The notes under the pieces: generated by a model
The model's database searches: none
The model's input: only the letters and a program-made list of their open reading frames with translations
Told to the model about the DNA's origin: nothing
Origin: a virus
Taxonomy: Duplodnaviria; Caudoviricetes
Direction: 5' to 3' (one strand)
IMG/VR virus record: IMGVR_UViG_3300038365_000149
Span: 1-35,091 of that record
DNA length: 35,091 nucleotides
Part shown: one piece after another, positions 1 through 35,091 of the stretch
How the letters are laid out: the number at the start of each line of letters is the position of its first letter
Numbering within the stretch: position 1 is the stretch's first letter
Position numbers and translations under genes: made by a program

Positions 1-267
1 GGCCTCATTCTCGGCGAGAAGGGCGTCAACATCGCCATCCCGGAGCTGGAGGCGCACGTCCCGGACGTGGAGATGACCCACGAGGCGTCGCTCGGAAAGA
101 TCGCGAGGGACCAGGTGGAGTACATCATGTCCCGCGGCCTGTCGGAGGACGAGGCGGTCGGCATGATCGTCCGCGGCTTCCTGGAGGTCGGCATCCGGAA
201 CATCCCGGAGGAGCTGAAGGCCGAGATCGACAAGACCATCGCCCAGGCCGAGCTGTCCAAGGGCTGA
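1..267 (+). CDS. sufB: SufB/SufD-family Fe-S cluster assembly protein, C-terminal part (host gene, 5' end outside window)
   Basis: Frame open from base 1: ...AIPELEAHVPDVEMTHEASLGKIARDQVEYIMSRGLSEDEAVGMIVRGFL, the canonical SufBD C-terminal signature (THEA-x-G-x-I...Y-x-MSRGL-x-E-x-EA...GF). Confidence 0.9.
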   Translation, partial: GLILGEKGVNIAIPELEAHVPDVEMTHEASLGKIARDQVEYIMSRGLSEDEAVGMIVRGFLEVGIRNIPEELKAEIDKTIAQAELSKG

Positions 268-270
268 AAC

Positions 271-295
271 CACTTTCTCATTTCCCCTATTTTTC
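271..295 (+). terminator. Archaeal-type pyrimidine/oligo-T terminator
   Basis: CACTTTCTCATTTCCCCTATTTTTT immediately after the sufBD stop codon. Confidence 0.5.
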
Positions 296-339
296 GCACG
301 CGGTTCTTTACATCGGGGCGGTCATCGCCGGTCGATACA

Positions 340-717
340 ATGGCGGGAGAGAGCATCAGAACCCCGGACAAGAGCTCGAAGAGGGTCGGCCGCGCCATCG
401 TAGGCGTGGTCGCCATCGTCGCCTTGCTCATTGCGGCCTACCTCGGCACCGGCCTGAGCATGTCGATCGATGAGTACTCGACGACCGAGGTGCCGTTCGT
501 AGGCGTTGGGTTCAGCATCGCCCTCAAGAACGACGGGCTGTTCACTCAGACCAAGGTCGTGCACTGCGAGGTCCGCACCGATGACGGCGTGTACAACGCG
601 TCTAGGGAGGTGACTCTCGGCCCGGGCGAGAGGGCGGAGTTCGTCATGGCTGTCCCCATCATAGGATTGGACACCGATGACGTTCGGGAAAAGAAGTGTT
701 ACACAGCCCTGCTGTGA
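340..717 (+). CDS. Membrane-anchored hypothetical protein (probably host)
   Basis: 125-aa ORF with a basic N-terminus, one TM helix (AIVGVVAIVALLIAAYLG) and a beta-rich ectodomain. Confidence 0.7.
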   Translation: MAGESIRTPDKSSKRVGRAIVGVVAIVALLIAAYLGTGLSMSIDEYSTTEVPFVGVGFSIALKNDGLFTQTKVVHCEVRTDDGVYNASREVTLGPGERAEFVMAVPIIGLDTDDVREKKCYTALL

Positions 718-866
718 GGCGTCTCACCCTTTCCTCCTCATTTGAGTCCGGTCGTATTGATTGATTTTCAATTTATTATAATCACGCCAGATAACGATGG
801 ATTCAATTCAAAAGATTAATTTCCCTCCCGCGTTCACCCGCGGTCAGCTCCCCTAAACTCAGCCGA

Positions 867-1013
867 TTGAGTCACGAAAACCCAAACCCCTTCCCCATCT
901 CTTTTTCTTATGATCATCACGGAGATGAGGATCTCGCCTGCGCCGGCGTGATAGTGTTCGCCTCGATCCTCCTGCTGCTGTTCATTCTACATCTCATCGT
1001 GGGGGTGCTGTAG
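867..1013 (+). CDS. Possible 48-aa small membrane protein
   Basis: TTG start; ends ...DEDLACAGVIVFASILLLLFILHLIVGVL-TAG with a clear hydrophobic helix. TATA-like AAAAGATTAAT at 810-820 upstream. Start codon uncertain. Confidence 0.35.
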   Translation: MSHENPNPFPISFSYDHHGDEDLACAGVIVFASILLLLFILHLIVGVL

Positions 1014-1360
1014 TGTTGCATCCCTCTCATGCATGCAACAACTTCACCACCGAGCCTCGGCGCTCCAGCGCAGTTTGTTGCATGATTTGTTGTGTGTTGC
1101 ACGCGCGCGCCGAGAACAGCGGGAAAATGCCCCTGCGCGGTGCCTCGATGACTCTAGCCAGATGTGACGTGAGGAACCGAAGGAAACCGCCTCCCTGCAC
1201 TTGCTAGGGCCTTGCAACAAACCTTCGCGAACACGTGTGCCCCAGTGGACATGCTGTTGACGTAAACGAACGAAACGACCAACGACGCGCGCGAGGCCGA
1301 GAGGGAGTCTTCCTCGATGGTCCGGGGCGCGCGCGTGCAACAACAAAATTGCAACAAACC
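1014..1360. repeat. Symmetric array of TGTTGCA/TGCAACA heptamers with long inverted arms
   Basis: TGTTGCA at 1014, 1076, 1095; TGCAACA at 1034, 1213, 1336, 1350. Perfect 17-bp IR 1095-1111/1326-1342, perfect 10-bp IR 1073-1082/1350-1359, and a 12-bp direct repeat 1212-1223/1349-1360. Confidence 0.85.
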
Positions 1361-1372
1361 GAGGAAACGGGA

Positions 1373-1852
1373 ATGGACAAGCTAGACAAGATCAACAGGA
1401 TCGTGAGCCGGCTCGACCTCTACGTGATGAACGATGGCAAGCTCATCGATCATCAGAGCGTCATCGAGATAGTCATGGAGGCGGCGCTCGGGTGGGGGGA
1501 GATCATCCTCCAGGAGAAGACCAAGGCCAACTACGTGCGCTTCTTGGTCGACTCCCGCGTGCTCGAACGGGTGAACGAGGACACCTATCGCTTCCACGGC
1601 GACCGGTGGACCTACGCCAGGGAGAAGGTCGAGGACGCCTTGGCCGCCAGGCCGCTGAGCATGAACCAATCGCTCGCGGTCGACATGCTCGCGTCCGGCT
1701 GTTCGGACGCGGAGACGGCGGCGCAGGTCGGCGTGGACCGCTCGACGGTGTGGAGGTGGCGGACATCCTCCCGAAGCTTCATCACCCAGCTGTCAGCGGC
1801 CAAGCAAGAGCGGACCGAACGGATCGAGGTCACGATCGAGGCGGTGCGCTGA
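1373..1852 (+). CDS. DNA-binding protein with N-terminal winged-helix-like region and C-terminal HTH (phBC6A51/HTH_23-like)
   Basis: ATG 1373 after GAGGA. C-terminal QSLAVDMLASGCSDAETAAQVGVDRSTVWRWR is an HTH; N-terminal YVRFLVDSRVLERVNEDTYRF resembles a helix plus wing. Confidence 0.75.
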   Translation: MDKLDKINRIVSRLDLYVMNDGKLIDHQSVIEIVMEAALGWGEIILQEKTKANYVRFLVDSRVLERVNEDTYRFHGDRWTYAREKVEDALAARPLSMNQSLAVDMLASGCSDAETAAQVGVDRSTVWRWRTSSRSFITQLSAAKQERTERIEVTIEAVR

Positions 1853-1854
1853 GC

Positions 1855-2053
1855 ATGATCGCCCGCTACCGCCCCGTGACCTACGAGGACCTGCCGGCCA
1901 TCAAGCGCGCTCTGCGCCGCGTCGACGAGCCGTTCCGGGCCTCGGAGCTCGTGCCCCACCTGCCCGAGGTCCTGCGCGACCTGGAGCCCCGTGAGATCGG
2001 TCGAGCACTGTTATACAGGGGACTTGCGGAGCGGGCGGGCGATCATCAGCTGA
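1855..2053 (+). pseudogene. Small winged-helix-like gene, apparently frameshifted just before its natural stop
   Basis: ATG 1855 (MIARYRPVTYEDLPAIKRAL...EIGRALLYRGLAER). The TGA at 2051-2053, followed by the SD and ATG of the next gene, is in the +1 frame after a GGGC/GGCG duplication near 2032-2041. Confidence 0.45.
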
Positions 2054-2062
2054 GGAGGCGAC

Positions 2063-2233
2063 ATGTCTCGAATGATCAAGGAGGACGGGCCGCCGAGGTG
2101 CCCGGACTGTCAGAGCGACCGCATCATCCGCAGGCAGCCGGACAAGCGATACTGCATGGACTGCTCGGCGGAGTGGACGGCGGTCACAGAGACCCGACCG
2201 CATCGGCGGCCGGGAAAGGAACTGAGATTCTAG
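2063..2233 (+). CDS. 56-aa zinc-ribbon protein (absent from ORF track)
   Basis: GAGGAGG SD, ATG 2063; MSRMIKEDGPPRCPDCQSDRIIRRQPDKRYCMDCSAEW..., a CxxC-x14-CxxC motif. Confidence 0.75.
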   Translation: MSRMIKEDGPPRCPDCQSDRIIRRQPDKRYCMDCSAEWTAVTETRPHRRPGKELRF

Positions 2234-2244
2234 GAGATATGAGA

Positions 2245-3378
2245 ATGACAACTGAAACAGAACCTACTAGCGAGAGCCAGATGTGCGCAGCCTGCGCCAA
2301 CCTGAACAGCGCGCTGTGCGATGACGTATGCCATGGCAAGAGTGAGTGGAAGAGCAAGCAGAAGAACCGGAAGAAGCCCGAGGACGCGCCTAAGGCTCCC
2401 GCCGTCCACGAGGACGGGACGATCATCGGGACCATCAACAACCCCGAGGCCCTGGATGCGCTGGAGAAGTGCAAGCACCACGGCGAGAAGGTCGATGTCA
2501 ACGAGGAAGGTGTGACTTTCTGCTCGGAGTGTGGTCTGGCCGCACCGACAAACCCAGTCCCAGAAGAGGAGTCTAGGAAGTGCTCCGACTGCAACGACAT
2601 CAACAGCGCGGAGCGCTGCATCTACTGCGATGGAGATCCCAACGAGGACCGCGCGGGGGACAAGTTCATCCCGGAGGACAAAGCGGTCGAGCAGGTGCAG
2701 CAGGTCCCCGGTGACGAGCCGAACTGGGACACCTTCGACGACCGCGCTGCCGCCGCCCCGGATCCCATGATGGAGGAGGGGCAGGGCGAACCGCAGCACG
2801 CCCTCGTGCCCATAGACGCCCCGACCGAGCCGTGGTGGACCGGCGGGCCGCTCGACACCGTCACCCCCAAGGGTGAGATCATCGGCATGCCCTGGCACAC
2901 CGCGGTGCTCAAGCTCCCGGCCGGACAGTACCTAGTGCTCAAGGCAGGAGACTACAACTTCGGAGGCATCAAGGCGACGTTGACCGATCCGATGATGGTC
3001 AAGTGCCCCTGCGAGCCGGACGACATCCTGAAGGGCATGCTCATGGTCACAGAGGCGGACGCCAGGTCCGCAGCCGAGGAGGAGAGCAGAACAGAGTACC
3101 GCCCAGGCCACAACGGTCAGAGCACCCTGGAGGGCGAGCCGCTGGTCCGCGGCTGCATCGAGCGCAATCCAGTAGTGCAGGTCTGCGTGACCGTGGACAA
3201 GTTCCTCCTCAGAACGACCGAGGAGGGCCTGGAGCGCGCGATGGACAAGGAGCCAGGGGAGCTGGAGCAGTGGATATATCGCAAGATGCGCCCGCTCGGC
3301 AAGGAGACGGTCATCGGCAAGGACGATTGGGCGGAGGGCATGCGTCAGCTACGCACCGTCATCGAGGGGGCGGACTGA
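2245..3378 (+). CDS. Cys-rich multi-zinc-finger hypothetical protein
   Basis: AGGAG SD, ATG 2245; CAAC..C..C, CKHH..CSEC and CSDC..CIYC clusters, acidic linker, globular C-terminus. Confidence 0.7.
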   Translation: MTTETEPTSESQMCAACANLNSALCDDVCHGKSEWKSKQKNRKKPEDAPKAPAVHEDGTIIGTINNPEALDALEKCKHHGEKVDVNEEGVTFCSECGLAAPTNPVPEEESRKCSDCNDINSAERCIYCDGDPNEDRAGDKFIPEDKAVEQVQQVPGDEPNWDTFDDRAAAAPDPMMEEGQGEPQHALVPIDAPTEPWWTGGPLDTVTPKGEIIGMPWHTAVLKLPAGQYLVLKAGDYNFGGIKATLTDPMMVKCPCEPDDILKGMLMVTEADARSAAEEESRTEYRPGHNGQSTLEGEPLVRGCIERNPVVQVCVTVDKFLLRTTEEGLERAMDKEPGELEQWIYRKMRPLGKETVIGKDDWAEGMRQLRTVIEGAD

Positions 3379-3623
3379 TGCTGGTCGATACCGCGCCCAT
3401 CCTGGAGGAGATCCTCGACCGAGGCGACCCCATCGAGCGGGACATGACGCCGGAGGAGATGAGAGCGTACGAGGTTGGCTTCTTCGACTGCCTGAACGAG
3501 GAGGTCAACAAGCGACACTTCCTCACCCTCATGATGAAGCTCGACGGCCCGCTGATGGCGCTGGAGATCGCGGGAATGCTGGCCGGCGGGCGCATCCGTG
3601 TTCTGTGCGAGGCGAAGGAATGA
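3378..3623 (+). CDS. Hypothetical protein
   Basis: TGATG coupling with the upstream gene; MLVDTAPILEEILDRG...; 81 aa. Confidence 0.65.
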   Translation: MLVDTAPILEEILDRGDPIERDMTPEEMRAYEVGFFDCLNEEVNKRHFLTLMMKLDGPLMALEIAGMLAGGRIRVLCEAKE

Positions 3624-4084
3624 GTGACAACATCTCCTTCTACGTCGCCGGGGTGCCCGTCCCTGAGGGCAGCACCCGCGCCTTCGTGGTAAAGGGCAAG
3701 CCTCGCATCGTCCACCAGGGAGCGAAATCCCTCGATGCATGGCGGCAGCGCATAGCCACCGAGGCCCAGCGCGCCCGGCCGGAGCAATGGCCGAACGATG
3801 CGACATCATCGTACGACGTGACAGTGAGCTTCCTGCTCTCCCGTCCGGAGTCGGTCAGGTGGTGGAAGCGCATCCGACCGACCGTCAAGCCCGACATCGA
3901 CAAGACCGGGAGAGCGGTCCTGGACGCTCTGACCGGCATCCTGTGGCCTGACGATTGCCAGGTATGCCTCCTCACCATCGAGAAGGACTATGCCGACAAC
4001 CACGACGACCCCCCAGGTGCATACATCGAGGTCAGTGGGCACGACAACACTGCCCCCCGGCCGCTCAGGAGGGGAGCGAAGTGA
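3620..4084 (+). CDS. rusA: RusA-family Holliday junction resolvase
   Basis: G.P.P.GS.R N-terminus and catalytic KPDIDKTGRAVLDALTGILWPDDCQV motif. Confidence 0.9.
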   Translation: MSDNISFYVAGVPVPEGSTRAFVVKGKPRIVHQGAKSLDAWRQRIATEAQRARPEQWPNDATSSYDVTVSFLLSRPESVRWWKRIRPTVKPDIDKTGRAVLDALTGILWPDDCQVCLLTIEKDYADNHDDPPGAYIEVSGHDNTAPRPLRRGAK

Positions 4085-4338
4085 GCATCACCGCCACCGC
4101 TGCCAACGATGTCGAGATCAGAGTGGCCGCCAACCGCAAGCGCGGCATGGTGCGCCTCTCGCTGGACTATGCCCTGGTGCGCATCGGCGCCGAGATGCTT
4201 CCCACTCAGGCCCGCGAGGTCGGCCAGGCGCTCATTGACGCCGCCGACCGCGCCGAGGGACGCGAGGCCCCGACCAAGCGGGAGCCGGAATGGCTGGCTG
4301 AGGCCCTGAACTCGTGCGGGGGGGTATATCGGCCATGA
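4081..4338 (+). CDS. Hypothetical protein
   Basis: GTGA overlap with the rusA stop, GGAG SD; 85 aa. Confidence 0.6.
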   Translation: MSITATAANDVEIRVAANRKRGMVRLSLDYALVRIGAEMLPTQAREVGQALIDAADRAEGREAPTKREPEWLAEALNSCGGVYRP

Positions 4339-4763
4339 GCACGCACATCATGGCGCTGACCTACGCCCCCAAGATCGAGGCGGTCAAGGTAGGTAAGTGC
4401 TGCCAGACCATAAGGCGCTACAATTCCGACCGACCGAAGCGACCAGGTGACAAGCTCATCATACACACCTGGGCCGGGCGTCCGTACCGCAGCAAGTGGG
4501 ACTGGCGTTTGGAGACTACGATATCACGTATATTGCACCTCTACTTCCCCGACATTCAGAATGGTATTCGCCCCACGGCCTCGGTCCAGGGGGAAAGCGC
4601 CTGGCATATCAGTGATGAGATGTTAACGGCCATCGCCATCGCGGACGGCATCGAGGATCCCTCGGCTGCCTCCCTGCGAGCCACGCTCAAGCGGCTCAAC
4701 GGCATTGATTCTCTCTTCGGCACGGAGTGGGAAGTCATCAGGTGGCAGCCGGAGGCGGTCTGA
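4335..4763 (+). CDS. ASCH-domain (PUA-like) protein
   Basis: IEAVKVGKCCQTIRR...PGDKLII matches the ASCH GxKxxTxR...GD motif with a substitution. Confidence 0.75.
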   Translation: MSTHIMALTYAPKIEAVKVGKCCQTIRRYNSDRPKRPGDKLIIHTWAGRPYRSKWDWRLETTISRILHLYFPDIQNGIRPTASVQGESAWHISDEMLTAIAIADGIEDPSAASLRATLKRLNGIDSLFGTEWEVIRWQPEAV

Positions 4764-4864
4764 TGTCCGGCTGCATCATCCTGCATGGTACGCTGCGTGA
4801 GCTGTCAAGCCTCAACATGGTCCTGACCGAGGAGGACGCCGGCCACGACGGAGGGATAGCATGA
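4763..4864 (+). CDS. 33-aa small hypothetical protein
   Basis: TGATG overlap at the start and ATGA overlap at the end; fills the gap exactly. Confidence 0.45.
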   Translation: MSGCIILHGTLRELSSLNMVLTEEDAGHDGGIA

Positions 4865-5625
4865 CGGCCCGCGTCATGTCCCTTGACGTCTACGCCGCTT
4901 CGGCCGAGCGGCGGCCGACCGCCATAGATCTGTTCTGCGGCTGCGGCGGCTTCTCAGTTGGCCTCATTCAGGGTGGATTCGACGTGCTCCTGGGCCTGGA
5001 CATGGACCAGGCCGCCATGACCTCATACATGTACAACCTGGGCGCGGACGACTGCCAATGGGTCGGGGAGCTGCCGGACAAGCGTTTCCGCGACAAGAAC
5101 TGGGGAGGGAAGGACACACCCCCGCTCTACGGTGACGATCCCCGAGTCGCCGGCGAACCGGCGCCGGAGTGGGCACTTGAATCGCTGAGAGAGCAGCGGG
5201 ACGACCTGCCGTGGCGCCGCACCGTCAAGGTGGCGATGTGCAAGCCCATCCAGGAGGTGCACGGCTGGGACATCTTCGAGTTGCTGGGCGTCGAACATAT
5301 CGATGCTATCGTAGGCGGTCCGCCGTGCCAGTCGTTCAGCATGATCGGCAAGAGAGAAGTGGGCGACGAGCGGGACAACCTCATGTACGAATACGTCCGC
5401 TTGGTGCAGGAGATCCAGCCCTGCTACGTCGCAATGGAGGAGGTGCCGGCAGTTGTGACGAAATGCACGTCCCGCGGCATCAACATCTTCAACGTTTTCA
5501 AGAGGCTGCTGAGCGAACCATATGATGGCCCAACAGCCAAGAGCGTCCTGGGGCTGGAGGATTACAGGTACAACGAGGGATGGATGACATCGTCCGGCCG
5601 GAGGCTGGGGGAGAGGATCGCGTGA
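4861..5625 (+). CDS. DNA cytosine-5 methyltransferase, N-terminal half only (motifs I, IV, VI)
   Basis: IDLFCGCGGFSVG (motif I), GGPPCQSFS (motif IV), MEEVP (motif VI-like). No recognisable motif VIII, TRD, IX or X. Confidence 0.8.
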   Translation: MTARVMSLDVYAASAERRPTAIDLFCGCGGFSVGLIQGGFDVLLGLDMDQAAMTSYMYNLGADDCQWVGELPDKRFRDKNWGGKDTPPLYGDDPRVAGEPAPEWALESLREQRDDLPWRRTVKVAMCKPIQEVHGWDIFELLGVEHIDAIVGGPPCQSFSMIGKREVGDERDNLMYEYVRLVQEIQPCYVAMEEVPAVVTKCTSRGINIFNVFKRLLSEPYDGPTAKSVLGLEDYRYNEGWMTSSGRRLGERIA

Positions 5626-5879
5626 CCCGCCGCAAGCCTCGTCGTGACAAGAACGGTAAGTACCTGCCCCGCGGCCAGACGCCCCGCGAGAAGCCGCGGC
5701 CAGACGCCCCTCTGGTCGCGCCAGTCAAGAGCACCGTCAAAATGGGACATCTGGCCGTAAGGGTATGCGAGGAGTGCTCGGCAGAACTTGAGGAGCGCCG
5801 CGTTCGCATCAGAGGTTACATCCTGTACATCTCGCACTGCCCGCGCTGCTGCCCCGACCCACTGGAGGTGTTATCGTGA
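5622..5879 (+). CDS. Basic zinc-finger protein
   Basis: GTGA overlap; RRDKNGKY basic motif and CEEC...CPRCC. Confidence 0.6.
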   Translation: MTRRKPRRDKNGKYLPRGQTPREKPRPDAPLVAPVKSTVKMGHLAVRVCEECSAELEERRVRIRGYILYISHCPRCCPDPLEVLS

Positions 5880-7978
5880 TCTCCTCCGCGCCGGTGCACG
5901 AGATTGCGGTCGATACCGTCTCTCGGTGGGAATCCTTCTTCCAGAGGACTGAGTACATGCAGAAGGTGCGTGAAATCGCCGACCTGTACCCCGAGCTGAG
6001 CAGCATCATCGTGGACTTCCAGGCGATCGACCACGTCGACTCCGACCTGGCGGAGCAGCTGCTCGACCATCCGGACGCCTGCCTGGCGGCCGGCCGTGAG
6101 GCCATCTGCAACCTAATGCATCAGGATATGAGGCATGCCAGTATAGCGCTCAGAGTTACCAGGCTCCCCAGGGATGCTCGGGTGCGCATCCGTGACCTGC
6201 GAGGCAGGCACATCGGCCGCCTCGTGGCGTTCCCAGCATTGGTCACTAGGAGCGTGCAGCCGAAGCACAATATCATCATCGGCGCGTTCCAGTGCGCCCG
6301 GTGCGGCCAGGTCGTCATGGAGCAGATGCGCGATCGAGCATTCCAGGAACCGCTCGAATGCTACAAGGACCAGGACGGCTGCGGAAGAACGTCCTCAAGC
6401 ACCAAGTTCCGCCTCATCTCTGAACGGTCCAGCACAGAGGACGTGCAGAAAATCGAGTGCCAGGAGCCGCTGGACGATCTCGTTGGCGGCGCATCCCCGG
6501 CCCGCATGACCGTCTGGCTTTCGGGTGAGCTGGCCGGAACCGTATCGGCGGGAGCTAGAGTGATCGTCAACGGTATCATGCGCACCGTGCGGGGGAACGG
6601 CAAGTCTGCCGTGCTCGACGCCGAGGTGGACGCCATCAGCATCGAGCAACAGTCGCAGCGGTTCACCGACATCGAGATCACTCCCGAGGAGGAGGCGGAG
6701 TTCGAGAAGGCATCGAAGGACCCTCAGATATTCGACCACTTGGTGAGCAGCATCGCCCCGGCCATCAAGGGATACGAGAACGAGAAGGCCGGGTTACTGC
6801 TGCAACTCTTCGGCGGTGTCCCAAAGCAGCTGGACGACGGCTCACGGCGCAGGGGTGACATCCACATCCTGCTGGTCGGCGATCCGGGAGTGGCGAAGAG
6901 CCAACTGCTCGAATACATGAGCCACCTGGCCCCGCACGGCGTATACGCCTCGGGCAAATCATCGTCGGGAGTAGGACTAACATGCGCCGCCACCAGGGAC
7001 GCCGATTGGGGAGAGGGGCAATGGACACTGCAGGCCGGGGCGATGGTCCAAGCGAATGGAGGCAACCTGTTCGTTGACGAGCTCGACAAGATGACCGCCG
7101 AGGACCGTTCAGCCATGCATGAGGGGCTGGAATCACAACGCATCACCGTGCACAAGGCTGGCCTAGATGCCACACTCCCGACCGAATGCAGCCTGGCGGC
7201 CGCGGCCAACCCAAAGTATGGCAGGTTCGAGGACACTGAGGAGTTGGCAGCGCAGATCGACCTGCCCGACACGCTGCAGTCCCGCTTCGACCTTATCTAC
7301 ATGATGCGCGACAAGCCGAATCTCAAGGTCGACCGAGACATCGCGTCGCACATCCTGCAGGCGCATCGCCGCGGCGGGGCGCTGCTCAACCGCTACGAGG
7401 TGGGCATGGACGCCGTCATGGAAGACACGGCGGAGATCGCCCCGACATACTCGATGGACTGGTTGCGCAAGTACATCGCCTGGAGCAAGCGCGTCATTCC
7501 CGTCATGACGACGACGGCGGCCAAGCTCATCGAGGATCAGTACGTGACCATACGAGCGACCGGACAGGGGCAGGACAGTAGCGTGCCGATCACCGCGAGG
7601 CAGCTCGAAGGCTACGTCAGACTGTCGGAGGCGATGGCACGGGCGCGGCACTCAAAGGCCGTCGAACCGCGAGACGCCAAGCTGGCTATCGACCTGTGCG
7701 AGTACGCATTGCAGCGCGTCAGCGGGAGCGGGGAGTCGAGAGACGTCGACCGCATCATGTCCGGCACGAGCAAGAAGGACCGCTCGAAGATCCTACTCAT
7801 CCTGGAGATCATCAGATCGGCCGGTCGTCAGGGCATCAGTCGAACTGAGGTCTCGGAGGTCGCTCACGAGCGGCACCGCATCGAGGAGCACGAGACGGCC
7901 ACTGTACTGACGCGACTGCTCGAAAGGGGGGAGATCATGTACAGAGACATGAATAAAGGGATTGTGGCGGTGGTGTGA
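5876..7978 (+). CDS. mcm: MCM replicative helicase
   Basis: GGAGGTG SD; Zn finger CARC...C, Walker A GDPGVAKSQLL, Walker B LFVDELDKM, AAANPKYGRF, Arg finger QSRFDLI, ITARQLE, C-terminal wHTH. Confidence 0.97.
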   Translation: MISSAPVHEIAVDTVSRWESFFQRTEYMQKVREIADLYPELSSIIVDFQAIDHVDSDLAEQLLDHPDACLAAGREAICNLMHQDMRHASIALRVTRLPRDARVRIRDLRGRHIGRLVAFPALVTRSVQPKHNIIIGAFQCARCGQVVMEQMRDRAFQEPLECYKDQDGCGRTSSSTKFRLISERSSTEDVQKIECQEPLDDLVGGASPARMTVWLSGELAGTVSAGARVIVNGIMRTVRGNGKSAVLDAEVDAISIEQQSQRFTDIEITPEEEAEFEKASKDPQIFDHLVSSIAPAIKGYENEKAGLLLQLFGGVPKQLDDGSRRRGDIHILLVGDPGVAKSQLLEYMSHLAPHGVYASGKSSSGVGLTCAATRDADWGEGQWTLQAGAMVQANGGNLFVDELDKMTAEDRSAMHEGLESQRITVHKAGLDATLPTECSLAAAANPKYGRFEDTEELAAQIDLPDTLQSRFDLIYMMRDKPNLKVDRDIASHILQAHRRGGALLNRYEVGMDAVMEDTAEIAPTYSMDWLRKYIAWSKRVIPVMTTTAAKLIEDQYVTIRATGQGQDSSVPITARQLEGYVRLSEAMARARHSKAVEPRDAKLAIDLCEYALQRVSGSGESRDVDRIMSGTSKKDRSKILLILEIIRSAGRQGISRTEVSEVAHERHRIEEHETATVLTRLLERGEIMYRDMNKGIVAVV

Positions 7979-8125
7979 TGGAGTGCGTCCTGCTCATCGC
8001 CGAGGCCGAGGACAGGAGGGGGGGTCTAGATGACCCCCAATTGATGCAGCATGTACAAGAAACGGATGATGCGGAGGAGATCGATCGCAATTCTATACCG
8101 ACGGCACCAAAGCCATCCCTTGACG

Positions 8126-8139
8126 TCTTTCTTTTCTTT
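8126..8139 (+). terminator. Oligo-T terminator of the replication operon
   Basis: TCTTTCTTTTCTTT about 150 nt after the mcm stop. Confidence 0.45.
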
Positions 8140-8277
8140 ACAAAACATCGTTAAAAATATATGGACGGTCCGGCAGCCCGGCGGTCGAGCCGCCCATACA
8201 CCCTCATAATAATCTGTCCGTAAACGGGTCGAAAAGGCCGAGCCAGGTGTGGAAAAAGTATGAACGCGCCCTCGCCT

Positions 8278-8292
8278 AAAACGTAAATAAAA
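8278..8292 (+). promoter_or_regulatory. BRE/TATA promoter for a probably leaderless transcript
   Basis: AAAACGTAAATAAAA about 29 nt before ATG 8313, no SD. Confidence 0.5.
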
Positions 8293-8312
8293 GGTGTCCG
8301 GCTAACTCAATA

Positions 8313-9278
8313 ATGTCAGTGGGATCGGGTGCACTAGAACAACACGGCGATGAAGCGAGATGCTACGCCGAGCCGTATGAGCCGGGGGACGCCCAGCGAG
8401 TGCTGGATGTGATCGAGGAGTACAAGGAGGACGGGGCCAGCGCCATCACCATCGCCAAGCGCACGTTCATCCGAGAGGCCGTGGTCTGGCAGATCCTCAA
8501 GGACCTCCAGGCCCGGGGCAAGGTGCGCGCTCCCTTCCGCGCCGGAATCGTCCTGTTCTACCCGCCGCTGGACAGCTACGACAAGAGCATCAGTGAGACC
8601 GTCAGCGCTGAGCAGGACCGGAGCGAGAAGCCCGTAGTGCTGGAGTCTCCCACCCGCCACAAGTGCCTCGTGACATGGTGCGAGCACATGATCGACAAGA
8701 AGCGGGACAACATGCGGAGGCACCTCATGCGAACGCACGACATCCCAGAGGACGTCGCTCAGCACGCGCAGGACCTGCTCCGCGAGGGCAAGCGCATAGA
8801 TCTCGACGCTCCCAGGCACAAGTGCCAGTTCTGCGGACAGCCCTTCGATCTCAGGTGCGGCGTACCGAAGCACGAGCAATTCTGTCACAAGAACCCGGAC
8901 CGCCAGGCAAACATCGATAAGAGACGCAAGCGCAAGTACGGCCCGAACGCCATTCTCGGAGAACTTACGAAGGAAGCGTTCGAGCAACGCGACAAGAAAG
9001 GCGTCACCTGCCCCTTGTGCGGCGCCACCTCCACCGGCCAGGGATGCTATCAGCGCATTCTCAAGCACATCAGGCTCAAACACGAGAAGAGCGCCGAGGA
9101 AGCGAGGGACGTTCTCAGGACCATGACATGGAGCGAGGAGGCGGCGGACGTCGAGGAGAGCGCAGCAGAAGTGTTCCAACCGAAGCTCATCGTGCAGCTC
9201 GCCCCGGACAGAGAGGTGCAGTTCCCGCTGGGCGACGAGCTCTACAAGGTGTTCTCTCGCTACGAGAGGTCAGGCTGA
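8313..9278 (+). CDS. Winged-helix plus three C2H2/C2HC zinc-finger protein (putative transcription regulator)
   Basis: N-terminal wHTH (SAITIAKRTFIREAVVWQILKDLQARGKV); fingers CLVTWC..RRHLMRTH, CQFC..KHEQFCH and CPLC..LKHIRLKH. Confidence 0.8.
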   Translation: MSVGSGALEQHGDEARCYAEPYEPGDAQRVLDVIEEYKEDGASAITIAKRTFIREAVVWQILKDLQARGKVRAPFRAGIVLFYPPLDSYDKSISETVSAEQDRSEKPVVLESPTRHKCLVTWCEHMIDKKRDNMRRHLMRTHDIPEDVAQHAQDLLREGKRIDLDAPRHKCQFCGQPFDLRCGVPKHEQFCHKNPDRQANIDKRRKRKYGPNAILGELTKEAFEQRDKKGVTCPLCGATSTGQGCYQRILKHIRLKHEKSAEEARDVLRTMTWSEEAADVEESAAEVFQPKLIVQLAPDREVQFPLGDELYKVFSRYERSG

Positions 9279-9280
9279 GC

Positions 9281-9766
9281 ATGGCCGCCAAGCGGGGAGG
9301 TAAGAGGCCGACAGGCTCATCGATCTCTCCTGAGGTGGGGGCGCAGATCCTGCGGGAGTACAATACAGAGACGCCGCGACCGTCGGCCGCGTCGCTCGCG
9401 TCGCGTCATGGCCTCCACGCCCGCGCCGTCCAGCGCTACCTAAAAAAACACAATGACGCGGTGTCGCATCTGACCGATAAGGCCGTCAAGGCCGAGCTAG
9501 TGGTGGCAGCCATCCCCCAGGCCGTGGCCGAGGTCAAGGCCCTGACGCGCGACCTGCCGATCACGTCGCTGTGCAAAGTCATGCAGGAGGCGGAGGAGCA
9601 GTACAACAAATGGAAGAACAAAGACCCCCAGCTGGCCGGCGGCTATCTTGACCAGATGCGCAAGTGCGCGGTGGAGATGGCAAAGTGGCTAGGCATCGAC
9701 AAGGGCATCGTTGGCCAGGAGAAGGAGATACGCATCACCGTGGACTGGGGTGACAATGAGCACTAG
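9281..9766 (+). CDS. terS: Terminase small subunit (putative)
   Basis: N-terminal HTH (SAASLASRHGLHARAVQRYL), helical core and C-terminal beta strand EIRITVDW; overlaps the terL start. Confidence 0.7.
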   Translation: MAAKRGGKRPTGSSISPEVGAQILREYNTETPRPSAASLASRHGLHARAVQRYLKKHNDAVSHLTDKAVKAELVVAAIPQAVAEVKALTRDLPITSLCKVMQEAEEQYNKWKNKDPQLAGGYLDQMRKCAVEMAKWLGIDKGIVGQEKEIRITVDWGDNEH

Positions 9767-10994
9767 CGACGTACACATGCTCCCGGCGTTCCGGCCAGTG
9801 TTGCGCAGCAAGGCAAACGAGAAGGTCATGTACGGTGGAAGCGGCTCGGGCAAGACGTACCAAGTGCAGCAGTACGCCCTGCTCAGAGGGATGGAGGAGC
9901 CGGACGCCCAGACGCTCATCGTCATGGAGACCATTCCTGCCGTCCTGACTGGCATGTTCTGGCCGATGAGCAGGATGCTGGACGACTGGCAGGTCCCGCA
10001 CGAGGACCGCGCCACCGTGCCGATCTACATCAAGCTTCCCAACGGCCACCAGCTCTTCTTCACCGGCGCTGACAAAGTGGAGAAGTTCAAGTATTTCACC
10101 AACCCCAAGCGCGTCATCTGCGAGGAGGCCACCGCCCTCAAGGCCGAGGACGCCGATATGCTGGACAATAGAATGGGCCGCACGTTCCGTGATGCCGAGT
10201 TCATTTACATGTTCAACCCCATCGACGCCCACCACTGGATCGTCAAGCGGTACGTCGAACCGCACCTGGCTGGGAAAGTTCCCGAGGGCGTGTTCGTCCA
10301 CCACTCCACGTACAGGGACAACAAGCACCTATCGCAAGAGTGGATCGCCAAGCAGGAGCGTCGTATCTCTACCGATCCGAATTACTATCGCGTGTACGTG
10401 CTTGGCCTCCCCGGCCACCTGGAAGGACTGATCTACAAGGAGGGTGCCAACTGGCAACACATCCCTTACGACTCGTTTCCCGAAGCCGTCAGGTGCTCTC
10501 CGCCTCGTTCGCTGGGGCTGGACTTCGGCTTCAACGACCCCACGTCGCTGGTGGGGCAATGGGAGGGCGACGTGCGGCATCTGCATCAGTTCTTCTACGC
10601 TTCCAGCATGACCCAAGATGATCTGGTCCGCTTCCTCGAAGGCCTGTACGCCGAGAAGGGGTGGCCGCGCTCCCTCCCGCTTTACTGTGACAGCGCCGAG
10701 CCGGCACGCATCGAGGACCTGCGCCGCCGGGGCTTCGCGGCCAATCCGGCGCACAAGGACGTGCGCTTCGGCATCGACGCCATGAAGCAAACGCCGTTCG
10801 TGGTATCGGACGAATCCCTGGACCTTATCCGTGAGCTGCGGTCGTACTGCTGGCAGGAGAAGGGGGGGCAGGTGGTCGACAAGCCGGTGGAAGGGAACGA
10901 CCACGCCCTGGACGCGGTCAGGTATGCGGTGGCCAGCGTGCTGTACGTGAGCGAGATGCCGGAGAAGCCAGCACAGTTCAATGATTTCTGGTAA
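9756..10994 (+). CDS. terL: Terminase large subunit (PBSX-like)
   Basis: Walker A YGGSGSGKT, Walker B VICEEA, FNP coupling motif, HSTYRDN, nuclease GLDFGFNDP, DSAEP and NDHALDAVRYA. Confidence 0.96.
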   Translation: MSTSDVHMLPAFRPVLRSKANEKVMYGGSGSGKTYQVQQYALLRGMEEPDAQTLIVMETIPAVLTGMFWPMSRMLDDWQVPHEDRATVPIYIKLPNGHQLFFTGADKVEKFKYFTNPKRVICEEATALKAEDADMLDNRMGRTFRDAEFIYMFNPIDAHHWIVKRYVEPHLAGKVPEGVFVHHSTYRDNKHLSQEWIAKQERRISTDPNYYRVYVLGLPGHLEGLIYKEGANWQHIPYDSFPEAVRCSPPRSLGLDFGFNDPTSLVGQWEGDVRHLHQFFYASSMTQDDLVRFLEGLYAEKGWPRSLPLYCDSAEPARIEDLRRRGFAANPAHKDVRFGIDAMKQTPFVVSDESLDLIRELRSYCWQEKGGQVVDKPVEGNDHALDAVRYAVASVLYVSEMPEKPAQFNDFW

Positions 10995-11059
10995 GTGAAA
11001 ATGGCGCTATTCGTAGGTTCCAAAAGAGCAAACGTGACAAGGATGGGGGAAAACGTAGA

Positions 11060-11470
11060 ATGAGGCACAACTACCGGAAGGAGTTGGACAAGGAGTGGGA
11101 GCGGGCGCCTTTCGCCCGGAGAATAGACGTGAACGCGATGTACGACCTGCTGCAGAAGGCGAGGCGGCAGGACGCAGTGGAGAGCATCGAGCGGGAGAGG
11201 CGAAAGCGGAAGCAGCACCACATCTACGACGATCTCCCGGACCATCGCTACCGCCCGCAGGCCGGCCGGCAGGACATCACCATGATACCGACCGACCAGC
11301 CGCTGGAACAGCTCGTGCTGGACCAACTGGGCGTGGCCAAGGAATATGGGAAGCCGTGGATTTGCCCAAAATGTCACGTCAAATTCCAAATGGCCTTCCC
11401 CCCGCCCATCTGCCCGGTGTGTAGGAACCCGAGCTTCATCGAGACCGGCGAGCTCAGCCTGAGGAGGTGA
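11060..11470 (+). CDS. Hypothetical protein with C-terminal zinc ribbon
   Basis: WICPKCHVKF...PICPVCRNP. Confidence 0.7.
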   Translation: MRHNYRKELDKEWERAPFARRIDVNAMYDLLQKARRQDAVESIERERRKRKQHHIYDDLPDHRYRPQAGRQDITMIPTDQPLEQLVLDQLGVAKEYGKPWICPKCHVKFQMAFPPPICPVCRNPSFIETGELSLRR

Positions 11471-11775
11471 TCGCAACGACCAAGCGTGCCACCTATGGTT
11501 CGTTCCGCGATGATGACTGCCTCGCCCTGCTGTCCTATGTCGCAGAGCATCGTGAGATCATGACGCTCTCGGAGCTGGCAGAGGGCGTCGGCATCCCCCG
11601 GACCACGCTGAACCTGATCTTAATGGATGGCATGTCCAGGAGCGGCCGCCTTGCCGCCGTGGCCGAGCGGTACCGCTTCGAGTACGTCGTCCACCGGGAG
11701 GCGCTGACATATCCAAGGAGGGGGCCGAGGCAGCGGGTGAGAATCATCGAGGTCGTGAGGAGAGGGTACGAATGA
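11467..11775 (+). CDS. HTH DNA-binding protein
   Basis: MTLSELAEGVGIPRTTLNLIL; GAGGAGG upstream. Confidence 0.7.
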   Translation: MIATTKRATYGSFRDDDCLALLSYVAEHREIMTLSELAEGVGIPRTTLNLILMDGMSRSGRLAAVAERYRFEYVVHREALTYPRRGPRQRVRIIEVVRRGYE

Positions 11776-11900
11776 ACGACGAAAAGCAAGAGATGATAAG
11801 ATGCCCGGTGTGCGGTCGCCAGACCCCAGCACCGGCGGACCGGAGCGATTGCCAGTGCCGGGCGTGCGATGCTCCGCTGAGATGGAGGGGGCCGAAGTGA
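11772..11900 (+). CDS. 42-aa zinc-ribbon protein (absent from ORF track)
   Basis: ATGA overlap; MNDEKQEMIRCPVCGRQTPAPADRSDCQCRACDAPLRW. Confidence 0.65.
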   Translation: MNDEKQEMIRCPVCGRQTPAPADRSDCQCRACDAPLRWRGPK

Positions 11901-12172
11901 AGCATCGCTGCGCCATGTGCGGCGACGAGGCCGAGCAGCTGATCCTCTACGACGGGTTCCTGTTCTGCGGCCGAGAGTGCATCCGCGCCTACGACCGCGC
12001 CGAGCCGGAGCGCAGGATGCTGGTGCACTTCTACGACGGCGACGTGCGCTACGTCGGCGAGGACGGGATCGACGTCGACTTCGCCCTGATAGATGGCACG
12101 TCGCCTCAGACCCCGCAGGCGGGGGAGACCTGGGAGATAACGATGCGGCGGATCTGCGGTGACGTTAAATAA
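11897..12172 (+). CDS. TRASH/FCS-like zinc-finger protein
   Basis: GTGA overlap, GGAGG SD; CAMC...FLFCGREC. Confidence 0.65.
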   Translation: MKHRCAMCGDEAEQLILYDGFLFCGRECIRAYDRAEPERRMLVHFYDGDVRYVGEDGIDVDFALIDGTSPQTPQAGETWEITMRRICGDVK

Positions 12173-12183
12173 TTGCCACTTTT
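12157..12183 (+). promoter_or_regulatory. 27-bp late-promoter repeat, copy 1
   Basis: CGGTGACGTTAAATAATTGCCACTTTT; TTAAATA starts 27 nt before the portal ATG. Confidence 0.8.
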
Positions 12184-12191
12184 GATTCCTG

Positions 12192-14405
12192 ATGTCACTG
12201 CGGACCAGGCTCGGTAACTTCCTCCTAGGCAACAAGGCGGCCGCCGACACCGCCGACACATATCGTCCGGGCCTCTCGCCCATCGACATGCTCAACTTCG
12301 GCCTGGTCCAGCCGTACATCTTCCAGGCGTACGTCTACCACGAGAACTGCTCGATCCTGTGCGACATCGACATCACGCTTACCCAGGAGACGTTCCGCAA
12401 TGGCATCGGCATCGAGCCACGATTTGTTCTCAGGTGCCGACAGTGCGGGCACGAGCTCCAGGAGACGGCCGATCAGTGCCCCTCCTGCTCATCCGACCAG
12501 CTGGACGAGCCGCTGTGGGCGCAGCAGAGGTTCTTCGAGCACCTGGACGGGACGTCGTTCCTCGACCGGGCCAACTACTCCGGGCAGACGCTGCAAGAGG
12601 TCTGCGAGAACGCGGCGCATCATCTGCACGTGGCGGACAACGGCTACCTGCTGGCCGTCAAGACCTACATGTTCAGCGCCGACGGCTCGGTGAAGGAGTC
12701 ATTCGTCAAGGAGATCATATCGCTCGACCCGCGCTGGGTGGAGAAGGTGTTCGACAAGCGCGGCGTGCCCGGCGGCCGGCATCGCCTGTGCCTCGCGCAC
12801 CGCGACGCGCTGCTCGGCCCGGAGGACTATCGCTGCCCCGAGTGCGGCCGACCGACGCACGACGTGACGTTCAAGGTCGTCACCTCCAACAACGGCGTCG
12901 CCTACTATGTCGACGATGAGATCGTCCACCTGACCGCGTTCTACCCGCACCCGCTGTACGGCACCCCTCCGTGCTACAAGATCCTGCACGAGGTGCAGGC
13001 GTACATGTACATCACCGGGAGGGTGGCCAATTATTACAAGAAGGGCCGCGCGCCCGGTGTCATCGCCGTTCGGACCAACAATCCCAAGGCCATAGACGAG
13101 ACGATCAAGAAGGTCAACCTCCAGCTGGAGAAGGATCCCCATGCCGCCCCCTACTTCCCGGTCGACAACCTCCAGGGCAGCGGGGAGTTCATGAAGTGGG
13201 TGCCGTTCATGCAGGACCCCTGCCCCGACATGATGGCCGTCAAGGACGAGGTCCGTCGGGCCATCTGCGCGTTCTTCGGAATCCCGCCGATGGTGGAGTC
13301 GGACACATCGGCCAGCGGCGGCCTCAACGACGAAGGGCATCAGATCACGCTGCTCAACCGCCGCACGCAGAGAGAGCAAGCCCCGTTCAACAACCGGGCG
13401 TTCCCTTGGATGTTCAAGCAGTTCGGCATCACTGACCTTAAGCTGGTGCTCAACAAGTCGGAGAAGGCCGACGAGAAGGCGGACATGGAGCTGCGGCTGC
13501 TTGAGGACCAGCACGCCCAGAACCTCATGAACATGGGCTACGACGTCTGGATCGAGGGTGGGAAGTACAAGCACTCCGACCGGCCGACCGAGAAGCGGCC
13601 GCCGGTGTTCCTGCCGTCCGGGCAGGCGGACGGTACATCGTTACCAGCAACTCAGGGCACGCCCCGCCCGGAGTCGGGAGTGCCGGGCAACAAGGGAGAG
13701 CGATGTCCGAACGGACAGCATTCTCATGGTGATTATGGCGGCGGGCGTTGCCATCCAGAGGAACAGCACCACCGAGACGGCGAGCGACATGAGGAGAGCG
13801 AGCGGCGAGGGCCGCGGCAAGGCTCATACGCGGAAGCGTCGGAAGAGCGGCGGACGGCGTCTATCAAGAGCATCAAGGCCAAAGGGGTCAAGGTGGAGAA
13901 CGCAGAAGGTGCTCATCACAAGGTGCTGGAATACGTAGACTCTGGCCTAGACGAAGCAGTACGACATGAAACGCCATTGCCCGGTCGTATGAAGCTCGAT
14001 CGTAGCTACGCCGAGAAGAGGCGAAACGTGCTCGGGCTGCCGATGGCCTACGACCCTGAGGGTGACGTCCTTCTCATCAACCCGGATTCCATCTTCCTGC
14101 AGGCCGGCACGATAAACCTCCGAGGTAGCATCGATACATTGTTCCGCAAGGGAGAGTCCTCGACCGGAAGCCCTCTTCACATCATCAGGCACGAGCTCGG
14201 CCATGTGGCAAATGTCAAGGCTGGGAGATCACCCGGTAAGGAGTTCGGCGATGAAGGGCATAGGAAGCTGGCGGCGACCGTCAGTAAGAGAGCGGCGGAA
14301 GACCCTGCAGAGTTCGTGGCCGAGGTCTTCGCCGGCCGCCTAGCCGGGAACCAATACACTGATGAGGTCATGCGGCTATACGCTCACTACTTCGGAGGGA
14401 AGTGA
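12192..14405 (+). CDS. Portal protein with zinc-ribbon insertions and a C-terminal zincin-like metallopeptidase domain
   Basis: Position after terL; portal motifs (HLHVADNGYL, DDEIVHL..YGTPP, ICAFFGIPP, GGLNDEGHQI); C-terminal HELGH plus EFVAEVF. Confidence 0.85.
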   Translation: MSLRTRLGNFLLGNKAAADTADTYRPGLSPIDMLNFGLVQPYIFQAYVYHENCSILCDIDITLTQETFRNGIGIEPRFVLRCRQCGHELQETADQCPSCSSDQLDEPLWAQQRFFEHLDGTSFLDRANYSGQTLQEVCENAAHHLHVADNGYLLAVKTYMFSADGSVKESFVKEIISLDPRWVEKVFDKRGVPGGRHRLCLAHRDALLGPEDYRCPECGRPTHDVTFKVVTSNNGVAYYVDDEIVHLTAFYPHPLYGTPPCYKILHEVQAYMYITGRVANYYKKGRAPGVIAVRTNNPKAIDETIKKVNLQLEKDPHAAPYFPVDNLQGSGEFMKWVPFMQDPCPDMMAVKDEVRRAICAFFGIPPMVESDTSASGGLNDEGHQITLLNRRTQREQAPFNNRAFPWMFKQFGITDLKLVLNKSEKADEKADMELRLLEDQHAQNLMNMGYDVWIEGGKYKHSDRPTEKRPPVFLPSGQADGTSLPATQGTPRPESGVPGNKGERCPNGQHSHGDYGGGRCHPEEQHHRDGERHEESERRGPRQGSYAEASEERRTASIKSIKAKGVKVENAEGAHHKVLEYVDSGLDEAVRHETPLPGRMKLDRSYAEKRRNVLGLPMAYDPEGDVLLINPDSIFLQAGTINLRGSIDTLFRKGESSTGSPLHIIRHELGHVANVKAGRSPGKEFGDEGHRKLAATVSKRAAEDPAEFVAEVFAGRLAGNQYTDEVMRLYAHYFGGK

Positions 14406-15229
14406 TGACGTTCGACCTATCCCTATGCCTTCTCTGCAAGCGGCTCATCCCAGAGCCTGGGAAAGGCTGCGAAGCATTTCCAGAGAGGATCCCTGACGAC
14501 ATCTGGGAGAACAGAGTATATCATGTGCTGTCGTTCCCCGGCGACAATGGCCTGATGTTCTCCCCGGTGAATGAGTACATCGATATTCAGAGAATCATCG
14601 ACGCAGAGCGGGAGAGAAGGGCTGAGAGCGATGCATCTGACAAGTCCGCGCCGTTCGAAGAGGTCCGATACACCGGCAACGAGGACGTCGATGCGGTGCT
14701 GTTCGCCGAGGTCATGGTGAATAAGGCCCTCACTCGCGACAGGGCGAAGGAGATACTGGACGCGCTGCTCCGCGTCACCGTTCCCGACTCGTTCCTGGCA
14801 CTGTCGCCGTCTCAAGCGAGGATCGCCATGGAGAAGCTGGTGGACGCCATGACCCAGGCCGGCGGCTGGTCCGTTTCCGGCGTGGTCGACGCGCTTAGGA
14901 AGGCGTTCCCCTCGGTGGACGACTTCCAGCTCCGCCGCATCGTACGCACCGAGAGCGCCCGCATCGCCACCAGGGCGCACGAGATCGAGGCTGTAGAGAA
15001 CGACCCCCCGACCGCTCGTTACGCATGGCGCGGGCCGCGGGACTGGAGGACATGCAGGATACATCAGGCGATCATCGAGAGGCAGCCTCAGGAGGGTCTA
15101 TCGTTGGAACGGCTCAAAACCCACGTGGCCCAGGTGGCGGCGGAGTTCGGCATCAAGGTCCAAGACGATTGGATCGTGCACCCGAACCAGCGCGGCAGTT
15201 TCACGCGAGTATTCTCGCTCGAACGGTGA
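14405..15229 (+). CDS. MuF (gpF-like) head morphogenesis protein with an N-terminal CxxC-CxAFP domain
   Basis: C-terminal RRIVRTESARI...YAWRGPRDWRTCRIH...HPNQRGSF is a MuF signature; N-terminal CLLCK...CEAFPERIPDDIW...H...GDNGLMF. Confidence 0.8.
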   Translation: MTFDLSLCLLCKRLIPEPGKGCEAFPERIPDDIWENRVYHVLSFPGDNGLMFSPVNEYIDIQRIIDAERERRAESDASDKSAPFEEVRYTGNEDVDAVLFAEVMVNKALTRDRAKEILDALLRVTVPDSFLALSPSQARIAMEKLVDAMTQAGGWSVSGVVDALRKAFPSVDDFQLRRIVRTESARIATRAHEIEAVENDPPTARYAWRGPRDWRTCRIHQAIIERQPQEGLSLERLKTHVAQVAAEFGIKVQDDWIVHPNQRGSFTRVFSLER

Positions 15230-15250
15230 CGTTAAATAATTGCCACTTTT
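15224..15250 (+). promoter_or_regulatory. 27-bp late-promoter repeat, copy 2
   Basis: Identical to 12157-12183; TTAAATA starts 27 nt before ATG 15259. Confidence 0.8.
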
Positions 15251-15258
15251 AGTTCGTG

Positions 15259-15741
15259 ATGGCACGCGACGTTGAGGCAGAGTTCGAGGACTCCGCAGCG
15301 TATCGCCGCGTGAAGCAGCTCCTTGAAGGCGGCGAGGAGTGGAGCGTCGAGTGCCGGACCATCTATTCTGAGTTCATCGAGTTCGGTGCCGGCCCGGCCG
15401 CAGGGCATGCTCGGTTCATGCCGCCGCTGAAGCCGATCCTCGAATGGACGCAACGCAAACTGGGGCTCAAGGGTGAGCAGGCCAAACGGGCCGCCGAAGG
15501 CATCCGCTGGGCCATCTATCGCTCCGGCACTAGGCCCCAACCGTTCGCCCGGCCGGCGATCCAGGACCTCAAGGCGGTCATCGGCGAGGTGGTCGGTGAT
15601 GCGCTGGAGTCCGGCGAGGACCCCATGCACGCGGTCATGGACTTCATCCGCTCCCAGATGCGGCACCATATCGACCAGAACGGCACGAACGACGAGGGCA
15701 CTCTGGCGCGCGAGATGCACATCGTGCAGGGAGGCTTGTAA
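15259..15741 (+). CDS. HK97 gp10-like virion morphogenesis protein
   Basis: YSEFIEFGAG, MPP..PI..W..RK and GTRPQPFARPA motifs. Confidence 0.7.
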   Translation: MARDVEAEFEDSAAYRRVKQLLEGGEEWSVECRTIYSEFIEFGAGPAAGHARFMPPLKPILEWTQRKLGLKGEQAKRAAEGIRWAIYRSGTRPQPFARPAIQDLKAVIGEVVGDALESGEDPMHAVMDFIRSQMRHHIDQNGTNDEGTLAREMHIVQGGL

Positions 15742-16958
15742 TGGTCTACTCATCCCTAGGTGAGCTGCCCCCGCAAGTGCGCGGCGCGCTGGACCCCGAG
15801 GACCAGCAGGTATGGCTCATCGCGTACAATCAGGCCGTGATCGAGACCAAGGACCCCCGCGAGGCGTTCCGCGTGGCATGGCATGCCGCCGCCAAGGGCG
15901 AGAACGTCCGCGCCGTGAGCGGCGTCGTCAACCGCGACGTGGTCGACAACGGCGGAGAGCGGGTCAACCAGGACGCGCTGGCCGAGGCCATCAACGACGC
16001 CATCTGGAACAGCGGCGCGACCTACAACGACGTGCACAGCAACCACCCCTTCGGGGACTGGTTCGACGCCCAGGTGGAGATGGGGCCGGACGGAATCAAG
16101 CAGACCCGCATCTACGGCGCGTGCCGGAAGGGCCAGCCCTTCTATGACGCATGCTGGGAGGAGTACATCCTGGGCGGCTCCAAGACGGAGCTGAGCATCG
16201 GGATCATGAAGATCGATCCATACACCAAGTGCGAGGCCGGCCGATGCTGGAAGCAGGTCGACGGGCTCCAGGTGTTCGAGGCCTCGGCGGTTCCCAGGGG
16301 CCTGTGCCCCGGCAGCCGCCTGGATCGCATCAACTTCTCCGCCAAATCTGACACTGATGAGAGATCGCCCGTGAGGGCAGGAGACGAGGAAATGACCGAA
16401 GACGCGACCAAGACGGCCGCGCCCCCCATGGCCGACAAGGAGGAGCCGAAAGGCGAGCCCGAGACGGCTGCCCCCGAAACCGGGAGCACGGGGGCGCTGG
16501 AGGAGGGAGTGCAGAAGCTCATGGGAATGCTGGCGGAGATCAACGCCCGCCTGGACCGGATGGAGGCCAGTATGGCCGCCCTGAGACCAGCCCCCGTCGA
16601 TTCCGATGAGAAGGCGGAGGACGAAGCGCAGGAAGCTCCCCCGGAAGAGGCCCCTGAGAACAAGGAGGACGAGGGGGAGCCGAAACAGGAGGCGGGGGAC
16701 AAGTGCGGCTGCTCCAAACAGGCCAGCAACAAGGCCGCCGATCTCGTAGCCGCCAACAAGGCCGCGAGAAAGGAGGCGGAGCAGCGCGGGACGTCCGCGC
16801 AGCGCCCCGAGGCGCCGCTCGACGGCAATCCGGCCAAGACCCAGAAGGTCAAGGCCGAGAGCATGGAGGACAGAATGAGACGCTACGCCGGCATGTCCGC
16901 GGCGGAGCTGGAGGCGGAGGGAAATCAGATCACCTCGGCGATGAACAGGACGGTGTAA
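15741..16958 (+). CDS. ChaB domain + HK97-type prohead protease + scaffold region
   Basis: N-terminal YSSLGELPPQVRGAL..QQVWLIAYN..AFRVAWHAA (ChaB); VDNGGERV, DVH, LSIG and EASAV (protease); acidic coiled-coil C-terminus. Confidence 0.85.
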   Translation: MVYSSLGELPPQVRGALDPEDQQVWLIAYNQAVIETKDPREAFRVAWHAAAKGENVRAVSGVVNRDVVDNGGERVNQDALAEAINDAIWNSGATYNDVHSNHPFGDWFDAQVEMGPDGIKQTRIYGACRKGQPFYDACWEEYILGGSKTELSIGIMKIDPYTKCEAGRCWKQVDGLQVFEASAVPRGLCPGSRLDRINFSAKSDTDERSPVRAGDEEMTEDATKTAAPPMADKEEPKGEPETAAPETGSTGALEEGVQKLMGMLAEINARLDRMEASMAALRPAPVDSDEKAEDEAQEAPPEEAPENKEDEGEPKQEAGDKCGCSKQASNKAADLVAANKAARKEAEQRGTSAQRPEAPLDGNPAKTQKVKAESMEDRMRRYAGMSAAELEAEGNQITSAMNRTV

Positions 16959-16960
16959 AG

Positions 16961-18115
16961 ATGGCATACGAGTTCGCCAACAAGGGCTATTTCAAGAAGT
17001 TCGGGGACATGTGGGACGCCTACTATCCCGAGTACGCAGGCATGATGAGCGACAAGGCCGACGCGCCGTATCTGACCACGACCTCCGGGGTCCGCCAGGT
17101 CATGTTCGCCGCCGGACTGCAGGCGCAGTTCGTGGTGGACGCCAACGCCTTCGGGATGCTGCCCACCGCCAGCTGGGGCAACGGCGGCAGCGGCCGCAGG
17201 TTCATCACCGCGCCCTACTTCGGCACGTCCCCGGACGGCAGCGCGACCGAGGGAGGGGCCACCCCCGATAGCGCCAGGGATACCTTGGACACCATCAACT
17301 ACACGCCCAAGCAGCTCGCCCCCAATCCGGTGGAGATGTCGATGGTGGAGCTGAGCGTGGAGAACATCGACAACAACGCCAAGTGGTCGGAGCTGGTCGA
17401 CGCGCGCCGGGAGATCATACTCAACGAGCAGGACCAGGTCATCCTGTCCTACGCCGGCGCCGGTGTGGCCGGCACTAAACTGGAGAGCATCGACCGCATC
17501 GTCGGCTCGTACGATCAGATCACCAACGGCGGCGAGTCCATGGCGGCCAGCCGTCTCGACTACGAGGGAAAGGACCGTGACGCGGCCGCCTCCGTCTACG
17601 ATGCCCAGGTCGACCACGGGAACGGCGTGGTGCGCAAACTGAGCCTGAACCTGATCGACGCCATGACCTACAAGTGCAAACCGCACTGGAAGGGGCAGAG
17701 CATCAGGAACAAGGTCTACCTCACCGGCACTGGCTCCGAGGGCCGCATGACGCAGCTCATGAAGACCATCGTGCGCGGCGAGATCCCCACCACCCCGGTG
17801 TCCTTCGGCGTCAACGGGGTGCAGATCGTGGAGGGCGCTTCCGGACCGGTCCTCATGAACAAGTACAACGGCATGCCGATCGTCAGCGACAAGTTCGTCG
17901 ACAACCACTACGGCGCGGCCGCCGTCGGGCTGGAGAAGGTGTACGCCCTGGACCTCGACCACCTATCCATGTGGTGGTCCATGCCCTGGCAGTACCAGGA
18001 GTCGCAGGAAGTGCTCGCCACCGGCAAGCTCGGCAGGAAGGGCATCTTCCTGGCGGTCGGGAACGTCGTCGCCGACAGGTTCGGCTGCCACGGCAAGGTC
18101 CAATGCATCAACTGA
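16961..18115 (+). CDS. Major capsid protein (HK97 fold)
   Basis: 384 aa from ATG 16961, directly after the protease/scaffold gene; EGGATP, LESIDRIV, YNGMPIV, YALDLDHL and C-terminal HGKVQCIN patterns typical of HK97-fold MCPs. Confidence 0.85.
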   Translation: MAYEFANKGYFKKFGDMWDAYYPEYAGMMSDKADAPYLTTTSGVRQVMFAAGLQAQFVVDANAFGMLPTASWGNGGSGRRFITAPYFGTSPDGSATEGGATPDSARDTLDTINYTPKQLAPNPVEMSMVELSVENIDNNAKWSELVDARREIILNEQDQVILSYAGAGVAGTKLESIDRIVGSYDQITNGGESMAASRLDYEGKDRDAAASVYDAQVDHGNGVVRKLSLNLIDAMTYKCKPHWKGQSIRNKVYLTGTGSEGRMTQLMKTIVRGEIPTTPVSFGVNGVQIVEGASGPVLMNKYNGMPIVSDKFVDNHYGAAAVGLEKVYALDLDHLSMWWSMPWQYQESQEVLATGKLGRKGIFLAVGNVVADRFGCHGKVQCIN

Positions 18116-18124
18116 GGTGCTGAC

Positions 18125-18424
18125 ATGACGCACACAGTTACCGAGATAGTGCGCGGGGTGATGGGAAACATCAAGTACCTCATCGTCGACGTGACCATCT
18201 CCTCGTACACCACCGGGGGCGAGGTGCTAACGCTCGGCGAGCTCGGCTTCGACGTCGTGGCCGACATCAGCGGGCACTTCAAGGCCCTCAGCGCCAACAA
18301 GCTGGACTTCGATCCCGCCGGGCTGAAGATCATCGCCACGGTGTGCTCTACCGGCACGCAGGTGGCGAGCGGTGTCAACATCGGCACCGTGAGGGTACTC
18401 GTCCTCGGCGACGCGGCGTGGTGA
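18125..18424 (+). CDS. Virion structural protein (head decoration-like)
   Basis: GAGGTG SD; beta-rich 99 aa directly after the MCP (SYTTGGE motif). Confidence 0.6.
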   Translation: MTHTVTEIVRGVMGNIKYLIVDVTISSYTTGGEVLTLGELGFDVVADISGHFKALSANKLDFDPAGLKIIATVCSTGTQVASGVNIGTVRVLVLGDAAW

Positions 18425-18428
18425 TCGG

Positions 18429-18845
18429 ATGCCCTATGGCTACGACGTGAAGGAGCAGGCACTCCAGACCGAGGCGGCCACCATCGCTGCCAACACCACC
18501 GAGACCAACCTGAACGCCGTGGCCGAGGGGGTGGAGGTGTTCTTTGCGGCCAAGGCGAACCTGCATGTCGAGTTCGTCAGGGCCGTAAGTGGCACCTCCC
18601 CCGTAACACTTTACTTCGGGGCCATCGGTGCTCCGGGACAAGCGTTCCCCAACGTCCCATCGTTCTCGGTGACGATAGAACTTAACGATCCAGTCCTGTT
18701 GGCCCTTGGCGACCCCACCAACATCGTGGCGGACGCGACCGTCGACACCGACTGCTATTATGCCATCAAACTGCTGGCTATCAAGAACGCCGATGCCGTG
18801 AATGGCGTCACCGGCCTGGTGGTGAGGGCGGCGTACAAGCTATGA
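18429..18845 (+). CDS. Putative virion structural protein
   Basis: Beta-rich 138 aa in the head-neck region. Confidence 0.6.
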   Translation: MPYGYDVKEQALQTEAATIAANTTETNLNAVAEGVEVFFAAKANLHVEFVRAVSGTSPVTLYFGAIGAPGQAFPNVPSFSVTIELNDPVLLALGDPTNIVADATVDTDCYYAIKLLAIKNADAVNGVTGLVVRAAYKL

Positions 18846-19501
18846 GCGACTACTGTACCGTCGCCAACGTCGCCGCCCAGCTCCGTCTGAGCAACGCCGA
18901 CGGGACGCGTAAAGTGCTCGATGAGACCACTGATCCCAAGGCCTCGGAGGTCGAGGGCGCGATACGAGAGAGCATGGCGTTCATCGACCGCCACTGCCTC
19001 GACGCATGGCGTGAGACGGCATCGGAGATACAGATCATCGAGCTAGGGGGCCATTACATGGGATGGTCTCTCTCGGAGAACGGCGTGGGGCTCAGGAACA
19101 TCGGGCTGTATGAGCTGGACAAGAGCAAGGGCGACATCCTGGTGCTACGCAGCGGCGGCCAGTGGATTGACATGCTCGACGGCTCGTACGAGGAAGGCAT
19201 CGGCAAGGACTACTGGCTCGACCGCGACATGGGCATCCTGTACCTCGGCCGCGCCGTCCATGGGCAGATCAGGCTCCGCTACCGCTACGGGCATCCGGAG
19301 CTGTCGGAGGTGCCAGGGGACATCAGGCACGCCTGCGTCAAGCTGGTGGCCTGCGAGCTACTGAGGAACGAGTTCTACGCCGTCATGCTCGGCTCCGGCG
19401 AGGGCTTCGCCACCAACCGCGGCAAGACCGCCGACAAGTGGGAGGAGGACGCCATGCAGATGCTGTCTCAGCACAGGCGCTCCTACATTCCGGGAGTATG
19501 A
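18842..19501 (+). CDS. Head-tail adaptor (gp6/gp15-like)
   Basis: YCTVANV, AFIDRHC, LRYRYG..VPGDIRHACVKLVA. Confidence 0.8.
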   Translation: MSDYCTVANVAAQLRLSNADGTRKVLDETTDPKASEVEGAIRESMAFIDRHCLDAWRETASEIQIIELGGHYMGWSLSENGVGLRNIGLYELDKSKGDILVLRSGGQWIDMLDGSYEEGIGKDYWLDRDMGILYLGRAVHGQIRLRYRYGHPELSEVPGDIRHACVKLVACELLRNEFYAVMLGSGEGFATNRGKTADKWEEDAMQMLSQHRRSYIPGV

Positions 19502-19502
19502 A

Positions 19503-19916
19503 ATGAGGTCGAGAGTGGGAGAGAAGGGGATGCTGGGCGGGCTGCTCGCTGACGAGTACGGCATCATGCCCGCGGCCGAGGTGTACTGGGACGATCAGCG
19601 GCGGGAAGGCAACAAGGTCACACCAGTGATCAAGGTCTATCCCATCAGCTCTCCCGCTCGGGCCAAGGGCATCGGCTACACGCATCGCCGCGTCGAGCAC
19701 CGGCTCTCAGTAGATGTGTCGGCCATGGACGACCAGGTGGCGTGGGACGCCAAGGAGGAAGTGATACGCATCCTGGGTAAGCATCGCGTGGCGCCGTTCC
19801 CCGGCTACGACCTCCTGGAGTACGACGACGGCACGCCCCGGCCTGGATACGGCGGCTATTACCGCTACGTGATCGAGGTCACGATGACGCAGTGCAGGAA
19901 GAAAGTGAGGGAGTGA
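19503..19916 (+). CDS. Putative tail terminator/neck protein
   Basis: 137 aa with alpha/beta pattern (LSVDVSA..EEVIRIL..YRYVIEV); position after the adaptor. Confidence 0.6.
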   Translation: MRSRVGEKGMLGGLLADEYGIMPAAEVYWDDQRREGNKVTPVIKVYPISSPARAKGIGYTHRRVEHRLSVDVSAMDDQVAWDAKEEVIRILGKHRVAPFPGYDLLEYDDGTPRPGYGGYYRYVIEVTMTQCRKKVRE

Positions 19917-19918
19917 AC

Positions 19919-20254
19919 ATGGACGAAGCAACGGTATCTGCGATAATCAACCTGGCCGCCGTGGCGCTGCCCTTCGTGGCAGCGGCGGTGGTGTGGCTGG
20001 AGCGCAAGCTGAGCAAGGTCTGCGAGGACCTGAACATATCGAACGAGCAGGGCGACCTGATAATCGCTTTGGCCGCTGCGCTGTACGCGCCGATCAGGGC
20101 GAAGTACGCGGACGACGCGGGCAAGGAGGCCGTGCTGGACCGGGCCGAGAGCATCATCGCCGGGATGGTGGCCACTTGGGAGGACGAGGCGGGGACCACT
20201 GCGGTGTTGGAGAGACAGCTGTCCGAGCTAAGGGCGGTGCTGGCGGGACTGTGA
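19919..20254 (+). CDS. Holin-like membrane protein
   Basis: N-terminal TM helix AIINLAAVALPFVAAAVVWL followed by a basic patch and a helical tail, resembling LL-H-type holins. Confidence 0.5.
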   Translation: MDEATVSAIINLAAVALPFVAAAVVWLERKLSKVCEDLNISNEQGDLIIALAAALYAPIRAKYADDAGKEAVLDRAESIIAGMVATWEDEAGTTAVLERQLSELRAVLAGL

Positions 20255-20258
20255 GAGC

Positions 20259-20522
20259 ATGGGCTTCGGCGAGGAATACCAGGGAATGAACGACCGGGAG
20301 ATACTGGTGGAGATAGCGGTCAACCAGCGAGCCATGGACAATCGGATGGGATCCCTGGAGAGCAAGGTGGACCGCATCCAGTGCCCCTCGCCGAAGTGTT
20401 CCGACCACGAGCGGAGGCTCGGCAAGCTGGAGGACCACGAGCGCATCGTGGTCGGCGTGGTCTGCGTGGCGATCCTCGGCTCCGGCCTCCTGGTGTGGGG
20501 GCTGAGTCGGATCTTCGGTTGA
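20259..20522 (+). CDS. XhlA-like membrane protein (coiled coil plus C-terminal TM)
   Basis: REILVEI...DHERRLGKLE followed by IVVGVVCVAILGSGLLVWGL. Confidence 0.55.
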   Translation: MGFGEEYQGMNDREILVEIAVNQRAMDNRMGSLESKVDRIQCPSPKCSDHERRLGKLEDHERIVVGVVCVAILGSGLLVWGLSRIFG

Positions 20523-20538
20523 AGGAGTGTGTAAGTAA

Positions 20539-21489
20539 ATGGCAACGGGAGCAAAAACGAATCAGAAATGGGGGCTGGAGACGTCCTTCGGCGTCGAGGC
20601 GACGAACGTGAATAAGGCGTTCGGGACGAACCTAGAGGTGTCGGGCCTGGACATGGACAACTCAATGACGCCCAGGCGCGGCATCGGCGGACGCAACTTG
20701 AAGAAGATGTCGTCCGGAGTGTTCCGCGGCTCGATGTCCCTCAAGTTCGATCTATGCGATCCCTGGGTGCTCAGGCTCATCTGCGGCGGATATGCCAAGA
20801 CCGGCACCGAGACGCTCACGCTCACCTTCGCCGAGGCCGACACGCTGCCGTCATTCACTATCCATGAGCACGTTAGCGGCGTCAATGGCGGCTCGGACCG
20901 CCTGATAAAGTACCTCGGCTGTGTGGTGGTCGACGCGACGATTGACGCGGTGCAGAACGAGGTTGTATCGGTCACGCTCAACATCGCGTTCGCCGACGTG
21001 GCCGAGTCAGCTGGAACCTCGACCGCGATCGAGATCACCACCGACCCGCTCACCTTCGCCCAGGCCGCCTGGAAGAAGGGGATGACCGCCGTCACACTGA
21101 CGGAGGCGGTGCACATTAGCATCATGCAGAACGCCGAGCTCAAGGCATACCTGGGCTCGCGCATCCCGGCCGCCGCCTCGTTCGGCAACCGTGAGTATGA
21201 GGTCTCGACCACCCGCAAGGTCGTGGACAGCACCACCTACCTGCAGGAGTTGTACGGGGCCGCAGGAGGCCCATCTGAGGCCGGGCCGAAGGTGGCCGAC
21301 TATTCCCTCGTCCTGACTCCGGAAGCGGGGCAGACGGGCGCTACATACACCTTCACGTTCGATGACGGCTACGTGACCAAGCGCAGCGAGCCTAAGCGTG
21401 AGGGGGAGGACATCATCGAGAGCGTGACGCTCGTCATGACGTCACTGACCGTCTCGGCCGTGACATCGCTCACGGAGCCGACCTGGTAA
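20539..21489 (+). CDS. Major tail tube protein
   Basis: WGLETSFG, LPSFTI and KYLGCVV motifs of Phage_tube_2-like proteins; 316 aa; no sheath gene present. Confidence 0.85.
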   Translation: MATGAKTNQKWGLETSFGVEATNVNKAFGTNLEVSGLDMDNSMTPRRGIGGRNLKKMSSGVFRGSMSLKFDLCDPWVLRLICGGYAKTGTETLTLTFAEADTLPSFTIHEHVSGVNGGSDRLIKYLGCVVVDATIDAVQNEVVSVTLNIAFADVAESAGTSTAIEITTDPLTFAQAAWKKGMTAVTLTEAVHISIMQNAELKAYLGSRIPAAASFGNREYEVSTTRKVVDSTTYLQELYGAAGGPSEAGPKVADYSLVLTPEAGQTGATYTFTFDDGYVTKRSEPKREGEDIIESVTLVMTSLTVSAVTSLTEPTW

Positions 21490-21501
21490 GGAGGGTTACA
21501 A

Positions 21502-21882
21502 ATGTTCGAGAAAGAGAGATCGATAGACGTGAGCGAGTGGGGATACGAGGAGCCGGTTGTCGTGAAGCGGCTCAACGGCGGGGAGAAGCGGCGGCTGGAC
21601 GATGAGCTAGCACGAGTGAATAACGTGCGCATGGTCGGAAAGGAGATCGTGGCAGACGTCAGACCTGGTACCGCCACCCTCATCTCGGCCGCGGCGTACA
21701 TCAAGAGCGCCCCGTTCCCTTCCAATATCCCGACGCTCGAGGCGCTCGATTGGGAGCTGATCGAGCTCATCGCGGAGGAGGGCAGGGCCATCAACCCCGA
21801 TTTTCGGGGGAGGACGGAGAACGGCTCAAAGAGCAGATCGGAGCAGCCTACGCCGGGCGGGGGCCATCCGACCCTGCTCTGA
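21502..21882 (+). CDS. Tail assembly chaperone (gpG-like)
   Basis: GGAGG SD; lies between the tube and TMP genes; VVVKRLNGGE pattern. Confidence 0.7.
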   Translation: MFEKERSIDVSEWGYEEPVVVKRLNGGEKRRLDDELARVNNVRMVGKEIVADVRPGTATLISAAAYIKSAPFPSNIPTLEALDWELIELIAEEGRAINPDFRGRTENGSKSRSEQPTPGGGHPTLL

Positions 21883-22064
21883 ACACGCTGCTGACACGCA
21901 TCGAGCTGCTGTGGAACGGCGGCAACATGCGCACCACCGAGGACGTCGAGGAGCGCATGAGCGGCCCGGACCTGGCCCTCATGACGCTCGTCTATGACCT
22001 CCTGATGAAGCGGGACAGGGAACGACAGGAAGCAATGATCAAGCACGCGGTATGGAGCGAGTGA
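21801..22064 (+). CDS. gpT-like extension of the tail chaperone in the -1 frame
   Basis: Open -1 frame ...FSGEDGERLKEQIGAAY...QEAMIKHAVWSE ending 1 nt before the TMP ATG; no convincing start or SD of its own. Confidence 0.65.
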   Translation, partial: FSGEDGERLKEQIGAAYAGRGPSDPALNTLLTRIELLWNGGNMRTTEDVEERMSGPDLALMTLVYDLLMKRDRERQEAMIKHAVWSE

Positions 22065-22065
22065 C

Positions 22066-23358
22066 ATGGCAGAGGAGATAGGGCTGCGGGTGAAGGTTAG
22101 CACGGTCGGGGACAAGGGCGTGATGGACCGGCTCAAGGGCAACATATCCAAGAGCGTCAGCGATGGCGCCGCCAAGGCCAACATCAAGCTCCCCGGATTT
22201 CTCGGCAGCCTGCAGTCGGGCATCGAACGGACGACGGCTATGCTCGGCCGATCGCGCTCCATGGCGTCCTCCGTTCCCGGCGGAGCGGGTGGGGCAGGGA
22301 GCATGGGCATCGGCGGCCTGGCCGGGCTGACGATCATCGGGGCCGGCATCCTCAAAGGAGTGCAGGCCACGGTGGACCGGCTGGCCAAGGCGTCCCCCAT
22401 GCTGCAGTCCATCATGCGGCAGATGGACGTCGGCGTGAACATGATCCTGCGGCCGCTCGGCGATTCTGTCGCTCGCCTGTTGCGGCCCATTTCCCGTTGG
22501 CTCATGGACTACGGGATGAGGAACGCTGAGCTGGCCGATATGCAGGAGACCGCGCTACGTGATATAGGGCTGGAGGGCACTGTGCTCGATGTTGTCATGT
22601 TCTTCACGAACCTGGCCAACGTGCTGCAGGTCATTCCACAATCTATCATCCAATGGAACGTGTGGTGGATGTCCGAGCTCTACAACGCGGCAGCCGGCGC
22701 GGTCGGCTCGCTCGGCAATTGGCTCGGAGGCGTGGCCACATGGTTCCGCGACGCCATCAACGGTGCAGGGGCAGCCATAGATGAGGCCCTCGGAGGTGTC
22801 CCGAGCTGGCTGTGGGGCGCGATCACGGGAGCGCTCGACGGAGCGTGGGACACTCTGTCCAGTTTCGGCTCCTGGCTATGGAGCGGCCTAAAGGGCACTA
22901 TCACGTTCCAGGCGTTATCAGGGCTCGGCTCGTGGGTGAAGGAACAGTTCAAGAACGCCTTTTCGGCCATCAACTCGGCCCTGGGCGGCATCCCGTACGA
23001 GGCGTACAAGGTGTTCCATAATGTCATAGCGGCCATCCCCAACGGCATCCGCAACATCGAGCTGCCCCTAGTAGGCAAGCCGTTCACCTTCATTCCCGAG
23101 GTCGCCTACCTGGCGGCCGGGGGCATCACTAACGGGCCGACGATGGCCATGATAGGCGAGGGCCGCGGGGGGACACAGCGCGAGGTCGTGTCGCCGCTCA
23201 ACGAGCTGCCGAGGCTGCTCGGCCTCGACCAGCGGCGCGGATTCGACGCCCCCAAGATCGAGGTCTATATCCAGGGCAACGTGTACGGCGTCCGGGACCT
23301 GGAGGCGGCCATCGAGGAGGGTGTGAACAAATACATTCACAGGGCGAGGTCGTACTGA
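22066..23358 (+). CDS. Tape measure protein
   Basis: Gly/Ala-rich with periodic Trp repeats and C-terminal LAAGGITNGPTMAMIGEG..EVVSPL. Confidence 0.85.
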   Translation: MAEEIGLRVKVSTVGDKGVMDRLKGNISKSVSDGAAKANIKLPGFLGSLQSGIERTTAMLGRSRSMASSVPGGAGGAGSMGIGGLAGLTIIGAGILKGVQATVDRLAKASPMLQSIMRQMDVGVNMILRPLGDSVARLLRPISRWLMDYGMRNAELADMQETALRDIGLEGTVLDVVMFFTNLANVLQVIPQSIIQWNVWWMSELYNAAAGAVGSLGNWLGGVATWFRDAINGAGAAIDEALGGVPSWLWGAITGALDGAWDTLSSFGSWLWSGLKGTITFQALSGLGSWVKEQFKNAFSAINSALGGIPYEAYKVFHNVIAAIPNGIRNIELPLVGKPFTFIPEVAYLAAGGITNGPTMAMIGEGRGGTQREVVSPLNELPRLLGLDQRRGFDAPKIEVYIQGNVYGVRDLEAAIEEGVNKYIHRARSY

Positions 23359-23813
23359 TGGCGGCCATTACGCTAAAATCGAACACGGACACGGGGGACC
23401 GGGACGGGACCGGCGCGTACTGGCAGGTCGATTTCAACTTGGTGGATATGATCGATGAGACCGATACTGCCAATCTCAAGCAGCTGACCATCGCCCGTCG
23501 CCCCGCCACCCAGGCGATCGTGGACGACTATGATGGGACGGGGCGCACGATCAACATCAACGGCTCCCGCGTGAACGGCGAGCTGAACAACGGAGTAAGC
23601 ACAACTAACGCCGCCTGGATACTGCTAATACGGGAGCGGCTTAACGGCATGCAACGCTCCAAGGGGCCGTTCCGCCTGATCAAATCCTCCTCGCCCTCCG
23701 CCTACATCCCCCAGGAGACGACCACTTGTTACATCAACAAGTTCCGCTGGCAGTACCTCAGTTCGCATGCCGACACTATACTCTGGGATCTCCAGCTGAC
23801 AGTGGGGCGGTGA
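23358..23813 (+). CDS. Putative distal tail protein
   Basis: TGATG coupling after the TMP; GRTINING and CYINKF..WDLQL beta pattern. Confidence 0.55.
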   Translation: MAAITLKSNTDTGDRDGTGAYWQVDFNLVDMIDETDTANLKQLTIARRPATQAIVDDYDGTGRTININGSRVNGELNNGVSTTNAAWILLIRERLNGMQRSKGPFRLIKSSSPSAYIPQETTTCYINKFRWQYLSSHADTILWDLQLTVGR

Positions 23814-23814
23814 G

Positions 23815-25689
23815 ATGGTCAGGTATTATGAATACATCCCGCGGATGGAACTCCATAACCGGGAGGCTGGCTCCACCAAGCTATTCAGCTACGACTACGC
23901 GCGGATGACAATCCGAGGGGACACCGACACGGGCATCAGCACCTACCACCTAACGATGCTACGGAACGCATGGGTAGATCAGTACCTCCATCAGATCGGG
24001 GACATCCTCTACGAGAGTTCTGTCCCCATTCCGGGGCAGGATCCTATCGCATGCATCATAACCGATGTTGTCGCCACGAACGGGGGCCAGGTGTACGAGA
24101 TCGACGCCGTATCGGTCGCCAGCGTGCTGCAGCGTACACAGTCGCAGCTCCAACTGACTAATACCACCTCAGCGGCCATCGTGCAGGCGCTCGCCGCCGA
24201 GGCGGGCTATCACTACTATCATTACGGCGGGACCTCTAGGAACTATGCGGAATGGGACTCTCGAGGCATCCCGGTGTGGGACGCGGTGCGAAGGTTCTGC
24301 GCTGGCGAGAACTGTTACGCCAGCATCTACAACAACAACTACAGCGACCCCACTATGTCGTACTCCCCTCCTAGACACACGCTAGTTGTACGCCCAGTTC
24401 CGTCCACCTCCTCTGCCACGCTCACCACTGGCCATGAGATCATCTCCGAGCCGGAATGGAGCGAGGACGACAAGAACATCGTCAACGACCTGGTGCTGCA
24501 GTGCAAGGGGTTCACGCGCAGCTTCGCCGACTCGTCGGCCTATAGAGACACCGCATCGGCGGCCAAGTACGGGCTGTGCTCTAGGCGCATCTCTCGTCTG
24601 GACATCGATAATACGGCGGACGCTGACGCCTTCGCCGCGGGGGTGATCACCAAGCTCGCGACGCCTAAGACGGTCTGCAAGGCCACCGTCGCGAGCCACA
24701 CCCATTCGTATGCTGAGCTCGGGAACGAATATGTGATCGTGCGCCCCCATGCGATCGGGGAGCTTTACACCGTCGTGGATGAGATCAACGGCCGCACGCA
24801 GAATCTGCTGCTAAAGTCGTACAACTATGACTCGAACAGGGACGTGTATGAGGCAACTTTCGCCGAGCCGAACGTCGACCTGCAGGCATATATCAACGAT
24901 CAGTCGGCCCGCATCAACGATCTGGAGAATCAGGTTGGGAAGAATATATTGAGCGGCGATGTGAGTAGTCACCACCATTCGGCGGACCGAGACCTGGCCA
25001 ACTCCACCGGCGCGCTGACCGTTGGAAAAGGGGGGACTGGGCAAACCTCGCTCACCTCGGGCAGCTTCCTCAAGGGGAACGGAACGGGTGCTGTTGCTCT
25101 GAGGACGCCCGCTCAGGTATTGAGCGATATAGGGGCAGCGCCCGCGGACACGCTGCAGAAGGCGTATCCCGTCGGAGCCATCTATATATCCACCAAATCG
25201 ACCAGCCCCGCCGCTCTGTTCGGCTTCGGCACGTGGGCGGCGTTTGCCCAGGGCCGCGTCATGGTCGGCGTAGGGACGAGCGATCAGGCGTTCGCGGCAG
25301 GAGCTACTGGAGGAGCGAGCAATCACATTCTGACAGCGGCACAGATGCCAGGTCACACCCACCCCTTCACCCCGAGCGGTACAGTCGGGGCTCATCAGCA
25401 TAGCGTCTCGATGGGTATGGGCGGGGCGCACACACACGATATCCAAGGATACAATCCTGGAGGACAGATGCCAGATAGAGCACAGGTGGGTGGAGGAACT
25501 CAAGCAAATGGTATTAAGACCGGTGGTGTAGCATTATCGGCAGGAAGCCACAATCACTCGACGAGCGTGTCCAACGTTGCCCCATCGTTCACAGGGACTG
25601 CTGGCACGACCGGCAGCACAGGCAGCGGCGGAGGTCACAATAACCTGCAGCCGTACATCGTGGTCTATATGTGGGAAAGGACGGCATGA
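23815..25689 (+). CDS. Baseplate hub fused to tail fibre with collar and HxH tip domain
   Basis: IVNDLVL..SAAKYG (hub); GGTG fibre motif; AYPVGAIYIS..GTW..GRVMVG..HTH..HNNLQPYIVVYMWERTA (T4 gp10/gp12-like). Confidence 0.85.
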   Translation: MVRYYEYIPRMELHNREAGSTKLFSYDYARMTIRGDTDTGISTYHLTMLRNAWVDQYLHQIGDILYESSVPIPGQDPIACIITDVVATNGGQVYEIDAVSVASVLQRTQSQLQLTNTTSAAIVQALAAEAGYHYYHYGGTSRNYAEWDSRGIPVWDAVRRFCAGENCYASIYNNNYSDPTMSYSPPRHTLVVRPVPSTSSATLTTGHEIISEPEWSEDDKNIVNDLVLQCKGFTRSFADSSAYRDTASAAKYGLCSRRISRLDIDNTADADAFAAGVITKLATPKTVCKATVASHTHSYAELGNEYVIVRPHAIGELYTVVDEINGRTQNLLLKSYNYDSNRDVYEATFAEPNVDLQAYINDQSARINDLENQVGKNILSGDVSSHHHSADRDLANSTGALTVGKGGTGQTSLTSGSFLKGNGTGAVALRTPAQVLSDIGAAPADTLQKAYPVGAIYISTKSTSPAALFGFGTWAAFAQGRVMVGVGTSDQAFAAGATGGASNHILTAAQMPGHTHPFTPSGTVGAHQHSVSMGMGGAHTHDIQGYNPGGQMPDRAQVGGGTQANGIKTGGVALSAGSHNHSTSVSNVAPSFTGTAGTTGSTGSGGGHNNLQPYIVVYMWERTA

Positions 25690-25959
25690 ACATGGTAGAA
25701 CTGACGCCTGAGCTGATAGAGCAATTAGCGAATGAAGAAGTGATCGCTATGGAATCGGGACCAGAGTCGATGAACCGCGTCACGCTTACCACCGAGTCGG
25801 GGCACGTGATCGTGGCCGACATAATCGGCATATCATTCGGCCGCCGAGCGGCTGGAAGCCATCGACGCCGAGATCGCCAGGATGGAGGCGGAGCGCAGCA
25901 CGCTTCAGGCCACCGTAACTCTGAAAATCACTGAAGCCAATGTCAAGCCGATGTCATAA
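25686..25959 (+). pseudogene. Small coiled-coil protein downstream of the fibre gene, interrupted by a +1 frameshift
   Basis: MNMVELTPEL...IIGISF continues as AAERLEAIDAEIARMEAERSTLQ...KPMS-TAA only in the +1 frame (shift within about 25825-25845). Confidence 0.55.
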
Positions 25960-26610
25960 CACTCGGTCCGCTAACTTCGCCGCCAGCTGCCGGGCCTCGC
26001 TGTCCGACAGCTCCGCATCGACGTAGATCATACTGGCCACACCGATCACGTTGCCCTTGACGAACGTCACGTCGCACACTCGCACATCGCTCCCCGACGA
26101 GCCATCTCGGAGCTGATTGACCATGAAGCACTTGTCACCGTGGCCAGGATCGGCGGTCGCCCTGGTCGATGACACGCGCTCGAACTCGGCATCATAGGCG
26201 GCGTGAGCGGCCTCGATGCTTTCGTATACGACGATCGAGTAATCTACGTATTGCCAAGTGTAGCCCCATAGTTTCTCATAGCTCACCGAAGCGGTGGTGT
26301 TGTTCGTCGATTCCATGCTCTTGTCCCAGCCGGACATATCCTCCATCGTGGGCAGCATGTCGGCCGGCGCCTTGGTGGCCATCCCGGCCGGCTCGCCTCG
26401 CATGGGTGGGAGGTACGATACTGCGGTGAATATGATGATCGCCACCACGACGATGACAATGAATGCGATGAAGGGCTTGTCCGATCGGAGCCTGGGCGCC
26501 CGGTGAACGGAGGGCTTGTACATTGGAACAGTGTTCCTCGGTGCCCCGCATCGAGGGCAGAACGCGGTGCCGTCTCCGAGCTCAGCACCGCACGAGCGGC
26601 AGTATGACAT
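25954..26610 (-). CDS. Zinc-ribbon membrane protein with extracellular domain
   Basis: MSYCRSCGAELGDGTAFCPRCG, TM FIAFIVIVVVAIIIFTAV; TTATAAT about 30 nt upstream on the minus strand. Confidence 0.8.
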   Translation of the reverse strand: MSYCRSCGAELGDGTAFCPRCGAPRNTVPMYKPSVHRAPRLRSDKPFIAFIVIVVVAIIIFTAVSYLPPMRGEPAGMATKAPADMLPTMEDMSGWDKSMESTNNTTASVSYEKLWGYTWQYVDYSIVVYESIEAAHAAYDAEFERVSSTRATADPGHGDKCFMVNQLRDGSSGSDVRVCDVTFVKGNVIGVASMIYVDAELSDSEARQLAAKLADRVL

Positions 26611-26630
26611 GTTCGCAGTATCGCGTCTCA

Positions 26631-26690
26631 ATTATTATAATGGTCATGCCCATTATAGGTGAGCCTCACGGAAATAGACGAAATATAAAA
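26631..26690. promoter_or_regulatory. Divergent TATA promoters with a 22-bp palindrome
   Basis: TATAATGGTCATGCCCATTATA at 26636-26657; AAATATAAAA at 26681-26690, about 30 nt before ATG 26712. Confidence 0.6.
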
Positions 26691-26711
26691 GTAAAGAACT
26701 CACAATAAGGG

Positions 26712-27572
26712 ATGCTAGGAATGAAGGAATACGACCTTGCCAGTTATGCGACCTACAAGGTCCTGCACGCATTGGACGAATCCAAAGAAGGATATGTCCC
26801 AAAGTCAAGATATTACAAGGCAATCTATCTGGTCAGCCACAATCTTATGAGCAAGGGGATAGATATCTGCCTGCCCTGGCGCTGGTACATATATGGGCCG
26901 GTTGTAGAGCTCGACTGCATAGATGATGGCGCATTTTCATTAGAGGTCATGCCTGGAGATGCGGACGACGAAACTAAGGATAGATTATTTTATGGAGAGA
27001 AGCCAGCGGTCGACGCTCCCTTCGACATAGTGCGCATCGTTAACAATGAAGTGAAAGCCGTATGCGCGAACAATCCCAAATTGTACAGATTATTGGATAA
27101 GGCATACAAAACCGCCCCGCTCTCCTTCATCCAGATTCTGAGGCATTATGACGACAGCATACAGAGCAACTTCAAGAGGTTTACCCGAGAACCGACAGTG
27201 ATCAATAGGAACGATGATCTGAGACATGACCTCGTCCGTAACTTCCCGATTGAACCCTATCGCTCAATGTATGACTCATTTCTTAGGGTTCTTGAGCTCA
27301 TACGGGTCGTCAAGGATCCGGAAACGTTCGACGTAGTGAAACCGACAGCGTGCTCCGAAGAGCTCCGGAGGGCCATGGGGCACGGGTTCGGCCGGGACTA
27401 CTATTCTAGACATCTGCCGGAAAACAAGGTGGAGAAGTACGAAAGGGATTATGAGCGTTATATCGACATCTTCGACGATTTTGCATTTAACAAAGAGATC
27501 GAATTCTATAGGGCCACTAGCAGGCATGACTGTGCTCACTACGAGCGCGAGATCATGAATCTCCTGGGATGA
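26712..27572 (+). CDS. DUF4065/SocA (Panacea)-like protein, putative antitoxin
   Basis: KSRYYKAIYLV...LPWRWYIYGPV resembles the K.+Y / W.YGP signature; AT-richer than the flanks. Confidence 0.55.
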   Translation: MLGMKEYDLASYATYKVLHALDESKEGYVPKSRYYKAIYLVSHNLMSKGIDICLPWRWYIYGPVVELDCIDDGAFSLEVMPGDADDETKDRLFYGEKPAVDAPFDIVRIVNNEVKAVCANNPKLYRLLDKAYKTAPLSFIQILRHYDDSIQSNFKRFTREPTVINRNDDLRHDLVRNFPIEPYRSMYDSFLRVLELIRVVKDPETFDVVKPTACSEELRRAMGHGFGRDYYSRHLPENKVEKYERDYERYIDIFDDFAFNKEIEFYRATSRHDCAHYEREIMNLLG

Positions 27573-27582
27573 CTTTGAGAGG

Positions 27583-28266
27583 ATGGAAATGGCCAACTTC
27601 TTCGACACAAGCGTCTTCATTGGATACACTTACTGCGACGATGACTGGAGGGTCGCGTCGGAAGGCATGTTGCAAGGCAGCTCCATGAAGCTCACGAGCG
27701 ATAGGGCGAAGAATGAATATCTGAAAAAACACAGGTATTTTCAAAGGGTCCGGAGAGGTGGTCTCATCCAGCTCCGTGATAGAATCGCCGACTCTGTTGG
27801 GTGCGGGAGCGCCACTCTTTCATCGGACGAGGTAGAAAATCTCGTGCCTCAGATACAGAACGATGAGCGCAACACAGAATGGCTTAGGAGCACAGCCAAG
27901 AAACTGGCGAAAAAGTCATCCTATAAGGTCGAGATATGCAAGCGAATCGATAGGTTCATGGACTATTACTTTCGATTCTCGACAGAACGCATGGACGACA
28001 TTATCGGGTGGTGTTTACCGAGTGTGATGATCATTGAATGCTATCCTCGATTTCAGACATACCCAGGCATACTAGAGATATTTCAGAGCAACGGCATGCT
28101 GAACGAGGACGACAATGAGATAATACTTGATGCTCATGATTTCTGTAAGCTCTGTAATGAATCGATAGATCTCGTCACCGGGGATTACCAGGACTACAAA
28201 CGGCACGAGGCTATTATCACATCTAATACGTATATAAGTAACATAATTTACCTGGGCGACTGCTGA
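27583..28266 (+). CDS. PIN-domain ribonuclease, putative toxin
   Basis: FFDTSVFI, E in AKNEY, EDDNEIILDA and LVTGD give the four acidic PIN positions. Confidence 0.75.
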   Translation: MEMANFFDTSVFIGYTYCDDDWRVASEGMLQGSSMKLTSDRAKNEYLKKHRYFQRVRRGGLIQLRDRIADSVGCGSATLSSDEVENLVPQIQNDERNTEWLRSTAKKLAKKSSYKVEICKRIDRFMDYYFRFSTERMDDIIGWCLPSVMIIECYPRFQTYPGILEIFQSNGMLNEDDNEIILDAHDFCKLCNESIDLVTGDYQDYKRHEAIITSNTYISNIIYLGDC

Positions 28267-28404
28267 TTGATATACTCATTGGCTTTGGCTTCCGCCCCTT
28301 CTTGCCTCATCGTTATTAATAAAAATGCTCGGCAAAACGTAACCGCCCACCCCGTCTCGCCGCATCGCTCAAATGGGCCTCCTCATCCAGCCAGACATCA
28401 GCTA

Positions 28405-28535
28405 GAGGGAGGTAGTTTCGGACACTTTCGATTCACTTTCGGGCAGTATTATCGCAAAAGAAATACCGTGGAAAACACAACGGCCAGCACGAAATCGGCC
28501 ATCGAGCCGGGAGGTGACCGAAAGTGCCTACCCCG
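28405..28535. ncRNA. Candidate structured non-coding element
   Basis: GGTAG/CTACC, CACTTTCG/CGAAAGTG and TCAC/GTGA nested complementarity, with internal hairpins. Confidence 0.35.
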
Positions 28536-28622
28536 TGTCACACACCCCCCGCTTCGGCTTATATATTCATCGTCGAATCCCAGCCTCGCCCTGGGGATGG
28601 GCGGGGCTGGAGAACTGCGATA

Positions 28623-28874
28623 ATGAGACAAAATATCGCCAACCTAGAGAACTTGGACGAGAGGGGCCTGCTGGCCCTGCTGAGCTGGATAAGCAGATAT
28701 TACGCCTGGGCTGTGAGGACGGCATATCACTGTGGACCGTTCGAGCGAGAGGACGCAATCATGCAGATGAAGAAGGCCGGACGGGCGCTCGATGCTGTGC
28801 GGGCCGCGTACGCCGGGCAGGGGCAAGTCCTTGAGGCGTACCTGCGGGGCGATCGAGAGGAGGCCAAGGCATGA
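28623..28874 (+). CDS. Hypothetical protein
   Basis: GGAG SD, ATG 28623; TTATATA at about 28559 upstream. Confidence 0.6.
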   Translation: MRQNIANLENLDERGLLALLSWISRYYAWAVRTAYHCGPFEREDAIMQMKKAGRALDAVRAAYAGQGQVLEAYLRGDREEAKA

Positions 28875-29107
28875 ACGAGTACGCGCTTAGGATGGAACGA
28901 GACTTCCGGACGATCCGCAACCGGCTGCGCCACGAAGTCAGAGGCCACGAGGACGAGTGCCTGGCGCTGTACTTGCTTGACAGCGCCCTTGATACCATAG
29001 AGAGCGGCAACGCCGGGGTGTCAGCCAACGAGCTTCAGCTGCCGCCAGATCTGCCGAAGCGCGATTGGTGCCGGAACTGCAAGGGGTCGTGTAAGCGGCC
29101 CCGGTAA
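28871..29107 (+). CDS. Hypothetical protein with C-terminal Cys cluster
   Basis: GGAGG SD, ATGA overlap; WCRNCKGSC. Confidence 0.6.
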   Translation: MNEYALRMERDFRTIRNRLRHEVRGHEDECLALYLLDSALDTIESGNAGVSANELQLPPDLPKRDWCRNCKGSCKRPR

Positions 29108-29119
29108 ACACCTTCTAAC

Positions 29120-29548
29120 CTACTCTGGCGGGGTCTTTTTACTTAGCGGATAATCTTTCTTGTAGCGAGGGTCACTCATCCGGTTCCAGATGCCATCCTC
29201 GTCTGGGTGTATGCAATTATCCCGTATAGATAGGAGGTAACAATTACGATGGATATGGAAGGACTTTGTGTTCCCCAGCCATGGCTCATCGCCTCGGCCA
29301 TCTTGATCTTCCACCAATGGGCTCATATCGATGGTGGCCCTAGCAGTCATGAAGTAAAACCATTCTCCAGCTTTTATTGCCTCATTACAAATCATACAGG
29401 TCGGCATGGACTCATCATCGGCAACAAATGCTGGCCCATCGGTAAAGAGAACTACCAGACCTAAGTGTGCGACCATGGCTTGCATCTTGCGGGCATCGCT
29501 CTCCTTCTGTAGTTCGGCCTCCAATCTTGAGACTGTCGCTTCGAGCAC
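29120..29548 (-). CDS. Coiled-coil plus zinc-finger-like protein (start uncertain)
   Basis: CMICNEAIKAGEWFY...HIHRNC resembles a PARP/LIM-like finger; frame stays open upstream to about 29690 without an ATG. Confidence 0.55.
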   Translation of the reverse strand: MLEATVSRLEAELQKESDARKMQAMVAHLGLVVLFTDGPAFVADDESMPTCMICNEAIKAGEWFYFMTARATIDMSPLVEDQDGRGDEPWLGNTKSFHIHRNCYLLSIRDNCIHPDEDGIWNRMSDPRYKKDYPLSKKTPPE

Positions 29549-29777
29549 TTTAACCCGTTCTTTTAGGTCTGATTGTTCCGTCAGAAGTCCTTCTTTGCTA
29601 GGTCCTTCGGCCCTCCTAGGACTCGGTAGAGTGAAGTAGATCCGATCACCTGGGAGGCGTACGCGCTTCCACGATAATATAGCAAACGTTCACTGCTGTA
29701 GTACCTCATCTATAGCCTGCAGATGCTCAGCGACGCGGCGTCCCGTCTAATTAGAGATAATTCTCACCTGCACAATG

Positions 29778-30185
29778 TCACTTTTTCTTCTTTTTATCCC
29801 ATAGCACTTTGACGAAGCGATTCGTGGCGAAGAATAGAACTATTCCACCGAGCGCATATCCCGTCCCGTATATGTATCGCGTCTCTGGTGCGACTAGATT
29901 CAGCATTATTGCCAGTCCAAGAAAAGTGAGAGATACGGCAAATGACCAGAAGAAGAAGTTCACGCTCAGTTGATTGTAATTATCGGCCTCTTCCATGGAT
30001 CGATTGATGGCTTCAATCATCTCCTTCTTCTCGACGGCGAGGCCGATCATTAAGCCGGTCACCTGCTGTTCGATGGAGTCCAGCTTTTTCTCTATTGCAT
30101 CAAACCGACCGTTCAATTGAGCGATTGGGTCGCAAACCTCATCGAGTCTAGGAGACCATTTCTCACTGTCGGCGATCGTGCTCAT
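29778..30185 (-). CDS. Coiled-coil plus two-TM membrane protein in the repressor operon
   Basis: ATGA overlap with the repressor; two hydrophobic helices and a KKKK tail. Confidence 0.75.
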   Translation of the reverse strand: MSTIADSEKWSPRLDEVCDPIAQLNGRFDAIEKKLDSIEQQVTGLMIGLAVEKKEMIEAINRSMEEADNYNQLSVNFFFWSFAVSLTFLGLAIMLNLVAPETRYIYGTGYALGGIVLFFATNRFVKVLWDKKKKK

Positions 30186-30457
30186 GGCTCCTCTCTCAGG
30201 ATTCCCTCGATGGCGGCGAGGTGTTCGGCGACCTTTCTGCCCTTGGGGGTGAGAGAGATTATCTTCCTGAAAGGGTCAAACTTTTCTTCCTCATTCAAAA
30301 GTCCAGCATCGACGAGCTCCTTAATACGAGATTGGAGCACGGTCTTGTTCTTCGGTATCTTCTGATAGATCATCCCTTTGGGCATATCTCCCTCACGCAG
30401 GCACAGCACGAGCACTTTGGCCGCGTGAGCACTCTCGATAATTGATAGGTCTTGCAT
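30182..30457 (-). CDS. Winged-helix (MarR/HxlR-like) transcriptional repressor
   Basis: KTVLQSRIKELVDAGLL...ISLTPKGRKVAEHL; divergent from the early operon. Confidence 0.85.
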   Translation of the reverse strand: MQDLSIIESAHAAKVLVLCLREGDMPKGMIYQKIPKNKTVLQSRIKELVDAGLLNEEEKFDPFRKIISLTPKGRKVAEHLAAIEGILREEP

Positions 30458-30463
30458 AACGAC

Positions 30464-30526
30464 TACCGGAATCCGTATTTTATTATTAACATAAGTATAT
30501 TAGTGTACGATGTACGGATTCCGGTA
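30464..30526. promoter_or_regulatory. Divergent promoter region flanked by inverted 14-bp operators
   Basis: TACCGGAATCCGTA (30464-30477) and its exact reverse complement TACGGATTCCGGTA (30513-30526) flank an AT-rich TATA region. Confidence 0.75.
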
Positions 30527-30654
30527 TGAGTAACATATTTATTCTAGCAGCTCAATTGCGGGTCCGACTTCCGTAACACGGACGTTTGGGATGCATAACC
30601 TCGGCCAAGGCCGGAACTTGTGTCAAGACATCGGATGAGCGCAAGCCATCAACA

Positions 30655-30738
30655 TGCCTGGGTGGCGTTCATTCTTGAACAGGTCTTGCATCCTCCAGCC
30701 ATCCAGGCACCCGGATAACCATGGAGGTGCAAGACATG
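30655..30738 (+). promoter_or_regulatory. Structured 5' leader sequestering the SD of the first early gene
   Basis: Stem 30655-30666/30698-30709 (12 bp, one G-U) and stem 30683-30697/30722-30735 (14 bp, one bulge) covering GGAGGTG. Confidence 0.55.
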
Positions 30739-31044
30739 GAGAACGAGCTGAGCAAGGGGGCGAGACAAGCCCTTGACCTGATCGCCGAGAACCCGGCGCA
30801 GGTCCTCTACATCGTGCAGGACTACGACCGCCTCTCGCAACGCGTGGGAGAGCTGGAGCGCCGCGTACGAGAGAACAATGCCGTCGACGCTCGGCGTTCA
30901 TCGATCGAGGTCGGCACGCCGGCCAAGGGCGGGAACATGAAGGTGTACTTCGACCCGTTCGCCAGCGCCATCGAGAACGACCGCGCCGTGGAGGAGGCCC
31001 AGCGTGTGCTCGCGCTAGCGGGCGGCAGAATCGGGGGTGCATGA
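30736..31044 (+). CDS. Hypothetical early protein
   Basis: GGAGGTG SD before ATG 30736; coiled coil plus SIEVGTPAKGGNMKVYFD. Confidence 0.75.
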   Translation: MENELSKGARQALDLIAENPAQVLYIVQDYDRLSQRVGELERRVRENNAVDARRSSIEVGTPAKGGNMKVYFDPFASAIENDRAVEEAQRVLALAGGRIGGA

Positions 31045-31328
31045 GCATGGACGAGCTCGCCAAGCCCTGGATAGTCGTTCGCAACGGGCAGATCATCGGC
31101 GCGTATGACGACCGCAGATGCGCCTACGCTGTCGCCAAGGAGGCTGGGGCCTCCGTGCACTGGTGCGATGGAATGCATGATGGTAAGGCCCATCTCGCCC
31201 TGATGGTTGATTATGACCCGGATGAGGATGTCCTGTACCAGCCGGAGATCGTGATACAGCGGCTCACTTCTGACACGCCGGCCGAGGCCATCCACGACAT
31301 GATCGCCAACGCCCTGGGGGAGGAGTGA
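31041..31328 (+). CDS. Hypothetical protein
   Basis: GGGGTG SD, ATGA overlap. Confidence 0.65.
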   Translation: MSMDELAKPWIVVRNGQIIGAYDDRRCAYAVAKEAGASVHWCDGMHDGKAHLALMVDYDPDEDVLYQPEIVIQRLTSDTPAEAIHDMIANALGEE

Positions 31329-31330
31329 AC

Positions 31331-31624
31331 ATGGGAGACATCCCCTTGGATGATTGTATAGGCTTGTATAACTCCCTGGCCAAGCTCAAGCGCTCAGGCA
31401 TACGTCTCTATAACCGTGCCCAGCAGCTGGGGTTCCCCGAGTGCAGCCGCCCAGACTGCCCCCGCGAGGAGGTGGCTCCGGCCATAGGCGACTGCATGTG
31501 CCTCATGGATGAGGCCATGGGTCATCTGCGCGCCTACATCGATGAGGTGTACCCAGGACAGGTGGAGGGAGGGCCGAGGGCGATCACAGAGAATGACCTT
31601 CCGACCTGGTGGGGGAGGGCCTGA
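31331..31624 (+). CDS. Hypothetical protein
   Basis: GAGGAG SD; helical with CSRPDC. Confidence 0.6.
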   Translation: MGDIPLDDCIGLYNSLAKLKRSGIRLYNRAQQLGFPECSRPDCPREEVAPAIGDCMCLMDEAMGHLRAYIDEVYPGQVEGGPRAITENDLPTWWGRA

Positions 31625-31626
31625 CA

Positions 31627-31851
31627 ATGCCCCCGCTCCACGAGCGCATCGACGCGCTTCTCCACCAGATCGACGAGGTGCGCGGCTCCATACGGCAGGA
31701 GATCACCTTCCTGCGGTCCGAGCACATGGTGCACAGGACCGAGCACCTCGCCGACGTCCCCTACTACCTGACGGAAGCTTACAACGAGCTGGACCAGGCG
31801 ATGAACGACCTGGCCGCGGCCGGCTGCGCCGCTCACCGGGGGGGCATGTGA
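31627..31851 (+). CDS. Hypothetical helical protein
   Basis: GGAGG SD, ATG 31627. Confidence 0.6.
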   Translation: MPPLHERIDALLHQIDEVRGSIRQEITFLRSEHMVHRTEHLADVPYYLTEAYNELDQAMNDLAAAGCAAHRGGM

Positions 31852-32102
31852 TGCCGCTCCGCCAGATCACTGTCCGCATGACGCTGGAGGACGCGCGACA
31901 TCTCAGCACCGACCTGCAGGCCATGCTGCGCGCCTACGAATCCATGTCGGCCGAGGAGGCCCGCAAGGGCATCGTCATCAAGGCGCTGCAGTTCGCACAG
32001 CGCGCCGAAGACTGCTCCCGCCGCCTGGAAGCGGTCGAGCAGGCCATCGCGCGGCGGCCGCTCCCCCTGTACTACCATATGGCCGAAGGGGTGAGGCAGT
32101 GA
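31851..32102 (+). CDS. Hypothetical helical protein
   Basis: TGATG coupling; MPLRQITVRMTLEDARHL... Confidence 0.6.
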   Translation: MPLRQITVRMTLEDARHLSTDLQAMLRAYESMSAEEARKGIVIKALQFAQRAEDCSRRLEAVEQAIARRPLPLYYHMAEGVRQ

Positions 32103-32512
32103 TCTCCCCCGAGCAGCGCGCCTGGGCCAACGGGTACGCGGACCTGTATGTCGCGCTGTACGAGCGCATCAACGGCGTCGTGGACAACCCGGCCGCCTCG
32201 GTGTCAGCATGCAACGGTGCGATGATCGCCGCCGACCGTGCGGGGATGGTCGTGCCTCGCGAGGGCGCCGATCCGCCGCGCATCAAGATCCCCGGCCCCC
32301 CTATCGATGAGGCCGCTAGACCGGAGCCTCTTCCCGCTCCCTACCAGTCCGCATCTCGCGAGCAGCCGAACGGGGTGGGCAAGTGCCCCAAGTGCGGGAA
32401 CACCGACATCAACAGGACCTCTCGCGTAAGCGGCAAGCCGTACCAGGCATGCACCAAGTGCGGCGTCTTCATCTCATCTAACGGCACCACCAGGCCGATG
32501 GGGGGACGTTAG
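32099..32512 (+). CDS. Protein with C-terminal topoisomerase-C4-like zinc ribbon
   Basis: GKCPKCGNTDINRTSRVSGKPYQACTKCG after a Pro-rich linker. Confidence 0.7.
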   Translation: MISPEQRAWANGYADLYVALYERINGVVDNPAASVSACNGAMIAADRAGMVVPREGADPPRIKIPGPPIDEAARPEPLPAPYQSASREQPNGVGKCPKCGNTDINRTSRVSGKPYQACTKCGVFISSNGTTRPMGGR

Positions 32513-32697
32513 TGAGCCTTGAGCACTTGGTGCGGAGAGCAATGCAAATGAACGAGCTGGTCGAGCAGGCCGGCACTGGCGGTGACCGCGGCAACTCGGA
32601 TGGTTCTACCTCTCGCAACGCGGCCGATCATCCCCACCACCCTGAGACAACCGCCGCCGAGAGCCTGCCCGCCGTCAAGGAGTGGGAGTGGATCTAA
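32512..32697 (+). CDS. Small hypothetical protein
   Basis: Overlaps both neighbours by one base (TAGTG and TAATG). Confidence 0.45.
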   Translation: MSLEHLVRRAMQMNELVEQAGTGGDRGNSDGSTSRNAADHPHHPETTAAESLPAVKEWEWI

Positions 32698-33584
32698 TGG
32701 CCGCTAAGCAGGCAAGCATCGATCTACTGGCTGACATCAAGGCCGTCATCGATCAATACCCGAACATCAAGATGACGGTTAGGCAGGTCTACTACCGCCT
32801 CGTTGCACAGCAGAAGCTGCCCAACAGCACGTCCAGCTACAACCGTGTCAAGCGTGTGCTAACAGAGGCGCGACTGGAAGGTACTGTCAGTTTCGACAGC
32901 ATCGAGGACCGCACCCGGAGCATCATCTCCCCCGATGGGGAGCAGGAAGAAAGCGTCGGAAGATATACTCGGTCGTGGGAAGCCCACATCAGGAATCTGG
33001 ACGAGCATTACGACCTGCCGAGATGGTGGGGGCAGCCGTCCAAGGTCGTCGTCCTCGTGGAGAAGCAGGCCCTACAGGGTCTCTTTATGGATGTCTGTGA
33101 GGAAAGGGCAGTGGATCTGCTGGTATGCAGGGGCTACCCTTCGCTGACGGTGCTCTACAAGCTCGCCAAGAGCCTGCGCCGATGCGAGGAGGATGTGCAA
33201 CTCCTTTACTTCGGTGACTACGACCCGAGCGGCTTGGACATCGACCGGAACGTGGAGGAGAGGCTGAGCGAAGACTTTGGAGCTACATTCACCTTCGAGC
33301 GCATCGCCATCTCCCTCGACCAGATCGAGGAATACGACATTCCCCCGGCCCCGGCCAAGCTGACCGACAGCAGGACGAGGGGCATGGAAGAGAAGTACGG
33401 CGAGGCGATGCAGGTCGAGCTTGACGCCATCGATCCACCGGACCTACAGACCATCATCGGGGACGCCATCGATGCTCATTTCGATGAGGACATTTACGAC
33501 AATGATCGAGCGGACGAGCTGGAGAATAGAAGGGGCCGGGTCAAGGAGTGGCTGGATAAGCTCATAGTGCCGAGGAAAGGCTGA
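32697..33584 (+). CDS. Spo11/topoisomerase VI A-like protein (Mini-A type: wHTH plus TOPRIM)
   Basis: TVRQVYYRL (Spo11-like RxxYY), VLVEKQAL, RGYPS, YFGDYDPSGLDI and ELDAI. Confidence 0.8.
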   Translation: MAAKQASIDLLADIKAVIDQYPNIKMTVRQVYYRLVAQQKLPNSTSSYNRVKRVLTEARLEGTVSFDSIEDRTRSIISPDGEQEESVGRYTRSWEAHIRNLDEHYDLPRWWGQPSKVVVLVEKQALQGLFMDVCEERAVDLLVCRGYPSLTVLYKLAKSLRRCEEDVQLLYFGDYDPSGLDIDRNVEERLSEDFGATFTFERIAISLDQIEEYDIPPAPAKLTDSRTRGMEEKYGEAMQVELDAIDPPDLQTIIGDAIDAHFDEDIYDNDRADELENRRGRVKEWLDKLIVPRKG

Positions 33585-33600
33585 TGTCAGGAGGGATGGG

Positions 33601-33861
33601 ATGAGTATACGACTGAGCGAGGCCCGGCGCTGCTTCGGCGAGCCAGGGTATCAGCTGGCCACCGAGGCCGTGGCGGCGCTGGCGTTGCATCTCGACGCTG
33701 AGGGCACCGCCATAGCCGAGGCCGTGCTACGCTCGGTCGACGACGAGAACGAGCACCGTCGCCTGCAGGGCCTCCCCCCGCGGCGCCGGATCGACGCCTG
33801 CGACATCAAGCGGGCGATCCGGGCCATGAGCGAGGCGACCGAGGGGGTGTTCCGCCGATGA
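33601..33861 (+). CDS. Histone-fold protein
   Basis: LALHLDAEGTAIAEAV compared with HMfB LAKILEEMGRDIASEA; RRRIDACDIKRAIR compared with RKTIKAEDIELAVR. Confidence 0.7.
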   Translation: MSIRLSEARRCFGEPGYQLATEAVAALALHLDAEGTAIAEAVLRSVDDENEHRRLQGLPPRRRIDACDIKRAIRAMSEATEGVFRR

Positions 33862-34961
33862 ACGGGACAGATATATGCCCGGACGGCGATGCCTGCCTGA
33901 TGACGCTTCTCGGCGCATACGAGAAGTGGCTCATCGGCAACGAGGTACAAGAGAGCAGCCGCGATGAATATCTGCGGAATGCGGGGAGGGTGATAGACGT
34001 GCTGCCTGGCGGCGTGCCGGGCAGCGAGGAGGAACTGAAGGCCAGGATCGCCGCGCTGACGGAGGACGAGCTCTTCGAGATCAAGGAGCGGGTGGGCTGG
34101 ACAGCAATGGACGGCACGCGGAAGAAGCAGAACACCGCGTCGACCACCTGCAACATGATCAACCAGCTCCTGAAGTGGGCCAAGTGCCCCCACAGGATCC
34201 GGGTGCCGCGCAAGGTCAAGGTGCTCCGCATCCCGCTCTCGCAGGACGAGAGCGAGAGGCTGCTTCGCGCCGCGAGCGAGCACCGCAACCCGGTGTTCGC
34301 CGCACGGAACAGGGCCATCGTGGTCATGTTCCAGGAGGGGGCGATAAGGCGGGGGTCGTTCAACATCTTGATGGAGGACCTCCGCCTGGACGAGGGATAT
34401 TTCATCATCCGGGACACCAAGAACCAGGATGACTGGAAGATCGACGTCCCCGAGATCGTGGTGGAGGCCATCATGGACTACCTGCGCGTCAGGCCGAAGG
34501 GCAAGAACGCGCAGGAGGACAGCTGGCTCTTCATCTCGACGCACGGCACCGCCCTGTGCGATCAGATGGCCTACAAGGTCGTCAAGCAAGCGGCCGCGCG
34601 GGCGGGGCTGGACCGTAACATCTGGCCCCACCTGCTGCGGACCACCAAACTTACGTCCCTGGTGCGCAAAGGGGTGAGCATCTACGACGTCAAGGACGTC
34701 GCCTGCCATCGCAACATACAGTCGCTGGAGCCCTACATCTGCATGGGAGACGAGGATCAGCACGACCGCATCGTCTCCGCCTCCATGTTCCAGCACGGTC
34801 AGGACAGAAGGCCGACGGTGCGCATCGAGGACACCGGCGCTGGTATCGAGGACCTCACCGTCCGCCTCACCGAGCAGCTCGTGGACGGCCGAATCTCAGA
34901 GGCGACGTACAACAGGGCGCTCGCCGCCATCTCCCAGAAGGAGGTGGTACGATCAGACTGA
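33858..34961 (+). CDS. int: Tyrosine recombinase/integrase with C-terminal SHOCT-like helix pair
   Basis: Catalytic R (EGAIRR), K (TKN), HxxR (HLLR), H (ACH) and Y (LEPY); C-terminal LVDGRISEATYNRAL. Confidence 0.92.
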   Translation: MNGTDICPDGDACLMTLLGAYEKWLIGNEVQESSRDEYLRNAGRVIDVLPGGVPGSEEELKARIAALTEDELFEIKERVGWTAMDGTRKKQNTASTTCNMINQLLKWAKCPHRIRVPRKVKVLRIPLSQDESERLLRAASEHRNPVFAARNRAIVVMFQEGAIRRGSFNILMEDLRLDEGYFIIRDTKNQDDWKIDVPEIVVEAIMDYLRVRPKGKNAQEDSWLFISTHGTALCDQMAYKVVKQAAARAGLDRNIWPHLLRTTKLTSLVRKGVSIYDVKDVACHRNIQSLEPYICMGDEDQHDRIVSASMFQHGQDRRPTVRIEDTGAGIEDLTVRLTEQLVDGRISEATYNRALAAISQKEVVRSD

Positions 34962-35014
34962 AAACTACTTACCATCTGGGAACTGGCCATCAAATCGGAC
35001 AAAAAAACCAGATG

Positions 35015-35041
35015 AAAAGATTAATATGCTATCTATTAATC
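35015..35041 (+). promoter_or_regulatory. TATA-like element overlapped by an 8-7-8 palindrome, upstream of a gene starting at 35070
   Basis: AAAAGATTAATA; GATTAATA-TGCTATC-TATTAATC at 35019-35041; GGAGG SD followed by ATG 35070. Confidence 0.5.
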
Positions 35042-35091
35042 GGGAAGACTCAAGTTTGGAGGCACTCTCATGCGTACTACTGGAGATCAAG

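Follow-up and report, generated by a model that had tools for sequence, protein, structure and literature searches.

A zincin metallopeptidase and a CxxC domain, its predicted inhibitor, at the portal-MuF junction of a virus of likely archaeal hosts

The window, the whole 35,091-nucleotide stretch of viral DNA analysed here, contains a portal gene that runs on in frame into a domain with an HELGH motif, followed by a MuF gene that begins with a small Cys-containing domain (CxxC). Why should two neighbouring virion proteins carry these additions? An earlier note on this DNA had read them as an effector on the portal and an immunity domain on MuF, and we asked how far the locus and its relatives bear this out.

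The portal extension and the CxxC-MuF gene

The portal ORF (12192-14405, + strand, 737 aa) is a single open frame through core and extension, and the portal profile phrog_18178 matches its residues 66-453 (E 1.4e-25). HELGH lies at 14190-14204 and is followed by VSKRAAEDPAEFVAEVF. The portal stop codon TGA (14403-14405) overlaps the ATG at 14405 of the MuF gene (TGATG), whose product starts MTFDLSLCLLC...CEAFPERIPDDIW...H...GDNGLMF. The N-terminal part of this product matches phrog_33375, a family with no function assigned in PHROG (E 7e-6), and the core matches PF04233 (E 0.006) and TIGR01641 (E 5e-4), both under the curated cut-offs. The anatomy given in the earlier note (portal-zincin frame, Cys/His motif, HELGH, TGATG and CxxC-MuF) was confirmed throughout in the ORFs. 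The same note had the segment less GC-rich than the portal core; this is slight overall (zincin 0.58, CxxC 0.54, portal core 0.63) and clear at third codon positions (zincin 0.68 and CxxC 0.67 versus 0.90 for the portal core, 0.84 for the MuF core and 0.93 for the capsid gene).

Table 1. Features of the portal-MuF region, in positions of the window
Feature	Position	Strand	Remarks
AT-rich 20-bp element	12164..12183	+	upstream of portal; exact second copy 15231-15250
Portal core	12192..13601	+	residues 1-470 of the 737-aa ORF
Linker ending N500-K501-G502	13602..13703	+	likely prohead-protease site; aligns with linker end of the fusion P0005
Cys/His tag C-x-H-x-H-x-D...C-H	13704..13772	+	starts at C505 (13704)
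Zincin metallopeptidase domain	13866..14405	+	H667-E668-x-x-H671 at 14190-14204
CxxC domain	14405..14578	+	C8, C11, C22, H40; predicted zincin inhibitor
D79-K80-S81, CxxC/MuF border	14639..14647	+	likely prohead-protease site
MuF (SPP1 gp7-like) core	14645..15229	+	homologous to C-terminal domain of portal-MuF fusions
ChaB + probable S78 (HK97-type) prohead protease + scaffold-like tail	15741..16958	+	protease domain about 15900-16349
Major capsid protein	16961..18115	+	N-K-G (7-9) and D-K-A (31-33) near N-terminus

The genes follow the order terminase-portal-MuF-protease-capsid, and the virus encodes an integrase. The AT-rich element, with two exact matches versus none in 100 shuffles and a similar element before the portal of L002, is likely a late promoter. 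Gene 15741 has no direct Pfam match; its protease His and Ser motifs are conserved, and hhalign relates it to A8 (98.9%, E 4e-17), 11 of whose 12 members match PF04586.

The portal extension is a zincin domain, as the earlier note had proposed, with its catalytic residues intact, and a profile family, conserved ligands and a fold model agree on this. The family comprises 441 representatives at E<=0.001, with HExxH in 144 of the best 150, which were not selected for it. Among 62 sequences chosen for HExxH, H109, E110, H113 and E153 (zincin numbering) are invariant and E149 is present in at least 90%; from the alignment, E707 would be the third ligand. At another position of the active site, 77 of 123 matched relatives have Tyr and 34 have Arg, by which measure the Arg of this virus is a common natural variant. 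The domain model has a pLDDT of 93.6, and its top VIA structure matches are zincin-fold domains. The best fold match is 1yqy, the anthrax lethal-factor catalytic domain (Z 9.4, rmsd 3.5 Å, 157 aligned), and PPEP-2 also matches (Z 7.6, rmsd 4.6 Å, 146 aligned). With these lethal-factor and Pro-Pro endopeptidase zincins the domain has the fold in common, whereas identity is 14-16% and their translocation domains are absent. Foldseek with the same model gave nothing at E<=0.001 (best weak match, E 0.017), direct scans of Pfam, PHROG, NCBIfam and PADLOC returned no family for the zincin, and a PDB sequence search gave no match with the single sequence and weak matches only with the profile (best E 0.004).

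CxxC is a standalone gene of ∼60 aa in most phages, and all nine MuF homologues of similar length start with it. C8, C11, C22 and H40 are invariant across 32 aligned members. The CxxC model matches three small phage proteins in BFVD; a search of solved structures gave none at Z>=2, which does not establish a new fold, and nothing in 50,697 phage records matched CxxC by tblastn.

A cassette at the portal-MuF junction

Portal and MuF are fused in P0005, P0008, P0010 and 12 of 86 portal-first loci. The junction linker of P0005 aligns with the portal of this virus up to N-K-G-E and with its MuF from P-F-E, and P0005 and P0008 bracket the clade of this virus in both the portal and the MuF tree. Read from these alignments and trees, the zincin-CxxC cassette interrupts the junction of a portal-MuF gene that is single in many relatives; the close relatives P0005, P0008 and L008 are without it. 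Zincin identity is 43-45% where that of the portal is 89-90% (P0162, P0009), and CxxC identity is 35-46% where that of MuF is 82-86% (P0166-P0170). A contig of run X3 has 1003 different bases in place of the stretch between 13597 and 14640 (shorter joint side, 29 bases). That this joint marks a relative without cassette is ruled out, because the 1003 other bases are a replacement. At the level of sequence, the zincin has changed much more rapidly than the regions on either side of it, and the cassette is exchanged among relatives. Zincin and CxxC appear to co-vary (P0001/P0165, 81%/93%; P0013/P0168, 40%/39%); the pairing of these sequences is presumed from the equal lengths of their contigs, and we do not count it as evidence. 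A small share in X6 was likewise left aside.

The fusions recur. P0162 is a different 745-aa portal-zincin, separate from the portal of this virus, and genome G030 has an 833-aa portal-zincin frame; these independent fusions support the portal-zincin fusion as real. Portal-tag-zincin followed by CxxC-MuF is found in G030 and G029, and also in G032 with a break after the tag, while L002 and L010 have a portal, a separate gene from tag to zincin, and then CxxC-MuF. The co-occurrence of the two domains on portal and MuF, seen in the earlier note at one locus, thus holds in independent genomes, and the same portal/zincin/CxxC/MuF order is found in three separate portal/MuF lineages. The cassette carriers do not form one clade (AU p 9e-13 for the portal, 1.5e-5 for MuF, on quick trees with SH-aLRT support only), and a single origin of the cassette-bearing head module was rejected by these tests. 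In the MuF tree, three gains and one gain plus three losses fit almost equally. A single-sequence scan of viral contigs with the portal found nothing, and a metagenome scan with the portal found only the identical contig L001.

Both borders of the cassette contain a Lys followed by a small residue. The motif [ND]K[ASG], which was defined only after the head proteins had been inspected, occurs nine times in 1800 head residues and nine times in 6715 others (p 0.006). K[SAG] lies at most 10 residues before the tag in six of six portal-zincin proteins from two lineages, and K80 is invariant in 10 of 10 CxxC-MuF proteins. Against such sites, K[SAG] was absent from the examined stretch of 5 of 15 fusion linkers, and dipeptides of this kind are common in Lys-rich linkers. 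HK97 is described as cleaved at K103/S104 (PMC10275583). Judged by sequence, Lys-Gly and Lys-Ser at the two borders are likely sites of the S78 prohead protease, in which case the mature portal 12-mer would have lost the zincin.

Predicted binding and the readings it allows

The earlier note had cast the two domains as partners, and co-folding lends this support: CxxC with zincin scored 0.79, versus 0.00 for the best control, the mark for such scores being passed by 116 of 157 solved pairs and 2 of 215 mismatched pairs. The runs have at least 65% of contacts in common with a partner pLDDT of at least 77; against the model, one of three runs reached only 0.32. In the predicted interface, CxxC residues 1-10 touch zincin 56-64, and H109, E110 and H113 are included. 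The free CxxC N-terminus is thus predicted to lie along the zincin edge strand, over HExxH, in the catalytic cleft, which would explain both why the first Cys stands 7-9 residues from the start (27 of 37 CxxC genes) and why fusion partners are placed behind the domain.

As the earlier note had stated, small CxxC genes are found in the slot downstream, here at 13 of 32 zincin clusters; the other 19 have no CxxC in the locus. Seen from the CxxC side, a zincin-bearing protein lies upstream in 14 of 21 CxxC-first loci, one locus lacks upstream DNA, and in one the upstream polyprotein has an internal HExxH and ends in GNAT. The remaining five have a non-zincin gene upstream, of which two are ART by Pfam and three, by their motifs, we take to be JAB-like (two) and integrase-like (one). 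Strict zincin-cognate immunity was rejected, since CxxC also follows non-zincin effectors, and the claim that CxxC confers immunity stands in part: the binding model speaks for it, these neighbours against it.

The virus likely infects methane-producing archaea of the order Methanomassiliicoccales; tRNA genes sought in L002, L266 and L267 were not found. Genome G028, of the host order, carries the zincin-CxxC pair twice, in neither case with a portal or MuF: the first pair lies between aldolase and carbamoyl-phosphate synthase genes and the second near AAA_21/RloB genes. G021, also of the host order, has two CxxC genes close to an MmeI-type methylase; the first follows a broken zincin, and the second has no zincin within 1.5 kb. 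These orphan copies would be signs of host-side cassette capture.

On balance we believe that a zincin-CxxC pair of the MuF-toxin type sits at the portal-MuF junction and that CxxC on MuF likely binds and silences the portal zincin. Translational coupling would supply the inhibitor along with each protease, and the producing cell would thereby be protected. The zincin-CxxC bond would also re-link MuF to the portal so that both enter the prohead; the SPP1 portal is described as binding gp7 and directing it into the procapsid (PMC6316719). Cuts by the S78 protease at Lys|Gly (501/502) in the portal and at Lys|Ser (80/81) in MuF would then leave portal, MuF and a tag-zincin:CxxC unit free within the head. 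Zincin and CxxC would come apart at ejection, and the zincin would attack some protein in the cell just infected, possibly a defence factor, or an essential protein in a non-immune cell. A fuller reading, to which we hold only tentatively, has the pair spliced into portal-MuF with the inhibitor-tether bond replacing the peptide link, and 12 silenced proteases per head cut free at the Lys sites and fired into methanogens. In L002 and L010 the CxxC tether would bring the free zincin to MuF, the virus could lose neither half, and methanogen chromosomes would capture orphan copies as armour. If this fuller reading is true, a widespread unnamed phage family would be zinc-binding metalloprotease inhibitors acting through their N-terminus.

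The substrates of the zincin might instead be viral, either head proteins or cargo polyproteins, with CxxC delaying cleavage until the prohead is built and no host target involved. Autoproteolysis is among the main roles proposed for metallopeptidases of polyvalent proteins in the portions of PMC5512222 consulted, the giant proteins P0012 and P0016 contain many zincin copies, and the predicted binding would suit a timing inhibitor equally. We consider such a morphogenetic role unlikely, since close relatives dispense with the cassette, a probable S78 protease is already encoded by the virus, the zincin has diverged far beyond its flanks, and orphan pairs and lone CxxC genes in host-order genomes would not be predicted. 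A similarly low probability attaches to CxxC as an adaptor that loads head cargo in general, or as a metal chaperone for it; on MuF it would hook the preceding effector into the capsid. That CxxC is found downstream of ART, JAB-like and GNAT-ended proteins, remains on MuF where the zincin stands alone (L002, L010) and heads a 500-aa cargo-like protein in L119 would fit an adaptor; however, the catalytic residues lie within the predicted interface, CxxC is mostly its own small gene in phages and is kept alone in G021, and displaced cassettes may account for the non-zincin neighbours. This idea overlaps with inhibition by CxxC as we favour it, where the domain would have both roles.

It is quite improbable that the pair is a toxin-antitoxin or superinfection module of the lysogen or of lytic growth, with the fusions a by-product of insertion and packaging incidental. 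The integrase and the chromosomal pairs without head genes would suit such a module, and insertion inside a fusion gene yields both fusions by geometry alone, but a likely late promoter precedes the genes, three lineages preserve the reading frame of both fusions along with Lys sites at their borders, and the Cys/His tag recurs on head-module cargo, where it heads standalone proteins (two copies each in L002 and L010; L271/L272). An assembly artefact or decaying accident is very improbable and largely refuted by independent genomes: the contigs of runs X1 (12000-15400, unbroken) and X3 (13329-14989), compared like X5 as assembled contigs, show 0 differences and may themselves be the source of this DNA, and the copies in P0003 and G032 are broken and the G029 portal truncated, but P0162 and G030 are independent intact fusions, 9 of 9 MuF homologues are headed by CxxC, a contig of X5, which belongs to another study, covers zincin-TGATG-CxxC-MuF with 53 differences in 736 bases, and the catalytic residues are intact.

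Relation to known virion-borne effectors

Metallopeptidases make up 20% of 191 MuF toxins (Jamet et al. 2017, PMC5576092). As in MuF polymorphic toxins (PMC5576092; Bxa and Apk2 in PMC11699363), the site is the head module of a temperate virus, a variable enzymatic domain sits on a conserved carrier with a small coupled partner directly downstream, and the same zincin family is carried on MuF, in 26 of 55 longer zincin relatives scanned, often as its C-terminal domain (in L215-L240, MuF-zincin with a standalone CxxC). Unlike in those toxins, the effector here belongs to the portal, ahead of MuF, rather than to the MuF C-terminus, the small partner is fused to the MuF N-terminus rather than being a separate immunity ORF, the cassette splits a portal-MuF fusion, and the host is likely archaeal; 'archae' is absent from the main text of PMC5576092. 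The biological role of MuF-type toxins is called unknown in PMC11699363. As a natural rearrangement, this locus would provide a defined interface for the inhibitor, two sites of cleavage, and variants between which specificity could be swapped. With it, virion-delivered effector/immunity conflict would reach viruses whose hosts are likely Methanomassiliicoccales, and the binding model suggests a likely function for an unnamed family of small phage proteins (phrog_33375-like).

The earlier note had held the effector to be possibly undescribed. Portal-fused effectors are already described in the consulted portions of Iyer et al. (2017, PMC5512222; 2022, PMC9503650), where MPTase is the commonest polyvalent-protein domain; fusions of PBECR, 2H, InPase, Nudix and ART domains to portal or MuF are reported there, with packaging and injection as their proposed fate. 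The present case is like these in that a head protein of a portal-terminase virus bears a conflict-type enzymatic domain, and differs from them, as described in those portions, in its portal-MPTase, its inhibitor on MuF and its insertion in portal-MuF. The split portal-MuF gene, the exchange of cassettes, the protease sites at the borders and the orphans in host-order genomes go beyond the earlier note. In SPN3US, portal and cargo are trimmed by the prohead protease at a common motif (T4/SPN3US-type heads, PMC10052503); unlike there, the motif here would be Lys|small residue, as judged from sequence. Another portal in our set, L217, has an ART-like tail.

Anatomy of the portal-MuF unit

The portal-zincin/CxxC-MuF arrangement is real and recurrent, with support that goes beyond the earlier note, and from it we infer a function. 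As that note had read it, the extension is in frame with the portal and no stop separates the two; the TGATG coupling and the CxxC start of the MuF gene are likewise as it described. The lower GC content it saw is evident at third positions, where the portal core has 0.90, the two added domains 0.68 and 0.67, and MuF again 0.84. Contigs X1, X3 and L001 are identical to the window and may be its source; independent proof of the portal-zincin fusion comes from P0162 (745 aa) and the genome G030 (833-aa frame), and a contig from a separate study (X5) spans zincin-TGATG-CxxC-MuF in one piece. The portal also holds two Cys-rich, zinc-ribbon-like insertions at 12192-12900 (C82/C85/C96/C99 and C200/H203/C215/C218), both invariant in 8 aligned relatives.

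Features of the portal-MuF unit in the window
Feature	Position or size	Description
Portal ORF	12192-14405	Single 737-aa frame: core to about residue 465, linker, tag, charged stretch, 179-aa domain
Cys/His tag	From portal C505	Between linker and charged stretch
HELGH	14190-14204	Inside the 179-aa C-terminal domain of the portal ORF
MuF gene	274 aa	ATG overlaps the portal stop; CxxC domain first, MuF last

The metallopeptidase call for the C-terminal domain is upheld by both sequence and structure searches. A phmmer search returned 441 representatives at E ≤ 0.001, with HExxH in 144 of the best 150 matches, and the model (pLDDT 93.6) matches zincin folds. The top match is the lethal-factor catalytic domain (Z 9.4, rmsd 3.5 Å, 157 residues aligned, 14% identity), a likeness that speaks for a common fold only; Foldseek matches are weak. 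Pfam scans of the 55 matches between 290 and 1450 aa long showed a MuF domain in 26 (20 PF04233, 6 PF06152) and a portal domain in none, and a portal profile search of the best 150 matches found none.

The CxxC domain is a member of a family of ~60 aa in which three Cys and one His are invariant, mostly encoded as a standalone coupled gene. Of 80 zincin-first loci, 15 have it behind the zincin, as do 13 of the 32 clusters formed at 50% identity. A zincin-bearing protein precedes it in 14 of 21 CxxC-first loci, while five have other upstream genes (two of them ART by Pfam), one a GNAT-ended polyprotein with an internal HExxH, and one no upstream DNA; the JAB-like and integrase-like labels of upstream neighbors we take from motifs. 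The domain is therefore enriched after zincins, though not exclusive to them, and it occupies the downstream slot named in the earlier note in those 13 zincin clusters. At L119 (1562-3133), immediately after a zincin, CxxC heads a protein of 500 aa that has a PI3/4-kinase-like domain. In the phage group L208-L242, MuF comes in two forms, one short (about 350 aa) and lacking CxxC, the other long and carrying a zincin; CxxC is present after one zincin subtype (7 loci) but absent after another (L208, L209, L226).

A variable block at the portal-MuF junction

Portal and MuF are a single protein in P0005, P0008, P0010 and 12 of 86 portal-first loci; in most of the remaining loci the portal stops without MuF. 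Aligned to the window, P0005 matches the portal through N-K-G-E and picks up MuF again at P-F-E, and therefore the tag-zincin-stop-CxxC block sits at the old junction. Judged by this alignment, the cassette splits a former portal-MuF fusion. In quick trees of portal and MuF alike, the fusions P0005 and P0008 bracket the window clade, including the provirus locus L002. A single clade of cassette carriers (window group, L010, G030/G029) was rejected by AU tests (p 9e-13 and 1.5e-5). Three gains and one gain with three precise losses fit nearly equally well, and under either history the block comes and goes at one site. Two layouts occur: portal-tag-zincin/CxxC-MuF (window and G030; also G029, whose portal is truncated, and G032, which is broken behind the tag) and portal/tag..tag..zincin/CxxC-MuF (L002, L010). 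CxxC-MuF is constant across them (9/9 MuF homologues of similar length).

The contents of the slot vary far more than its flanks. Measured against the window, identity in the portal core is 90% for P0162 and 89% for P0009, but their zincins reach 43% and 45%; for P0166-P0170 it is 82-86% in MuF and 35-46% in CxxC. One X3 contig has 1003 other bases in place of 13598-14639, with similarity back at D79 and a shorter matching side of 29 bases. Alternative portal C-termini, envisaged in the earlier note, exist among relatives: P0005, P0008 and P0010 end in MuF, and L217 (2596-6308), of the same portal family, ends in an ART/DRAT-like domain with a separate MuF after it, by sequence a second portal-effector fusion. 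The slot thus accepts different cargo as well. The Cys/His tag leads an unrelated standalone protein of ~200 aa without zincin at L271 (3998-4738) and L272 (2102-2842), and is possibly a general head-cargo tag. Proteins between portal and MuF at L195, L197 and L217 open with another short recurring motif, G-x-R-G-G-x-Y, which may be a cargo tag of similar kind.

Predicted inhibition and release

Co-folding of zincin and CxxC, the putative immunity domain of the earlier note, gave a median of 0.79 (runs 0.79, 0.32, 0.80), against 0.00 for the best of three controls, and so passed the co-fold mark, which is reached by 116 of 157 solved pairs and 2 of 215 mismatched pairs. The runs have at least 65% of contacts in common, with partner pLDDT of at least 77. 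In the model, CxxC residues 1-10 lie on zincin strand 56-64 and on helices close by, and the catalytic residues H109, E110 and H113 (numbered from portal residue 559) are part of the predicted interface. The first Cys lies at position 7-9 in 27 of 37 CxxC genes, and the fusion partners seen (MuF, L119) are C-terminal to the domain; both would fit an inhibitor needing a short free N-terminus, presumably resembling TIMP-type plugging. We regard binding and inhibition as quite probable.

Orphan copies occur in two genomes of the likely host order. In G028 there are two zincin-CxxC pairs that lack head genes, and one of them lies between aldolase and carbamoyl-phosphate synthase; G021 has two CxxC genes near an MmeI-type methylase, one following a broken zincin and the other alone within 1.5 kb. 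Two of these copies finish in what look like remnants of a MuF N-terminus, pointing to a viral origin. Keeping the small gene in this way is established behavior of immunity genes of polymorphic toxins; polyimmunity has been noted (PMC11699363).

A chain of profile comparisons makes gene 15741 a probable S78-type protease; a direct profile match to the S78 family was not found. The motif [ND]K[ASG], picked after inspection, has 9 copies among 1800 head residues versus 9 among 6715 others (p 0.006), at the N-terminus of the portal, each cassette border and the capsid N-terminus. K[SAG] stands ahead of the tag in 6/6 portal-zincin proteins, K80 is invariant in 10/10 CxxC-MuF proteins, and K[SGA] lies ahead of the protease domain in the majority of relatives. 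Counting against Lys cleavage, K[SAG] is absent from the stretch examined in 5 of 15 fusion linkers. HK97 is cleaved at K103/S104 (PMC10275583). We lean toward cleavage at the Lys sites of the portal and MuF borders.

Proposed mechanism, known systems and host

An exact 20-bp AT-rich repeat (12164-12183 and 15231-15250) brackets the portal-MuF unit and is likely a late promoter; a comparable element stands ahead of the portal in L002. One late transcript, with the two genes coupled at TGATG, would supply the protease along with its inhibitor, and the zincin-CxxC bond would keep the enzyme silent and tie MuF to the portal again. Because the SPP1 portal binds gp7 directly (PMC6316719), this bond may only reinforce the link. 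Head maturation would free the tag-zincin:CxxC unit inside the head, and upon ejection the two would part, leaving the zincin to cut a host protein. Packaging of the cassette in the head seems likely, a host-directed role for the zincin somewhat less so, and the reading as a whole, a rewired effector/inhibitor pair at the portal-MuF junction, is one we favor by a little.

The cassette would work like a MuF toxin-immunity module. In such modules, however, the toxin sits on MuF and immunity is a separate ORF, whereas here the zincin is on the portal and CxxC is fused to MuF; lacking two defining features, the cassette is therefore not classed as a member. Effector-portal fusions are already published (PMC5512222, PMC9503650). 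The literature covered, which leaves out most subscription papers, yielded no portal-zincin fusion, CxxC-MuF fusion or CxxC inhibitor family; such architectures may be listed in figures or supplements of PMC5512222 and PMC5576092.

The 35-kb virus record carries MCM helicase, terminase, portal, MuF, protease, capsid, tail genes and integrase. Among loci with a named record the closest is L002, a provirus from an assembly of Methanomassiliicoccaceae (portal identity 81%), and the window's portal type and the CxxC domain occur in 14 and 6, respectively, of 261 genomes of that family's order, to which we therefore infer the host belongs. The tape-measure-like protein (22066-23358) has only 430 aa, implying a short tail. 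Just before the integrase lies a Toprim-like DUF2399 protein (32682-33584) that matches phrog_6247 "DNA topoisomerase" at E 5e-67 and JetD weakly. Two coupled genes of low GC (about 0.48) at 26712-28266, encoding 286 and 227 aa, had zero matches in Pfam, PHROG and PADLOC; the second has what we take to be a PIN-like acidic motif pattern, and the two are therefore possibly a toxin-antitoxin pair.

Follow-up and report, generated by a model that had tools for sequence, protein, structure and literature searches.

A histone-fold gene beside the integrase gene of tailed proviruses and its possible role in recombination

INTRODUCTION

What does a small histone-like protein do when its gene directly precedes, and overlaps, the integrase gene of a tailed provirus? 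The question is raised by an ORF on the plus strand of a 35,091-base virus record, the whole of which was analyzed and is called the window here. An earlier note on this DNA had read the ORF as a histone-fold protein with an extended alpha2/L2 region, and had suggested that it chromatinizes viral DNA, disturbs host chromatin or acts as an IHF/Xis-like helper of the integrase. Our best reading is that, in archaeal tailed proviruses, the gene forms the leading member of a conserved histone–integrase pair and that its product probably helps the integrase; taken as a whole, this explanation has in our judgment about an even chance of being correct.

RESULTS

The gene and its provirus

The region around the ORF contains the following features.

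30182–30457, minus strand: putative repressor with an HxlR-like winged helix, oriented divergently to the early operon and the third protein in common with the tailed virus G001 described below (Pfam, phmmer)
30721–33584, plus strand: tightly packed early operon that runs into the histone and integrase genes, its content differing among relatives (ORFs, locus comparison)
32697–33584, plus strand: DUF2399/PHROG 6247 'DNA topoisomerase'-like gene, a variable insert outside the conserved module (Pfam, PHROGs, locus comparison)
33585, plus strand: left edge of the histone–integrase module, where homology to the related locus L016 begins, just 5′ of GGAGG
33590–33594, plus strand: Shine-Dalgarno-like GGAGG, six bases 5′ of the histone-fold ORF (sequence)
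33601–33861, plus strand: histone-fold gene, 86 aa, with predicted alpha1 (5–12), alpha2 (21–55), L2 (56–65) and alpha3 (66–85) (alignment, AlphaFold2)
33858–34961, plus strand: tyrosine integrase, 367 aa, sharing the ATGA at 33858–33861 with the histone stop, a 4-nt overlap (family models)

The ORF at 33601–33861 was confirmed as a genuine coding gene with relatives. Its codon-position differences from the homolog at locus L017 were 13/10/25, a third-position bias, while those from the homolog at L016 were 5/5/6, with no bias. All candidate catalytic residues of the window integrase are present (R164/R165, K188, H258, R261, H284 and Y293), and the integrases of the histone-bearing elements scored best with an XerA-like model. 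The window, which is the entire virus record, also carries MCM, terminase, portal, tail tube and baseplate genes; the best GenBank phage matches of the MCM are archaeal viruses at ~30% identity. The DNA of the window occurs in fermentation, sludge and soil metagenomes, and no RNA datasets were among its listed holders.

Host genes at the left end identify the window as an integrated archaeal head-tail provirus. The ends are marked as follows.

1–717, plus strand: host flank, consisting of the 3′ end of a SufB/SmsB gene (1–267) and a membrane protein gene (340–717) (family models, clusters)
810–820, plus strand: candidate attL core (11-bp direct repeat)
35015–35025, plus strand: candidate attR core, an 11-bp direct repeat of 810–820 (repeat search)

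The cluster to which the left-flank membrane protein belongs sits on contigs of up to 915 kb. The candidate att core would imply a provirus of about 34.2 kb, but contigs from other runs track the window through to its right end. An 11-bp repeat was reached in 11 of 2000 shuffles, a frequency that applies to regions picked after the repeat was seen. The candidate attR core overlaps a perfect 8-7-8 inverted repeat at 35019–35041. No tRNA genes were found in the window or in the five loci searched, and no arm-type array was seen adjoining the candidate att site.

Other sequence features of the window were also recorded. The heptamer TGCAACA occurs in seven copies on both strands within ~340 bases at 1014–1356, with just two copies elsewhere in the window; this cluster, just inside the left junction, could be a replication origin or an array of arm-type sites. 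At locus L017, several short AAACAT repeats, noticed by eye directly 3′ of the integrase gene (6015–6110), are possible arm-type sites. Perfect inverted arms of 8 bp in AT-rich DNA occur at two sites only, 35019–35041 and 26636–26657, the latter marking the left edge of a segment (26712–28266) that holds two low-GC (~50%) genes without Pfam matches. Since different genes fill this slot in locus L015, the segment looks like a swappable defense or toxin-antitoxin cassette, its second protein being PIN-like by eye. A 42-nt AT-rich repeat, 90% identical between its copies at 12157–12198 and 15224–15265, lies just 5′ of the portal gene and of an ORF at 15256, respectively, and is likely a late promoter or operator. 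The head-module protein at 15741–16958 has an N-terminal ChaB domain that scores above the Pfam cut-off.

A histone fold visible at the level of the family

A search among 1.84 billion representatives gave 13 relatives at E≤0.001, and a profile search picked 14 of 5117 candidates as family members. The first profile was built from 16 sequences and the final alignment from 28; residue counts are given for 19 representatives of <80% identity. The query alone matched nothing in Pfam, NCBIfam or the PHROG families and no histone in the PDB. Using the 16-sequence profile against the PDB, we found that the top five rows were all archaeal histones (E 1e-4 to 7e-3, over alpha1–alpha2 only), the best being MJ1647 (8bdk, E 1e-4) and HMfB (5e-4), with HMfA and HPhA. 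The 28-row profile again placed four histones on top, with cytochrome c at rank 5. The similarity to HMfB that the earlier note had seen in the letters thus stands above chance for the family, but not for the query by itself. Pfam family PF00808 was matched by two of the 16 members (best E 4e-4). In NCBIfam, neither the query nor the L007 protein described below matched NF043032, and three relatives scored 17.5–24.9 bits with this model (cut-off 50 bits).

Structure prediction led to the same fold. AlphaFold2 with the 28 rows gave a model (pLDDT 83, pTM 0.55) with the helices listed above, that is, a short alpha1, a long alpha2 of 35 residues and an alpha3, joined by L1 and L2 as in histones; the single-sequence model of the query was poor (pLDDT 52). 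Foldseek with the monomer model returned nothing at E≤0.001 in the PDB or BFVD. VIA-align ranked five histone-fold chains first over alpha1–alpha2, at Z values of just 4.7–5.0, a range that the tool calls common. When residues 1–74 of the relative P0026 were used in an Atlas structure search, all ten rows were histone-fold clusters. Canonical archaeal histone models aligned with 62–64 of its 74 residues (TM 0.73–0.79), while TAF10, CENP-X (TM 0.81) and a half-viral Atlas cluster of 99 members aligned over all 74, extension included. We conclude that the family very probably has a histone fold, as the earlier note had held, and that the fold can be seen only at the family level. The Atlas search of the query itself brought up AAA-lid-like helical bundles; none of these exceeded the naming bar, and the family-level evidence was preferred.

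The Atlas clusters of 99, 58 and 285 members contain unnamed histone-like proteins of 80–88 aa that are 50–90% viral (Uroviricota). Tailed-virus histones may form a larger group, since the 99-member cluster aligns across the whole extension, and histone-like proteins are less rare in tailed viruses than the earlier note had stated. The locus scans revealed no further confirmed relative among viral contigs (searched with the query, the sub-alignments A3, A6 and A7, the window integrase and an integrase alignment), among GTDB genomes (alignment A4 and the MCM), or among GenBank phages and plasmids (P0026 and P0013); the L007 integrase found only itself. These scans need exact short words, and a blank result does not amount to an absence of relatives. 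The protein tree of the family had little support, with 0 of 19 inner branches starred, and no origins were read from it.

Residues that set the family apart from nucleosomal histones

The register was taken from the HMfB alignment of the profile search, and the residue roles from the accessible portions of PMC6136690 and PMC13260811. Residues A23, L27, L31, I38 and V42 correspond to the HMfB core residues A24, L28, L32, I39 and A43, and this dimer core is retained among the representatives: A23 in 19/19, L, I or F27 in 19/19, L31 in 19/19, I, L or V38 in 17/19 and A, V or I42 in 16/19. Columns 20–69 of the alignment are free of gaps in 28/28 rows. The R-x6-D clamp noticed earlier is present as R61 and D68, equivalent to R52–D59 of HMfB, in the query and in 13 of the 19 representatives. 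The clamp positions covary, in that all four rows without R61 carry H68 (Fisher p 0.004, with three of the four from one clade). Histone H2A has an arginine in L2 and a histidine at the clamp; an H2A-like reading of L2 was rejected, as P0010 gave no H2A match.

Fifteen residues lie between the equivalents of L46 and R52, compared with five in canonical histones, so that the insertion is 10 residues long; the structural alignment of 64 of the 74 residues of P0026 agrees. The extended alpha2/L2 region claimed before is thus borne out. This extension is the most conserved part of the protein (N50 and R53 19/19, G57 and P60 18/19, E49 and Q56 17/19).

The DNA-contacting positions are altered. Position 18, equivalent to the L1 arginine R19 of HMfB, is Q in 17 representatives, E in one, M in one and R in none. 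Position 63, equivalent to the threonine of the RKT motif (T54), is R in 19/19 and T in 0/19, and the RT pair of HMfB-type nucleosomal histones is absent from the family. Since L1 in either chain is paired with L2 of its partner, the most straightforward inference is a shift of the minor-groove arginine across the pair; the earlier note had missed this swap. The stacking glycine G16 is G in 1/19 at position 15 and in 6/19 at position 16, the length of L1 being variable. In alpha1, position 9 is R or K in 19/19, while position 10, equivalent to HMfB R10, is R or K in 9/19. The median charge over 28 rows is +2 for alpha1, +3 for the extension plus L2 and −3 for alpha2.

The tetramer interface of HMfB is likewise not retained: the equivalent positions keep L46 in 1/19, H49 in 1/19, D59 in 13/19 and L62 in 0/19, and the 10-residue insertion sits in the interface. 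The tetramer residues and the RT pair are named as required or universal in the sections consulted of PMC6136690 and PMC13260811. Judged by its residues, then, a family member reads as a histone fold with an added conserved surface rather than a nucleosomal histone.

These data bear on the proposal that the protein chromatinizes the viral genome in the cell or the virion, as HMfB or giant-virus histones do. The histone fold itself speaks for it, as would a host from the Methanomassiliicoccaceae, which would be histone-free and would oblige the virus to supply its own. In the source data of PMC13260811, 17 of 17 Methanomassiliicoccaceae among the rows listed have 'no histones', and the accessible part of PMC7613761 agrees. 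Chromatinization is disfavored by the loss of the L46/H49/L62 tetramer residues and of the RT pair, by a median family pI of 7.3 with a net charge near zero, and by the position of the gene in the lysogeny module, at the distal end of the early operon and outside the head module. We regard it as very unlikely.

The second role suggested in the earlier note, disturbance of host chromatin, gained no support. As a host-takeover or anti-defense factor the protein would poison host histones by heterodimerizing with them, or would shield viral DNA. An intact dimer core combined with changed DNA and tetramer residues would suit such a factor, as would the position in the early operon amid small variable genes. 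On the other hand, the putative host lineages are mostly without histones, and cargo genes of that sort vary here while the histone gene stays fixed to int. This role too has only a slim chance of being the right one.

The histone and integrase genes as a conserved pair

Five related loci were fetched: L015–L018, from 4 of 53 candidate stretches, and L007, from 1 of 14 motif matches. The remaining 13 motif matches were dropped as chance, the best scoring 16.6 bits versus 36.4 for L007. L015 comes from the window virus itself, and the two were treated as one element; L018, which is 91% identical to L017 and ends inside the gene, was left out. In 4/4 distinct elements with downstream DNA (window/L015, L016, L017 and L007), the histone stop overlaps the start of a tyrosine integrase gene by 4 nt (ATGA or GTGA), although the L016 contig carries just the first 91 integrase codons. 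The context is known for L007 and for 3 of the 19 representatives. With three of the four elements closely related (histones 63–77% identical), the count amounts to two independent observations.

The distant observation is L007, located within a 36-kb tailed virus of 36% GC (G001). Its protein aligns with the family over 64 columns without gaps (probability 95%), and its score of 36.4 bits compares with a maximum of 7.7 in 2000 shuffles. When the profile was limited to residues 1–47, L007 was not recovered; the match leans on the motif used for finding it. We also compared the window (61% GC) with G001, using 323 x 209 six-frame ORFs. At E<1e-3, blastp matched only the histone (E 4e-7) and the integrase (3e-5, ~20–25% identity), and phmmer added the repressor (1e-5) as a third match; the terminases, portals and tail tubes gave no match. 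The order in both viruses is repressor, divergent early operon, histone, integrase.

In contrast to this pair, the DNA in front of it is not conserved. The 600 bases 5′ of the histone gene are unrelated between loci, apart from 16 bases in L016. In run X5, a contig connects 32610 directly with 33600, so that the DUF2399 gene is gone and the histone kept, and one contig in run X6 covers the histone and integrase genes behind different upstream DNA. A tie of the histone to the DUF2399 gene was rejected, since of five loci searched only L015 has that gene. Run X1 has a diverged second copy of DUF2399/PHROG 6247 on a different contig of deeper coverage, and this copy was seen in runs X3 and X5 as well.

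Four-nucleotide RTGA overlaps are frequent in these operons (4 of 9 junctions in the window operon and 5 of 12 in L007), and the preserved adjacency, rather than the overlap itself, is the signal. The earlier suggestion of an IHF/Xis-like helper therefore gains from the adjacency in distant viruses, whereas the ATGA overlap on which it had leaned is no evidence on its own. The same frequency of overlaps would suit simple hitch-hiking, with a gene of unrelated or minor function lying beside int and att by inheritance only; genes adjoining att do co-transfer, and only two independent lineages are at hand. Yet the pair has outlasted the divergence of the integrases to ~20–25% identity and of the genomes to 61% versus 36% GC, and its upstream neighbors differ even between 77%-identical copies. 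We consider hitch-hiking very unlikely.

The third shared protein, the repressor, brings in another explanation: the protein may be a promoter binder with a histone fold, resembling Cox or NF-Y, that controls the lysis-lysogeny switch and stays with int because both have to be expressed together. Many directionality factors also act as regulators (PMC5861418, in the part available), and the TAF10 and CENP-X models cover P0026 completely. No operator was identified, and such a regulator would not need a lasting overlap with int while every upstream gene is swapped. We consider this explanation unlikely, although it has a better chance than chromatinization, host interference or hitch-hiking.

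A proposed role as integrase accessory factor

We propose that the histone-fold protein is an accessory factor of the integrase, similar to IHF/Xis or SNJ2 Orf3, that bends att-site DNA to tune integration or excision; we give this role about an even chance and favor it over the rival explanations. A small protein genetically coupled to the integrase, as expected of such a factor, was found in 4/4 elements. The histone gene takes the slot just before int, which in lambda belongs to xis. No member of the Xis or IHF families was found among the 44 window ORFs. Weak evidence against the role is that no histone–integrase fusion was found among 7995 longer candidates.

The mechanism would run as follows. 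The conserved core and clamp point to a handshake homodimer, which would bind DNA through alpha1 and L1–L2, with the minor-groove arginine shifted from L1 (Q18) to L2 (R63). No hypernucleosome would form, because the extension would displace the residues of the four-helix bundle. The E49-N50-R53-Q56-G57 extension may instead provide a new surface that binds the integrase or crossed DNA, and translational coupling would set the ratio of helper to integrase. Overall, the dimer would bend a short piece of att-site DNA, much as IHF and Xis act in lambda.

The SNJ2 genes orf2 and orf3 overlap the integrase gene, and their products strongly raise integration (PMC5861418, in the part available). Against an accessory role, the XerA-like type of integrase works alone in vitro, and the characterized archaeal integrases all recombine without a directionality factor, according to the accessible text of PMC8371274. 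The near-neutral net charge and the missing L1 arginine would also be compatible with weak DNA binding or none at all. A more specific version of our proposal is that temperate viruses whose archaeal hosts are largely histone-free have turned a distinct histone family into a directionality factor of the integrase, with the arginine shift from L1 to L2 and an extension that grips the integrase or a Holliday junction. We offer this version tentatively, as somewhat less probable than the general role.

DISCUSSION

The conserved histone–integrase pair strengthens the finding and a chromatin role is without support; the function itself we infer. Characterized archaeal integrases need no directionality factor, and the pair offers a named, directly testable two-gene module for the question of how archaeal proviruses balance integration against excision. 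The natural arginine swap between L1 and L2 also puts to the test a residue signature that is called universal for histones in the portions consulted of PMC13260811.

Some members of the family have been catalogued before. In the part seen of the PMC13260811 source table, at least two cluster-1 sequences, DRIF01000138.1_6 and JAHIPG010000134.1_2, show the extension motif by eye; the genomes that carry them belong to Thermoplasmatota E2 and to Nanoarchaeota. Both are filed as generic histones, and the portions consulted mention no link to viruses or integrases. One motif-bearing entry is sporadic in the order UBA202 (1 of 18 among the rows listed), as expected for a mobile gene. The sporadic 'histones' counted in genomes of Thermoplasmatota and DPANN archaea may belong to proviral cargo and not to chromatin. 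The 'Thermoplasmatota' category in the source data of PMC11390915 may be the same family. The main text and readable supplements of PMC11390915 do not contain the word 'integrase'; 'histone' is absent from the main text of PMC11705971, which covers 38 archaeal proviruses; and 'integrase', 'phage' and 'archaeal virus' are absent from PMC9145170, on viral histones. Literature searches of open-access sources, seen in part, gave no description of an integrase-linked histone. The sequences have therefore been partly catalogued, while for the integrase link, which is the new element, we found no account.

The archaeal histones HMfA/HMfB, HPhA and MJ1647 are the best PDB matches of the family profile and share the dimer core and the register of the R-D clamp. 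They are without the 10-residue alpha2/L2 insertion, the R-to-Q change in L1 and the T-to-R change in RKT; the family differs further in its lost tetramer residues, its near-neutral charge and its viral origin. Its gene is coupled to an integrase gene, whereas these archaeal histones are encoded in single-gene operons.

The IHF-related, RdgC and phage histones that Schwab et al. 2024 describe (PMC11390915, as far as available) are similarly rare and lie in multi-gene operons with recombination or DNA-bending neighbors, the IHF-histone clusters also showing a topoisomerase VI-like gene. In the same portions, the IHF histones are bacterial, keep RxTxxxxD and the sprocket arginine, and lie beside an IHF-like gene. 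In contrast, our family has lost the threonine and the sprocket arginine, and no IHF/HU Pfam match was found among the 44 window ORFs, which sets it outside the IHF histones. The phage histones described there have a truncated alpha3, a shortened alpha2 and a C-terminal tetramer helix, while alpha2 is lengthened in our family and alpha3 is predicted to span 20 residues, so that it does not belong with these either. Nor does the family match the RdgC histones described there.

In genetic arrangement, lambda Xis/IHF and SNJ2 Orf2/Orf3 are similar: they too are small proteins encoded directly 5′ of, and overlapping, a tyrosine integrase, with a proposed architectural role. They are winged-helix, MarR or coiled-coil proteins, whereas the family is predicted to have a histone fold. 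In MHF1–MHF2 (CENP-S/X), which binds branched DNA, a complex of histone-fold proteins works for an enzyme of recombination (PMC4573851, in the part available). This complex is a eukaryotic heterotetramer that partners the FANCM translocase, and no sequence relationship with our family is shown. If the proposed role is correct, the provirus gene would encode a histone dedicated to site-specific recombination, a prokaryotic parallel of the MHF–FANCM partnership.
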